A stretch of DNA of 64,000 nt from Ignavibacteriota bacterium (GTDB lineage Bacteria > Bacteroidota > Ignavibacteria > UBA10030): positions 416,001 to 480,000 of the forward strand of contig OY969585.1 of the NCBI GenBank assembly GCA_963701295.1, written 5' to 3'. The notes beneath the pieces were generated by a model that did not search any database, was not told the origin of the DNA, and worked only from the letters and a program-made list of their open reading frames with translations. This document shows, piece after piece, positions 1-64,000 of this stretch. The first letter of the stretch is position 1; each line of letters opens with the position of its first letter. The position numbers were made by a program, and so were the translations under genes.

Positions 1-574
1 ACACACGCCGGATTTCATCCTCACGCCCGATAACCGGATCGAGTTTTCCTTTGCGCGCCAAATCGTTCAGGTCGCGGCCAAAGCGTTGGAGCGATTGATA
101 TTTGTCCTCCGGTGTTTGGTCGGTTACACGCTGGCTGCCTCGAACTTCCTTGAGCGCTTTGTAAATGCCGTCTTTTGTCACGCCTTGATCGGCAAGAAGT
201 TTTCCAGCCGCCAACTGAGCTTGGAGCAGCGCCAACAGTAAATGTTCTGTGCTGATATATTCGTCTTTGAGCTGCTGCGCTTCTTGCTGTGCAGATTCAA
301 AGAGCCGGCCAAGGGCTGGAGAAAGATTTTGATTGCCAAGTCCGGAGCCCTGTACTTTGGGCAGCTTCTCAACTGCCTCATTAATTTTTATTTTCAGATA
401 GTTGACATTGGCGCCAAGCTTCTGAAGAAGCGGCACCACAACTCCTTCGCTATCCTGCACAAGCGCCGCGAGTAAATGTTCCGGCTCAATAATCTGATTG
501 CTATAGCTCGATGCAATTTCCTGTGCATTCTGCACAGCTTCTTGAGATTTAATTGTGAATTTATTGAAGTTCAT
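1..574 (-). CDS. clpB: ATP-dependent chaperone ClpB, N-terminal part (runs off window edge; absent from ORF track)
   Basis: Manual translation from ATG at 574: MNFNKFTIKSQEAVQNAQEIA...IEPEHLLAAL...DEYISTEHLLLAL...RDLNDLARKGKLDPVIGREDEIRRV, i.e. Clp N-domain repeats plus the start of AAA-1. GAGG RBS upstream. Confidence 0.95.
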   Translation of the reverse strand, partial: MNFNKFTIKSQEAVQNAQEIASSYSNQIIEPEHLLAALVQDSEGVVVPLLQKLGANVNYLKIKINEAVEKLPKVQGSGLGNQNLSPALGRLFESAQQEAQQLKDEYISTEHLLLALLQAQLAAGKLLADQGVTKDGIYKALKEVRGSQRVTDQTPEDKYQSLQRFGRDLNDLARKGKLDPVIGREDEIRRV

Positions 575-586
575 ATATTCCTCAGT

Positions 587-826
587 TTACAGAATTTTCT
601 TTTCCTTCCCACTCTCTTCCTCTTCCCACTTCTTTTCTGCCTGCATTTCAATTACAGTCTCGATGGCGTTTTGTTTTTCCTTTGACTGCATATCATGGAA
701 CGCCGCCATCGATGCAAAGCTGCCGGAACGTTGAATATTTTTTTCTCTTATAGCATAGATTATTCCAGCCAGCAAAAAAACTATAACACCGATGAATAAT
801 AAAAGCGCAATTGTTGAGTTGGACAT
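587..826 (-). CDS. Small single-pass membrane hypothetical protein (79 aa)
   Basis: N-terminal hydrophobic helix and charged C-terminus; stop 12 nt before the clpB start, same strand. Confidence 0.7.
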   Translation of the reverse strand: MSNSTIALLLFIGVIVFLLAGIIYAIREKNIQRSGSFASMAAFHDMQSKEKQNAIETVIEMQAEKKWEEEESGKEKKIL

Positions 827-893
827 GTCACATCCATCTTTCCTTCACGAACCCCCTCTTGGTCTCCACTTATGAGAGGGAGGAAGAGAAAAC

Positions 894-922
894 AAAAAAA
901 GGCGAGGATTTCCTCGCCTTTT
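894..922. terminator. Intrinsic terminator downstream of dnaK (possibly bidirectional)
   Basis: AAAAAAAGGCGAGG-ATTT-CCTCGCCTTTT hairpin with T-tracts on both strands. Confidence 0.8.
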
Positions 923-927
923 GAGAA

Positions 928-975
928 AACCTTACGAAGGTCTACTCGGAAAAACGTTGTAACCTTCGCAAGGTT
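928..975. repeat. REP-like inverted pair
   Basis: AACCTTACGAAGGT (928-941) and ACCTTCGCAAGGTT (962-975) are reverse complements with 1 mismatch, and each arm is itself palindromic. Confidence 0.55.
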
Positions 976-993
976 ATTGCAAAACGAGATCAG

Positions 994-2964
994 TTACTTA
1001 TCGTCCACTACCTCAAAGTCTGCATTCTCGACTTTCTTTCCGCCCTGATCACCGCTTGGTGGCTGCTGTTGCTGCTGTTCTCCACCCGGCTGTCCTCCGG
1101 GGAACGGCCCTTGCTGTGGTCCACCTGCACCCGGCGGTGGCTGCTGATTCTTTGCCGATTCGTACATTTTCGATGAGGCTTCGTTCCAAGCATTGTTCAA
1201 TGTTTCCATTTTCGCTTTGATCTCAGTTGCATTGTTCGTCTTAATCGCTTCCTCAAGTGCATTGGCGGCTGATTCTACCTTTGCTTTCGTGTCAGCCGAC
1301 ATCTTATCGGCAAGGTCTTTCAACTGTTTGCGTGTTTGGAAGACAAGATTATCTGCTTGGTTTTTTGTCTCTATTTCTTCTTTTCGTTTTTTATCTTCCG
1401 AAGCATGCGACTGCGCATCGTTCTTCATCTTTTCCACTTCTTCCTTACTCAATCCACTGGACGAAGTAATACGGATCGACTGTTCTTTGTTTGTCGCCTT
1501 GTCTTTTGCAGAAACGTGCAGCATACCGTTCGCATCGATATCGAATGTCACTTCAATTTGAGGAACGCCGCGTGGTGCCGGTGGAATTCCATCAAGATGG
1601 AAACGGCCCAATGTGCGATTATCCACTGCCAGCGGCCGTTCACCTTGAAGAACGTTAATCTCTACCGACGGCTGGCTATCGGACGCCGTAGAATAAATTT
1701 CGCTCTTCTTTGTTGGAATGGTCGTGTTTGCTTGAATCATGGGTGTCATTACACCGCCAAGTGTCTCAATACCGAGCGTCAACGGTGTAACATCCAGCAA
1801 GAGAACATCAGTCACATCACCGGAGAGCACTCCGCCTTGAATCGCCGCACCAACTGCGACGACTTCATCCGGATTCACTCCTTTATGTCCTTCTTTGCCA
1901 AAAAGATCATTCACAAGCTTCTGGACACGCGGCACGCGCGTCATACCGCCAACGAGAATGATTTCATCAATTTGATTCGGCATCACATTGGCATCTTTAA
2001 GAGTCTTCTCAACTGGTGGAACGCACCGTTGAACCAGATCTTCCACAAGCTGCTCGAACTTTGCGCGGGTGAGTGTCATATTTAAGTGTTTCGGACCATC
2101 CGCTGTGGCAGTGATGAACGGCAAGTTGATTTCCGTTTGCATCAATTGTGAAAGTTCCATCTTCGCCTTTTCTGCCGCTTCACGCAATCGCTGGAGCGCC
2201 ATCGGATCTTTGCGTAAATCAATCCCTTCCGTTTTCTTGAACTCATCGGCTATATATTCCAAAACACGCATATCGAAATTATCGCCACCAAGATGTGTAT
2301 CGCCGTTTGTGGACTTCACTTCGAAAACACCGTCGCCGAGTTCAAGAACAGAAATATCAAAAGTACCGCCACCGAGATCGAATACGGCGACTTTCGAATC
2401 TTTGTGCTTCTTATCGAGACCGTAGGCAAGCGCTGCTGCTGTTGGTTCGTTGATAATACGTCGAACGTTAAGTCCGGCAACCTCACCCGCTTCTTTCGTT
2501 GCCTGACGCTGTGCATCGTTAAAATATGCCGGTACTGTGATAACCGCTTCTGTGATCTTTGTACCAAGATAATCTTCTGCCGTCTGTTTCATTTTTTGAA
2601 GAATCATTGCAGAAATTTCCGGGGGTGAATAGACACGGTCGCCAATTTGTACACGGGCTGTGTTATTATCACCTTGAACAACTTTGTAAGGAACAAGCTT
2701 CATCTCTTCGTTCACTTCGTTAAAGAAACGTCCCATAAATCGCTTGATAGAGAATACGGTATTTTGCGAGTTTGTTACCGCCTGCCGTTTCGCAGCCGCG
2801 CCGATAAGCCGCTCTCCTGACTTCGGAAATCCAACGACCGATGGAGTTGTGCGCGCACCTTCGATATTGGCGATCACAACAGGATCATTTCCTTCCATCA
2901 CTGCTACGACCGAGTTGGTGGTTCCAAGGTCGATGCCGATAATTTTTCCTGAATTTGCTGACAT
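994..2964 (-). CDS. dnaK: Molecular chaperone DnaK (Hsp70)
   Basis: [49 protein letters not shown] motifs; ADFEVVD tail. Confidence 0.99.
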
Positions 2965-3049
2965 TGCTATTTATCCTTTCTTTTTTGCGGTTTGTACCGC
3001 TGATTGGTGGTTTTGTACTTCCAGTATTTTGTTCTTCTCAGTCTCGCAT

Positions 3050-3082
3050 TGAATATTATATTCACTACTTGACTCGGACCAA
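3050..3082 (-). promoter_or_regulatory. Putative dnaK promoter with overlapping palindrome
   Basis: Minus strand TTGGTC-N16-TATAAT; perfect 7-1-7 palindrome TGAATAT-T-ATATTCA (3050-3064) covers the -10. Confidence 0.45.
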
Positions 3083-3094
3083 CAAAAATTACTT

Positions 3095-3129
3095 AAGAAA
3101 AGATTGGACCATCCCACCAGATGGTCCAA
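3095..3129 (-). terminator. Intrinsic terminator after the hsp20 pair
   Basis: TTGGACCATC-N6-GATGGTCCAA 10 bp stem followed by TCTTTTCTT on the minus strand. Confidence 0.7.
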
Positions 3130-3171
3130 CCCATTATGGTACGGACATATCGCGATTGGCCCGTACAAAGA

Positions 3172-3639
3172 TTATTTCACCTTTACTTCGATCTGCTTCG
3201 GCTTTGCTTCCTCTGCCTTCGGTAAACTGATATTCAGAATGCCGTCTTTGAATGAAGCATCGATCTTATCATTCTTCACGGTGTTCGGCAGCGTGAAAGA
3301 ACGCTGGAATGAACCGTACGACCGCTCAACGCGGTGATAGTTCTCCTTCTTTGTTTCTTTCTCCTGCTTCTTCTCACCGCGAATCGTAAGAATATTTGAT
3401 TCGAGCGTTATTTTCACTTCTTCTTTACTGACGCCCGGTAATTCCATTTTGACGACATATTGATCGTCGTGTTCGGCGATATCAACTGCGGGCGACCATG
3501 CCGTAAGAGCATAATCTTCATTGCGGTCTGTACCGTCGAAAAAATTATCGAACATCCTGTTCATTTCCCTCTGCATCCCGAAGAGGTTAGAGGGCCATGC
3601 CGCGAGATCGTGGGCTGGATTCCATCGAACGAGTGACAT
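3172..3639 (-). CDS. Hsp20/alpha-crystallin small heat shock protein
   Basis: WSPAVDI, ELPGV, ERSYGSFQRSFTLP, ASFKDGILNISLPK, IEV tail. Confidence 0.97.
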   Translation of the reverse strand: MSLVRWNPAHDLAAWPSNLFGMQREMNRMFDNFFDGTDRNEDYALTAWSPAVDIAEHDDQYVVKMELPGVSKEEVKITLESNILTIRGEKKQEKETKKENYHRVERSYGSFQRSFTLPNTVKNDKIDASFKDGILNISLPKAEEAKPKQIEVKVK

Positions 3640-3663
3640 AGGTCTTTCCTCCTTTAAATTTAT

Positions 3664-4068
3664 TTAGTTAATAGAGATTTCCTTTGCCTTCACTGCTTCT
3701 GTTTTCGGCAAAGTTATCGTTAAAACACCATTGCTCATTTCTGCTGAAATCTTGGCCGCATCGACTTGAATTCCGAACTTCACAGAGCGGTTAAAACCCG
3801 GGTTCCGGATTTCTTTCAGCAGAACGGACGCCTTTTCTGAAACCTCGGCAGGTTTCTGTTCGCTGCTGAGAGTCAGAATATTATTTTCAAAAGTGATTTT
3901 AACATCTTCCTTCTTGACGCCGGGTAATTCTGCATTCACAACGATCTCGTTTTCTTGTTCAACGATATCCAGAGCCGGTACCGTGCAGCGGCCTGGCAGC
4001 ACATCGGATGAAAAGAAATTTTCGATGAGATGATCGTAGGTTCTTGGTGAATCGAATCGTACTAACAT
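3664..4068 (-). CDS. Hsp20/alpha-crystallin small heat shock protein (second, divergent paralog)
   Basis: PALDI, AELPGV, FNRS, AEMSNGVLTITLPK, ISI tail. Confidence 0.95.
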   Translation of the reverse strand: MLVRFDSPRTYDHLIENFFSSDVLPGRCTVPALDIVEQENEIVVNAELPGVKKEDVKITFENNILTLSSEQKPAEVSEKASVLLKEIRNPGFNRSVKFGIQVDAAKISAEMSNGVLTITLPKTEAVKAKEISIN

Positions 4069-4116
4069 GGTTGCATCTCCTTTTTTGATTTTTATTTGTG
4101 ATCTGCTATATCTATG

Positions 4117-4131
4117 TCAAGCGGCGTGCCA
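4117..4131 (-). promoter_or_regulatory. Sigma54-type -24/-12 promoter candidate
   Basis: Minus strand TGGCAC-GCCGC-TTGA versus consensus TGGCAC-N5-TTGC, about 50 nt upstream of the hsp20 ATG. Confidence 0.6.
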
Positions 4132-4464
4132 GGTAGAAAAGTGCGGAATATGGTTGATTTTTAAAGATTGGAAAAAGCTGCCCCGGCATTCTGGCAGTTT
4201 GCCTGCCAATGTTTCCGATTGTGCAATCATGGTGTGGCAGGATATTAGGAAGAAACGGCAGAGCGAAAGAAAAAGAAGACAGAAGAATGCCTCACAAGAG
4301 GCGATGAATGAAAGATTAATGCTTGGCAATCTCTGAAATGCCTTTTCCAATCTTTCGGACGAAGCGGAGAAGAAGAAGAAATAATTGGAACACGCACAAG
4401 CAAGGTTCACCGATAGGTTCGTTCAACTGAACGTCCTACAACATATTACGCCTCAACATCTGCA

Positions 4465-4607
4465 CGGCAGTGTCTCAGTTTAGTGCGGTCAGGACTTGCT
4501 TGCCCCCTATCTTGTTGGGTGGGCGTCCTGATCGATACTGTTGAATGTCAGGAATCCCGCTTTGCGGGAACATCACTAACTAATTATGTTAAATTAAGAC
4601 ACTACCG
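4465..4607. mobile_element. MITE-like non-autonomous element (~143 bp)
   Basis: Terminal inverted repeats CGGCAGTGTCTCAGTTTA / TAAATTAAGACACTACCG (15/18 match); internal hairpins such as TCCCGC-TTT-GCGGGA; no ORF; no target duplication seen. Confidence 0.5.
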
Positions 4608-4671
4608 TTCACCTTGCATTTCATACGCTTTTTAGCGTATCTTTTCTATCACCTTTTGTCAGGGAACCATT

Positions 4672-6234
4672 ATGCGTCGGTTGTTTTTACTTCTGCCATT
4701 ATTCTCTGTACTCGTATACGCACAAGCCATCGACCCGGCATCGAAGATCGGTTATACATCCATCAATGCCGCCAACCTTAAAGCAAACCTAACCATCCTC
4801 GCATCCGATAGTCTTGAAGGGCGTGAAACTTCCTACCCGGGTCAGAAGAAAGCTGCGCAATATATTGTCGGAATTTTTAAGAAACTCAATCTGCAACCTA
4901 TTGGTGATAACGGGACGTTTTTCCAACATTTTGATGTTGAGATATCACGTGTTCATCCAGAGACAAAGATCGTTATAGAAACCGGCAGAATGAAGAAAAG
5001 TTACATATGGGGAACAGATTTCATATCAGAAGGAGCAAGAGATACAACGGTAACCGGTCCTGCAGCATTTGTGGGATTCACAGATACAGAGTTAGATTCT
5101 ACCGCTCAAACGAAACTTACCGGACGAGTCTTATTCGCCTTTATCGGCAAGAAGGATTATGCCAATGATTCGACAAAGGCAATAACGTTACGGCGACTTT
5201 ACTCGAATCGCCGCGATGCCGGAGCGCTTGCTGCGCTGATGATCCCGGATGAAGAGGGGCCCGCCGTATTCCAACAAGCACTGCAAATGATGCGCGACTA
5301 TGGCTTAGATAAAGGATTTATGCGGATGAAAAGTAATATGCCGCAAGTGAAGCAGTCCAATATTCATTTTCTTGTATCGCGGGCTTTGGCGGAAGAAGTG
5401 CTGAGATCATCGGGTAGATCACTCAAACAGCTGAGAAATGAAGCGCTGCAAGATCAGAAATTCACGCCGATCCTCATCGACGATGCGACCATAACTATTG
5501 ATGCAAAGGTTATTCATGAAACGAAACAAACAGAAAATGTGCTAGGTCTCCTGCCCGGAAGCGATCCTGTTCTCAAAGCACAGGTTGTTGCTTTTACTGC
5601 TCACTATGATCATTTAGGAAAGACTCAGGATGGCGTTATTTATCACGGTGCAGATGATGATGGCAGCGGGACAACTGCTATTCTGGAACTTGCGGAGGCA
5701 TTTGTTAAAAACCCCGTGAAACCAAAGCGCAGCCTTCTTTTTATGACAGTCACCGGTGAAGAGAAAGGATTGTTCGGTTCGCAGTATTACGTGGACAATC
5801 CCGCAATTCCTCTTGATCAGACAATTGCCGACCTGAATATGGATATGATTGGGCGTATCGATATGCTACACGAGTCACACAAAGATACTAATTATATATA
5901 CGTTATTGGTTCTGATAAGATAAGTTTTGAACTCGATAGTTTGCTTCACGTTGCGAACGCAGAATCGGGACAATTGACGCTTGATTATAAATATAATGAC
6001 GAACAAGATCCTGAACGATTCTATTACCGGAGTGATCATTATAATTTTGCAAAGAATGGAGTACCAATCGTTTTTTTCTTCGATGGCATCCATGCCGATT
6101 ATCACAAACCAACTGACACCGTCGATAAGATCCTCTTTGAACGAATGGGAAAGATATGTCGAATGATTTATAATCTTGGATGGAAACTCGGGAATTTTAA
6201 CCGGCTGCTTATAAAAAAATCTTGCCAAGAATAG
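4672..6234 (+). CDS. M28 family metallopeptidase with signal peptide and PA-like insert
   Basis: TAHYDHLG, GADDDGSGT, GEEKGLFGS, LNMDMIGR, RSDH, YHKPTD motifs. Confidence 0.93.
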   Translation: MRRLFLLLPLFSVLVYAQAIDPASKIGYTSINAANLKANLTILASDSLEGRETSYPGQKKAAQYIVGIFKKLNLQPIGDNGTFFQHFDVEISRVHPETKIVIETGRMKKSYIWGTDFISEGARDTTVTGPAAFVGFTDTELDSTAQTKLTGRVLFAFIGKKDYANDSTKAITLRRLYSNRRDAGALAALMIPDEEGPAVFQQALQMMRDYGLDKGFMRMKSNMPQVKQSNIHFLVSRALAEEVLRSSGRSLKQLRNEALQDQKFTPILIDDATITIDAKVIHETKQTENVLGLLPGSDPVLKAQVVAFTAHYDHLGKTQDGVIYHGADDDGSGTTAILELAEAFVKNPVKPKRSLLFMTVTGEEKGLFGSQYYVDNPAIPLDQTIADLNMDMIGRIDMLHESHKDTNYIYVIGSDKISFELDSLLHVANAESGQLTLDYKYNDEQDPERFYYRSDHYNFAKNGVPIVFFFDGIHADYHKPTDTVDKILFERMGKICRMIYNLGWKLGNFNRLLIKKSCQE

Positions 6235-6246
6235 GATATCGCACGA

Positions 6247-7029
6247 ATGTATTCCAAGGAAGAGCTTCAAAGCGGACTGAACACACGCATCTTTGGAAAA
6301 AAGATATTCATGTATGACTCCATCGATTCAACCAACGCTTGCGCAAAAACACTTGCAAGTACCGGTGCTGAGGAAGGAACCGTGATCATAGCTGAATATC
6401 AGACAACGGGACGCGGTCGGCTTGGAAGAACATGGCAGGCGGAATCCGGAAGCAACTTATTGTTCTCTACAATCATCCGCCCGACGCTAGAAATCAACAA
6501 GATTGGGTTACTTCCATTTTTTGCTGCCGCAGGAGTTGCACTTGCCCTTGAGACTGTTACCGGTGCACTCTGCGAATGTAAATGGCCGAACGATGTGCTC
6601 TTGAATGGGAAGAAGTGTTGCGGCATTCTCTTAGAAAGTTCTTTCCAACACAATGCACTCGACTATGCGGTTATGGGTATAGGATTAAACGTCAATCAGG
6701 AAGTATTCGGCGGGGATCTCAAAGACCGGGCAACATCACTCAGTCAAGAATACGGCAGGGAATTTGACCGAAGGAAAATATTTCAGCAGATCATGAAATC
6801 ATTAGAACTACTTTATGCGGAAGTAAAAACAGGCAAGTTCGAGGTAACACTTCATGAATGGAAAGCACGAACGAAAATGTTCGGAAAACAGGTTACGCTT
6901 ACTCAGGCAGGCGAGCACCTACACGGGCGTGCAATTAATCTTTCCGCTGATGGAGGACTGATTCTTGATACACCCGATGGTCAGCGAGTGTGTTATGCCG
7001 GTGATGTAACTTTCACAATACAAATTTAA
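6247..7029 (+). CDS. birA: Biotin--[acetyl-CoA-carboxylase] ligase (no N-terminal HTH)
   Basis: DSTN, QTTGRGRLGRTW, KWPNDV, KCCGILLE motifs. Confidence 0.95.
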   Translation: MYSKEELQSGLNTRIFGKKIFMYDSIDSTNACAKTLASTGAEEGTVIIAEYQTTGRGRLGRTWQAESGSNLLFSTIIRPTLEINKIGLLPFFAAAGVALALETVTGALCECKWPNDVLLNGKKCCGILLESSFQHNALDYAVMGIGLNVNQEVFGGDLKDRATSLSQEYGREFDRRKIFQQIMKSLELLYAEVKTGKFEVTLHEWKARTKMFGKQVTLTQAGEHLHGRAINLSADGGLILDTPDGQRVCYAGDVTFTIQI

Positions 7030-7062
7030 AAAATATATTCAAAGGAAAATGGGAAAAACAAT

Positions 7063-7860
7063 ATGTTCATCGCAATTGATATCGGGAATACACACACGGT
7101 CATCGGTGTTTACAAAGAAGAGACACTTAAAGCTGATTTGCGCATTCCGAGTACATTCCAACAAACAGAGGATGAGATTGGCGTACAAGTGTTCACTTTG
7201 CTTACGGGAAATAAAATCGGCATGGAGAATATCGACGGCGTTGGTATCTCATCAGTCGTACCCAATCTCACTGATATCTATACCTCTCTGTCCAATAAGT
7301 TATTTCATCAGGAACCACTGATCGTGAGTGCAAATTTAAATTTAGGAATAACGATTCATTATAATGATCCGAAGTCCATTGGCGCCGACAGGCTCTGCAA
7401 CGCTATTGCCGGGTATACAAAGTACGGCGGACCGCTCATCATTATTGATTTCGGAACAGCAACAACATACAACATTGTGGCATCAAACGGTGATTATCTT
7501 GGTGGTGTCATTGCTCCCGGCATTGAAACATCAGCTGTAGATTTGCACAAACGAACAGCAAGATTACCAAAGGTCGACCTGTATCTTCCAGATAGTATTA
7601 TCGGTACCGATACTGTGAGCAGTATGCAGACAGGAATCCTCTGGGGTGCGGTCGATGCAATGACAGGCATGGTACATCGTATACAAAGCGAATTGCAGCA
7701 GATTGAAGCGAAGAAAGCTTTGGTAATCGCTACAGGCGGTTTTTCAAAATTTGTTGCAGACCATTCACAGCTCATTCAGCACGTGGAAACATCTCTTGTA
7801 CTAGAAGGAATTTGTTTAATATACGATCGAGTCCATCGCAAAGGGAAAAAACCTGCATAA
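7063..7860 (+). CDS. coaX: Type III pantothenate kinase
   Basis: IDIGNT, SSVVP, GADR, DFGTATT, GGVIAPG, ATGG motifs; typical birA-coaX order. Confidence 0.95.
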   Translation: MFIAIDIGNTHTVIGVYKEETLKADLRIPSTFQQTEDEIGVQVFTLLTGNKIGMENIDGVGISSVVPNLTDIYTSLSNKLFHQEPLIVSANLNLGITIHYNDPKSIGADRLCNAIAGYTKYGGPLIIIDFGTATTYNIVASNGDYLGGVIAPGIETSAVDLHKRTARLPKVDLYLPDSIIGTDTVSSMQTGILWGAVDAMTGMVHRIQSELQQIEAKKALVIATGGFSKFVADHSQLIQHVETSLVLEGICLIYDRVHRKGKKPA

Positions 7861-7861
7861 A

Positions 7862-8620
7862 TCAGACCGACGCGACCTTCTCTTCAATTTCCTGTTTTAG
7901 GCGATCGAGTTCCCGTGCTTCTGCATGGTGAGCATACAGCATTCGATATAACCCAAGCAATCCACGTACGGAAGTCTCTAAGGTTACTGCTTCATGTTGA
8001 ATTTGGTTTAAAAGATCGCGCAGTTGCTCGCGTTGCGGCGAAGGCAAATGTGTACAAAGCTCTTCACCCTGCGTTTCGATATTTCCATTAATATTGGCAA
8101 GAGCCGAGTTGAGCGTGGGTGTTATAGCATTAAGGACATCGCGTACTTTATCTGTCGCCAGCTTGTTCAATTTGATTTCCCGCGCATGCTCTTCTTCAAA
8201 GGATTGTGTAACGCGGAATCGGTGACGTTCAATCGTTGCATTGATGACAACGCCGAGGTGTGTGAGATCGAGTTGTTCTTTCCGAACGTAATCATATGCA
8301 CCAAGTTTCATCGCATCAACAGCAACAATATCCGATCCTACAGCCGTTAACATAACTACTGGTGTTTCAATATGATTATCATACATCCACTGTAAAAGGT
8401 CAAGCCCGTTCATCTCCGGCATATAGTAATCGGTGAGGATGATATCAAAATGGGAACTGCTGTTTTCAAGGAATTCCTTCGCCTGACGACCGCTTCGTGC
8501 GATAGTTACGCGATGTTGTAATTCATCTTGGAGTTGACCTGCGACAATGTCTGCAAAGAATTCGTCATCATCGACAAGAAGAATGTCTAGAGTTTGCTGG
8601 TCCAATGATTTCTCCCACAT
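7862..8620 (-). CDS. Response regulator receiver protein with helical, HisKA-like C-terminal region
   Basis: LLVDDD, DYYMPEMNG, MLTA, GAYDYVRK receiver motifs. Confidence 0.85.
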   Translation of the reverse strand: MWEKSLDQQTLDILLVDDDEFFADIVAGQLQDELQHRVTIARSGRQAKEFLENSSSHFDIILTDYYMPEMNGLDLLQWMYDNHIETPVVMLTAVGSDIVAVDAMKLGAYDYVRKEQLDLTHLGVVINATIERHRFRVTQSFEEEHAREIKLNKLATDKVRDVLNAITPTLNSALANINGNIETQGEELCTHLPSPQREQLRDLLNQIQHEAVTLETSVRGLLGLYRMLYAHHAEARELDRLKQEIEEKVASV

Positions 8621-8695
8621 GAAGATTTCGACGTTTTCAATCGTCGCTAATCTAATGAAATCTCAACACACAAACAAATATCCTGTGTCACAAAA

Positions 8696-8731
8696 CACAA
8701 ACGCCTCTCCAAAACAATGAGAGGCGTTCGT
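8696..8731 (-). terminator. Terminator of the nuo operon
   Basis: AACGCCTCTC-N9-GAGAGGCGTT stem about 20 nt after the nuoN stop, followed by TGTGTTTTG on the minus strand. Confidence 0.65.
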
Positions 8732-8751
8732 AATAGAAAAATTATCGAAAT

Positions 8752-10257
8752 TTAACGAATACCGAACATTTGCACTGATGCATTTGCTAATTCTACTAAT
8801 GGACCAAAGTATAGCCCAAACAAGAGTGTCGGAATAACAAGAGCCATGAGAAGAATCGCTTCTGGACGTTGTAACGTGATCGAATTAGTTTGTCCTTCTG
8901 GATCGCGGAGGAACATATAGCGAAGAACTCGGGCATAGTAATAGAGAGAGATTACACTATTCAAAGCGCCTACAACGGCAAGCCAAATCCATTTTGCTTC
9001 CAGCAACGCAGCAAAGAGATACAATTTCCCGATGAAGCCGGCGGTAGGAGGTAAACCTGTCAGTGAAACAAGGAATATTGCCATTGCCACACCGACGAGC
9101 GGAGCTCGATACCCAAGTCCTCTGTATGTACTAATGTCTTCGCTTCCCGTTTTGTTGGCGACCAGCATGACCACAAAGAACGCTCCGAGATTCATAAAGA
9201 GGTACATCATAAAATAAATGAGTACTGCAGCAATACCTTGGTCACTCAAAACAACAACACCCATTAGCATATATCCGGCATGTGCGATGCTGGAATATGC
9301 AAGGAGCCTTTTGAGATTATCCTGCCAAACGGCAACAAGATTGCCGAGTGTCATAGTCAATACAGAAAGGATTGCCAGTAATTTATTCCATTCAAATCCA
9401 TAAAGCGAAGTCCACATACCGGCAGGTACATCCAAGATTGTTGTATCGATGAAGATGACTTTAAAGAACCGTATCATCATTGCAAAACCGGCTGCCTTCG
9501 ATGCAACGGAAAGAAAAGCAGTAATGGTAATAGGTGCGCCTTCGTACACATCCGGAGTCCAGAAGTGGAATGGTACCGCAGAAATCTTATATCCAAATCC
9601 AACAACAATAAAGATTGTCGCTATCAGCAATGCAAAATAATTCGGTGCATTTACTGTTAGCGAGTGATTGATACCAGCATAATCCATTGCTCCGGTTAAG
9701 CCAAAGAGAATAGAGATGCCATATAACATAACACCGGAAGAGACCGCACCATAAATAATGTATTTTAATGACGCTTCACTTGAATCGGATGCTTCCTTCG
9801 TATATCCTGCCAATATATAGGATGAAAGACTCGTCAATTCCATGGCAAGCACCATCATCAAAACATTCGTAGCGCCAGCCATCAGGAACATACCGAGTGT
9901 CATCGCAACAAGCAAAGAATAGTATTCTGCCATTCTTTTCACTGTTGTTTGAACTTCAGATGAATAGAGGGAGAACAAGAAAATGGTCAGCGCGCAAATC
10001 GCTGCAAGAGATTTGAAGAATACGGCAAACGGGTCGACTGCTATCATACCGGAGAAAATTTGCTGCGAGACTCCCACCTGCTTGACAGCAAAGAACAATG
10101 CCGCTCCAACGCCACTGAACACAAGCCAAGCAACGACCTTAGGAGTTTTTCTGAAAATTAATCCAGCCAGTATTGCCAGGCAGAAGGTTATAACCAATAT
10201 CGATTCCGGCAGGAAGCATGTCAAGTTTTGTTGGACGTGTTGAATGAATATATTCAT
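8752..10257 (-). CDS. nuoN: NADH-quinone oxidoreductase subunit N
   Basis: EASLKY, GYKISAVPFHFWTPDVYEGAP, KRLLAYSSIAHAGY. Confidence 0.97.
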   Translation of the reverse strand: MNIFIQHVQQNLTCFLPESILVITFCLAILAGLIFRKTPKVVAWLVFSGVGAALFFAVKQVGVSQQIFSGMIAVDPFAVFFKSLAAICALTIFLFSLYSSEVQTTVKRMAEYYSLLVAMTLGMFLMAGATNVLMMVLAMELTSLSSYILAGYTKEASDSSEASLKYIIYGAVSSGVMLYGISILFGLTGAMDYAGINHSLTVNAPNYFALLIATIFIVVGFGYKISAVPFHFWTPDVYEGAPITITAFLSVASKAAGFAMMIRFFKVIFIDTTILDVPAGMWTSLYGFEWNKLLAILSVLTMTLGNLVAVWQDNLKRLLAYSSIAHAGYMLMGVVVLSDQGIAAVLIYFMMYLFMNLGAFFVVMLVANKTGSEDISTYRGLGYRAPLVGVAMAIFLVSLTGLPPTAGFIGKLYLFAALLEAKWIWLAVVGALNSVISLYYYARVLRYMFLRDPEGQTNSITLQRPEAILLMALVIPTLLFGLYFGPLVELANASVQMFGIR

Positions 10258-10283
10258 TGTTCATTTCTAATCTGTAAATTCTA

Positions 10284-11894
10284 TTATCGAAGCAATGTGG
10301 CAGCCGAGCCATTCTGCGCAATAAGATTTACCAAATGATTCACCGATGATGTCATAACATTCAGCATAAATGACGGATAAATACCAAGCACAAGAATAAT
10401 AATCGCTAACAGCACAAGCATAAAAATCTCTCGTGCATCAACATCCGGCAATATACCCCACTTCTCGTTCACCTTGCCAAGGAACACACGCTGGAGCGTC
10501 CACAGCATATATGCAGCCGTCAGCACGATGCCAAGCGTCGATGCAATCGTGATGATGCGAAGCTTATCGACCTGAAATGCTCCCAAGAACGAAAACGCTT
10601 CGGAAATAAATCCGCTCAAGCCCGGCAAACCAAGTGCTGCAAAGAATGCAACAGTTACGATGCCCGTATATTTAGGCATCGTCAATGCTAAACCGCCAAA
10701 GGCGTCGAGGTCGCGCGTGTGTGTACGGTCGTAAATCACACCGACGATCAAGAAGAGCATTGCTGTGATTGTGCCGTGATTGAACATCTGGAACACCGCG
10801 CCCATCATACCTTGCGTATTCAACGCTGTCATACCGAGCAGAACAATTCCCATATGACTTATGCTTGAATAAGCTATGAGTTTCTTGAAATCCTTTTGCG
10901 CCATTGCGCACAATGCACCATAGACAATATTGATGAATGCAAGGATTGCCAATGCGAATGCATACTTCTGTGCCATCTCCGGAAAGATCGGAAAGCTGAT
11001 GCGAATTAGTCCATACGTTCCCATTTTTAATAGAACTCCGGCAAGAATAACACTGATAGCAGTTGGAGCTTCAACGTGCGCATCGGGCAGCCATGTGTGG
11101 AACGGAAAGATAGGGACTTTGATAGCAAAGCCGATAAAGAGCGCTAAATAGGCAAATGCGCGCATTTGAGTTCCGAATCCGGCAAGCAGAGAATCCGGTT
11201 GAAAGTTTATAGGATTCATCATTGCGAGCATATTAAACGTGTGAATCTTCTCGCCTGTCACCGGATCAGCAATCGTAACACTGAAATACAGTGCAATCAT
11301 CGCAAGCAGCATCAGCACACTGCCGGCAAGAGTATAGAGAAAGAACTTGATAGCGGCATATTCGCGACGCGGTCCGCCCCAAATACCAATGAGAAAATAC
11401 ATCGGCAACAACATCAGTTCCCAGAATACATAGAAGAGGAAGAAGTCGAGCGACACAAATACACCCATCATACCTGTATCGAGCAACAGCAGCATTACCA
11501 TATATCCTTTAAGCGCTTTATCAATCTTCCATGATGCGAAGACAGCGATGAAACTGATAAGTGCTGTCAGGATTACCATCGGCACACTTATGCCGTCAAC
11601 ACCAAGAAAATATTCAATCTGCAAACGACCAAACCACGAGACACTCTGAACGTCGATCCATTTTGCTTTCTCGACAAACTGCATCCCCTCTTGCGTGTTG
11701 ATGCCGCTCAAATTGTAATTGAAGTTCAAATAAATCGACACTGCAATCACGACTTGAAGAAATGTAATGCCGACCGCCGTCCATTTCATCGCGCTGCGTG
11801 CTTCCTTGGGAATCAAGAGAACAATTATCATGCCGATCACTGGCAAGAACGTAATCCAGCTTAACCATCCGATACCAAATAATTGAAATGCCAT
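10284..11894 (-). CDS. nuoM: NADH-quinone oxidoreductase subunit M
   Basis: LGVDGIS, FWELMLLPMYFLIGIWG, KVPIFPFHTWLPDAHVEAP. Confidence 0.97.
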   Translation of the reverse strand: MAFQLFGIGWLSWITFLPVIGMIIVLLIPKEARSAMKWTAVGITFLQVVIAVSIYLNFNYNLSGINTQEGMQFVEKAKWIDVQSVSWFGRLQIEYFLGVDGISVPMVILTALISFIAVFASWKIDKALKGYMVMLLLLDTGMMGVFVSLDFFLFYVFWELMLLPMYFLIGIWGGPRREYAAIKFFLYTLAGSVLMLLAMIALYFSVTIADPVTGEKIHTFNMLAMMNPINFQPDSLLAGFGTQMRAFAYLALFIGFAIKVPIFPFHTWLPDAHVEAPTAISVILAGVLLKMGTYGLIRISFPIFPEMAQKYAFALAILAFINIVYGALCAMAQKDFKKLIAYSSISHMGIVLLGMTALNTQGMMGAVFQMFNHGTITAMLFLIVGVIYDRTHTRDLDAFGGLALTMPKYTGIVTVAFFAALGLPGLSGFISEAFSFLGAFQVDKLRIITIASTLGIVLTAAYMLWTLQRVFLGKVNEKWGILPDVDAREIFMLVLLAIIILVLGIYPSFMLNVMTSSVNHLVNLIAQNGSAATLLR

Positions 11895-12006
11895 CGTCTC
11901 AACTCCTATAAAAACTTATTCTTCAATCACATATTTTGGATCTGAATTCCATCACAACAGAAGCAAAGCCTTCATTCCACAAAGTTAGATTCAGGAAGAT
12001 TTTCTG

Positions 12007-14274
12007 TCACCTGAACCACAAGAAAAAAACCATCACACCGAACAACACAAACGCTAAATAGGTTTGTACTTTCCCCGTCTGTAGTTTCCTCATTAACAAC
12101 CCAAGAAAACCTCCAAGGTATGCAATAAGATTTACCATTCCGTCAACAATTTTATTATCGAATCCACCAATACCGACATAGAAGAGGAAAAATGTCAAAG
12201 CCGAAACGCCTAAACCAAGCAAACCACATTCGATTTTTGCAACGATTCCTGCACCCTGTATTAACAATCCTATGGTAACTTGCCAGCCGATAAACAATGA
12301 CAGCATTGCAAACACAGTTAAATAGAAGATAGACCCCGCCCTGCCTTCTTCCCATGTATGCTTCACGCCATACGTTATGCCAATAGTCCACTTTGCCACA
12401 CCATTCACAAAACCGTCTATGATGACATTGTCGAACCAGCGGTATGCCGCTGCGAGAGTATCGGTTCCCTTTACAAATATTACCTGATACAGCTCATCGA
12501 AGTACCATTTGTTTAAGAAAAATTTATAGAGCCATTTCAAAACTGGTGCATTTGCAACCACATCAGCATTGATTTTCTTCCAGTAGTACGTTGAAAATGC
12601 AACATAGATACCGATACCGGCGACTATGAGCGATAGTAACATTGCCCAAGTGTGAACGTGATGAAGCGTTGCTTCAAATGTTTCATTGTTTGCTGCCGCA
12701 ACTGGAAACGGCACGACAGATTCAGGACGCTCGATGGCATGAAAGAACCAGCCAGACGCCGCACCAATCGGGTTCCAACTGTAAAATGCGAAGAATGACA
12801 ATACAGCAAATACAATCAATGGAATCGTCATCACTTTCGGAGATTCAAGAATTGCATTGAAGCGATGATGATCTTTATGCTCACCGAGGAACGTGAGAAT
12901 TACCAAACGAAACATATAAAACGCAGTCAATCCGGCGACGAAAAATCCGATAATAGGAATAATCCAGTGGCCTGTCAACTCTCCATATGCAAGCGTACCT
13001 GCAAGAATTTCGTCTTTGCTTAAGAAACCTGAAGTGAATGGCACGCCAGAAATAGCCAGCGTGTATATTAAAAACGTCCAGAATGTGATTGGCATCTTTG
13101 TTCGCAGTCCACCCATATTACGGATGTCCTGGGCGTCGGTTTGGTGGTCGCTCACGTGATGCAAAGCATTATGCATTGCGTAAATGACGGAACCGGAACC
13201 GAGGAAGAGCCCGGCTTTGAACATTGCATGCGTCGTAAGATGAAAGAATCCAGCAGTATATGCACCAACACCAAGTCCCATCACCATATACCCAAGCTGA
13301 CTCACTGTTGAGTATGCCAGTACTTTCTTAATATCGTTCTGTGCAATTGCGATCGTCGCAGAAATAAAAGCGGTAATTGCACCGATGTATACAATGAACA
13401 TCAATGCATTGGATGTCATCATCGCGAATGTACGCGTTACTAAATAGACGCCGGCAGCTACCATCGTTGCGGCATGGATCAACGCGCTGACAGGTGTTGG
13501 GCCTTCCATTGCATCCGGCAGCCAGACATGCAGCGGAAACTGTGCCGATTTACCAATCGCTCCGCAGAAAATAAGAATTCCAGCAGCGGTCAACCAAGCT
13601 TCGCTTCCGAATGGAATAGTACCCGACTTGATCGATTCAAAAATGACATCGAAACTGAATGTGTGAAATGTTGCATAGAGAATTAAGATTCCAATAAACA
13701 TTCCGACATCACCAACACGATTGACAACAAACGCTTTCTTTCCTGCATCCGCCGCAGACTTTTTCTCAAACCAGTGTCCAATTAACAGGTATGAACTCAA
13801 TCCAACCAATTCCCACGATACATACATAAGAAAGAAATTATTGGTGAGTACGATGCCAACCATCGAGAAAGTAAAGAGTCCGAGGTAAGCGTAATAACGT
13901 CCATAACGCACATCGCCATGCATATAGCCGATAGAGAAGAGATGCACGAGTGCACTAACGATGGAAACAACAACGAGCATAATCGCTGCCACATTGTCGA
14001 TCATCAATCCAAGTTCCATCTTCAACTCGCCAACACCATTCACATTGCCAAAATTCACCCACGTAAATGTGGTTTGCAAAGTCTGATCGTGATATGCGCC
14101 GAGTTTTATAAAAAGAATTGTGAATGAAATTACGAGTGCGGCAAAGAGAATAGAGGTACCGATCCAATCGCCGGAACGCGGTATGCGCTTGTTCAAGAAA
14201 ATGAGAACAATAAAGTCCAGCAACGGCAAGAGCCAGACAACAACAGCAAGAATCAGTAAGGTTTCTTGGGACAT
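12007..14274 (-). CDS. nuoL: NADH-quinone oxidoreductase subunit L (extended C-terminus)
   Basis: SIGYM, WELVGLSSYLLIG, KSAQFPLHVWLPDAMEGPTPVSALIHAATMV, KWYFDELY, QTG. Confidence 0.97.
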   Translation of the reverse strand: MSQETLLILAVVVWLLPLLDFIVLIFLNKRIPRSGDWIGTSILFAALVISFTILFIKLGAYHDQTLQTTFTWVNFGNVNGVGELKMELGLMIDNVAAIMLVVVSIVSALVHLFSIGYMHGDVRYGRYYAYLGLFTFSMVGIVLTNNFFLMYVSWELVGLSSYLLIGHWFEKKSAADAGKKAFVVNRVGDVGMFIGILILYATFHTFSFDVIFESIKSGTIPFGSEAWLTAAGILIFCGAIGKSAQFPLHVWLPDAMEGPTPVSALIHAATMVAAGVYLVTRTFAMMTSNALMFIVYIGAITAFISATIAIAQNDIKKVLAYSTVSQLGYMVMGLGVGAYTAGFFHLTTHAMFKAGLFLGSGSVIYAMHNALHHVSDHQTDAQDIRNMGGLRTKMPITFWTFLIYTLAISGVPFTSGFLSKDEILAGTLAYGELTGHWIIPIIGFFVAGLTAFYMFRLVILTFLGEHKDHHRFNAILESPKVMTIPLIVFAVLSFFAFYSWNPIGAASGWFFHAIERPESVVPFPVAAANNETFEATLHHVHTWAMLLSLIVAGIGIYVAFSTYYWKKINADVVANAPVLKWLYKFFLNKWYFDELYQVIFVKGTDTLAAAYRWFDNVIIDGFVNGVAKWTIGITYGVKHTWEEGRAGSIFYLTVFAMLSLFIGWQVTIGLLIQGAGIVAKIECGLLGLGVSALTFFLFYVGIGGFDNKIVDGMVNLIAYLGGFLGLLMRKLQTGKVQTYLAFVLFGVMVFFLWFR

Positions 14275-14319
14275 AATTCTAATTTTCGATGTACGATTGC
14301 CGATTGTTGATCGGCATAG

Positions 14320-14652
14320 CTAATCTTTCAATTGATTGATTTCATCTACATTCACGGTGTTGAAATTCTTATAGATATTCAACACTATGGCAAGAGCAAT
14401 AGCCGCTTCAGCTGCTGCAAGAATGATCACAAACACTGCAACGACATGTCCATCAAGTGTTGTGGTCACGTAACGCGAAAATGCGACAAAATTGATGTTG
14501 GCGGCATTGAGCACTAATTCAATTCCCATTAACACCATAATAGCATTGCGCCGCGTTAAGATGGCGAACAGTCCCAGTGAAAAGAGTAATCCACTGAGAA
14601 TCAGGAAGTGCATCAATCCGGGATGCTGAAGCCAAATGATAAATTCTTGCAT
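14320..14652 (-). CDS. nuoK: NADH-quinone oxidoreductase subunit K
   Basis: RRNAIMVLMGIELVLNA, AAAEAAIALAI. Confidence 0.96.
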   Translation of the reverse strand: MQEFIIWLQHPGLMHFLILSGLLFSLGLFAILTRRNAIMVLMGIELVLNAANINFVAFSRYVTTTLDGHVVAVFVIILAAAEAAIALAIVLNIYKNFNTVNVDEINQLKD

Positions 14653-14664
14653 AATTAAAAGCCT

Positions 14665-15177
14665 CTATGAATCCTTTGCTTTTTTTTCTCGTCGTGCTAT
14701 CATTACTGCACCGATAAGCGCCACAAGCAACACAACCGAAGCAATTTCAAACGGTAATAAGTACTTCGTAAGCAGCAATTCACCGATCTGTGGAGCCGTC
14801 TTATCCATTATCTGCAATTGCGAACTCACATTCCAATCAGTTGACCAGAAGATACCAATGAGTGTTCCGGCCAGCGCCGCAATAATCATAACTGCCGGCA
14901 ACACTTGCACTGTTCCTGTCTTTGTATCTACGTGAATCTGGTGGCTCGTAAGCATCACACCAAAGAGAATTAAAACTAATATGCCACCTACATAGATAAG
15001 TAATTGTGTGATGGCAATAAAATCGGCAAGGAGGAACACATAAATTCCAGCTACTCCAAAAAAGGCAAATAACAAAGCGAATGCCGCACGCACGATGTTT
15101 CGCGAAAACACAACGACACATGCTGCACCCAGCGTAATTATTGCAAAGATATAAAAGACTATTGTATAGAGATCCAT
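14665..15177 (-). CDS. nuoJ: NADH-quinone oxidoreductase subunit J
   Basis: ADFIAITQLLIYVGGILVLILFGVML, YLLPFEIASVVLL; ATG at 15177 preferred over TTG at 15186. Confidence 0.95.
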   Translation of the reverse strand: MDLYTIVFYIFAIITLGAACVVVFSRNIVRAAFALLFAFFGVAGIYVFLLADFIAITQLLIYVGGILVLILFGVMLTSHQIHVDTKTGTVQVLPAVMIIAALAGTLIGIFWSTDWNVSSQLQIMDKTAPQIGELLLTKYLLPFEIASVVLLVALIGAVMIARREKKAKDS

Positions 15178-15200
15178 TGAAAGCAAGTTAAAAGTAAAAG

Positions 15201-15812
15201 TTAATAGAACGTACCGTTTGCCGGTGGTTCCGGTTTCGGCGGTGGCTGTGTCATTGGAGCTGCAGCTTTCGCCGCTGCAGCGGCTGAGATCGCTGCTTTC
15301 TTTGCGGATTGCTCCTCATCGTATTTCTTTAATCGTTCTTTTGCACCAGTAATTTCTTCCGCCGTCATGTTGCTAAAACTGTAAATCAAGTTTTTTCTGT
15401 CGTATTCTGAAAATTCGTACACATCTGTCATCACAATGCACTCGGTTGGACATGGCCACACGCACAGTCCACAGTAACAACACTTAGCAATATCAATATC
15501 AAAACGCGGAACAAAAAGGCGTTTCTTTGTATTGTTGGATGTCAATCCTAAATCAACATCCGGCGTTGATTTGATTGTATCGATAGTAATACAATCGACC
15601 GGACATGCCATGGAGCATTGATCGCAGCCGATGCAGTCGTCAATATTGACGTACAAGCGGTTGCGCGTCCGTTCGGGAATTTTCATCTTAACGGTTGGAT
15701 ATTGCACCGTCGCCGAACGCGTGAAGAGATGTTTGATTGTGATTTTCATTCCTACTACAACGGTGTAGAGGGAATGAAAGATATTATAAAAATATATTCC
15801 GATAACAGACAT
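15201..15812 (-). CDS. nuoI: NADH-quinone oxidoreductase subunit I (2x[4Fe-4S])
   Basis: TVQYP, CIGCDQCSMACP, CCYCGLCVWPCP. Confidence 0.96.
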   Translation of the reverse strand: MSVIGIYFYNIFHSLYTVVVGMKITIKHLFTRSATVQYPTVKMKIPERTRNRLYVNIDDCIGCDQCSMACPVDCITIDTIKSTPDVDLGLTSNNTKKRLFVPRFDIDIAKCCYCGLCVWPCPTECIVMTDVYEFSEYDRKNLIYSFSNMTAEEITGAKERLKKYDEEQSAKKAAISAAAAAKAAAPMTQPPPKPEPPANGTFY

Positions 15813-15847
15813 TTAATGAATTTTCAATTGATGATTTATTCTTTCTA

Positions 15848-16891
15848 TCATAGTACCAATATCAAACCGACCGCGAGAAGGCACACAAACAGCCACGGCG
15901 TTAATACTTTCCATGAGACATACATCAATTGATCTACTCGCAAACGAGGAAGTGTCCAACGCATCCAAATTTGTATAAGCACAAATATATATGCCTTCGC
16001 GACAAACCAAAAAATTCCCCATATCGGACCAGACATAAAAGTGCCAAACGGACTCGACCAGCCACCAAGGAAAAGCGATACACCCACAGCTGAAACTGTG
16101 AATAGGTTTGCGTACTCAGAAAGATAGAACATCGCAAAACGCATGCCGCTGTATTCAGTGTTAAATCCTTGCACCAACTCAGATTCAGCTTCCGGTAAAT
16201 CAAACGGTGTGCGATTCACTTCGGCAATGGAGGAAACAAACAGAATGAAGAATGTTATGATCGTAAACGGCATCAGCATGAGTTTCTGCGGCCATGGCAA
16301 CGGACCACCAAACACCACCCAATTACCAATGCCACCATCCTGAAACTTCGTGACATCTTGCATGTTGAGCGAACCGGTAATCATCACCACGATGATAATG
16401 GCAATTGCAGTCGGAATTTCGTAGCTGATCATTTGCGCTGCTGACCGAACACCGCCGAAGAGAGACCATTTGTTGTTCGATGCCCATCCAGCCATTAGAA
16501 TGCCAACGACGACAAGTGAGCCCACTGCAACCAAGAAGAACGCTCCAAGATTGATGTTGGATCCAATAAAGATGCTGCTGAACGGAAGGACTGCATATGC
16601 AGCATAGGTTCCAACAAATGCAATAATCGGCGCAAGGCGAAAAAGGAGTTTGTCTGCTTTATCCGGAATGATGTCTTCCTTTTGCAAAAGCTTCAGCATG
16701 TCAGCAATGGGCTGCAATAAGCCGTGCCAACCGGTACGCATATAGGCAACGCGATCTTGAATGTGTGCTGCGACCTTCATTTCAGTGTACAACACAACGA
16801 GCGCATACACGATAATAAAGACGAGTGGAAGCAGGCTCAAAAGTATTGAGACAACCAGTTCATTCGTAAGTAATGTCTGAATAAATTCCAT
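15848..16891 (-). CDS. nuoH: NADH-quinone oxidoreductase subunit H
   Basis: GLLQPIADMLKLLQKED, GWASNNKW, AEVNRTPFDLPEAESELVQG, RWTLPRLRVDQLM. Confidence 0.97.
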   Translation of the reverse strand: MEFIQTLLTNELVVSILLSLLPLVFIIVYALVVLYTEMKVAAHIQDRVAYMRTGWHGLLQPIADMLKLLQKEDIIPDKADKLLFRLAPIIAFVGTYAAYAVLPFSSIFIGSNINLGAFFLVAVGSLVVVGILMAGWASNNKWSLFGGVRSAAQMISYEIPTAIAIIIVVMITGSLNMQDVTKFQDGGIGNWVVFGGPLPWPQKLMLMPFTIITFFILFVSSIAEVNRTPFDLPEAESELVQGFNTEYSGMRFAMFYLSEYANLFTVSAVGVSLFLGGWSSPFGTFMSGPIWGIFWFVAKAYIFVLIQIWMRWTLPRLRVDQLMYVSWKVLTPWLFVCLLAVGLILVL

Positions 16892-16953
16892 TATCAAATC
16901 CGAAATTCTAACTTCTCAATCCTATTCATTGCTTAGGATTTATAATTTCGTTT

Positions 16954-18159
16954 TTAGCGATCCACTTCACCAAGCACAATATCGATACTTCCGGCGATGA
17001 GCACGAGATCGGCAATCATACTGCCTTTGGCAATTTTAGGTAATACGCTCAAGTTGACAAATGCTGGTCCGCGTGCTTTCACACGGAATGGGCTCGCTGT
17101 TCCATCGCTCACAATATAAAATCCAAGTTCGCCGCGCGATGATTCTGTGCGGACATAGATTTCTGCATCTTTTTCAGGGCGAATACGTCTCGGAATCGCT
17201 GCCTGCACGTTGCCTTCTGGCAATCGGGCAAGCGCCTGCTCTATAATGTTGAGACATTGTTCCATTTCGCGCATACGAACGATATGCCGGTCCCAGCAAT
17301 CACCGACCGTTCCCATTTCACCTTTACCAACCTGCGGTTCCCATTCAAGTTTATGGTAGATGGAATAAGGATCGTCGCGCCGTAAATCCCAATTGACACC
17401 AGAGCCGCGAAGCTGCGGCCCGCTGACTGCGTAATTGATGGCGACATCTTTTGGCAATACGCCAACGTTCGCAGTCCGTTTTACAAAAATTTCATTATAC
17501 GACAGCAAGTCGTTCAGCATCTTGAGGCGCGGACGGAAATATTTCACAAAATCTTTCGTTTGCTCGACAAATTTTTGTGGCAGATCATGTGAAAGTCCGC
17601 CGATCCAGATATAATTATACAGTAATCGTGCACCGCACGTCATCTCGAATAAGTCGAGAATTTTTTCACGATCGATAAAAGTATAGAGGAACGGCGTGAA
17701 CGCACCGGAGTCGATGCCGTAGGTTCCGACAGCAATCAAGTGGCTGGCGATTCGTTGCAGCTCTGCCATGATCACGCGGATGTATTCTACGCGCTCCGGA
17801 ACTTGTATCTTCAGCATACGCTCGGCCGCAAGAGCAAACGCCCACTCATTTGTCATTGCCGAGCAATAGTCCATTCGGTCTGCATACGGAATCACCTGTT
17901 GATAATTCGTCATATGCTCACAATGTTTTTCAAAACAACGATGCAGGTAGCCAATATGGGGAATGCAATCGACGATAATCTCACCATCAACAACAATCTC
18001 AAGTCGCAGCACACCATGGGTCGATGGATGCTGCGGGCCCATGTTGATAATCATCTCTTCCGTACGTATAGTTTTGCCTGTCGATGTCTTAATATGACCT
18101 TGTTTCACAGTATAATTCGTAGGAAGTGTTGGAGGCTGCAACATAGTCTGGTCAATCAT
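16954..18159 (-). CDS. nuoD: NADH-quinone oxidoreductase subunit D
   Basis: NMGPQHPSTHGVLRL, GYLHR, DRMDY, RGELG, DIVLGEVDR. Confidence 0.98.
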   Translation of the reverse strand: MIDQTMLQPPTLPTNYTVKQGHIKTSTGKTIRTEEMIINMGPQHPSTHGVLRLEIVVDGEIIVDCIPHIGYLHRCFEKHCEHMTNYQQVIPYADRMDYCSAMTNEWAFALAAERMLKIQVPERVEYIRVIMAELQRIASHLIAVGTYGIDSGAFTPFLYTFIDREKILDLFEMTCGARLLYNYIWIGGLSHDLPQKFVEQTKDFVKYFRPRLKMLNDLLSYNEIFVKRTANVGVLPKDVAINYAVSGPQLRGSGVNWDLRRDDPYSIYHKLEWEPQVGKGEMGTVGDCWDRHIVRMREMEQCLNIIEQALARLPEGNVQAAIPRRIRPEKDAEIYVRTESSRGELGFYIVSDGTASPFRVKARGPAFVNLSVLPKIAKGSMIADLVLIAGSIDIVLGEVDR

Positions 18160-18165
18160 TCGACA

Positions 18166-18672
18166 TCAATAAGGAACCTTCATCCCGTGATAGAATTCCT
18201 GAACCTTATAATCTTTGCGAAGTGGATGGCCTTCCCAATCGTCCGGCAAAAGAAGACGACGCAGATCGGGATGTTCATCGAAAATGATACCATAGAGATC
18301 GAAAGCTTCGCGCTCGTGCCAGTTGGCGGTTCCCCACACAGCACTGACAGATTGAATGTGCGGATTGTCTTTTGTGCAAAAGGCTTTGAGAATAATCTTG
18401 TGTTTGTGGATGATGGAAGCAAGATGATACACGACACCGAAGGTTCCGTTGTTGTAATCCATTCCGCTTAAACACGAGAGATAATCGAATTGCATTGCGC
18501 TATTATCACGGAGGAAAAAACAAATTTCTTTCGCCTTGTCAGGTGCAATATGGATCCACAGCTGCATCGCATATCCAACGGAGGCAGATCCGCCTGCGGT
18601 GGAAATCGTTGTCTCGGTGAGTGCATCCCCAAATTTTGCCTTTAGAATACCAAATATTTCTTGAGCTGTCAT
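18166..18672 (-). CDS. nuoC: NADH-quinone oxidoreductase subunit C (with in-frame palindrome)
   Basis: ANWHEREAFDLYGI, HPDLRRLLLPDDWEGHPLRKDY. Confidence 0.96.
   Translation of the reverse strand: MTAQEIFGILKAKFGDALTETTISTAGGSASVGYAMQLWIHIAPDKAKEICFFLRDNSAMQFDYLSCLSGMDYNNGTFGVVYHLASIIHKHKIILKAFCTKDNPHIQSVSAVWGTANWHEREAFDLYGIIFDEHPDLRRLLLPDDWEGHPLRKDYKVQEFYHGMKVPY
18574..18603. repeat. 30 bp palindromic element inside nuoC
   Basis: TCCAACGGAGGCAGATCCGCCTGCGGTGGA = two degenerate TCCGCC-N3-GGCGGA units; 12 of 15 pairs self-complementary; reads STAGGSASVG in the nuoC frame. Confidence 0.7.
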
Positions 18673-18676
18673 ACTC

Positions 18677-19168
18677 TTATGCTCGTTTCTTTACTAAACT
18701 CTCTTTACGTACTTTTTCCTGAAGCTTCATTATTCCCTCTAGCAAAGCTTCTGGGCGGGGCGGACAGCCGGGAATATACACATCCACCGGAATAACGCGA
18801 TCAACACCTTTAAGAACATGATATCCGTGTTCCCAATATGGTCCACCACACGTCGCGCAGCTTCCCATCGAAATCACGTATCGCGGCTCAGACATTTGAT
18901 CATAGAGCCGTTTGATTCTGGAAGCCATTTTAATCGTAACGGTTCCGGCAACAAACATCACATCTACCTGCCGGGGAGTTGCACGCGGAATAACGCCAAA
19001 GCGCATAATATCGAAGTTGGATGCCGATGCAGCCATCATTTCAATTGCGCAGCATGCAAGCCCAAATTGCATCTGCCAGAGTGATGAGAGACGTGCCCAA
19101 TTCAGGAGACCGTCAAGAGAAGTAATAAAGACATTACCGTTTTCAAATCGCTGATCAAGAAGTCCCAC
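18677..19168 (-). CDS. nuoB: NADH-quinone oxidoreductase subunit B
   Basis: [31 protein letters not shown]; GTG start. Confidence 0.98.
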
Positions 19169-19174
19169 TGGTTT

Positions 19175-19630
19175 TCACTCCACCATTTCATCATCATCTA
19201 CAAAAACATGCCTGCTGTTTATCTCCGTCGCTGTAACGCCTTCGCGTTTGATGACAGGAATTTCAGGTTTCGGCTTATCCCAATCAAGGTCTCCCTTGAG
19301 CCATACATATGCATAGCCTACGAAGAGAATTACAAGGAAAACCGCCATTTCCAGAAATCCAAACATTCCAAACTGCCGATAGACGAGCGCCCATGGAAAG
19401 AGAACGGCCACCTCTACATCGAAAATCAGAAAGACAAGGGCAATAACATAGAAACGTACGTTCAGCCGAATCCAAGCGCTTCCAACAGGTTCTTCACCAC
19501 ATTCATACGTGGCATTTTTTTCAGGATATGGACGGCGAGGTCGAAAAATCCATGCGCCAAAGAGTCCAAGAACAACAAAGATGACGCCGAGGAAAAGAAA
19601 GATGAGGGCTTTACCAAATTCCGTTAACAT
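19175..19630 (-). CDS. nuoA: NADH-quinone oxidoreductase subunit A
   Basis: YECGEEP, FLIFDVEVAVLFPWA, KGDLDW. Confidence 0.96.
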   Translation of the reverse strand: MLTEFGKALIFLFLGVIFVVLGLFGAWIFRPRRPYPEKNATYECGEEPVGSAWIRLNVRFYVIALVFLIFDVEVAVLFPWALVYRQFGMFGFLEMAVFLVILFVGYAYVWLKGDLDWDKPKPEIPVIKREGVTATEINSRHVFVDDDEMVE

Positions 19631-19680
19631 GAAGTGCTGCAGTACATTCCGATAATAAAATAAATGCTCAATGTGTAAGC

Positions 19681-19709
19681 AATATACCGGAAACTTGCAC
19701 GTGAGTCAA
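19681..19709 (-). promoter_or_regulatory. Sigma70-type promoter of the nuo operon
   Basis: TTGACT-N17-TATATT, 50 nt upstream of nuoA. Confidence 0.7.
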
Positions 19710-19766
19710 GAAATTCAAAATATAATCTCAGTCATACAACTCTTATGGATCGAAGTATCAGTCAAC

Positions 19767-21689
19767 TTATTCATTCACTGAATCTAGAATTTCGCGCACA
19801 CGGAGAAGGACTTCTCTTCCATTATATGGTTTCGGGAGAAAATCTCTGGCTCCTGCCCGAAGAATTTCAGATTTCCGATCGGGATCAACTAAGCCGCTCG
19901 TCATGATAACTTTCACCGTCGGCTGTATTTCTTTCATTTTCCGGAGCATGCCTAATCCATCGAGTTTCGGCATGCCGAGATCAGAAATAACAAGTGCAAT
20001 TTGTTCTTGATGCTTCTTGAACAACTCCACTCCTTCACAGCCGTCGGAAGCTTGCAGTATACTGTACCCTTTTTCTTCTAAAAGGGCTTTGAGATATGCA
20101 CAGAGAGTAGATTCATCTTCCACAACCAAGATAGTCTCATCTCCGCCGTTGATCTTGATAAATTCTTCCTTTACGCGCGGAACCGGCTTTGCAGAAGCTG
20201 CCAGCGGAAGAAACACATGCATTGTTGTCCCTTGATCAACTGCAGAATCGACATCGACAAACCCATGGTAACTTTCAAGAATTCCATAGACGACAGAAAG
20301 ACCAAGTCCCGCTCCACTCCCCTTTTCTTTGGTCGTAAAGAATGGATCGAATACTCTCGTTTTTGTTTTTTCATCCATTCCTCTCCCAGTATCTGAAACA
20401 GCAATATGTACGTAATCGTTGGCTTGTGCATTTGGATTCTGCTGCTGAAGTTTTTTACCGCTTATACGTTTTGTTGTAAACCGCAGTGTTCCGCCTTCAG
20501 GCATCGCATCCCGCGCATTCATAGCAATGCTCAGGAGTGCTTGATGTAACTGACCGCGATTTGCGTTTATTGAAAAGACCGCTTTGCTAAAATCTGGGAC
20601 AATTTCAATGGTTTTTGGAAATGTTGCCTGAAGAAGTGAAACAATTTCTTTCATAATGAGATTCACATCGACCTGTTCATTTTTTACTTCTGTTTTTCCG
20701 GAAAGTGTCACAAGCTGCCGAACAAGTGCTACTCCGCGAGCAGAAGCATCGAGGATCGTCTTCATATCATTCTTCAGTTTATCAGGATCACCTATATGAC
20801 GTTCGGTCATGGAAGCATATCCTGAGATGATATTAAAGATGTTATTGAAATCATGTGCGACACCGCCAGCGAGCGTACTCACACTTTCCATTTTCTGTGA
20901 TCGTCGAACCTGCTGTTCCAGCTTTTTCTGATTTGTCATATCCAACGCAATGCCGAGAGAAGCAGGGGCGCCTTCAAAATGAATTGAGCTTACAGTAAAA
21001 TCCAACCATCGTTCTGTTCCATCTTTCGTGAGGATCTTGAATTCGTATCGAGACGGCACACTCTCACCCCTCTGTTGAGCTGATCTTCGCTGCTGAATCA
21101 TCTCTATATGATCCGGATGCGTCAACTCCCAAATTGTTTTATGCAGCAGCTCGTCGTTTGTATATCCGGTAAGCTGTTCTGCGGCTGAGTTGACATAAAC
21201 AAATTTTTCACCATAATAAATAAAAATTGCGGCGGTGCTGGTTTCTGCAAGTGAACGGAATCGTGCTTCACTTTGCTTCTGGGCTTCTTCTGCCTGCAAG
21301 CGCGCTTCACGCTCATGTCTTTGGTTTACAACAGAAAGAATAGCCGGCACCAATCGAATGCTATTCGTCTTCAGGAGAAATTCCGACGCACCTTCCTTCA
21401 TGCACTCAACGGCTTTCTCTTCCCCTACTGATCCCGTGTAAATGATTGTCGGCGTATCGGGTGACATTTCTTTTGAGAGCCGAAGCGCTTCTATTCCCGT
21501 GATATCCGGGATAGTGTAATCAATCACAATACAATCGAACTTTGATAACTCAAGTTCGCGAATGTATGTTTCTCTGTTACGAGCTTCCTTAACGACAATC
21601 TCAACTGGAGCAGATTGCACTTTACGCGTGAAAAGCCGTATAGACGACGGATCATCTTCAAGCAAGAGAATGGATAGTACGGTAGACAC
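19767..21689 (-). CDS. Hybrid sensor histidine kinase (REC-PAS-HisKA-HATPase-REC)
   Basis: N-terminal receiver (LLEDD, DYTIP), PAS (THPDH), H-box AHDFNN, NARDAM, DTGRGM, FFTTK, GLGL, C-terminal receiver. Confidence 0.93.
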   Translation of the reverse strand: MSTVLSILLLEDDPSSIRLFTRKVQSAPVEIVVKEARNRETYIRELELSKFDCIVIDYTIPDITGIEALRLSKEMSPDTPTIIYTGSVGEEKAVECMKEGASEFLLKTNSIRLVPAILSVVNQRHEREARLQAEEAQKQSEARFRSLAETSTAAIFIYYGEKFVYVNSAAEQLTGYTNDELLHKTIWELTHPDHIEMIQQRRSAQQRGESVPSRYEFKILTKDGTERWLDFTVSSIHFEGAPASLGIALDMTNQKKLEQQVRRSQKMESVSTLAGGVAHDFNNIFNIISGYASMTERHIGDPDKLKNDMKTILDASARGVALVRQLVTLSGKTEVKNEQVDVNLIMKEIVSLLQATFPKTIEIVPDFSKAVFSINANRGQLHQALLSIAMNARDAMPEGGTLRFTTKRISGKKLQQQNPNAQANDYVHIAVSDTGRGMDEKTKTRVFDPFFTTKEKGSGAGLGLSVVYGILESYHGFVDVDSAVDQGTTMHVFLPLAASAKPVPRVKEEFIKINGGDETILVVEDESTLCAYLKALLEEKGYSILQASDGCEGVELFKKHQEQIALVISDLGMPKLDGLGMLRKMKEIQPTVKVIMTSGLVDPDRKSEILRAGARDFLPKPYNGREVLLRVREILDSVNE

Positions 21690-21821
21690 AGCGACGGCCC
21701 CTTATGATTATCTAATTATTGCGCCATGGAATAATACAAAATAATGGGAAAGAATCAGAAAGAATGTATGAGAAGTCAAATAGAAAAGCAACATCAAAAC
21801 GACGCGCGACAAACTTTTCTT

Positions 21822-22391
21822 TCATCGTCCATCAAGATTCACTTTAGTACCCTCGTTCCACGTCGTCTCGTCTGTCCCTGCACGAATATTTGTATATCGG
21901 GCAAGGACAAATAGCAGATCGGCTAAACGGTTCAGATATACCAGTGGGATTTTTCCTATGTCCTCTTTTCTTCCTAATGCGTCTACCAGCCGTTCTGCAC
22001 GGCGGCAGATCGTGCGAGCAACGTGTATCTGCGCACCTACAAGCTGACCCCCCGGAAGAATGAATAATTGCAATGGCTTTAGTTGTATGTCTATCTGATC
22101 AATGATTTTTTCCAGATTATGGATGTGATCTTGCTGAATACGCTGTATTTTCGAAGACACAGTGTCCTTAGGAGTTGCAAGATCAGCACCAAGGACAAAT
22201 AATTGATTCTGAAGTTGTTCAAGAATGCTCTCAACTTCGGCTGGAGGCTTGAGAGCACGGACAACGCCAAGATGTGCATTCAATTCATCCACCGTACCAT
22301 ACGCATCGATACGGAGAGTACTTTTGGGGAGACGTCTACCGCCAAAAAGGGATGTATCCCCATTGTCGCCGGTTTTCGTATAAATTTTCAT
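21822..22391 (-). CDS. PduO-type ATP:cob(I)alamin adenosyltransferase
   Basis: KIYTKTGDNGDTSL, YGTVDELN, ARTICRRAER, YLNRLADLLF. Confidence 0.93.
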   Translation of the reverse strand: MKIYTKTGDNGDTSLFGGRRLPKSTLRIDAYGTVDELNAHLGVVRALKPPAEVESILEQLQNQLFVLGADLATPKDTVSSKIQRIQQDHIHNLEKIIDQIDIQLKPLQLFILPGGQLVGAQIHVARTICRRAERLVDALGRKEDIGKIPLVYLNRLADLLFVLARYTNIRAGTDETTWNEGTKVNLDGR

Positions 22392-22521
22392 GAATGACCT
22401 TCGTTACCTCAACATCCTTTTTCCATAATACAAAATGTTACTATAAGAAAAAAGGCTTGCAGGCAGCCAACCGGAATGTTCCTCACCCTCACATCCGGTA
22501 GATTTATTCTTCCTTTCTGAT

Positions 22522-24289
22522 TTACTGCTGTAATAATTTGAATCTATAGAATTCTCCTTTGGCTTTCATCAACTGACGATGAGTACCGGATTCCACACAA
22601 GTTCCATGGTTCATCACTACAATCCGGTCGGCATTTCGGATCGTCGATAGGCGGTGCGCAACGATAAACGTCGTTCGCCCTTTCACAAGTCGTTGTATTG
22701 CCTGCTGAATGAGAGCTTCCGTCGCCACATCAAGTGCGGAAGTTGCTTCATCCAATACTATTATTCTGGGATCCCTTATCAGCGCTCGTGCAATGGCAAT
22801 GCGCTGTCGCTGACCACCTGAAAGCCGTGCGCCCCTTTCACCGAGTTTCGTATCAAGTCCTTGAGGTAATTTTTTAATGAAGTCTGCCGCATTGGCAATT
22901 TTCAGAATCTTCCAGATCTGGCAATCGTTTACCTCCTTGAGACCATACATAATGTTTTCACGAACAGATCCACTGAATAAAAGAGTCGTTTGCGGTACAA
23001 CTGCTAAGAACCGTCGATACTGACGTAAATCCAATTCCTGCATATCTGTACCATCAAGAAGTATTCGTCCCACCGTCGGCCTTCTGAAACCGATGACAAG
23101 ACTCATTAAGGTTGATTTCCCCGAACCAGATTCGCCGACAATGGCAATAGTTTCGCCAGTTTTTACTTTCAAAGAAAAATTCTCAATTGCCGGATGTTGA
23201 GCTTTCTCATACGTGTAACTGATATGTTCGAACACAAATTGTCCCTTCACCGATGAGACCGCATGTTTTCCCTCATTCTCTTCTATGTCCGGTGATTCAA
23301 GGATTTCGCCGATTGATCGAATGGATTCAAATCCTCGGGCAAGCTCCGGATAGGAATTCAGAATCATATTCACTGCGCCGACGATCATAGCAAAGAAACT
23401 TTGGTATAATACCACATCCCCGATGTTGACCGTTTTATTATATGCTAGTATTGAAGTAAACATCAAACAGACGAGCATAACGATCTGAAACGATGTCCAT
23501 GAACTTGCTCCAAACAAAGCCCCGATGACTTCAAGGCGAATTCCTTTTTGTTTCACATGTTCAAGCTGGGAGTCTATTTTGGAGACCTCAAGATCTTCGA
23601 CACCATGAGCCCGCGTCATCGGAATCATTTGTATCATCTCTACCACACTCGCGGAAAGCGATTCGATTTCAGTACCGATATTCTTTGTTCCTCGCAGTCA
23701 TCTTTTTCGAAAATAAAAATACGAGGCTTGACGACACCGGAACCGAGACCAAATAGAAGAGTGCGACAACCGGCTGCTTCAGTACCGTTAATGAAAATGC
23801 AACAAGGATTGTCAGAACAGCCGGAAAAGCGGAATTCATAAGATTGCGCGAAAGAATTTCAAGAGTCTCAACATCACGGAGTACTTTTGTCTGAAGTTTT
23901 CCCGAGAGATACATATCGTGAAAAGAAATAGACAATTCCTGTAATCGCCTCACAATGGAAGATCTCAATTGCACCTGCATTGTGTTCAGCGCTTCGCTGA
24001 AGACCCGAACATACAGAGTATGCATGGGAATATTTTGAATAATGATAATGAAAAATATGATACCGACCAGCCATAGATCGTTCTTTGTGTACTGTGTAGT
24101 ATCACCAACAATGGTAATCATTCGTGCAATTACGATTGGGAGAATCCAGACAGGGGAATGTTTTATCGCGAATAGGATAATCGAAAGAATGATTTTTAGA
24201 TATTGACCATGATAGAGGTATAATATTTTTTTAAACGGACGTGCTTTGTGAAATTTAAACTCTAAGGGTGAAAAATTTTGTTCTGACAT
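22522..24289 (-). pseudogene. MsbA/MdlB-like fused ABC exporter split by a one-base frameshift
   Basis: TMD half (23669-24289) and TMD/NBD half (GESGSGKST, LSGGQRQR, LDEATSALD) join as ...KEYR/TEIESLSASVVEM if one base at 23675-23676 is removed, giving about 588 aa. Confidence 0.85.
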
Positions 24290-24290
24290 T

Positions 24291-24440
24291 TCAGCTTTCA
24301 AATATTACAAGCAAAGAAACAGCTGCATCCCTTATAATCGGAGTCTTCATGAGAAAATCGATGATAAATAAGAATGGAATACGGCTTGAACAGAGATTGT
24401 TCATGACATTAGCTGCTTTTTCTTTTGTAAGTTCATCCAT
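24291..24440 (-). pseudogene. Short 5' remnant resembling Bacteroidota-type PabB N-terminus
   Basis: MDELTKEKAANVMNNLCSSRIPFLFIIDFLMKTPII resembles the MN-x6-PFLFIID start of short PabB proteins (recalled, not searched); ends after 49 aa. Confidence 0.4.
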
Positions 24441-24577
24441 GAGAACAGTCAAGAGAGTACAAGAGACAGGGGATTCTCTGGTGTACATTGCAAACGAATG
24501 ATCACAAAGTACTCACTGAACGCTCACGATCATTCGTTTTCTGCCGTCTGTTATTTGCGTACTGTATGCTGCCCGAC

Positions 24578-25966
24578 TCACCTCTTTTTCCCACTCTTCC
24601 AAAATTGTGGCAACTCATTGTAATAGTGTGCCGTTGTTTTGATGCCGCCAAAAAAATTATCGAGATTGAGGAATTCATTCGGCGCATGAGCGTTCTCATC
24701 TGGCAGACCAAAGCCGAGCAGCACTGAATCAATACCAAGTAGTTTTTTAAAATCCACCACAATTGGAATAGAACCGCCTTCTCGTTGATATAACGGCCTC
24801 TTGCCAAAGCCTTTTTCCAGCGCCACTACTGCCGCTTGCACACCCGGACTATCCACCGGTGTAATAGCCGGCTCGCCGCCATGCAGATTGCGTACTTTCA
24901 TTTTCACCGTTTTAGGAGCAATGGCTTTCAGATGTTTCTCAAAAAGCTTCGCAATTTTTTCTGACGATTGATCCGGCACGAGTCTCATGGAAATTTTCGC
25001 GAACGCTTTCGATGGAAGCACCGTCTTTGCACCTTCGCCCGTATAACCGCCCCAGATGCCGTTGCATTCAAGTGTCGGCCGCGCCCAAAGCCGCTCAAGT
25101 GTCGTAAATCCTTTCTCACCGTAGAGATATTTTAGCCCAAGCGACTTTGCATACTTCTTGTCACTCCATGGAAGTTTCTTGAATGCCGCGCGTTCTACTT
25201 TTGTTAGGGGACGTACATCATCATACATCCCTTTTACGGTAATACGGCCGTTCTTATCATGCAGCGAGGCGATCATTTCCGTCAGTGCCTGAATCGGATT
25301 GTGCACTGAGCCGCCGAACGAACCGGAATGCAGATCGCCATTCGGCCCAGTCACTTCCACTTCCATATACGCAAGTCCGCGTAAAGCATACGTTACCGAC
25401 GGAACACCTTTAGCAAACATCCCAGAATCAGAAATCACAATCACATCGGCTTTGAGCAAGTCTTTATGTTCACTCACAAACTTCCCAAGATGCTCACTGC
25501 CAACTTCTTCTTCACCCTCAAAAATAATTTTTATATTCACCGGAAGTGTACCGCCATTTTTTAAATATGCTTCAATGGCTTTCAAGTGGATAAAAATCTG
25601 ACCCTTATCATCAGATGCACCGCGCGCGTAGAGATTCTCTCCACGGATGGTTGCCTCAAAAGGCGGAGTCGTCCACAAATCCACTGGATCTTCCGGCTGT
25701 ACATCGTAATGTCCATAAATAAGAATTGTCGGCAAGCCCGCCACGTCGAGCCAATCGGCATATACGACCGGATGGCCTTCCGTTTCCAAAACCTGTACGT
25801 TCTGCAAGCCGATATTTGTCATATGGTTTTTCAGCCACTCTGCAGCACGGCGCATGTCCGGTTTGCGCTCTGTCTGCGAGCTTACACTGGGAATAGCAAG
25901 GAGTTCTTTTAATTCTGAAAGATACCGCTCACGGTTAGATTCGATGAAAGATAAAATATTTTCCAT
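24578..25966 (-). CDS. M20 family dipeptidase
   Basis: YGHYDVQP, ARGASDDKGQ, EGEEEVGS, DLHSG, GGSIP, AHAPNE. Confidence 0.94.
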   Translation of the reverse strand: MENILSFIESNRERYLSELKELLAIPSVSSQTERKPDMRRAAEWLKNHMTNIGLQNVQVLETEGHPVVYADWLDVAGLPTILIYGHYDVQPEDPVDLWTTPPFEATIRGENLYARGASDDKGQIFIHLKAIEAYLKNGGTLPVNIKIIFEGEEEVGSEHLGKFVSEHKDLLKADVIVISDSGMFAKGVPSVTYALRGLAYMEVEVTGPNGDLHSGSFGGSVHNPIQALTEMIASLHDKNGRITVKGMYDDVRPLTKVERAAFKKLPWSDKKYAKSLGLKYLYGEKGFTTLERLWARPTLECNGIWGGYTGEGAKTVLPSKAFAKISMRLVPDQSSEKIAKLFEKHLKAIAPKTVKMKVRNLHGGEPAITPVDSPGVQAAVVALEKGFGKRPLYQREGGSIPIVVDFKKLLGIDSVLLGFGLPDENAHAPNEFLNLDNFFGGIKTTAHYYNELPQFWKSGKKR

Positions 25967-26039
25967 GGTTCTATCCTTTTTATTGGGAATAAGAGAACAT
26001 ACTATGGATGAATGTACCTATCGGATAATGGAAAGGCAA

Positions 26040-26340
26040 GGAATACACATGAACTGGAAATATATTAACCTCTCTCTTTATCCATCCCCACATCATTCAT
26101 GGAGCAATTGTTACCCATATGAGCACGAGAATCCCGCCTCAACCTTCGAGAATATTTTAGCCGCGAAGAAGAATATCCCACAACATTACTCTTGCATAAT
26201 GGAAGAAGAGCGACTTAAAATATATTGTCATTGCCAACTAGATGAAACCGAGCATCAACACTTGAACTGAAGATATAAACTGCCAGCGTTTTACAAAGAA
26301 CCAATTAAAAGAGTGAAGGGACTAATACCGAGGAACACAG
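26040..26340 (-). pseudogene. Possible decayed membrane-protein gene
   Basis: One minus frame reads KRWQFISSVQVLMLGFI*LAMTIYFKSLFFHYARVMLWDILLRG*NILEG*GGILVLIWVTIAP*MMWGWIKR: hydrophobic, with four stops. Confidence 0.25.
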
Positions 26341-26463
26341 ATCTCTGATATGCAATTATTTCGTTAATGTACGGTTTATATAGAGAAGCTCGCGCAAGCA
26401 ACCGTTTAGCAGTGCTACCACAAGAAGTCTCAACTAATCAAATATATATTTCGAATTAGGATT

Positions 26464-27291
26464 TCACGCTGATTGGCGAACCACAAGCTCAGGCTTAAAT
26501 ATGATCTTCTGTGGGTTGCGAAGAATTTCGTCTCTTTGGATCACTGCCATCTTATACGCGGCCTCTGCTATCTCCTTCAGAGGCTGTCTGATTGTAGTAA
26601 GCTTGGGAGTCGAAATTTGTGCGATGAGCAAGTCGTCAAAACCCACAATAGAAATATCCTCCGGAATGCGTACTTTCCGCTCCTTTGCTACAGCTATTAA
26701 ACCTAGTGCGCAGTTGTCACCTGCGGCACAAAAAATAGCATCGACACCAGCATCCAATAATTTCGGCATCACCTCGATACCATCCTCGCGAGAGTAATGG
26801 GGTACTTCGATCATGCAGCCTTGCGGTATGGAAATCCCTTTGGTTCTGAGCGCCTGTTGGAATCCTTTGAGCCTTTGCTCTGCATTGAAGCTGCCCTTTA
26901 ACTGAGTCCTGCCAGACACAATGGCAATCTTCTTTCTGCCCTTCGAAATCAAATACTCCCCTGCTATGCGTCCACCCAATTGGTTATCTGTGGCAATGGA
27001 AGATACGCCAGATTCCTCTTCGTCTATGAGCACGATAGGAATTTTCGCGGCAGTGTAGGCAGAAATAATGTCAGGATCAGGATCTATATCCATCGCAATT
27101 AAGGCAGTAGGTTTTACTTGTGTCAGCACCCTTTTGAGGTGGTCCTTCTGTATAGTAGTTTCGCCTGTCATAGACCTCAGAACTATCTCCTCTTGCTTAA
27201 ACAACTTCTTGAGATGATCACTTACCGCAATCAGAATCGATGATTGGAAGTTCGGCACCGCAAATACAACTTTCGTCTCTCGGTTTGCCAT
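26464..27291 (-). CDS. LacI/GalR-family ligand-binding domain protein lacking the HTH
   Basis: DNQLGG, RLKGF, DAIFCA, IPEDISIVGFDD, PKLTTIRQP, ELVVRQS; only 275 aa, with an AGGAG RBS before the ATG. Confidence 0.88.
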   Translation of the reverse strand: MANRETKVVFAVPNFQSSILIAVSDHLKKLFKQEEIVLRSMTGETTIQKDHLKRVLTQVKPTALIAMDIDPDPDIISAYTAAKIPIVLIDEEESGVSSIATDNQLGGRIAGEYLISKGRKKIAIVSGRTQLKGSFNAEQRLKGFQQALRTKGISIPQGCMIEVPHYSREDGIEVMPKLLDAGVDAIFCAAGDNCALGLIAVAKERKVRIPEDISIVGFDDLLIAQISTPKLTTIRQPLKEIAEAAYKMAVIQRDEILRNPQKIIFKPELVVRQSA

Positions 27292-27405
27292 CTTGGGAAT
27301 CTCCTTTTGGACCTACTATGTATAATAAATTGAAGTAAATTTTACATAAAAAGGACTCTAAAAGCAAACTATAATAAAAATTTAGGACATCGATTTAATC
27401 TCAAC

Positions 27406-29091
27406 CTATTTTCCCTTCACACCTAACAAATTGTCATATATCCTTTTATTTTTGATGATACTAATCGCTGTCTGCAATTGCTTATCTCGTGAAAATGTTG
27501 ATTCAAAACGGGCTTTATCACCTTTTATCCTTGCAAGAATTTCCGTTTTGAGTGTAGTCCGGATTTCCTCCTGAAAGCGATAAATCTGTCTGTCCTTATC
27601 TCCCTTGAGAATAGTTTGTAACTTCTCAATGCCATCCATGAACGATTTGTCGTACCGGGCATCAGTAGCAAGCACGCGCAACTCTTGCAGTTTCGCTTCT
27701 CCTTCTTCCTCGCATTCGAACCTTTTCTCCTTAAGAAAAGCCTCAAAGGCCTCGATCTGTTTGTTTGTCACCTCAAAGCTATCTGGAAATATTTTATTCT
27801 CGGCAGCATAGCGGTTTGCATACTTGAAGAACATTGCTTTTCTGTTAAGTTCATCAAGAAATATGCTATGGAGAGAATCCGTTACAATCGTATCGGGAAG
27901 AATTCCACCACTTTCCCAAACACGCCGATTATGAGCGGTACGAAATTCATGTCTCAAGCTGTCGGGCACGGTTGTTCCATTACCATCGCCATCTCGATGC
28001 CCGTAATCAATTTCTTGGATACACCGTCCACTTGGCGTGTAATACTTCGCTGTAGTCATTTTTAATGATGAATTTTCTGAAAGCGGCGTGATGGTCTGCA
28101 CTAATCCTTTACCGAATGTGCGCGTTCCTACAACAATACCACGATCCAAATCTTGTATCGCCCCGCAGACAATTTCGCTGGCGCTCGCACTAAATCGATT
28201 GACTAGTACCGTTAACGGCAAATCACGAAGCAGAGGAGCCTCCGAAGAAGTATAACTCCGCTCAGATGTAATCTTACGCCCGCGTGTTGAAACGACTAAA
28301 CTTTTTTCCGGCACAAATTTTGAGACAACATCAACCGCGCTTTCGAGTAATCCGCCAGGATTATCGCGCAGGTCAAGCACTAATCCTTTTAATTCCCCGT
28401 TTACCCGAAGATCTTTGATCGCATTACGTAGATCATCTCCCGCAGTCCGTGAGAATCGTTCTAACCGAATATAAGCTACACCATCCGAAACATATCCTGA
28501 ATAAGCAATATTTCGAACGAGAATCTCTTCACGCATCAATACAAAGTCGATCGGTTTCTTTTCACCTTCTCGTTCAATCTTCATTCTCAATTCTGTACCG
28601 GGAATGCCGCGCACAAGTTGACGAACAGCTTCCAGCGAACCTCCCTTCACTGATTTTCCTTCCACCTCGATGATTCGATCTCCGACTTCCATACCTTGTT
28701 TCGCCGCAGAGAAACCTTCGAGCAAATTTATGATTGTAATGTACCCGTCACGTTGACCGATGGTTACGCCGACACCGCCATATTTGCCTGTGGTAATAAG
28801 ATCAATTTCATCATTTTCTTTCTCGCCGATGAACACCGTGTACGGATCGAGCGTCTTGAGCATACCATCAATTCCGGCGCGCATCAATCCTTCTGGGTCG
28901 AGCGTATCAACATAGTTCACAGCGATTTCCTTATAAACCCTTCCGTACATATCGATACTGCGGTAGATTTTCAGAAAGAAATCGGCGTCGCCACTTTCGG
29001 AAAGGAAACCGAAAAAGAGAACTGCAAACGAACTAAGAAAGATTGTCGCTATAGTTGTTTTCTTTATTTTGCTCTTATGTGTTTGATTCAT
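27406..29091 (-). CDS. S41 family C-terminal processing peptidase (PDZ + Tsp)
   Basis: LDPYT, GVG PDZ, LDLRDNPGGLL, SASASEIV, GTRTFGKGLVQ, YYTPSGRCIQ. Confidence 0.95.
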   Translation of the reverse strand: MNQTHKSKIKKTTIATIFLSSFAVLFFGFLSESGDADFFLKIYRSIDMYGRVYKEIAVNYVDTLDPEGLMRAGIDGMLKTLDPYTVFIGEKENDEIDLITTGKYGGVGVTIGQRDGYITIINLLEGFSAAKQGMEVGDRIIEVEGKSVKGGSLEAVRQLVRGIPGTELRMKIEREGEKKPIDFVLMREEILVRNIAYSGYVSDGVAYIRLERFSRTAGDDLRNAIKDLRVNGELKGLVLDLRDNPGGLLESAVDVVSKFVPEKSLVVSTRGRKITSERSYTSSEAPLLRDLPLTVLVNRFSASASEIVCGAIQDLDRGIVVGTRTFGKGLVQTITPLSENSSLKMTTAKYYTPSGRCIQEIDYGHRDGDGNGTTVPDSLRHEFRTAHNRRVWESGGILPDTIVTDSLHSIFLDELNRKAMFFKYANRYAAENKIFPDSFEVTNKQIEAFEAFLKEKRFECEEEGEAKLQELRVLATDARYDKSFMDGIEKLQTILKGDKDRQIYRFQEEIRTTLKTEILARIKGDKARFESTFSRDKQLQTAISIIKNKRIYDNLLGVKGK

Positions 29092-29108
29092 AAAATTTTA
29101 TTCCATCC

Positions 29109-29729
29109 TCATTTCTTTGTGGAAAGTGTTTCTGCTACTTGTTGATAAATCAATTCATGGATATCGTCGATGGGTTGTAATCCGTTAATAATGCGATATC
29201 GTGATCCATTTTTCGCAATTTGGAGATATCCTTCACGGACTCGTTCATAGAACTCTATGCCGCTGGACTCCATCCGATCTTTATTGGTCTTAGCTGTTGA
29301 CATGCGTTTTTCAATCTCTCGAATCGGGATATCGAGGAAGAAAGTCAGTTCTGGTGCAAGACCACCTGTTGCGTACCGATTAATTGTTTGAATAACATCG
29401 AGCTCAATTCCACGGCCATAACCCTGATAAGCTGTTGTGGAATCGTAATAACGATCACATAACACCACCATGCCGCCTTCCAATGCAGGCAGCACAACTT
29501 CCTGTATCAGTTGTGAACGACTTGCGGAAAACAGGAACAATTCGCTCGCTTCACTCATTCCTGTATTGGTTTTATCAAGCAGTATCTTGCGTACTTTCTC
29601 GCCAATTTCTGTGCCGCCCGGTTCTCGCAACACAAGTACATGATGATCCTGTAGCGTCAAGCGATCCGAAAGCAGTTGCACCTGGGTTGATTTCCCAGAA
29701 TAATCGAGACCTTCAAAAGTAATAAGCAT
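29109..29729 (-). CDS. tmk: Thymidylate kinase
   Basis: ITFEGLDYSGKSTQ, REPGGT, CDRY, AYQG. Confidence 0.96.
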   Translation of the reverse strand: MLITFEGLDYSGKSTQVQLLSDRLTLQDHHVLVLREPGGTEIGEKVRKILLDKTNTGMSEASELFLFSASRSQLIQEVVLPALEGGMVVLCDRYYDSTTAYQGYGRGIELDVIQTINRYATGGLAPELTFFLDIPIREIEKRMSTAKTNKDRMESSGIEFYERVREGYLQIAKNGSRYRIINGLQPIDDIHELIYQQVAETLSTKK

Positions 29730-30132
29730 GGGACCTGGTGGGATGATTAAATTGTGATTGGTGATTTAAAATTTCTTTGCGTGCCTTTTTGCTTCGCTTT
29801 CTGAGTTTCTATATTCTTGCTTCTCTCTTCTGTTTGTTAAAAATACTCAAATTCGTTCTGTTATGCAATCGACCAAAGTACATCTATTGAGTCTGATGTA
29901 ATCTTCATTTAGAAAGTTCGCTCCATTTCTCATGAACCAACAGTTCTATTGGATTATCCTTGGGGTATTTATGTCGTGAAACACTATAGGCAAAAACGAG
30001 AATCGACAAGAACATCTTGCGCCGGATAACAGCATAAATAAAAAATCCTTTTAGTTAACATGAATATTTTCTATTATGAATTATAGCCATATAAAAAAAC
30101 AGCTTTCATTGTGTATTTGATTGGGGGAGAAC

Positions 30133-30399
30133 ATGCCATTGTGGTTTATGTTGACTGGAAACGAACCAGAGAAACTACAAGAGACTTTCCTAGACTTTTT
30201 TTTCAGCCATAACTTTCCTCAAGGCGTGGCATTGTGGAAATGGAAAAGATCATGTTGGATATGTTCACCAGAAAAATTCAGGCAGGAAATTCTTATCGCC
30301 TTTACAGGGTACGGAGTAATTGAATTCTCATCTGCACCCTCTTCCACTGACATAGAATTCATGAGTGGCGACGCTACTTCACTTACCCTCGCTTCATAA
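30133..30399 (+). CDS. Small hypothetical protein (88 aa)
   Basis: GGGGAG RBS before ATG at 30133; no recognisable motif. Confidence 0.55.
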   Translation: MPLWFMLTGNEPEKLQETFLDFFFSHNFPQGVALWKWKRSCWICSPEKFRQEILIAFTGYGVIEFSSAPSSTDIEFMSGDATSLTLAS

Positions 30400-30548
30400 T
30401 AGTACTCGATTCATACCGATAATTGATTTTCTCTTCCAGTGCATTATTTTCTTGAATCAAATCGTCTGATTGGTTCAGGTTTTCTTGCTCCTCTCAACAA
30501 TTTTCACTACCATACAACAGAAACTGAAGCGGTGACTAATTCCGTAGG

Positions 30549-31214
30549 ATGCCGAAAGCACAAAAGAAACATATCCCGCCACCCTCCCTCTCTTCTTCTC
30601 CCAAAGCGTTATATGCCATCGAGCAGAGACGTCTTGAATCGCGGGAAGAGGATTCTATGCTCATCAACCGCGCACTCTCAGGAGATCAAAAAGCATTTCA
30701 CAAGCTACGCTTGAAATATTATGACGCTATCTTCAAACTTATTAATCGAATGATCCGCAACCGTGAAGAAGTGGAAGATTTGACACAGGAAGCGTTCATC
30801 AAGGCGTTCACATCGCTCAATAGATTCGATAATCAGTACTCGTTTTCGACATGGCTCTACAAGATTGCAACAAATAATTCCATCGACCATATCCGTAAAA
30901 AAAAGCTACAAACGTTTTCCATCAACAAAACTATCGAGTCGGATGAGAGCGATTATTCATTCGAATTGCCTGATACAGATCTTGAACCTGATCAAGAATT
31001 GATCGCTTCTCAACGCAAGAAAATGCTGGATGAGGCGATAAACTCGCTTCCACCAAAGTATCGGCAAGTCATTCTTATGCGCCATGTAGATGAAAAAGAA
31101 TATCAGGAAATTGCCAAAACGCTGAATCTCCCGCTCGGCACCATTAAGGCCCACATTTTCCGCGCCCGCGAACTATTGTACAAGCAGCTCCGAGATAAAA
31201 TGCGTCATTATTGA
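30549..31214 (+). CDS. ECF sigma factor (SigW/RpoE-like)
   Basis: EDLTQEAFIKA, FSTWLYKIATN, YQEIA, GTIKAHIFRAR. Confidence 0.95.
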   Translation: MPKAQKKHIPPPSLSSSPKALYAIEQRRLESREEDSMLINRALSGDQKAFHKLRLKYYDAIFKLINRMIRNREEVEDLTQEAFIKAFTSLNRFDNQYSFSTWLYKIATNNSIDHIRKKKLQTFSINKTIESDESDYSFELPDTDLEPDQELIASQRKKMLDEAINSLPPKYRQVILMRHVDEKEYQEIAKTLNLPLGTIKAHIFRARELLYKQLRDKMRHY

Positions 31215-31280
31215 ACATGTACGCAACTTTCTGAGCGTTCTTTCCGTAAGAATAAGTGAAACCATGGGAATAGGTGTACG

Positions 31281-32150
31281 ATGAAAAACTCTAAATTCTT
31301 TCGACTTATTCTCCTCTTTGGTACTGCATGTACCGTTGTACTCTGTACATATGCACGTCAGACGAAACACCGCGAATTTAGCCGTACGCATGAAAAAGAG
31401 GTACGGGTTATTCTTGATATTTCTTTTGGGAGCATCACAATCGAGCGAGGCGAAACGGACAAAATCGCTGTGGTCGATTATGATGAGGAAGAATCAAATA
31501 TGCAGAAGTTGTACATCTCGTATGATATCTCTCATGAATCAGGAACGTTGCACATCAAGTTGAAAGAATCAACTCACTTCTGGGGCGATGATGAGGACAG
31601 TAAAGGACATCATAACCATCTCGACATTAAATTAGGTAATGCTGTTCCAATTTCTTTTGAAATAGAATTGGGAGCAGGCAAAGGTGAAATCGATCTTACC
31701 GATTTACAAGTTAAAGAATTCAATATTTCGACAGGCGCCAGCAGTGTAACAATGGAGTGTGGAAAACCCAATCCCATTTCTGCCGATAACATTTCTATCG
31801 AGTCGGGTGTAAGTAAGTTTACAGCGATGGATCTCGGTAATTTGAATTTTCGCAATTTAAAATTTAGTGGAGGTGTAGGATCCTATAAACTTGACTTCAA
31901 TGGTAAATTTCGTCAGAGCGCCGAAGTACAAATTGAAGTCGGCCTCGGTTCGATCAATGTCTATGTTCCAAAATCTATTCCCGCCAAGTTGGTCTACGAT
32001 GATAATTGGCTTTCCAGCTTTAGTCTTGACGACGATTTTGAAAAAACACACAAGGGAGTTTATGAAACAGATGATTTCCAGGATTCATCTAAGCGTTTAA
32101 CGATTCGAATGGAAGCAGGATTAGGCAGCGTACGGGTTTATAGAAAATAA
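31281..32150 (+). CDS. Exported beta-solenoid protein (toast-rack/LiaF/DUF4097-like)
   Basis: Signal peptide; repeated units ELGAGKGEIDL, STGASSVTM, SGGVGSYKLDF, EVGLGSINV, EAGLGSVRV. Confidence 0.7.
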   Translation: MKNSKFFRLILLFGTACTVVLCTYARQTKHREFSRTHEKEVRVILDISFGSITIERGETDKIAVVDYDEEESNMQKLYISYDISHESGTLHIKLKESTHFWGDDEDSKGHHNHLDIKLGNAVPISFEIELGAGKGEIDLTDLQVKEFNISTGASSVTMECGKPNPISADNISIESGVSKFTAMDLGNLNFRNLKFSGGVGSYKLDFNGKFRQSAEVQIEVGLGSINVYVPKSIPAKLVYDDNWLSSFSLDDDFEKTHKGVYETDDFQDSSKRLTIRMEAGLGSVRVYRK

Positions 32151-32280
32151 AAATCACATTCGTTCTTTTCACACACGCATCCCCATCGGAATTCTTCTCT
32201 TCACTTGTTCTGATCTCCTACTGCTCGTTCGCTTGGATAAAATGTATCTTACTTTGAATAGCATGTTCAGTTCTACAGTA

Positions 32281-34908
32281 TCACCCAATCCCGAAGTGAA
32301 AGAATTGCCCCCATGATCGAGGCTGACTTACTTCGCGCGTACGAATAAGATTGAGAAGCGCTTGCCTGTATGCATCACCGGGAGCAAGACCGTTGGCAAG
32401 GTGTGTAAAAAAATATTCACTGAAGAATTTCGCTGCTTTCCGATCTGCCTGCCATGCATTAAAGAAAACATCGGAGGCTCCATTCAAATGAAGCAACAAA
32501 GCATGTTCAGCGGAGAGCCCTAAACCTTGACCATACTGGTTGGATAAAATCATGACTGGAACGGCTGAAAGCTCTGTAAGCTTTTCAAACGGAGCGGTTG
32601 TTGATTGCTCCACGATCAATCCATTGGAAAGAACTATACTGCCAAGCGGAAGTTCAGTGCTTCGTTGGCTAAACTCGGTAGAAATCTGCAAAATGTCCGC
32701 CTTGATAGATTTTAAATTATCCCACGATGCTTCTAATCCCACCATGACATGGGCGTTTTTAAAGAAGCTGCGTATGTCCCGCAGTTCATAATCCACCGAC
32801 CAATTCTTACCGGTTGGATTTCCAAACGCCACTACATCTTGAGTGCGAGTAAATGACGCCGTGCGATAGCGGAGCGACGCAAGCGATGGAACATAGTCCA
32901 CACTGGTAAGCTCAATAACGTACTTGACATTGCCTTTCTCGTCCTGTCGTTCTATGGCGTGAAAAGGAAATCCGTCCATTTCATGATTAACTACAATAAT
33001 AAGATTTCGCCCTAAGAGGTCATCCACCGGACGGAGCAGAAGTTCATACAATTGTGTTGAAAGTATCGCAAAGCGCGTCATCGAAGCCACACTTGCCTCT
33101 CCGGCTTCGCCGGAATAGACAGTTGGATCTTGAAGAAGTCTTCGGTATTCCGCCATGAGTTGAAAAAGACTATCGCGGCGAATTGCAGAGGCACGGACAA
33201 CAAGCTGTGAACGCGTTAAGGCAAAGACATAGAGCGTATCATCGGTGGGTAAAAATTCTATTGCCAGTGATCCATTTGGGATGTAATTCCGCATTGTTGC
33301 CGCTTCCACTCGTCCCGGCAGCACCAACGCCTCGTAGTTTGGGTGCTCGCTGATAATTTCCCACGAACCTTTGCGAATCGATTGCTTAGTGGATTCGAGT
33401 TCAGCATGCAGCGTTTTCATCTCTTCGCTGTCGGACAAACGTTGTTTACCGGAAAATCGGGCAGTGTATTCCACTTCGAGCAATCTTGCTTTTTGAAGTT
33501 GTGTCTGAACATCCTTCGTCTGTTGTTTCACTTTTGGATAACGCAAGGATATATCCAATTTCTGAAAGGTATCAGCAAGTTGTTTCACACGAGCAAATTC
33601 GAGGGTTTTCAATGCTTCTTCCTGCCGATGCATCTTGATGAGTACTGCGCTGAGTAATTCATACCAATCCGTGTGCAAAGAATAAATTCCGAGTGCGGTT
33701 TGATATGGTTCATACAATTCACCATTGCAATATGCAGCAAGCGCATTTTGAGCAAGCATGACAGCTTTTCCATACCACTCCTGAGCCTTAAAAAGATCGC
33801 CGACACATTCAGCCTCTTTTCCAATTTGAGTGTACAAGTACCCCTCACCAGCGATGTGTCTGCACTCCTGAAATTTTTTTGCAATCTGTTCGTATGATTG
33901 TTGGAGTTTCTCCCTGCTCTGTAATCGTTGTTCCGGTGTCATCAAGCCGAAGTTACATCGAACAAGAAAAACGGAGAGATAATTCTCCGCAATGCGATCG
34001 CCTTGAGAACGTGCAAGTTCTATCGCTTCAGTATAATATCGCTTTGATTCGAGCAGTTTCCCATTCTGCTCATAGAGATGTCCTAGCCGGAATAGTAAAA
34101 CCGTTTCCAACTCTTTACCAGTACGCGCCTGGCGGAGCGTATTGATAGCATCGCGGAAATCTCGGAGCGCGGCATTCACGCTGTTTTGAGTCGAATGAAG
34201 AAGTCCGATCTCTATATGCACACGAGCCACAAGAAGAGGATCTCGTATTTGATCTGTTGACACCAAAGCTTGTGTCAACGAATTGGCCGCTTCCATGTAA
34301 CGTTGTTGAATACGATATATACTTCCGATTCCGCTCAACGCCGCAACGACATTGAGATTGTCATTGCTTGCTTGTGCTTCTGTGAGCATCTCTTTATAGA
34401 TGTGTTGTGCCTCATCCAGATCATTGTTTATTTTTAAGGTAGATGCAAGTTTCAGCTGTGCTTCGATAAAAGCTTTCTTATCGCCGAATGCTGTTGCGGA
34501 TGCGGATGCGTTTCGATACCAGGCTATTGCGTGATCGAACATTTGCATTTCCGTATAGAGATCCCCATCGAGGAGTGCAAGTCGCACTTCGCCATGTACA
34601 TCACCTTCTTTTCGCATCACTATTGCAGCTTCTTCCGAGACAGCAAGCGCCGCTCGGAATTCCCCAAGCTCTAGTTCGGTCTGAACCAGAAATGTAAGCG
34701 CTTCAGTCAATTGATTGGTCTTTTTGAGTTCTTTAAACGAGCCAATGGCTTGCTCGAGGAGCGGCTTTGCTTGTTTGAACGATCGCTCCTGAATGAGCAC
34801 GACTGCTTTTTCGTACATCTCGGTCGGATCTGTCAGCGGGTGTTCGCCGATATCACACGATAGTAAAAGAAAAACACCAAAGATAAGAAGAAGTAATGTG
34901 CGCTTCAC
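32281..34908 (-). CDS. TPR + CHAT-domain lipoprotein, CHAT apparently inactive
   Basis: GTG start at 34908 gives signal KRTLLLLIFGVFLLLSC (lipobox-like); TPR repeats; LYELLLRP, FPFHAI, VAFGNP, AYRQA, WGQF CHAT motifs. Confidence 0.85.
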   Translation of the reverse strand: MKRTLLLLIFGVFLLLSCDIGEHPLTDPTEMYEKAVVLIQERSFKQAKPLLEQAIGSFKELKKTNQLTEALTFLVQTELELGEFRAALAVSEEAAIVMRKEGDVHGEVRLALLDGDLYTEMQMFDHAIAWYRNASASATAFGDKKAFIEAQLKLASTLKINNDLDEAQHIYKEMLTEAQASNDNLNVVAALSGIGSIYRIQQRYMEAANSLTQALVSTDQIRDPLLVARVHIEIGLLHSTQNSVNAALRDFRDAINTLRQARTGKELETVLLFRLGHLYEQNGKLLESKRYYTEAIELARSQGDRIAENYLSVFLVRCNFGLMTPEQRLQSREKLQQSYEQIAKKFQECRHIAGEGYLYTQIGKEAECVGDLFKAQEWYGKAVMLAQNALAAYCNGELYEPYQTALGIYSLHTDWYELLSAVLIKMHRQEEALKTLEFARVKQLADTFQKLDISLRYPKVKQQTKDVQTQLQKARLLEVEYTARFSGKQRLSDSEEMKTLHAELESTKQSIRKGSWEIISEHPNYEALVLPGRVEAATMRNYIPNGSLAIEFLPTDDTLYVFALTRSQLVVRASAIRRDSLFQLMAEYRRLLQDPTVYSGEAGEASVASMTRFAILSTQLYELLLRPVDDLLGRNLIIVVNHEMDGFPFHAIERQDEKGNVKYVIELTSVDYVPSLASLRYRTASFTRTQDVVAFGNPTGKNWSVDYELRDIRSFFKNAHVMVGLEASWDNLKSIKADILQISTEFSQRSTELPLGSIVLSNGLIVEQSTTAPFEKLTELSAVPVMILSNQYGQGLGLSAEHALLLHLNGASDVFFNAWQADRKAAKFFSEYFFTHLANGLAPGDAYRQALLNLIRTREVSQPRSWGQFFHFGIG

Positions 34909-35013
34909 AAAGGTTTCGATTTCCGTTTGATGATGGACTGTAATTGCCGAACCAACTCGGACGCGATGAGAATATAACAAACTCCTGCTTACTCTTCAAC
35001 AAAAAGATTCAGC

Positions 35014-35799
35014 TTATGCACTGCAACTCTTTACCACGTCAAGAATATCATCTGCATTGTTGGACAAAATGCCGTCTACACCGTATGTTAACATCCGCTG
35101 GGCATCATGGATTGAATTGAGTGTATAGACATAAACCGCTATGCCATGGCTGTGTGCATCATCGACCATCCGGTTCGTGAGTTCGCGTTTGGCACAGACA
35201 AAGACCGATGCTCCAACACGTTCAGCGAGCGTTGACGGCAATCGGCTAAAATCATATGAAAAATTATAGAGTATACCCGTCACCGATGACGGTTTCATTT
35301 TCTTGATAGTTGCCAAAAGTCGGTGGTCAAACGAAGAGAACATTACGCGATCATCCATACCGCATCGGTGAACTGTATCGAGCACTTTCTCTTCTAACAA
35401 TCCCGGCGGCTCACGATGCAACCAATCTGATTTGATTTCCACATCCACCCAGAGCCGGTCGCCAACCTGCTGGAATACTTCGCAAAGCGTCGGAATACAT
35501 TGATGCGAAAATATCGGATGGAACCATGAACCTGCATCGAACCGGCGAATTTCTTCCATCGAGTAATTGCGCGCGGGACCATTACCCGTTGAAGTGCGTT
35601 GAAGTGTACGATCATGGAGAACGATAACTTCTTCATCTTTTGATAATCGGACATCGAGTTCAATCATGTCAATACCAGAAACGCTTGCAGCGCGTTCAAA
35701 AGATGCAAGCGTATTTTCCGGCGCCTTTGCTGAAACACCACGGTGTGCAATCACATATGGCGGTTTATTGTGCAAAGGTTTCGGCTGGTACGGCCTCAT
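35014..35799 (-). CDS. Glycerophosphodiester phosphodiesterase
   Basis: IAHRG, PENTLASF, ELDV, HD-TLQRT, VEIK, SSFD. Confidence 0.94.
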   Translation of the reverse strand: MRPYQPKPLHNKPPYVIAHRGVSAKAPENTLASFERAASVSGIDMIELDVRLSKDEEVIVLHDRTLQRTSTGNGPARNYSMEEIRRFDAGSWFHPIFSHQCIPTLCEVFQQVGDRLWVDVEIKSDWLHREPPGLLEEKVLDTVHRCGMDDRVMFSSFDHRLLATIKKMKPSSVTGILYNFSYDFSRLPSTLAERVGASVFVCAKRELTNRMVDDAHSHGIAVYVYTLNSIHDAQRMLTYGVDGILSNNADDILDVVKSCSA

Positions 35800-36449
35800 T
35801 TGATTCTGTCTTTATAGAGAGCATCGAGTACCAACTTATGCACGTAACCGATTTCATCCATTCCATTGATGGGAATGAGTCGATTGGTTTTACGATAATA
35901 CTCGATGAGAGGCTTCGTCTGTTGTTGATAGACTTCAAGACGACGACGGACAGGCTCCGGTTTATCATCATCGCGTTGGTACACTTCACCACCACATTGG
36001 GGGCACACTTTAAGATCGGCACCGATGCGAGCAATAGTATAGATGCGTCCACAACCCCGGCATAATCGTCGCTGATTAAGACGATCAATAATTTCTTCAT
36101 TATCGACTTCAAGGCTAATGACACTGTCGAGCCGGATACCAAGTTTTTCAAATAAGACATCAAGCGCACTTGCTTGCGGAAGCGTTCGCGGGAAACCATC
36201 CAAAATAAAATTTTCTCTCGCCTCGTCGGACCTGAGGACTTCTTCAATCAAACCAACAACTACATCATCAGGAACTAGATTGCCTGCATCCATAAAAGAT
36301 TTGGCTTTCAATCCAAGGATTGTCTTATTTTTCACGGCCTCGCGCAGCAAATCGCCGGTTGAGATATGCGTCGAATGGAATTCTTCAACAAGTAATTTGG
36401 CTTGAGTCCCTTTACCCACGCCTGGAGGTCCAAAAAGGATAATTTTCAT
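35796..36449 (-). CDS. adk: Adenylate kinase (long, Zn-LID type)
   Basis: GPPGVGKGTQA, ISTGDLLR, LDGFPRT, CRGC..CPQC, QRDDD; ATGA overlap with the next gene. Confidence 0.97.
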   Translation of the reverse strand: MKIILFGPPGVGKGTQAKLLVEEFHSTHISTGDLLREAVKNKTILGLKAKSFMDAGNLVPDDVVVGLIEEVLRSDEARENFILDGFPRTLPQASALDVLFEKLGIRLDSVISLEVDNEEIIDRLNQRRLCRGCGRIYTIARIGADLKVCPQCGGEVYQRDDDKPEPVRRRLEVYQQQTKPLIEYYRKTNRLIPINGMDEIGYVHKLVLDALYKDRIK

Positions 36450-36741
36450 GCGTTCGTTATTCTTTATAAGTTGATAATAGTTGAATTAAAAGCGATGCCA
36501 ATGTACGGGAATAATAGTTTTAGACAAAATACAAGCTTCATCACAGTTTCGATACATAAAAGAGCAATCCATTCCCTCTGTAGAAAATGAGCTGATGATA
36601 GCACAGCAACCTATGAGTCTACCCATAAAAAGTCTTCTATTGAAGATATTAAAAAATCACATTTCCAATATCCCGCAGAACCAGAAAATGAATTTCACTA
36701 AAACAGAAAGTTGAATGATCCGTATGCCGTCTTGTGCAGTA

Positions 36742-37386
36742 TTATGATACAACACCAAATGTAAGCACAAACGTCGTCACATCTGATTGGCGCTCGATGC
36801 TGGGTGTGAGGATGAGCAAAGGCCCGCCCCTAATTCGTGATCCGATTGCAACACCACCGTGGAGTATGAACTCCCAACCGGAACTTGCCATCAATATGTC
36901 TGCACCAATCATTGGTTGGAAGAAAAGCGCTTTCCAGTATCCTGTTCTGTGATAGGCACTTACACCTAATTTTACAGCATCAACTGTTAAATCTGTTTTT
37001 ATTGTATCCATCCGGTGCTGCATGTTCGGTTCAGGAACATCCACCAACGATGTTGATTTCGATTTGTAGTGGCTGTAGCCAAGTGAAATTCCGAGAGTTG
37101 GTGCTTTCTTTGCATCCTCCTGCTTGATAGGATAGAAAGTGATACCGGGCGAAATGATTCCGTCTTGAACTTTTCCCCCGTTCGCCTTCCAATAGGCAAT
37201 ATTCGCATCTAAAAAACCTTTGTATGAGAATCCGGCATAAAGAGTTTTCTCGTTCATCTCACTATTGACGCTGAAACCTGCGCCACCTTCAATACCACTC
37301 TTGCCGCGTTTGATAAATTCACCTTGGGAAAAGGAACAGTGAACCAAACTTATTATCAGAAAGAAAAACATGGAGAGTCGTTTCAT
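36742..37386 (-). CDS. Exported hypothetical protein, likely outer-membrane beta-barrel
   Basis: Signal peptide and alternating Gly/aromatic beta-strand pattern; starts 3 nt after the rlmN stop. Confidence 0.6.
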   Translation of the reverse strand: MKRLSMFFFLIISLVHCSFSQGEFIKRGKSGIEGGAGFSVNSEMNEKTLYAGFSYKGFLDANIAYWKANGGKVQDGIISPGITFYPIKQEDAKKAPTLGISLGYSHYKSKSTSLVDVPEPNMQHRMDTIKTDLTVDAVKLGVSAYHRTGYWKALFFQPMIGADILMASSGWEFILHGGVAIGSRIRGGPLLILTPSIERQSDVTTFVLTFGVVS

Positions 37387-37389
37387 CTT

Positions 37390-38493
37390 TTATATGCCCT
37401 CTGTGTTTCTTGGTTTAGCTTTCGATTCGATAACAGCAAGCTGACCGCATGCAGCCTGAATATCCTGACCGGAACTGCTGCGAACCATGACAGTAATATC
37501 GGCTTCGCGCAGTGCGTCAGCAAATACTTCAATACGCGGAGCTGGTGTAGGCTTAAGCGACGCTCCGATGCCAGACAGATGCATAAACGAAATGGAATGG
37601 AACGGAATGAGATTCACTTTGCATGGAATTCGTCTGCTTAATTTGACGAACGCCTTTATATCTGCCGCCGTGTCGTTGAAACCATCGAACAAGATATACT
37701 CAAATGTCGGACGGCTGCGCTTTTTATGATAGTAATAATCCAACGCGTCAATAAGTGTGTCTACAGGAAATTTTTTTGTGATGGGCATGAGCTTTGTGCG
37801 TTTGTCGTTGTCCAGAGAATGAAGCGAGAGTGCAAGCTTCACCGGACGTTCTTCATTGGCAAGCTGGCGGATCCTGTCGGCATAACCGGCTGTAGAAACA
37901 GTGATATGCCGCGCACCGATGTTTAATCCCCGACCATCATTGATAATGTCTATGGATTTCATTACGTTTTCGTAGTTGAGGAGCGGTTCGCCCATTCCCA
38001 TATAAACGAGATTAGTAATACGCTTCGCACTATTTCGTTGTACCTGAATCACTTGATCGATGATTTCCCCAGCAGTTAAATTACGTAAGAAGCCCATCGC
38101 TCCTGTCGCGCAGAACTTACAATCAAGCGGACAACCTACTTGCGTAGAAACACAGAGAGTCAAACGCTTATCTTCTCCAAATATTTTTCTTGTCGAAGGA
38201 ATCAGTACGCTTTCGATTGCTAAACCATCCTCCAAACTGAAGAGGAATTTTGTTGTACCGTCCGTAGACACACTTTGGGCAACTGGTTGGAGATTGGAAA
38301 TTGCAGCGCCATAAGAGAGAGCAGCACGAAACTCTTTGGAAATATCTGTCATCTCATCAAAACTCTCTGCAGCTTTGGCGTAGAGCCAGCTATAAAGTTG
38401 TGCGGCACGAAATTTTTTTTCACCCAGATCCCCGACAAACGCTTGTAGCTCTATTAGGTCGAGCCCTTTCAGATTTTTTTTTTGTCTCTCCAT
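37390..38493 (-). CDS. rlmN: 23S rRNA/tRNA m2A methyltransferase RlmN (radical SAM)
   Basis: CVSTQVGCPLDCKFCATG, MGMGEP, SLH, DIQAACGQL. Confidence 0.97.
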   Translation of the reverse strand: MERQKKNLKGLDLIELQAFVGDLGEKKFRAAQLYSWLYAKAAESFDEMTDISKEFRAALSYGAAISNLQPVAQSVSTDGTTKFLFSLEDGLAIESVLIPSTRKIFGEDKRLTLCVSTQVGCPLDCKFCATGAMGFLRNLTAGEIIDQVIQVQRNSAKRITNLVYMGMGEPLLNYENVMKSIDIINDGRGLNIGARHITVSTAGYADRIRQLANEERPVKLALSLHSLDNDKRTKLMPITKKFPVDTLIDALDYYYHKKRSRPTFEYILFDGFNDTAADIKAFVKLSRRIPCKVNLIPFHSISFMHLSGIGASLKPTPAPRIEVFADALREADITVMVRSSSGQDIQAACGQLAVIESKAKPRNTEGI

Positions 38494-38913
38494 TGTTTAC
38501 AATGTAAGGAAAGATGTTGGCGAGAGCAAGGTCGTGTGATTTCAACACCCATAGGAATTGTGCCGCCTGAATGCCCTCATCTCTGAGAAAGCCTGACGAG
38601 GGGTTTTCCATTTATGTAAGGGAAGGTGAATAACACTCAGGCGAGAGAAAGACGACATTTGACAATCGATCCTTTGAAGTGAGCGATGACAATATAAAGA
38701 ACAGCGATTTGTGTTCTATTCGTGAGTTCGACAATTCTTCGGCCTGGAGCCGACATTATCGGGAGAAGGCGATAATCATCAATACGAAATCTTGTCCCAA
38801 CTAGAAATCCTGACAAAAACCGGTTTTCCGAATCAAAAAAGAAACTAGGATACTCACCTTGTTCCAGTGTGTATTTTGAGTTAGATTAAATCACTCTGGA
38901 ACGAGAATATCTC

Positions 38914-40455
38914 ATGGTTGGCATGAAATCGATTGTCGTACAAAATCAAATTCCTACTCTATTCATCGTGTGTCTTATTTTCATTTCGCTTCCGTTCCTT
39001 TTTGTACGATTTATTCCATCAACCGATTTACCGCAGCATCTTGCACAAATTCGACTTCTCCAGGATGTATTGAAGAATCCGACCCAGCGTGAATACGTAG
39101 TGGGATGGGCGGGTGCGAACACGCTGGTGTACTATCTCCTGGATATGAACTGGATGATATTTCCACCGATCCTTGCTGGAAAAATGATGGTCCTTGAGAT
39201 TGTCATGGCATGGATCGTCGGAATCTTTGCATTGGCACGACGAAAAAATTGTTCACCATTTTCTGCTGCACTTGCCTGCATTTTGGTATTTAATGCAAGT
39301 CTCACTTGGGGGTTCCTTAATTTCCTCATCGGACTTCCTATCTTTATTCTCTGGTTTCTTTTAATTATGGACAGAAAGAAGACGCGGCCAATTGTCACAA
39401 AGATTGTGCTCATAATATCGATCAGCTTTTTGCTATTCTTCGCCCATGCGCTGTGGCTACTGCTCGCTGTTGTGCATTTTTTTGTGGCAACACTATGCCG
39501 GCGCCCCACTCTGAAAGAAATTGGAATTCGCTGCGCAGCTTTAGCTCCCGTCGGCTTTTATAGCGCATTCTGGTTCCCTCGGCTTTCGGCGATACGAGCT
39601 ACCATCGGATTTGACACTGCGGCGCATTGGATCGTCTCACCTCTGGAAAGGATGCATCCTCGCTGGTTATTGGAATCGTTGCTCGGGGGAATACACGGGC
39701 CGACCGAGGCATTGGTTCTGGGAGGAATTGCGGTGTGGATTGGCATGAGTCTCATAACCAATTGGGGAAAACTTCGAACGCTCGTAGAAAAGGAATTTCT
39801 CTTCGTGGGAATACTTCTCACTCTTGTTGTCTTTTGTGCACCGGACAAATATATGAATACAATTTATTTCGCGTCACGGTGGGCTCCGGCTGCGATGATT
39901 TTCTTTCTGCTTGCACTTCCCCTTCCGCAGATGCAGAAATCTGTCCTCGCCTTCTACACAATTTTTCTTCTTGCAATCCTCTCATTGACTACTTGTTGGT
40001 ACTGGTGGCGGTTTGAGAAAACGGAAAACTCTGGATTGAGTGAAAGCTTGATGAGAATTCATGACAACTCCAGAGTGTTGGGACTGGATTTCGTGCAAGA
40101 GAGCGAATTCATCTGCGGTCGTCCCTTCCTGCAGACATTCGCCTATGCACAGGTTCTTCATGGCGGGAAACTGAATTTTTCATTTGCCGAGCATTATAGC
40201 GAACTCGTATCATTTGCGCAGATCAAAAGAGTGCGAATATGGACACCCGGATTAGAGTGGTACCCTCAACGTGTAAGCCCTAGCGATATTAATTGCTTTG
40301 ATTATGCGCTCATCAACGGCCTTGATAATGCGCACAATTTCTTTGCTTCATACTCCATGCTCATGCCCCTTACGACGACTGGTCGGTGGAGGCTGTACCA
40401 GTGTGTGAGAGACACACTCGCCCTACAGCATGGCAGTCAAACGATTGCACGTTGA
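38914..40455 (+). CDS. Polytopic membrane protein, possibly GT-C-like glycosyltransferase
   Basis: About 11-12 hydrophobic segments; DLPQH motif in the first loop; WGFLNF; soluble C-terminal domain. Confidence 0.6.
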   Translation: MVGMKSIVVQNQIPTLFIVCLIFISLPFLFVRFIPSTDLPQHLAQIRLLQDVLKNPTQREYVVGWAGANTLVYYLLDMNWMIFPPILAGKMMVLEIVMAWIVGIFALARRKNCSPFSAALACILVFNASLTWGFLNFLIGLPIFILWFLLIMDRKKTRPIVTKIVLIISISFLLFFAHALWLLLAVVHFFVATLCRRPTLKEIGIRCAALAPVGFYSAFWFPRLSAIRATIGFDTAAHWIVSPLERMHPRWLLESLLGGIHGPTEALVLGGIAVWIGMSLITNWGKLRTLVEKEFLFVGILLTLVVFCAPDKYMNTIYFASRWAPAAMIFFLLALPLPQMQKSVLAFYTIFLLAILSLTTCWYWWRFEKTENSGLSESLMRIHDNSRVLGLDFVQESEFICGRPFLQTFAYAQVLHGGKLNFSFAEHYSELVSFAQIKRVRIWTPGLEWYPQRVSPSDINCFDYALINGLDNAHNFFASYSMLMPLTTTGRWRLYQCVRDTLALQHGSQTIAR

Positions 40456-40504
40456 GACGAGGAGAGAGTCACTAAAGTGTGCTGCGACACGCCTGCAGCT
40501 ATAC

Positions 40505-40575
40505 AAAGAAAACCCCAAGCAACTTTCGTCACTTGGGGTTTTAATTTAAATCTGGCATCGACCCACTCTCCCATG
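40505..40575 (-). repeat. Duplicate of the 5S rRNA 3' end plus terminator (att-like direct repeat, copy 2)
   Basis: 68/71 identical to 41271-41341. Confidence 0.9.
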
Positions 40576-40678
40576 TGGAGAGTTATGTGCGACATCCCGG
40601 GGTTGTTTGGCGAAACAGCTATCATCATCAATTGATTAACTGAATAATTCTTTATGATTGTATAAACATAGTTCTAAA

Positions 40679-41123
40679 CTATTCCTCAATATTTTTCAAT
40701 CTGTAATTTTCGACATGGAATGGTCTTTTTTCATTTTGTTTCTCAACGAGAAAATGATATCCGCGACCAGGAAAAATATTAGCTTTATAGGAATGATAGT
40801 CTTGCTTTGGAATATAAACTGGACAACCAGTATTAAGATATTCACAAAGACTTCGATATGGAATAAAATAGCATCGTTGCAATTCTCCATTACCAATAAG
40901 TAAGAGCGCGTCGGTATATTTATGTATTGTTTGAACATCACAAGGAGTAAAACCAAAAAAGTATCTATCTCCATTCGAAAGATTTGCATATTTAGTCAAC
41001 ACACGCCTGTCATTTCCAATTTTAACAGCCTTGATGAATCCTCTTTCATGCTCAATTGCTTTTATGGGTATTTTATTATCTAACAAACGTCTGAATAAAA
41101 TTCAGACTCAAATCCGGTCCCAT
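40679..41123 (-). pseudogene. AT-rich hypothetical gene inside the 5S-flanked islet, probably frameshifted near its 5' end
   Basis: GGAG RBS and ATG at 41123 give MGPDLSLNFIQT, which joins the 40679-41086 ORF (LLDNKIPIK...) if one base at 41085-41087 is removed. Confidence 0.6.
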
Positions 41124-41270
41124 GATTTATCTCCAAATTAGTCATATTCATCAGTTTCACATTTCAGTGGATGTATTTCATATATTAGTACACATATTCA
41201 TTGTACAATTTACAAGGGTTTGATAATGAATGAAGTACGATAATCGAAGTACTTGTGGAAAGGCTCACAA

Positions 41271-41310
41271 AAAGAAAACCCCGAGCAACTTTCGTTACTT
41301 GGGGTTTTAA
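41271..41310 (-). terminator. rRNA operon terminator
   Basis: Minus strand AAAACCCCAAGTAAC-GAAA-GTTGCTCGGGGTTTTCTTT hairpin directly after 5S. Confidence 0.85.
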
Positions 41311-41316
41311 TTTAAA

Positions 41317-41432
<116 letters not shown>

Positions 41433-41535
41433 AAAACACAATTGAGAAGTAATGCATAAAGCTAAACTCTGTTTCGAATTTCTAATGATGACCTCCATCT
41501 TCGAGATAATCATATCGATGGATCAACAAAAATTA

Positions 41536-44552
<3,017 letters not shown>

Positions 44553-44747
44553 AAAAATCTTTGTTGATACACAGACAGATCATCTCAATTACGAGATGAA
44601 GGTGCATCATTAGAATTTCGGACAGAAAAACTTGAAAATTATATTAGGTTATGCATTTGGAATAATCGTTCGCGTCGTTTGCTCGTCAAGCAATTTTCAT
44701 TACTTGACAGCTACTAGTCGTTACTAAAATTATTCACACTTCCCAAT

Positions 44748-44759
44748 TGTCAAAGAACA
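44748..44759 (-). promoter_or_regulatory. Spacer boxA antiterminator
   Basis: TGTTCTTTGACA between tRNA-Ala and 23S. Confidence 0.75.
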
Positions 44760-44802
44760 ATCTAAACTTGAATTTCGAAATTTCAATTTCGAAATTCTTT
44801 TG

Positions 44803-44876
44803 TGGAGCTGGTCGGGATCGAACCGGCGACCTCCTGGTTGCAAACCAGGCGCTCTCCCAAGCTGAGCTACAGCCCC
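44803..44876 (-). tRNA. tRNA-Ala(TGC), CCA not encoded
   Basis: GGGGCTGTAGCTCAG...TTGCA...GGTTCGATCCC...AGCTCCA. Confidence 0.97.
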
Positions 44877-44906
44877 GTAGCTGGCGTCCAGACACATACC
44901 ACAGTG

Positions 44907-44980
<74 letters not shown>

Positions 44981-45095
44981 AGCGTGTTAAACTAACACAG
45001 GACGATAAAGAAAATAAAAAGTGTGCACGTCTTTTGCCAACATAGTTGGGCAGAATTGTAATGAGATGTTCGTTCCGATTGCTCGGACGAGATCT

Positions 45096-46640
<1,545 letters not shown>

Positions 46641-46745
46641 GAATTTTTATATTCTCAATTTCAAGTCTGATGACCTAATCTCTGAGTCGTTAGACTTTTC
46701 GAATAGGGTTGAAACCCAGCTAAATTGACATTTGTCGTGCACACT

Positions 46746-46794
46746 TTTTCAAAGAACATCCTTACGATAAAAATGCCCATCTTCAATGGGCATT
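46746..46794 (-). promoter_or_regulatory. rrn leader boxB-boxA
   Basis: AATGCCCAT-N5-ATGGGCATT hairpin followed by TGTTCTTTGAAAA on the minus strand. Confidence 0.75.
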
Positions 46795-46841
46795 CAAAAT
46801 TTTTCTCTAAGGAACCTTCCGCCTTTATCGTGCGGGTTGTT

Positions 46842-46870
46842 AATATAGTATTTCATTTCTTAAATGTCAA
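46842..46870 (-). promoter_or_regulatory. rRNA operon sigma70 promoter
   Basis: TTGACA-N17-TATATT. Confidence 0.85.
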
Positions 46871-46898
46871 CACCTATTTCTCAGGAAATGAAAATAGT

Positions 46899-47576
46899 TC
46901 ATCGTTGACGTAAGATTTCTTGTCGGACTTGCTTTTCTAATCGAAGGTGTTCTTCAGCAGATATTTTAAACCGGTCTCGAAGGATATCCAACCGATCCAA
47001 ATCTTGGGGAGTTATAGATCCACTTTTCCAACTATCAACAATCGCTTGCAGATAGATCTCGAGTTGGACTTCTTGTTCCAAATCCATATTCTCTTGATCA
47101 CTAATTCCCATCGCTTTTCGAAGCGTCACTAAGATGGCATTTTCATCCTTGCTTAACGCGCCATCTGACCATGCGTGCTTAAGTGCCTGAGCGTATGCCT
47201 GAATAGAAACAACAGGTACTGTCGATGGGGCCTGTGTTCCTTTTTGTATGTCAGTCCGTTTTTTTTCTTCTTCCTGTTGCTGGCGAGACTTTTCTTCTTC
47301 CTGTTGCCGACGAGACTTCTCTTCTTCGCGTTGCCGACGAGATTTTTCTTCAACCTGGCGCCGTGTTTCTTCCACCAGACGCTTGCTCGCTAACTCCGTT
47401 TGCCGTTGGACTTCTAATGCTTGGCGTTCAGCCATTCCCGCACGGTTTTTCTCTTCTTCAACAAACTTATCGATGACAGGAGAAGATAAGGCAACCGCCG
47501 CATCTTTCTTTTTCTGCTCAAGAATCTTGCGCTTGAGTTCCTCAACTTTCCGTCGTTGTTCGTCCAGATCCGGCAT
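46899..47576 (-). CDS. Hypothetical protein: charged coiled coil plus two helical repeats
   Basis: EKSRRQ(Q/R)EE repeats; two Y-x2-A-x4-W-x2-G-x(11)-LR-x4-IS-x2-E-x3-LE units; own promoter. Confidence 0.8.
   Translation of the reverse strand: MPDLDEQRRKVEELKRKILEQKKKDAAVALSSPVIDKFVEEEKNRAGMAERQALEVQRQTELASKRLVEETRRQVEEKSRRQREEEKSRRQQEEEKSRQQQEEEKKRTDIQKGTQAPSTVPVVSIQAYAQALKHAWSDGALSKDENAILVTLRKAMGISDQENMDLEQEVQLEIYLQAIVDSWKSGSITPQDLDRLDILRDRFKISAEEHLRLEKQVRQEILRQR
47263..47343. repeat. 3 x 27 bp in-frame tandem repeat
   Basis: TTTTCTTCTTCCTGTTGCTGGCGAGAC / TTTTCTTCTTCCTGTTGCCGACGAGAC / TTCTCTTCTTCGCGTTGCCGACGAGAT. Confidence 0.9.
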
Positions 47577-47644
47577 AGTTTAGAAGCAATTCACTTTATT
47601 TATAATTAAAACAATTTTGATACCTAATAATTCCATGTTACTTG

Positions 47645-47673
47645 AATATATTCAAATCGTCCCCGAATGTCAA
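47645..47673 (-). promoter_or_regulatory. Sigma70 promoter
   Basis: TTGACA-N17-TATATT upstream of the 47576 start. Confidence 0.75.
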
Positions 47674-47716
47674 CGAATCAGACATCATCTTCACTTTCGC
47701 ACTATAAACAGCCAAA

Positions 47717-47890
47717 TCACAGTTTATCCGGTAACTCGCTGAAAGCGCTTCCGAACAAGTCGTCGGCGATCTCAGAGGAATCTACGAAATCGTGAAATTC
47801 GAGTCCCACCTGTTTCTTTTGCTTCAGGTAAAACAGAACCAAAGAAATTGCTGCTCCGGCCAATAATCCAATCAGAACATATTTCTTCAT
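47717..47890 (-). CDS. Small single-pass membrane protein (57 aa, below ORF-track cutoff)
   Basis: MKKYVLIGLLAGAAISLVLFYLKQKKQVGLEFHDFVDSSEIADDLFGSAFSELPDKL; AGAGAG upstream. Confidence 0.7.
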   Translation of the reverse strand: MKKYVLIGLLAGAAISLVLFYLKQKKQVGLEFHDFVDSSEIADDLFGSAFSELPDKL

Positions 47891-47994
47891 CGACTCTCTT
47901 TGTCTGTGGAAGTGAAATTAAACCATCACTGACTTTCTCTGAGTATGGAATGCTGATCTTTTAGCCACCACCCATACGAAGAAGTCGAATCGGG

Positions 47995-48210
47995 TTATGC
48001 CGCAGGTGGCGGTGTTGGCTGTGTTTCTCCTTCGGCCATCTTTGCTTTCACGTCCTGAACTTCGTTGCGAATCTCCTGCGCTTTCTTTTTCAGGTTTGCC
48101 ATGTGCTTCCGAAGACGCACACCTGCCGATTTATTTTCTTTTATATAAAATTTCTCAAAGTCCGCTTTGAATGTTGCTACGAGTTCCAGCAATTCTTGAT
48201 ACCGATCCAT
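47995..48210 (-). CDS. Histone H1-like (Hc1-type) small protein
   Basis: DFEKFYIKENKSAGVRLRK matches the NK(S/A)AG-x-R-x-RK core; GGAG RBS. Confidence 0.85.
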   Translation of the reverse strand: MDRYQELLELVATFKADFEKFYIKENKSAGVRLRKHMANLKKKAQEIRNEVQDVKAKMAEGETQPTPPPAA

Positions 48211-48386
48211 CTTGTTGCTCCTATCGATTATTTACGCTTGTTAGTTATAAGCTTTTGCTTAAATTTGGAATAATCAAATTACTCATTTATCTGAATGCGA
48301 ATTTCTCTATTGAATGAAATATTAAAAAATGGAATTTTAACGCAAGCATTGTTTTAATGTGTTGATTACATTAAAATTTCGCCAGT

Positions 48387-48415
48387 AAGATACGCATTTG
48401 ATTCGGAGAAGTCAA
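48387..48415 (-). promoter_or_regulatory. Sigma70 promoter for the H1-like gene
   Basis: TTGACT-N17-TATCTT. Confidence 0.55.
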
Positions 48416-48535
48416 AGAGAATTGGCGAATTTTTTGTAAAATCGCAATCACCCTCAAAACGTGTAAAAAAGAAACCTTTTTTATTAATATCCAGTGTGGC
48501 AGCTATAACCATTGAATACGAACAAGGTCCCCCTT

Positions 48536-48922
48536 TTAACGTTTTGTACCAGACTGTGGAAAAATCACTGAGAGGCGCTTCACTACATAATCAGTCGAAA
48601 GAGGTTTTACGAGATATGCTGATACTTTGTACGAAAGAAGTTCCCTGACAAGATCTGTTTCACTATGTGAAGTGACCATGACTACCGGTAAGTCCTGATA
48701 GTCAGAAATGGCGCGGATGGACTTGAGCGTCTCTTTTCCATTCATGATGGGCATTTCGTAATCGAGAAAAACAACATCCGGTTTTTCTGTGGAGAGTTTT
48801 CTGAGTGCGTCTTTTCCGTGTACCGCTTCGATAATCTGTGCGTCAAATACTTTAGTTAAAATTTTCCCCAGGAGCATTCTGCTTTCAATACTATCATCTA
48901 CGATAAGTGCTTTCATCAACAT
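48536..48922 (-). CDS. Stand-alone (CheY-like) response regulator
   Basis: LIVDDS, LDYEMPIMNG, MVTS, YLVKP; TTGCGA-N17-TATATT promoter at 48955-48983. Confidence 0.92.
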   Translation of the reverse strand: MLMKALIVDDSIESRMLLGKILTKVFDAQIIEAVHGKDALRKLSTEKPDVVFLDYEMPIMNGKETLKSIRAISDYQDLPVVMVTSHSETDLVRELLSYKVSAYLVKPLSTDYVVKRLSVIFPQSGTKR

Positions 48923-49020
48923 CTTGACCCCCAAAATGTGATACTGTTCCTTTCAATATAGCAACCTGTACTGTTAATCGCAATCTATTGTTGTAAGATT
49001 CCTATATCATTGGCTCATTA

Positions 49021-49054
49021 GCTTATTGGGTGAAGTGACTTCACCCTACGTATT
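49021..49054. repeat. GTAG-type REP-like palindrome, copy 1
   Basis: GCTTATTGGGTGAAGTGACTTCACCCTACGTATT; near-identical to 57505-57539. Confidence 0.8.
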
Positions 49055-49363
49055 CTTCTTCTACTCTGCGTCAATAGCACATCATAAAAGTTTGATGCTC
49101 ACTTCCATTGGTCGCTCGATTGGAGTCTATACTGGTCGGCCCCTCTCGTGCTGAGCGGCGGAAGCAACCGCTGCAGTTTAACAAATTGCTGTGTGATTGT
49201 TGCAATTATATTGGATTTCATATATAATATTAACAGTTCAATAAGTTATAACAAGGCAACTTCGTTTATCGGCAAGCGTTGTATGCAATTGTCGGCTGTG
49301 CTGATATAAAACAGGAAGAGAAAGACGGTACCCTAACATAAGGCAGAAAGGAAAAATGTTTTC

Positions 49364-50596
49364 ATGAGTTTCTTTGATGATAAAATTGCAGAAAGGCTTG
49401 GAGGAATCAATTTTGGCAAATCTACAAAGATTTACAAATTCGAACTGATCAAACGAGCCAAGGCAGCAGCAAAAATTGCACACCCTGAATTAACTATCAT
49501 TGACATGGGTGTTGGAGAGCCTGACTGGCCAGCAGATCCACTTGTTGTAGAAACCCTATCGCAAGAAGCAGGAAAACCTGAAAATCGTTGGTATGCTGAT
49601 AATGGCATCCCTGAATTTCAACATGCTGCCGCTCAATATTTACACAATGTTTTCGGAGTGCAGATTAAAAATCCGACAGAGCATATTGTCCATGGAATAG
49701 GATCAAAACCGGTTCTTGCAATGCTTCCAATCTGTTTGATCAATCCGGGAGACATTTTTCTCACAACAGTACCCGGATATCCGATATCAGCGACCTATAC
49801 AAAATATCTTGGAGGCGAAGTATTCAACCTTCCTCTCCTTGAGTCCAACTCATTTCTACCGGATTTAGGATCTATTCCGCCTTCCATTTTGAAAAAATCA
49901 AAAGCCCTCTACCTGAATTATCCAAATAATCCTACCGGAGCTACGGCAACGCCGGAATTTTTCAAGCATGCAGTTGACTTCGCACAGCGCAATGGAATCG
50001 TTATTATTCACGATGCCCCCTATAGTGCGCTGATCTATGACGATTATAAGCCGTTAAGCTTTTTGTCTGTTGATGGAGCTATGGATGTTGGTGTCGAAGT
50101 CCATTCATTATCGAAAGCGTTCAACATGACGGGTTGGAGAATAGGTTTCTTATGCGGGAATTCCAAAGCTGTCAAGGCCTATGCAACGGTGAAAGACAAC
50201 ACTGATTCAGGGCAGTTCCGGGCAATTCAGAAAGCAGCGATACAGGCCTTCCATCATTTGGAGATCACACAGGCAACCGTAGACAAATACTCGAGAAGAT
50301 TTGAATTGCTCATCCAAGCACTTTGCGAAGTAGGATTCAAGGCAAAAAAGCCCAAAGGATCATTCTATTGTTATGTACCTGCGCCAATCGGTACGGAAAA
50401 AGGAGACGTATTTAAAACAGCATCGGAGTTTTCGGATTTTCTCATTCGATCAGCTTTGATTTCAACGGTTCCATGGGATGATGCCGGGAAATACATTCGA
50501 TTCTCAGTAACATTTGAAGCCGATTCCATCGAACATGAAAAAGAAGTACTTGATGAAATGAAAAATCGGATGAAAAAATTGAAGTTGAAATTCTAA
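49364..50596 (+). CDS. dapL: LL-diaminopimelate aminotransferase
   Basis: PLP class I/II motifs (YLNYPNNPTG, DAPY, SLSKAFNMTGWRIG); N-terminus AERLGG..FGK..IYKFE; adjacent dapF. Confidence 0.85.
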   Translation: MSFFDDKIAERLGGINFGKSTKIYKFELIKRAKAAAKIAHPELTIIDMGVGEPDWPADPLVVETLSQEAGKPENRWYADNGIPEFQHAAAQYLHNVFGVQIKNPTEHIVHGIGSKPVLAMLPICLINPGDIFLTTVPGYPISATYTKYLGGEVFNLPLLESNSFLPDLGSIPPSILKKSKALYLNYPNNPTGATATPEFFKHAVDFAQRNGIVIIHDAPYSALIYDDYKPLSFLSVDGAMDVGVEVHSLSKAFNMTGWRIGFLCGNSKAVKAYATVKDNTDSGQFRAIQKAAIQAFHHLEITQATVDKYSRRFELLIQALCEVGFKAKKPKGSFYCYVPAPIGTEKGDVFKTASEFSDFLIRSALISTVPWDDAGKYIRFSVTFEADSIEHEKEVLDEMKNRMKKLKLKF

Positions 50597-50740
50597 AACG
50601 GACGCCGGAAGACTAACAAGTGCCAACCAGCAACAAACAACAGCCTAAGTGCGAGGCACCGTTACACTCCGAATCGTACATTAAGCAAAATATGTTGGCG
50701 CATGAAGAACTGCAGCGGGAAAAAGAAAGAAGAACATGCT

Positions 50741-51586
50741 ATGAAATTCCATAAATACCACGGGCTTGGCAACGACTACATCGTCATCGATCCAAGGGAA
50801 ACGAACCTAACGTTAGACGAGCCAACAATAAGACTCATCTGCAATCGAAATTATGGAATTGGATCTGACGGAATATTGTATGGCCCTGAGATAAAAGATA
50901 ATATTTTCAAATTGAGAATATTCAATCCTGATGGGAGCGAAGCTGAAAAAAGCGGCAACGGGTTAAGAATATTTTCTCGTTACTTATGGGACATCGGTTT
51001 AGTGAAAACAAATCCGTTTATCATCAATACCATCGGCGGAAATGTCCAATCGGAAATCCTCAACAACGGCGATTTAATCAAAATTGAGATGGGAAAAGTT
51101 TCATTTCTTGCTGCAGACATTCCTTATACGGGCGAAGGAGGAGAAGTTCTCAACAGGAATTTCACCATACGAGGAAAAACCTTCCGGTACTGTGCTGCAA
51201 ATATCGGAAATCCTCATTGCGTCGTTCTATGCGATGAGATATCTCCTGAACTTGCTCAAGAGTACGGGCCACATATTGAGAAGAACGCACTATTTCCCAG
51301 AAAAACCAATGTTCAGTTCATGAAAGTTATTGACAAAAAACATATCCAGATTGAAATTTGGGAAAGAGGTGCCGGGTATACATTGGCATCGGGAAGCAGC
51401 AGCATCGCTTCAGCAGCAGTTGCTTTTAAATTAAGTTTGTGTGAAAACAACATAACTGTGAACATGCAAGGCGGGAAACTCAATATTGAATTCACCAACG
51501 ATTTTAGGGCGACCATGACCGGCCCTGTGATAGCAGTCTGTGAAGGAATAATACAAGAAGACTTCTTTAAAAAAAGCAAAAGGTAA
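50741..51586 (+). CDS. dapF: Diaminopimelate epimerase (Ser in place of the usual Cys residues)
   Basis: KYHGLGNDY, GIGSDG, NPDGSEAEKSGNG, GNPH, WERGAGYTLASGSS. Confidence 0.92.
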   Translation: MKFHKYHGLGNDYIVIDPRETNLTLDEPTIRLICNRNYGIGSDGILYGPEIKDNIFKLRIFNPDGSEAEKSGNGLRIFSRYLWDIGLVKTNPFIINTIGGNVQSEILNNGDLIKIEMGKVSFLAADIPYTGEGGEVLNRNFTIRGKTFRYCAANIGNPHCVVLCDEISPELAQEYGPHIEKNALFPRKTNVQFMKVIDKKHIQIEIWERGAGYTLASGSSSIASAAVAFKLSLCENNITVNMQGGKLNIEFTNDFRATMTGPVIAVCEGIIQEDFFKKSKR

Positions 51587-51715
51587 AACCGCCACCCCCT
51601 TGCATTAGGAGTGAAAAACGACATGTGTTATAATTGACATAGTCATATACCATGCAACTTCATTATGAGCTAGGGCACCTCATCCTTTGAAATACTTTGA
51701 AAGGTTAACTTATTG

Positions 51716-52591
51716 ATGTCAAGCATAATATCGGGTCTTCTTGCAACATGGAGAATCCTTTGGAGATCAGGATTGTTCCTTGTCATTTGGGGATTTTTGT
51801 TAGCACCGTTCATTATACCATTTAGTTCGGGACTTGTAAAGTGGACACATACATCTCCGATGGAAGCACGATTATATTCCGACATTGCATGTGCAGTAAC
51901 AATATTGGTAGCCACATGGTTCATAACACGATTCATTGACCATCGTCCCTTTCTAACAATTGGATTCGCTTCCGGCCACATCTTAAAAGATAGTCTCGTT
52001 GGATTAGCGGTGGGAAGCATTTGGTTGGGAGCGTCTATCGGTACTGCTTGGCTCTTAGGCTGGGCATCACCCGTAGCACCAGTTGGTTTTGTCTGGCCGG
52101 TATTGGCGGGATCTGCGATCGCCATGCTTTTTAATGTCCTCACACAGGAACTTCTCCTCTGTGGATTTATTTTTCAAACGATCCGACGCCAATCCAATGC
52201 TGCCATCGCAATGGTAGTATCGGCAATATTATTTGCAAGCCTCCATGCCGGCGCATTTAAAGGTGAGTGGTTGCCCGTGGTCAATGTATTTGCCGCAGGA
52301 CTGCTCTTTTGTCTTGCGTATATCATCACCGGCAATTTGTGGTTTCCCATCTCCATTCATTTTGCATGGGATGTATTATTGGGGCCGGTACTTGGGTTAA
52401 CTGAAAGCGGCATAAGTAATTTAGGGGGCGGTTGGAAAATATTTGTGATCAATGGTCCGCAATTGTTTACCGGCGGTACATTTGGTTTAGAAGGCGGTTT
52501 CATAGTGACTTTCACAGTTTTTTTCAGTATTGTTTTGATGTATCTTTTTCAACGTCAGAAAATCCGAACACTTTTTTGCAAGGTGCGCTAA
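51716..52591 (+). CDS. CPBP/Abi (CAAX) family intramembrane protease-like protein
   Basis: QELLLCG (degenerate EE-x3-R), LFASLH, LWFPISIHFAWD, GGTFGLEG. Confidence 0.85.
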   Translation: MSSIISGLLATWRILWRSGLFLVIWGFLLAPFIIPFSSGLVKWTHTSPMEARLYSDIACAVTILVATWFITRFIDHRPFLTIGFASGHILKDSLVGLAVGSIWLGASIGTAWLLGWASPVAPVGFVWPVLAGSAIAMLFNVLTQELLLCGFIFQTIRRQSNAAIAMVVSAILFASLHAGAFKGEWLPVVNVFAAGLLFCLAYIITGNLWFPISIHFAWDVLLGPVLGLTESGISNLGGGWKIFVINGPQLFTGGTFGLEGGFIVTFTVFFSIVLMYLFQRQKIRTLFCKVR

Positions 52592-52771
52592 CCAGCCATC
52601 CAAGCTGACGAGCATTTTAACGGCTGGAAAGCACATAGCATTCTGCTCACATCGCTTATATATTTGAAATAAAGTTTTATCAGTATTCGCCCCGTTGTTT
52701 TTCCGCTGTGGACGAATTATCCGCACCTCGCAAAACAGCAGGATAAACACTTAAATATTACACGATAGAAC
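52586..52771 (+). other. Degenerate attC-like site
   Basis: Stop codon lies within CGCTAAC followed by N8-CAAGCTGAC (left-arm pattern); right arm only as decayed CTTAA-N8-CGATAG. Confidence 0.35.
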
Positions 52772-52826
52772 TACAAGAAATTTACCTTAAATAATTAAGT
52801 ACAGAACAATTAAAAGGAATACCCAT

Positions 52827-53481
52827 ATGAAGTTTTCGACATTACAACGATTAGGCGGAATTGCAATAATATTTGGTTCAGTAACTTTTTACTGCGTGGG
52901 CAATCTGCTGGACAATGCTTTTGCCGGTGCATGAACGAGTCCGAGACGTATCTCTCATGATTTTACATCCTCATTGGATATGGATCGCTTCATTAGCTTT
53001 TCCAGGTATTGTTTTCATGATTTTTGGTTATACGGCGGTCTATTCAAGATTGTACCATAAAGCCGGTATTCTAGGTTTCGTTGGATATGTATTTATAACT
53101 TTAGCGTATATTTTTCAAGCCGCAAAAGTAACCTGGGAAATTTTTGTATATCCCATTATCGTGAGTTATGCACCTTCTCTTCCACTCTTTTCGGAAAAAA
53201 TTTTAATGCAGCACCCTCAATTCATTTTATTCCGATGGCTGGCAAGTGCAACCATTTTTATCGGTGTTATTCTTTTTTGTATCACATTAATACGAAGCCG
53301 TGAATTTCCCAAAAGCGCAGGAATCCTGATTTTATGCGGCGCAGTGATTTATGCTGTCGGCCCGATCCTTAACGTTTATGTAGCAATCGCAGGAGTTCTG
53401 ATACTTTCTATTGGGTGTTTTATTCTGGGATATACAATGTTTTCCGATGTGAAAGAAGAGTCAAGGAGTGTTAAACTATAA
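52827..53481 (+). pseudogene. Membrane hypothetical protein with a one-base frameshift
   Basis: RBS and ATG at 52827 give MKFSTLQRLGGIAIIFGSV, which joins LFTAWAICWTMLLP... if one A at 52883-52884 is removed. Confidence 0.75.
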
Positions 53482-53506
53482 GAGATAATATATTTGGAGG
53501 CTGTGC

Positions 53507-53961
53507 ATGATTTGTACCACCGGTAAATTTAGTTTACTTGAACAATTATGGATGCAAATAACATTTGATGGAATATGGATACTAGGTTTAATATCAATTT
53601 CAATTATCAATCCGTTTATTTCAATAGTGTATTTTCTTTTTTGCTTTTTTGGAATATTTTTTCTAATCATGCATTTATGGATTTGTCCAAGATGTCCGCA
53701 TATCAAAGAGTATTCGGCATGTTCTCAATTCCTTCCGTTTCTTACAAAAAAATAATTAAAGAAAATGTTTCCGGTAATTTAAAGCTATATGAAAAAATTG
53801 GGTTCTGGATAATATTGTCTGGAATATTTATTTTTCCATTATTTTGGGTACTCAAGAATCGATATTTCATTCTTCCGTACTTCATACTTGGTTTCATGCA
53901 TTATTCAACATACTATGTTCACTTTTGTAAGAAATGCATCAATATATACAACACCATATAA
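53507..53961 (+). pseudogene. Cys-motif small membrane protein, frameshifted in an A7 run
   Basis: GGAGG RBS; ...ICPRCPHIKEYSAC...LTKK* continues as IIKENV...FCKKCIN in another frame at 53746-53752. Confidence 0.7.
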
Positions 53962-54172
53962 GTCTCCGATTCTCTTCGTCAAAGGCGCAGCCGTCTCTTG
54001 GGGAAAACTGCTCATAGATTCAAAATTTAATGATACAACGACAAACAATGGGAACAAAATAAACGAAATAGACGTTCATTTATTTATCGAGTATATACAA
54101 GAAAACCGTTGGCAAGAAAAAGGAGCTTGGCTATCCCTGCACTCCCCTCAAAATTGTTTTTAAAGAATTCAA

Positions 54173-54187
54173 CTAAAATCATTTTAA
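54173..54187 (+). promoter_or_regulatory. PerR/Fur-like 7-1-7 operator candidate
   Basis: CTAAAAT-C-ATTTTAA (11/14 to Per box TTATAAT-N-ATTATAA), about 20 nt upstream of catalase. Confidence 0.5.
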
Positions 54188-54206
54188 GCCGAGAAGGAGA
54201 CAAACG

Positions 54207-55664
54207 ATGAAAAGCAAGAAAAAGCTCACCACCAATGCCGGGGCACCTGTCGTAGACAACCAGAACATCATGACCGCAGGCAAACGCGGCCCGGCACTGC
54301 TGCAGGATGTATGGTTTCAGGAAAAACTGGCTCACTTTGATAGGGAAGTAATTCCCGAACGGCGCATGCATGCGAAGGGTTCCGGTGCTTATGGTACATT
54401 TACCGTTACACATGACATAACCAAATACACAAAGGCAAAGGTATTTTCAAAAAAAGGGAAAAAGACGGATTTGTTTGTCAGGTTTTCTACTGTAGCAGGA
54501 GAACGAGGGGCGGCAGATGCGGAACGGGATATACGAGGATTTGCAATAAAGTTTTATACCGAGGAAGGTAACTGGGATTTGGTTGGCAATAATACACCGG
54601 TATTTTTTCTTCGCGACCCGCTCAAGTTTCCCGACCTCAACCACGCAGTCAAACGCGACCCTCACACCAATTTGCGAAGTGCAAAAAATAACTGGGATTT
54701 CTGGACATCTCTACCCGAAGCACTTCATCAGATTACCATAACAATGAGTGAGCGGGGTATTCCATATTCGTATCGTCATATGCATGGTTTTGGCAGCCAT
54801 ACCTTCAGTCTGATAAATGAAAAGAATGAACGCTGCTGGGTTAAATTTCACTTTCAGACCCAGCAGGGAATTAGGAACCTGACCGATGCAGAAGCCGAAG
54901 CTCTTATTGCAAAGGATCGGGAAAGTCACCAACGCGATTTATTCAAGAGTATTGATAAAGGCGATTTCCCTCGTTGGAAATTATTCATTCAGGTGATGCC
55001 GGAAAAAGATGCAGCAAAATGTAGATATAATCCTTTTGATCTCACCAAAGTGTGGTTTCATAAAGACTACCCTCTCATCGAAGTAGGTGTTATGGAATTG
55101 AACCGCAATCCTGATAACTATTTTGCCGAAGTTGAACAGGCTGCTTTCAATCCTGCCAATATTGTACCAGGCATCGGTTTCTCACCCGACAAAATGCTGC
55201 AAGGTCGATTATTTTCCTATGGTGATGCACAGCGATATCGTTTAGGCGTCAATCATCACTTGATTCCTGTGAATGCTTCCCGTTGTCCGTTCCATAGCTA
55301 TCATCGCGATGGTGCTATGCGCGTCGATGGTAACTATGGCGCCGCTCTTGGGTACGAGCCGAACAGTTATGGCGAGTGGAATGAACAGCCCGATTTTAAA
55401 GAGCCTCCTGTATCGCTGGAAGGTACCGCTGATCATTGGAATCACAGGGAAGACACAGACTATTATTCTCAACCCGGGTTATTGTTTCGATTGATGAATG
55501 GACAACAACAAAAAGTACTTTTTGAAAACACTGCACGAGCTATGGGTGATGCACCTCATGAGATCAAGATACGACACATTAGCAACTGCATGAAAGCTGA
55601 TCGAGCTTATGGAAAAGGCGTGGCTGATGCTCTGGGAATTCCGATCAAGGAAGTGCCCAAGTAA
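54207..55664 (+). CDS. katA: Monofunctional small-subunit heme catalase
   Basis: [43 protein letters not shown]. Confidence 0.97.
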
Positions 55665-55759
55665 AGATACATGTGGTGCTAGTAAAACATTGTTACTTGA
55701 AGGTTAACTGCAAAGCTGCTAAGTGAAACGCCTATGTTTCGCTTGAAAGAAAAGAGAGA

Positions 55760-55786
55760 GCGCCAGACCGCTTTGCGGTCTGGCGC
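55760..55786. repeat. Perfect 12 bp hairpin between convergent genes
   Basis: GCGCCAGACCGC-TTT-GCGGTCTGGCGC, followed by ATCCGCCTCAGG. Confidence 0.7.
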
Positions 55787-55827
55787 ATCCGCCTCAGGAA
55801 GAATCGGCTTATCTGCATTCAAAGTAT

Positions 55828-57405
55828 TTAACGGATGAGAAGCATTTTCTTCTGGAGGCTCGCATGATCTGTTTGAAGCCTGTAGACGTACATCCCCGAA
55901 GCGGCCGGGCGGTGACATTCATCTGTCCCATCCCAGACGATGATATAAGTTCCCATACCTTCAGTACGTTGTGCAAGTGTCTTCACTTTCTGCCCCAGCA
56001 GGTTGTAAATGATTAAGCTTATGTGAGACGGTGATTTTAGGGAGAACTGGATCGCGGTTGCAGGATTGAACGGGTTTGGATAATTCTGTTCCAGAGAAAA
56101 GTTATAAATAATATTAGGTCGTTCAGCAAATCCTCCACTGTCTCTCATGCCCGTCATCAGTAAAGAGTATTTTTTCAGGATGCTGATGGTAGAGGAGTCA
56201 GTATCAAAGACCGAATTTAATCCTTGTGCTTCCATGGGCGGGTCGCACATGAAAGGATTTCCCACACGCCAGGTGAAATCACTGTTTGGTGAGCGGGCTT
56301 CTCCGCCCCAGCCCCAAAAATTTGAACCCGCAATCGGTGCTCCCGTTGCAGCACTATTATAGACCAATTGGAGCAAGGCGTCATAGTATTGATCGCGAAA
56401 TGTTACCGCGCTACTGGGGCTGTATTCTTCGTTATCTCTCGGCAACCCGAATTCTTCCATCGTAAGAGGCTTGTTGAGTTGGCGGGCGTAACCGATATGA
56501 TCGCTGATGTAAGTACTCGCTTGTAAGAGAGCACTGGAGTATGTTCCGCTCATATTAGAAGAGTTAATCCATCCCCAGTTCAGCGCCCAGACATGAATTG
56601 TCGCGTAGTCTATAGAAGGACTTTGATGGGCGGAGAGAAAAACATCCGATCTCTCAAGACAACCCATCGTCCCTTCATTTCCCGTTGTCACGAGATGATT
56701 TGTGTCGATAGAATGAATATAGTGTGCAGTCGAATCTATCCATTCATAAAAAGCATTCAAATAAGCAGCGGTATTTCCCGGACGGGGTTCATTGGCAAGC
56801 TCCCATGCCATGATAACCGGGTCTTCGTAATAATATAATCCGCTTACTGTATTCTGCCGATGAATCAAATCGTTAATGTATTGTTTATAGGTGGCATTTG
56901 CTGAAACATTACGATAAAATGGCGAAGCATCATACAAGCTTCCGCCGCCGCCAAACCAGGAAAGATACTGAGGCATGCCGCCGGACCAATTCCAATAGTT
57001 ATTTAAGAAAATGACAGCTTTCATATCTCTCTTCCCCATTTCAGAAAGCAGAAAATCTAATCCGATAAGAAGAGAATCGTCATATACTCCCGGCGATGTC
57101 TGAATGGCCGGTTGTACGACAGCTTGATTGGTGGAAGCCTCCGAAGCGCCGAGGATTCTGAGGTTATCGATTCCGTTGGATTTCAACCGGTCGAGTTCCC
57201 GGAGAAGTCTCAACGTATCGCCTGTCTGCCCCGTTGAGCCGATATAGCAGCCGTACCAAAAATTTGTGCCAACAAAATAGTACGGTTTGCCTTCCAATAT
57301 AAAGTGAGTATCCTGCACCTGCACATAGTGATATTGAGAGATCGCGGTTGTTGTGCAGAGTAATGTGAGAATAAACGAAATAGTGTATGTAGTAATTTTG
57401 GTCAT
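55828..57405 (-). CDS. GH5 beta-mannanase/mannosidase with T9SS-type C-terminal domain
   Basis: YFVGTNFWY, NYWNWSGGM, AWELANEPR (acid/base), EEFG (nucleophile), QNYPNPFNP CTD. Confidence 0.9.
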   Translation of the reverse strand: MTKITTYTISFILTLLCTTTAISQYHYVQVQDTHFILEGKPYYFVGTNFWYGCYIGSTGQTGDTLRLLRELDRLKSNGIDNLRILGASEASTNQAVVQPAIQTSPGVYDDSLLIGLDFLLSEMGKRDMKAVIFLNNYWNWSGGMPQYLSWFGGGGSLYDASPFYRNVSANATYKQYINDLIHRQNTVSGLYYYEDPVIMAWELANEPRPGNTAAYLNAFYEWIDSTAHYIHSIDTNHLVTTGNEGTMGCLERSDVFLSAHQSPSIDYATIHVWALNWGWINSSNMSGTYSSALLQASTYISDHIGYARQLNKPLTMEEFGLPRDNEEYSPSSAVTFRDQYYDALLQLVYNSAATGAPIAGSNFWGWGGEARSPNSDFTWRVGNPFMCDPPMEAQGLNSVFDTDSSTISILKKYSLLMTGMRDSGGFAERPNIIYNFSLEQNYPNPFNPATAIQFSLKSPSHISLIIYNLLGQKVKTLAQRTEGMGTYIIVWDGTDECHRPAASGMYVYRLQTDHASLQKKMLLIR

Positions 57406-57504
57406 ATCTGCTTCAATACGTTTTTCTACACTATTGAATTCTATCAGATTGTTTCATCTAAATATAGACATTTATTGGAATAATTATAAGAGACGATCAC
57501 TAAA

Positions 57505-57539
57505 GCTTATCGGGTGAAGTGACTTCACCCATACGTATT
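57505..57539. repeat. GTAG-type REP-like palindrome, copy 2
   Basis: GCTTATCGGGTGAAGTGACTTCACCCATACGTATT. Confidence 0.8.
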
Positions 57540-57907
57540 TTTATGCTCTGCGATGGAACACGCACCAGCACGCTATGCAGTTTGGCGTGTTCACCTTCAT
57601 CAATCCGCCCAAAATATGGCGGATGCCCGCCAGGATACATGTTGGGTAAACACAAAACGCGAAAAACGGTAGACAAGCCACTTCATTTACAGAAACAAAG
57701 AAACTTGTTTTGCTGAAGTAACAGGCAAATGTAAATAACGTCAAGTAGCATGGTGCTTATTACCGTTTTCTTAGAATACACCAAGCACCTTTTTTTCTGA
57801 ACCTCCGATTTGTGAGTTACTCGTTTTTCTACTACATTCATGCCGTTCTATTCTGGATTATTGTCATCCCGCAAAAATGAACCGAACAATCATTACTGGA
57901 GGTCTCT

Positions 57908-59932
57908 ATGAGATGGTTTTTTTTCGGTTTACTCGCCGTTCTGTTTATTGTAACATGTTTCGCACAATCCAAACGGGCAATCGTATTCGACGATCTCATT
58001 GGTTTCGGGCGTGTCTCCGATCCGCAGATCTCTCCGGATGGAAAAACTGTTGCGTTTATCATTACCCGTCAGCTGAAAGAAGAAAACAAGTCTAACAGCA
58101 ATATCTACCTGGTTCCTATCGAAGGCGGAGAAGTCCGGCAATTGACAAATGCCAAAGATATCAATAACAATCCGTGCTGGCTTCCGGATGGGAAGGCGAT
58201 TGCTTTCATATCGACAAGGGACGGGACATCGCAAATATGGAAAATTCCCGTCAATGGCGGTGAAGCACTGAAAGTTTCACAGATAGCCACGGAGGCATCT
58301 AAGCTAATCGTTTCTCCGGACGGCAAGTGGTTTGCATTTGCGTCTGATGTGTATCCAGATTGCCCGGACGAAAATTGCAACAAACAGCGGCTCGAGTCGA
58401 TCGAGAAAAGTAAAGTGAAGGCAAAAATTTTCACGACGCTTCCATTTCGTGTGTGGAATTATTGGAAGGATGGAAAACGGAGCCACTTGTTTGTTATGCC
58501 GTCGGGCGGAGGGAAAGCAGTTGACGTGACGCCCGGTGACTACGACACTCCCCCTATCGACCTTGGCGGCAATTGGGATTATGCCTTCTCTCCGGACAGC
58601 AAGGAAATTGCTTTCACGAGAAATCCCGATACACTCGTGGCAATCAGCACCAATAATGAAATTTACGTCGTTCCTGTTGAAGGAGGTGTGATAAAGAAAA
58701 TTACAGATAATCCCGCGAATGACAGTCAGCCTCTCTATTCACCTGACGGGAAATACATCGCCTTCGAAATGATGCATCGGCCCGGATTTGAAGCAGACCG
58801 GCGGGAACTTGTTCTCTACGAACGGGCTTCTGGAAAATTCATCAATCTCACCGGCACATTCGATTACAGTGTTAGCGATGTTGTATGGTCTCCGGATTCG
58901 AAGTCGCTCTTTTTTAATTCAGACGATAAAGGGAATGTCACGATTTTTAATGTCCGCGTGAAAAATAAAAAGATCACTGCAATCCTCAACAAGGGCTTCA
59001 ATGAATCAATCCGGTTGACGCCCGATGGAAAGTCAATAATCTTCGCAAAGGAATCGATTAAACTGCCAGCAGAACTTTTCAAGATGGATATCAATGGAGA
59101 CAATCTGAAGCAAATAACATACACCAATGCAGGAAAATTATCCGAATTAGAGATGAATACCCTTGAAGATTTTTGGTTCGAAGGTGCCGCCGGAACACGC
59201 GTGCAGGGCTTTGTACTCAAACCGCCGTTGTTCAAAGAAGGGAAAAAATATCCGATGATTTTCCTGGTGCATGGAGGTCCGCAGGGGCAATGGGGCGATG
59301 AATTCCATTACCGGTGGAACGCACAGATGTTCGCTTCGCGCGGTTATATTGTTGTGATGATCAACCCGCGAGGCAGCACGGGCTACGGGCAAAAGTTCAC
59401 CGATGAAATCAGTAAAGATTGGGGTGGTAAGGTGTACGAAGATTTGATGAAGGGGCTTGACTATGTTGTCAGGTCTTATTCCTATATTGACAGCAATCGT
59501 GTCGCCGGCGCCGGTGCTTCATACGGAGGGTATATGATGAACTGGATACTCGGACATACTGATCGTTTTCGATGCATTGTATCGCATGACGGAGTATTCA
59601 ATCCTGCAAGTGCGTACGGTACTACAGAAGAGCTCTGGTTTGACGAATGGGAATTTAACGGAACGCCGTATAAAAACCCCGAGTTGTACAAGAAATGGTC
59701 GCCGATGGAATTCGCGAAAAACTTTAAGACACCGACACTGGTCATCCATGGCCAGCAGGATTATCGTCTCGACGTGAGTGAAGGATTTCAACTTTTTACA
59801 GCACTTCAGCGGCAGGGAGTGAAATCGAAAATGCTTTACTTCCCGGATGAATTCCACTTTGTTGTAAAGCCGCAAAACGCAGAACTGTGGTATAAAACAG
59901 TTTTGGATTGGATCGATGAGAATACAAAATGA
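57908..59932 (+). CDS. S9 family peptidase (beta-propeller + alpha/beta hydrolase)
   Basis: SPDG PD40 repeats, HGGPQ, GASYGGY, HGQQDYR, FPDEFH. Confidence 0.95.
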   Translation: MRWFFFGLLAVLFIVTCFAQSKRAIVFDDLIGFGRVSDPQISPDGKTVAFIITRQLKEENKSNSNIYLVPIEGGEVRQLTNAKDINNNPCWLPDGKAIAFISTRDGTSQIWKIPVNGGEALKVSQIATEASKLIVSPDGKWFAFASDVYPDCPDENCNKQRLESIEKSKVKAKIFTTLPFRVWNYWKDGKRSHLFVMPSGGGKAVDVTPGDYDTPPIDLGGNWDYAFSPDSKEIAFTRNPDTLVAISTNNEIYVVPVEGGVIKKITDNPANDSQPLYSPDGKYIAFEMMHRPGFEADRRELVLYERASGKFINLTGTFDYSVSDVVWSPDSKSLFFNSDDKGNVTIFNVRVKNKKITAILNKGFNESIRLTPDGKSIIFAKESIKLPAELFKMDINGDNLKQITYTNAGKLSELEMNTLEDFWFEGAAGTRVQGFVLKPPLFKEGKKYPMIFLVHGGPQGQWGDEFHYRWNAQMFASRGYIVVMINPRGSTGYGQKFTDEISKDWGGKVYEDLMKGLDYVVRSYSYIDSNRVAGAGASYGGYMMNWILGHTDRFRCIVSHDGVFNPASAYGTTEELWFDEWEFNGTPYKNPELYKKWSPMEFAKNFKTPTLVIHGQQDYRLDVSEGFQLFTALQRQGVKSKMLYFPDEFHFVVKPQNAELWYKTVLDWIDENTK

Positions 59933-60096
59933 TACACGCTTTATATTTGGTCATAACTCCTCTACGTTAGGAGTAAAAACACATATATTACAATTTACTT
60001 TATTGTATGACGCACAACTTGACGGGAGTTGAGTTGCCCCCAGAAGAATCAGTCGGCATGCTTAGATAAACCGTCTGGTAGAACACGGAGGACAAA

Positions 60097-60792
60097 ATGA
60101 CAACCAAGAGCCGCTTGGCAGATTTCGATCACCCGATTATTAAAAAGAAAGCCGCGGAACTAATGCTTGGGAAGCAAACCATTGTGGATAAACTTGAGAG
60201 CATCTTTTCGTTCGTTCGTGACGGAATTAGGTTTGGATTCCCGCCCAAGTGGGATGAAGTGAAAGCGTCTCAGGTCATCAGTTACGGTTTAGGTTACTGC
60301 AATACGAAGGCAACTCTCTTCCATGCTCTCAGTCAAGCTTGTGACATACCTACACGCGTCCATTTCGGCCTGATCGACATCAGGATTATGCGAGGAATAC
60401 TCCCTTCATTTGCTTTTCCCTTCATGCCAAAAGCCGGCGGACACTCTTGGATTGAGGTGCAGCTGGATGGCCAATGGAAACCCATTGACTCCTATATCAA
60501 CGACAAGGTGTTTTATGAAAGAGCTCTCAAGCGGCTAAGTGCCGCTGGAAAGGCAATCGGCTATTCAATTTCCTTCGTTGAAGGGAAATCCAGCTGTGAA
60601 TTCAACTTCGGTGAGAAAGGTTTTGTACACATGGGAGCGGTTGTGGAAGATCACGGCGTCTGGGAAGATCCGGCAGAATACTTTGCTTCACTTAAGTACC
60701 GTCGGTTGAATACGATCCAATCAATGTTCTATCCCGTTCTTGCTTTGTTGGTAAATCGCAATGTTGAAGGTATTCGCGCGAGCGCAGTTTGA
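60097..60792 (+). CDS. Transglutaminase-like domain protein
   Basis: GYCNTKATL, HSWIEV, W-x2-ID triad pattern. Confidence 0.85.
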   Translation: MTTKSRLADFDHPIIKKKAAELMLGKQTIVDKLESIFSFVRDGIRFGFPPKWDEVKASQVISYGLGYCNTKATLFHALSQACDIPTRVHFGLIDIRIMRGILPSFAFPFMPKAGGHSWIEVQLDGQWKPIDSYINDKVFYERALKRLSAAGKAIGYSISFVEGKSSCEFNFGEKGFVHMGAVVEDHGVWEDPAEYFASLKYRRLNTIQSMFYPVLALLVNRNVEGIRASAV

Positions 60793-60804
60793 TCTCAGCC
60801 CATC

Positions 60805-60864
60805 AAGCTTATCGGGCGAAGGCACTTCGTCCCTGCTCACGGGCTTGATAAATCAAGCCCCTAC
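60805..60864. repeat. Tandem pair of GTAG-type REP-like palindromes
   Basis: AAGCTTATCGGGCGAAGGCACTTCGTCCCTGC (degenerate copy 3) followed by GGGCTTGAT-AA-ATCAAGCCC-CTAC. Confidence 0.75.
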
Positions 60865-60884
60865 GACCGACAATTCCCATCCTC

Positions 60885-61075
60885 TTACAATCTCAAATTC
60901 TCAATTCTTCACTCTCCACCGTTTATCACTCACCGTTCTCTCTCCACTGTTTACTATTCGCTGTTTACTATTCACTGTTCACCACTTCCTCACTCCCCAA
61001 CTTTTCAACTACACACTAACCAACTACGAACTAGTTACACAGTTTCTCTCTTGCTTCTCTCCTGCTATTCTCTTG
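60885..61075. repeat. Degenerate 7-bp-period pyrimidine-rich tract
   Basis: CTCTCCA CCGTTTA TCACTCA CCGTTCT CTCTCCA CTGTTTA CTATTCG CTGTTTA CTATTCA CTGTTCA (60912-60981). Confidence 0.8.
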
Positions 61076-61223
61076 CATCTCATACAACAACTGTTTAAAT
61101 TTTCTTTTTAACTGACAGTATCGAAAATCAAATCAAGATTGAAACAGCGCCGGTAGATTTCGTAATCCGGCATCTTTGAAAATGTAGTTTATATAACATG
61201 GCAAAGAAAGGAACGATCGCACT

Positions 61224-63173
61224 ATGTCAACAGACTTGCAGACTTCCGGCACCATTTTAAAAAAAGTTTTATTTTCTATATTATTATTGTTGAGTACTAT
61301 TGGTATATCTTACTCACAGCAGTGCGGTCAATGCTCATACCCGAGAATTATTTTTTATGACTGTACTATACAAGTCCCTCGCCCAACGATACAGGATTCA
61401 TTATCGAGCTGGTGGGCTTTGGCGTGGCCGGCGTTTTGGGCACACACTTCAATTGTCAATGACGATGAAACTGGCGGTTGTATCTCTTACATTGATAGAG
61501 GGAGCACTTTTTCATTATTATCGCATGGAGATACTTATCTAAGTGATGTAGATTACGCGAATTTGCCCCCCTCTGGCGCAATTAATTCAGCTGACTATAT
61601 CTTTGTCAGTTATGTCTCTGGCTCAAACGGAAATTATACGTTGACCTTACAGCTCCAGACGGCTGTATCGCGGGAGGTTGTAAAAAGCATTAGTGAAAAC
61701 TTTACCGGTGACCCTGCAAGCAGAGAGCCTGCCGGCGAAGCGGCCGCGTCTGCATTTCTGCCGCTCATCCAAACTATCTGGAACTATGAAGTGAATAAAC
61801 GGAATACTGACGTTACTGTTGCAATGTGTGATGTGAAATATCAAATGCCAAATATAGTGACGGTGACGCCGGAGAAAACAAAGGTAGATACGGGGGAGAC
61901 CATCAACGTTAACGTTGAAATGTATGATTGTGACGGTGCCCCTTTAGGGAATCGGACAATTTATTTCACAGATACCACTGTCAATGGTTTATCGCTCAAA
62001 GGTACAACCGGCGGTAAAATGAATCCATCTGTTGTCACTACTGATTCTCACGGAAAAGCATCCGTTCAATTCACAACAACTCAGAACATGGGTTATTCGC
62101 ATATTGTCGCTTGGTATCCACATAAGAAGCCTTGCGGAAGAGCAGGTTCATTTATGGGTACGGCAGATGTTTTGACCAAGATGGCGGGTAAGAATATCTG
62201 GGTCGTCCAGGGATCGATATCATCACAGACTATTACCACCGGTGACACTAATGTCACATATGTAGCAGGATACAGCACGTATCAAAGGGACTATCAGGAT
62301 AATGCCTCGGCATCTTTTATTGCATTCTTCTATGTAGACAACGGCAGCGATACAACAATAAGCCTCGCTGATTATCAAGAAGATGATCCAGAATTCAAGA
62401 TAACCATTTCCGGGTCCGAGCAACAGGATTTGTTCTACAAAACTGATGTTGAAGCGGAAGGCGTCACTCCTGACGTTTATATCAAGACGGAACACACAGT
62501 CGGACAGTTATTCGACTACAGCGATACCGGCTTCGAGTTCTATTACCCGGCTGATCCTAGTAGTACGGCAGTCGGTTTTATATGCGGAGGACAAGGGCAA
62601 TGCACAGGGAATATAAAAAAAACGGATACCAATCCCCAATTTCATTGGGATGATGACAGTTATAGCGTCGAGAGCGATTGCAGCATTTCGGGCTATTTCA
62701 ATGGGAACGAATGTACAATGACCAGAAACGGAAACTCATATTCGGTTACAGGCGACCAAACTCACGTGGAGCATGAGTACGAAGGTGCAGACCAAGGCAC
62801 ACAGATTACAAAAGTGTATAACCACATTACTGCCAAGATCTGGCTTTATGATTCAACAGCAACTGCGATACATCAATTAAAAGGATTACTGCCTTTCACA
62901 AACAAGTTGCTCCAGAACTTTCCAAACCCATTCAACCCGGAAACAAATATCGGATATCAACTGGCTTCGAACAGTTTCGTTACTCTTAAAGTATATGACA
63001 TTCTTGGAAGAGAAGTAGCGACATTGGTAAATCAACGCCAAAATGCCGGAGACCATAGTATAATGTTCAATACTTCAAAATATTCGAGTGGAGTCTATTT
63101 CTATCGCATCCAAGCAATTGAAAATAGCAGCAAGAATTTTACATCGATAAAGAAGCTCATGGTGTTGAAATAG
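61224..63173 (+). CDS. Secreted T9SS-type cargo protein with Ig-like segment, function unknown
   Basis: Signal peptide; TTDSHGKASVQF Ig-like motif; LLQNFPNPFNP...YDILGREV...SGVYFYRI CTD. Confidence 0.85.
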   Translation: MSTDLQTSGTILKKVLFSILLLLSTIGISYSQQCGQCSYPRIIFYDCTIQVPRPTIQDSLSSWWALAWPAFWAHTSIVNDDETGGCISYIDRGSTFSLLSHGDTYLSDVDYANLPPSGAINSADYIFVSYVSGSNGNYTLTLQLQTAVSREVVKSISENFTGDPASREPAGEAAASAFLPLIQTIWNYEVNKRNTDVTVAMCDVKYQMPNIVTVTPEKTKVDTGETINVNVEMYDCDGAPLGNRTIYFTDTTVNGLSLKGTTGGKMNPSVVTTDSHGKASVQFTTTQNMGYSHIVAWYPHKKPCGRAGSFMGTADVLTKMAGKNIWVVQGSISSQTITTGDTNVTYVAGYSTYQRDYQDNASASFIAFFYVDNGSDTTISLADYQEDDPEFKITISGSEQQDLFYKTDVEAEGVTPDVYIKTEHTVGQLFDYSDTGFEFYYPADPSSTAVGFICGGQGQCTGNIKKTDTNPQFHWDDDSYSVESDCSISGYFNGNECTMTRNGNSYSVTGDQTHVEHEYEGADQGTQITKVYNHITAKIWLYDSTATAIHQLKGLLPFTNKLLQNFPNPFNPETNIGYQLASNSFVTLKVYDILGREVATLVNQRQNAGDHSIMFNTSKYSSGVYFYRIQAIENSSKNFTSIKKLMVLK

Positions 63174-63349
63174 CAGTCCGCGTCAGGCAAGGAATTCTTT
63201 TGAGGAGTTGGGAATAAAGGGGCCCTCGACAAAAAAAGACATGGAGTTAAACTCCGGCATTCTATCTTGCCTCAGGAGTGGATTAATCTGCCGAAATCAC
63301 GTTCTCTGTGACGCAGGGGGAACTCCTTCGGAACAACGAGGAAATTTCC

Positions 63350-63465
63350 TGCTATTCGTTCATAGACTCCACTGCTCTTTTACTCATCTACTCATAGACG
63401 GCTTACTCTTTACCATTTACTCTTCACTCTTTACTGTCTTTCCCTCCCCTTGCTTCTCTTCCTAA
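63350..63465. repeat. Second 7-bp-period pyrimidine-rich tract
   Basis: GGCTTAC TCTTTAC CATTTAC TCTTCAC TCTTTAC (63400-63434). Confidence 0.65.
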
Positions 63466-63576
63466 AACTTACTACACTTTACCCAAGTAGTTTCCATTCC
63501 TAGCCATTTTGCAGGATTCGCTTCAACGCTGCACTGCAATCGCAACTGCTGAGAACTTTGTTCAGGAGGAATTAGC

Positions 63577-63999
63577 ATGGATCAGCCGGTACTTTCCGAT
63601 AAAACACAATTTCCCACGGAAGAAATAATCTCTTTGCATCTCGGGAAAACAAAAAACATCTGGGATTCCTTTTTTGAATATCTTCACGAGAACCATCCCG
63701 ATATGAGTTCGGAGTGGCGGTATTACAATGACGGGAAAAGTTGGCTGATGAAGAATACACGGAAGAAAAAGACGGTCTTCTGGTTATCCATTCTCAAAGG
63801 GACTTTCAGAATTACTTTTTACTTTACCGACAGAGCAGCTAAGGCAATTGCGGATAGTAATATTCCCGCGGAAATGAAAAAGCAGTTCAAAGATGGAAAA
63901 CATTATGGCAAAATCCGGGGACTGACGGTTTTATTTAAATATAAAAAGGATATCGAGACTGCAAAAACACTCTTAGCGATTAAATTGAGCATTAAATAA
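63577..63999 (+). CDS. DUF3788-like hypothetical protein
   Basis: EWRYYNDGKSWLMK, KKKTVFWL, F-x-ITFYF pattern; AGGAGG RBS. Confidence 0.75.
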   Translation: MDQPVLSDKTQFPTEEIISLHLGKTKNIWDSFFEYLHENHPDMSSEWRYYNDGKSWLMKNTRKKKTVFWLSILKGTFRITFYFTDRAAKAIADSNIPAEMKKQFKDGKHYGKIRGLTVLFKYKKDIETAKTLLAIKLSIK

Positions 64000-64000
64000 A

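Follow-up and report, generated by a model that had tools for sequence, protein, structure and literature searches.

The slot between the 5S rRNA gene and rlmN in the genome under study appears, on balance, to take in DNA of relatives by homologous recombination, without an integrase encoded on the incoming element, and the att-like repeat found there would be a leftover 5S end. This genome (G000) is a single contig of 3.64 Mb with one 16S, one 23S and one 5S rRNA gene, i.e., a single rRNA operon, so that a second operon for comparison does not exist. The features of the slot within the window, i.e., the whole stretch of 64,000 nucleotides that was analyzed, are collected in Table 1.

Table 1. 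Features of the 5S-rlmN slot, by position in the window.
Feature	Positions	Strand	Remarks
rlmN and leader	37390..38560	-	rlmN 37390-38493; Pfam RlmN_N, Radical_SAM; conserved right anchor of the slot
Gene for a 513-aa hydrophobic protein, likely membrane	38914..40455	+	Second variable gene of the slot
Displaced fresh copy	40505..40575	-	5S positions 92-117 (40550-40575) and terminator 40509-40542
Hairpin insert, decayed, 40 nt	40576..40615	-	At 5S position 91/92; contains GCACATAAC and CTCTCC
Decayed remnant of 5S positions 81-91	40616..40626	-	7/11 match by eye; credible only through the layout of relatives
Damaged cargo gene	40652..41123	-	Intact form 156 aa in relatives; open frame left 40679-41086, 135 aa
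Working repeat copy	41271..41341	-	Last 26 nt of 5S, spacer and terminator hairpin 41271-41315
5S rRNA	41316..41432	-	Rfam RF00001, 102 bits; last gene of the sole rRNA operon

An earlier note on this DNA had described a 71-bp repeat in the same orientation with three substitutions, and this was borne out: 40505-40575 and 41271-41341 are direct copies on the same strand (68/71 nt, i.e., 96%; 766 nt from start to start; blastn E 5e-27 in a search of the 3.64-Mb genome). No third copy was found by blastn in the whole genome and, genome-wide, there was no 5S fragment besides the displaced copy. The 5S end was rightly recognized in the repeat, but its length is 26 nt by the Rfam boundaries and not 25 nt. 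Likewise, the 695 bp enclosed by the copies are AT-rich as claimed (33% GC vs 42% for the genome), but the one gene ascribed to them is a damaged copy of a 156-aa gene. The terminator hairpin of the working copy has a folding z of -4.95. Compared with the working 5S ends of the sister genomes G001 and L134, the working copy of G000 carries two differences and the displaced copy one.

Next to the fresh displaced copy, GCACATAAC had been taken for an attC-like motif followed by a CTCTCC/GGAGAG hairpin. Both are present, but as parts of a 40-nt insert common to relatives. In G003, where the layout is terminator, 5S positions ~79-91, 40-nt hairpin insert and CATGG, the insert at the same 5S position shares 34 of 40 nt with that of G000 (blastn E 5.3e-10), and CATGG directly follows the insert in both genomes. 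The G003 form folds (z -2.8) but the G000 form no longer does (z +0.8); the displaced copy of G000 folds together with its insert (z -3.1). Because the layout of insert and CATGG is common to G003, the G000 copy would extend beyond the 71-nt repeat, to about 40505-40626, and its sequence is old and decayed on the left but fresh on the right. The old part (34/40) meets the fresh part (68/71) exactly at the insert end. In G154, which belongs to another genus and lacks the cargo gene, tandem units break at the same base, i.e., the start of CATGG. The attC site that would follow the gene in an integron cassette is not there; the motif belongs to the shared insert. None of the 55 genome matches to the commonest repeat of G000, which we take to be attC-like from the general form of attC sites, lies near the 5S-rlmN slot. 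These matches fall into about ten clusters, several of them distant from any integrase, and some copies contain a CCCGCC..GGCGGG insert.

A hunt for 5S 3' fragments near rrf, called for by the earlier note, was carried out across the order. The survey comprised 110 5S loci, of which one (G111) was dropped for having too little downstream DNA, leaving 109 loci from 108 genomes. The 5S 3' end of each genome was aligned to its own next 1.5 kb, with a preset pass of a score of at least 34 and above 40 shuffles. Same-strand copies were found within 1.5 kb at 14 of the 109 loci, in four of nine families, counting G000 and bearing in mind that kin are not independent; the reverse-complement control gave 0/109. 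Further copies were recognized by eye in G006, G007, G050, G066, G075, G088, G098, G152, G219 and G260, and an 18-nt match in G027 was set aside as chance. By eye and alignment, copies start at 5S position 1 (G217, G220), ~9-10 (G015, G219), 24 (G144), ~55 (G094), 74-84, 92 (G000, G154), 94 and 102-106. Between the 5S gene and the copies lies anything from no cargo to about 5 kb of it, including SIR2-like and DUF2442 genes; copies are stacked in G094, G136 and G087, and they are usually plugged by short CCCG..CGGG hairpins.

Larger recombinase-bearing elements and empty sites had also been sought among relatives. No intact integrase was found near any copy, but one clean pair was, in another family. 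G260 differs from G088 by a gain of 122 nt at the 5S end, which gives its working 5S a new terminator. After this unit come 94 nt that match the resident 5S end without a difference, and the terminator and downstream DNA of the displaced copy are still those of the resident. G088 lacks only this first unit; farther along, it carries older cargo and an older copy of its own. By eye, the terminators of the working and displaced copies differ in G002, G012, G015, G026, G045, G087, G136, G157, G217 and G260, and are alike in G018, G096 and the first two units of G154. A full second 5S gene in relatives, which would have favored partial deletion of a duplicate, does occur in G217 and G220, with a near-full one in G015, but in none of the closest relatives of G000. 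The two complete genes of G217 lie 4.9 kb apart with several genes between them, one ABC-ATPase-like, and the second has no 23S gene ahead of it and no hairpin. Those of G220 (L186) are 216 bp apart with hairpins at the junction.

Three loci are recorded here for their structure. G094 (L172:69-7800) reads 5S, 5.1 kb of cargo, a hairpin-riddled copy, 2.2 kb of cargo and a clean copy, which runs from 5S position 55 and abuts a stop codon. In G015 (L026:2045-2400), a 5' fragment of rlmN survives in decayed form, and behind it lies a 5S pseudocopy that is nearly full and holds two hairpin inserts. Within the 5S gene of G208 (L187:2375-2521), ~32 nt around helix IV are repeated in tandem, which is either real or an assembly artefact.

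The cargo gene of G000 was found at further loci in G011 (plus two records with the same allele), L133 and L134, always between the 5S terminator and rlmN. It is followed by a badly decayed 5S copy in G011 and L134 and by barely a trace of one in L133; a fresh 5S repeat accompanies the gene in none of the three. The gene and the repeat, proposed earlier to be one unit, are therefore separable, since three other lineages have the gene without the fresh repeat and G154 shows the reverse. In G000, the reading frame is shifted by +1 directly behind the ancestral ATG (41123) and is cut short by a premature stop (40679-40681); the gene is now decaying. The frameshift sits in a perfect 8-bp inverted repeat (41089-41107 in the window) that intact homologues do not have; a template-switch mutation is suggested.

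Six close homologues of the cargo protein were found, five of them of 156 aa. One homologue is 75% identical to it. A wider family search gave 16 proteins, with P0018 and P0019 left out as spurious repeat-type matches; two members are fusion proteins, one with a HARE-HTH domain and the other with DndB. The family had no match in Pfam, NCBIfam or PADLOC, the protein had none among the sequences of solved structures, and its ESM Atlas neighbours are unnamed. A structural model reached a pLDDT of 90 (39 for an earlier model from 7 close sequences), and its top Foldseek matches are all PD-(D/E)XK-class nucleases, albeit weak (E 1.3e-3). We predict a PD-(D/E)XK or restriction-endonuclease-like fold and infer a possible restriction or defence-type DNA-binding role. 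A role as homing endonuclease was considered and rejected: the top fold, I-Ssp6803I, is a weak match (Z 7.7, thus below 8; rmsd 4.5; 125 residues aligned) tied with other nucleases, a clear acidic motif is wanting, and the gene is decaying. Ahead of the conserved KYAN strand, no acidic residue is invariant among 13 sequences.

The ancestry of the slot's content was compared with that of its flank using four-lineage site patterns. In the body of rlmN, G000 groups with L134 at 95 of 111 informative sites, vs only 10 of 39 in the cassette running from the terminator to the gene, for which the tree does not resolve (Fisher p 1e-11, with sites that are not independent). Identity between G000 and L133 is 88% in the cargo gene vs 75% in rlmN; between G000 and L134 it is 86% vs 92%. 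The terminator and cargo cassette thus seems to have moved between lineages, its ancestry being discordant with that of the adjoining rlmN. As the sister L134 has the cargo gene, G000 may have inherited it. Against the sister genomes, rlmN of G000 shows 67-82% identity in its first three 60-nt bins and 87-100% from the fifth bin on, except the last. The rlmN leader and first ~110 coding nt (38380-38560 in the window) look foreign, with the reading frame kept.

The second variable gene of the slot is that of the 513-aa protein: queried with the G000 sequence, it was not found in 14 of 15 congeners, and the homologue in the remaining one, G012, is on another contig. A 44% homologue adjoins rlmN in G016. 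The protein belongs to no Pfam, NCBIfam or PADLOC family. G001, G009 and G010 have neither the cargo gene nor the 513-aa gene and hold other relics in the slot.

Homologous recombination would account for the fresh ends after inserts, the foreign terminators, the variable starts and the discordant ancestry. In such an exchange, the rRNA operon would act as a long homology arm; the second, short arm would come from the donor's older 5S copy, immediately 3' of the hairpin insert in that copy, the insert setting where homology restarts. A crossover there would leave the working 5S, the donor terminator, the cargo, the decayed remnant with its insert, and finally the recipient's intact 5S end and terminator; this predicted product is the layout of G000. 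The same product would arise in a single step if a circle, excised between 5S and its old copy, popped in. In an alternative order of events for G000, the gene would already have been in place and a block from the insert to the rlmN start would have replaced the old relic. Since the terminators of G000 are of one family (3 differences in 71 nt) and the displaced copy shows one difference where the working copy shows two, donor and recipient are not distinguishable.

It counts against this account that its steps are deduced from sequence and are not observed events, and a second arm of 26-71 nt is short for RecA. Furthermore, recombination explains how copies spread and are refreshed but not how each family came by its first duplicate. 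Homology-facilitated illegitimate recombination is a possible maker of a first 5S copy. The hairpin junctions, which are identical in four families, suggest a targeted process of some kind. There is a precedent in the proposal of rRNA genes as recombination anchors in SAR11 HVR2 (PMC2217521, PMC4033161).

A hairpin system can sit upstream of homologous recombination. In its broadest form, a hairpin/GIY-YIG system that also plugs tRNA copies would make disabled 5S duplicates, which would serve throughout the order as integrase-free handles for gene capture; new terminator and cargo units would join next to 5S and older ones would be pushed downstream. We regard this combination as rather improbable. 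Taken as an explanation of the G000 copy, a small GIY-YIG nuclease or REP-type transposase acting in trans would nick or invade 5S, repair would leave a hairpin-plugged duplicate and cargo would come later, which we think unlikely. A close parallel, which does include an enzyme gene, is at a tRNA-Ala gene of G000, where the order is tRNA, terminator, small GIY-YIG gene and hairpin-plugged tRNA copy, and two more small GIY-YIG genes adjoin hairpin-interrupted tRNA 5' copies (C1:3414978, C1:3297553). In the tRNA-Ala copy (G000:C1:2356095-2356545, outside the window), a TCCCG..CGGGA hairpin replaces the anticodon arm and the terminator is duplicated.

At the 5S loci, too, hairpins are associated with copies (12/14 copy-positive vs 23/95 other loci, a contrast inflated by the pattern having been picked after seeing the positives). 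They also occur between the tandem 5S genes of G220, the same insert junction is found in families f1, f5, f7 and f8 while the flanks match each host's 5S, TCCCG..CGGGA occurs 88 times in G000 vs 10-22 in five shuffles, and PMC11708052 offers a precedent in which an element sits in the middle of a duplication. However, GIY-YIG genes were present in only 2 of 207 loci, both more than 3 kb from 5S and at loci not scored copy-positive, and in none of the 207 was one inside a 5S slot. The published SRM pattern matched 0 of the 17 loci tested, and no small GIY-YIG gene flanked by SRM hairpins was found at the locus. Hairpin-free duplicates, i.e., copy B of G094 and the second 5S of G217, imply that duplication can come first and that hairpins may merely collect in neutral DNA.

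Two candidate sources of the inserts were rejected. GCGGGATRAAATCCGG is no high-copy REP, having only 19 matches in 18 of 277 genomes, 7 of the 19 inside 5S copies, and the Y1 transposase of G000 has its own GTAG-type palindromes, which are unlike the inserts. The gene for this RAYT-like transposase (G000:C1:488500-489060) has one GTAG-type palindrome in frame and another downstream.

That a tyrosine integrase targeting 5S rRNA made the pair, leaving a relic or trans-mobilised mini-island, is quite unlikely in our view. An intact RNA gene and a same-orientation 3' fragment do bracket cargo, which is the Islander signature in the accessible part of PMC4383910, displaced copies keep resident terminators and can stack with cargo, and several copies begin near 5S positions 50-55 or 74-78. 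Yet starts range from 1 to 106 and include full duplicates, so that there is no single crossover point, although later deletions could blur a true one. The cargo gene and the fresh repeat do not travel together, and among mapped proviruses rRNA makes up 0.01% of RNA-gene targets, as given in the accessible part of PMC13626063.

The search for recombinases likewise argues against an integrase. A tyrosine recombinase profile built from nine G000 proteins gave 14 matches in that genome, partly by construction, some of which are not tied to a tRNA island; the nearest is 72 kb off at a tRNA-Glu island, in agreement with the earlier claim that no integrase is present. On 119 loci (485 kb), the profile found a single 30-aa scrap; it lies on a separate G094 contig, ~170 bp away from a displaced copy, and may be counted in favor of an integrase relic. 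Fourteen longer stretches yielded that scrap alone, and a further 19 (117 kb) yielded no match. No recombinase was found by Pfam among 20 ORFs near copies, a search that was the only cover for serine recombinases and transposases. Viral contigs gave 0 matches to the G000 5S end; a looser 5S-end pattern gave three, at least two of them with a tRNA-Met-like gene behind the match, which is ordinary where an rRNA operon ends. Thus, of the mini-element proposed earlier, the geometry and the repeated entry of DNA at 5S are real and recur across the order, but an integrase-made, site-specific element bounded by the repeat pair does not fit copies that start at many 5S positions with no intact tyrosine recombinase found near any of them, in G000 or its relatives.

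We are equally doubtful that G000 involved no transfer at all, i.e., that a local tandem 5S duplication was followed by 5' deletion and by conversion of the relic to the sequence of the working 5S end. The full second 5S genes in G217 and G220, the zero-cargo tandem units in G154, G012, G015 and G018, the near-identical terminators of G000 and the presence of the cargo gene in the sister L134 are what such a history would predict. It leaves unexplained, however, why terminators differ between working and displaced copies, the discordant ancestry of the cassette and the foreign rlmN patch, and the G000 insert is of the G003 type, not the L134 type.

It is very improbable that the copy persists because it works as an RNA or as a processing signal, in the manner of E. 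coli rrA/rrB/rrF, which also end in the 5S 3' end between two terminators (accessible part of PMC8144298): the G000 copy does fold with its insert, but it lies 0.7 kb beyond a strong terminator, and copies are lost or degraded in the sisters G001, G009 and G010 and very different among relatives. An assembly artefact, which a repeat adjoining an rRNA operon might raise, is hardly credible given three substitutions between the copies, a single-contig genome, the same gene in the same place in G011, L133 and L134, and the same insert/CATGG junction in G003 and G154.

Should recombination at the 5S end be the correct reading, the end of a single-copy rRNA operon would be a recurring entry point for small foreign genes in the order, and an att-like repeat alone would be no proof of site-specific integration. 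The G000 instance is a decaying relic; the interest lies in the order-wide pattern and in the origin of hairpin-plugged copies. Slots of the 5S type go unseen because island finders, Islander among them, require both an integrase and a tRNA or tmRNA target, and rRNA genes are almost never recorded as integration targets (see the figure from PMC13626063 above). Our literature search found no paper on bacterial islands in 5S or on such copies; the supplements of TIGER/Islander and ProBord may list 5S targets.

Among known systems, the slot resembles the tRNA/tmRNA islands of Islander, as described in the accessible part of PMC4383910, in its restored RNA gene, cargo, displaced 3' fragment and tandem stacking. 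It differs from them in having an rRNA target, no integrase aboard, no fixed crossover, cargo of 0-5 kb and hairpin-plugged copies. In the E. coli rrA/rrB/rrF RNAs, too, the 5S 3' end is copied behind the 5S gene, with a terminator on either side; according to the accessible part of PMC8144298, however, they are conserved, transcribed small RNAs with a copy of 18-19 nt, whereas the copies in this order vary in length, decay and bracket protein genes. Short GC-rich hairpins are also a feature of the Ssn GIY-YIG nucleases with their NTS/SRM hairpins (PMC11893778, whose main text contains neither the word 'tRNA' nor the word 'rRNA') and of REP/RAYT repeats, and G000 likewise has small GIY-YIG genes and a Y1 transposase gene. 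Unlike in Ssn, the 5S inserts miss the SRM pattern (0/17) and the 5S slot has no nuclease gene.

SAR11 HVR2 and replacement flexible genomic islands (PMC2217521, PMC4033161) share with the 5S slot variable content next to a single rRNA operon, exchange by homologous recombination where the flanks are conserved, and a patch of divergence in the border gene. As in those islands, slot content between conserved flanks differs among relatives, the border gene has a divergence peak and the content has a discordant ancestry. Among the slots compared, in which cargo is mixed and each species is represented by one genome, no alternative clusters with a similar, surface-related function were seen. The 5S slot is further unlike these islands in being tiny and partly additive, in leaving duplicated 5S ends, in an exchange that appears to be cross-species and in cargo without a common function. 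By analogy, it would nonetheless work most like an rRNA-anchored replacement island.
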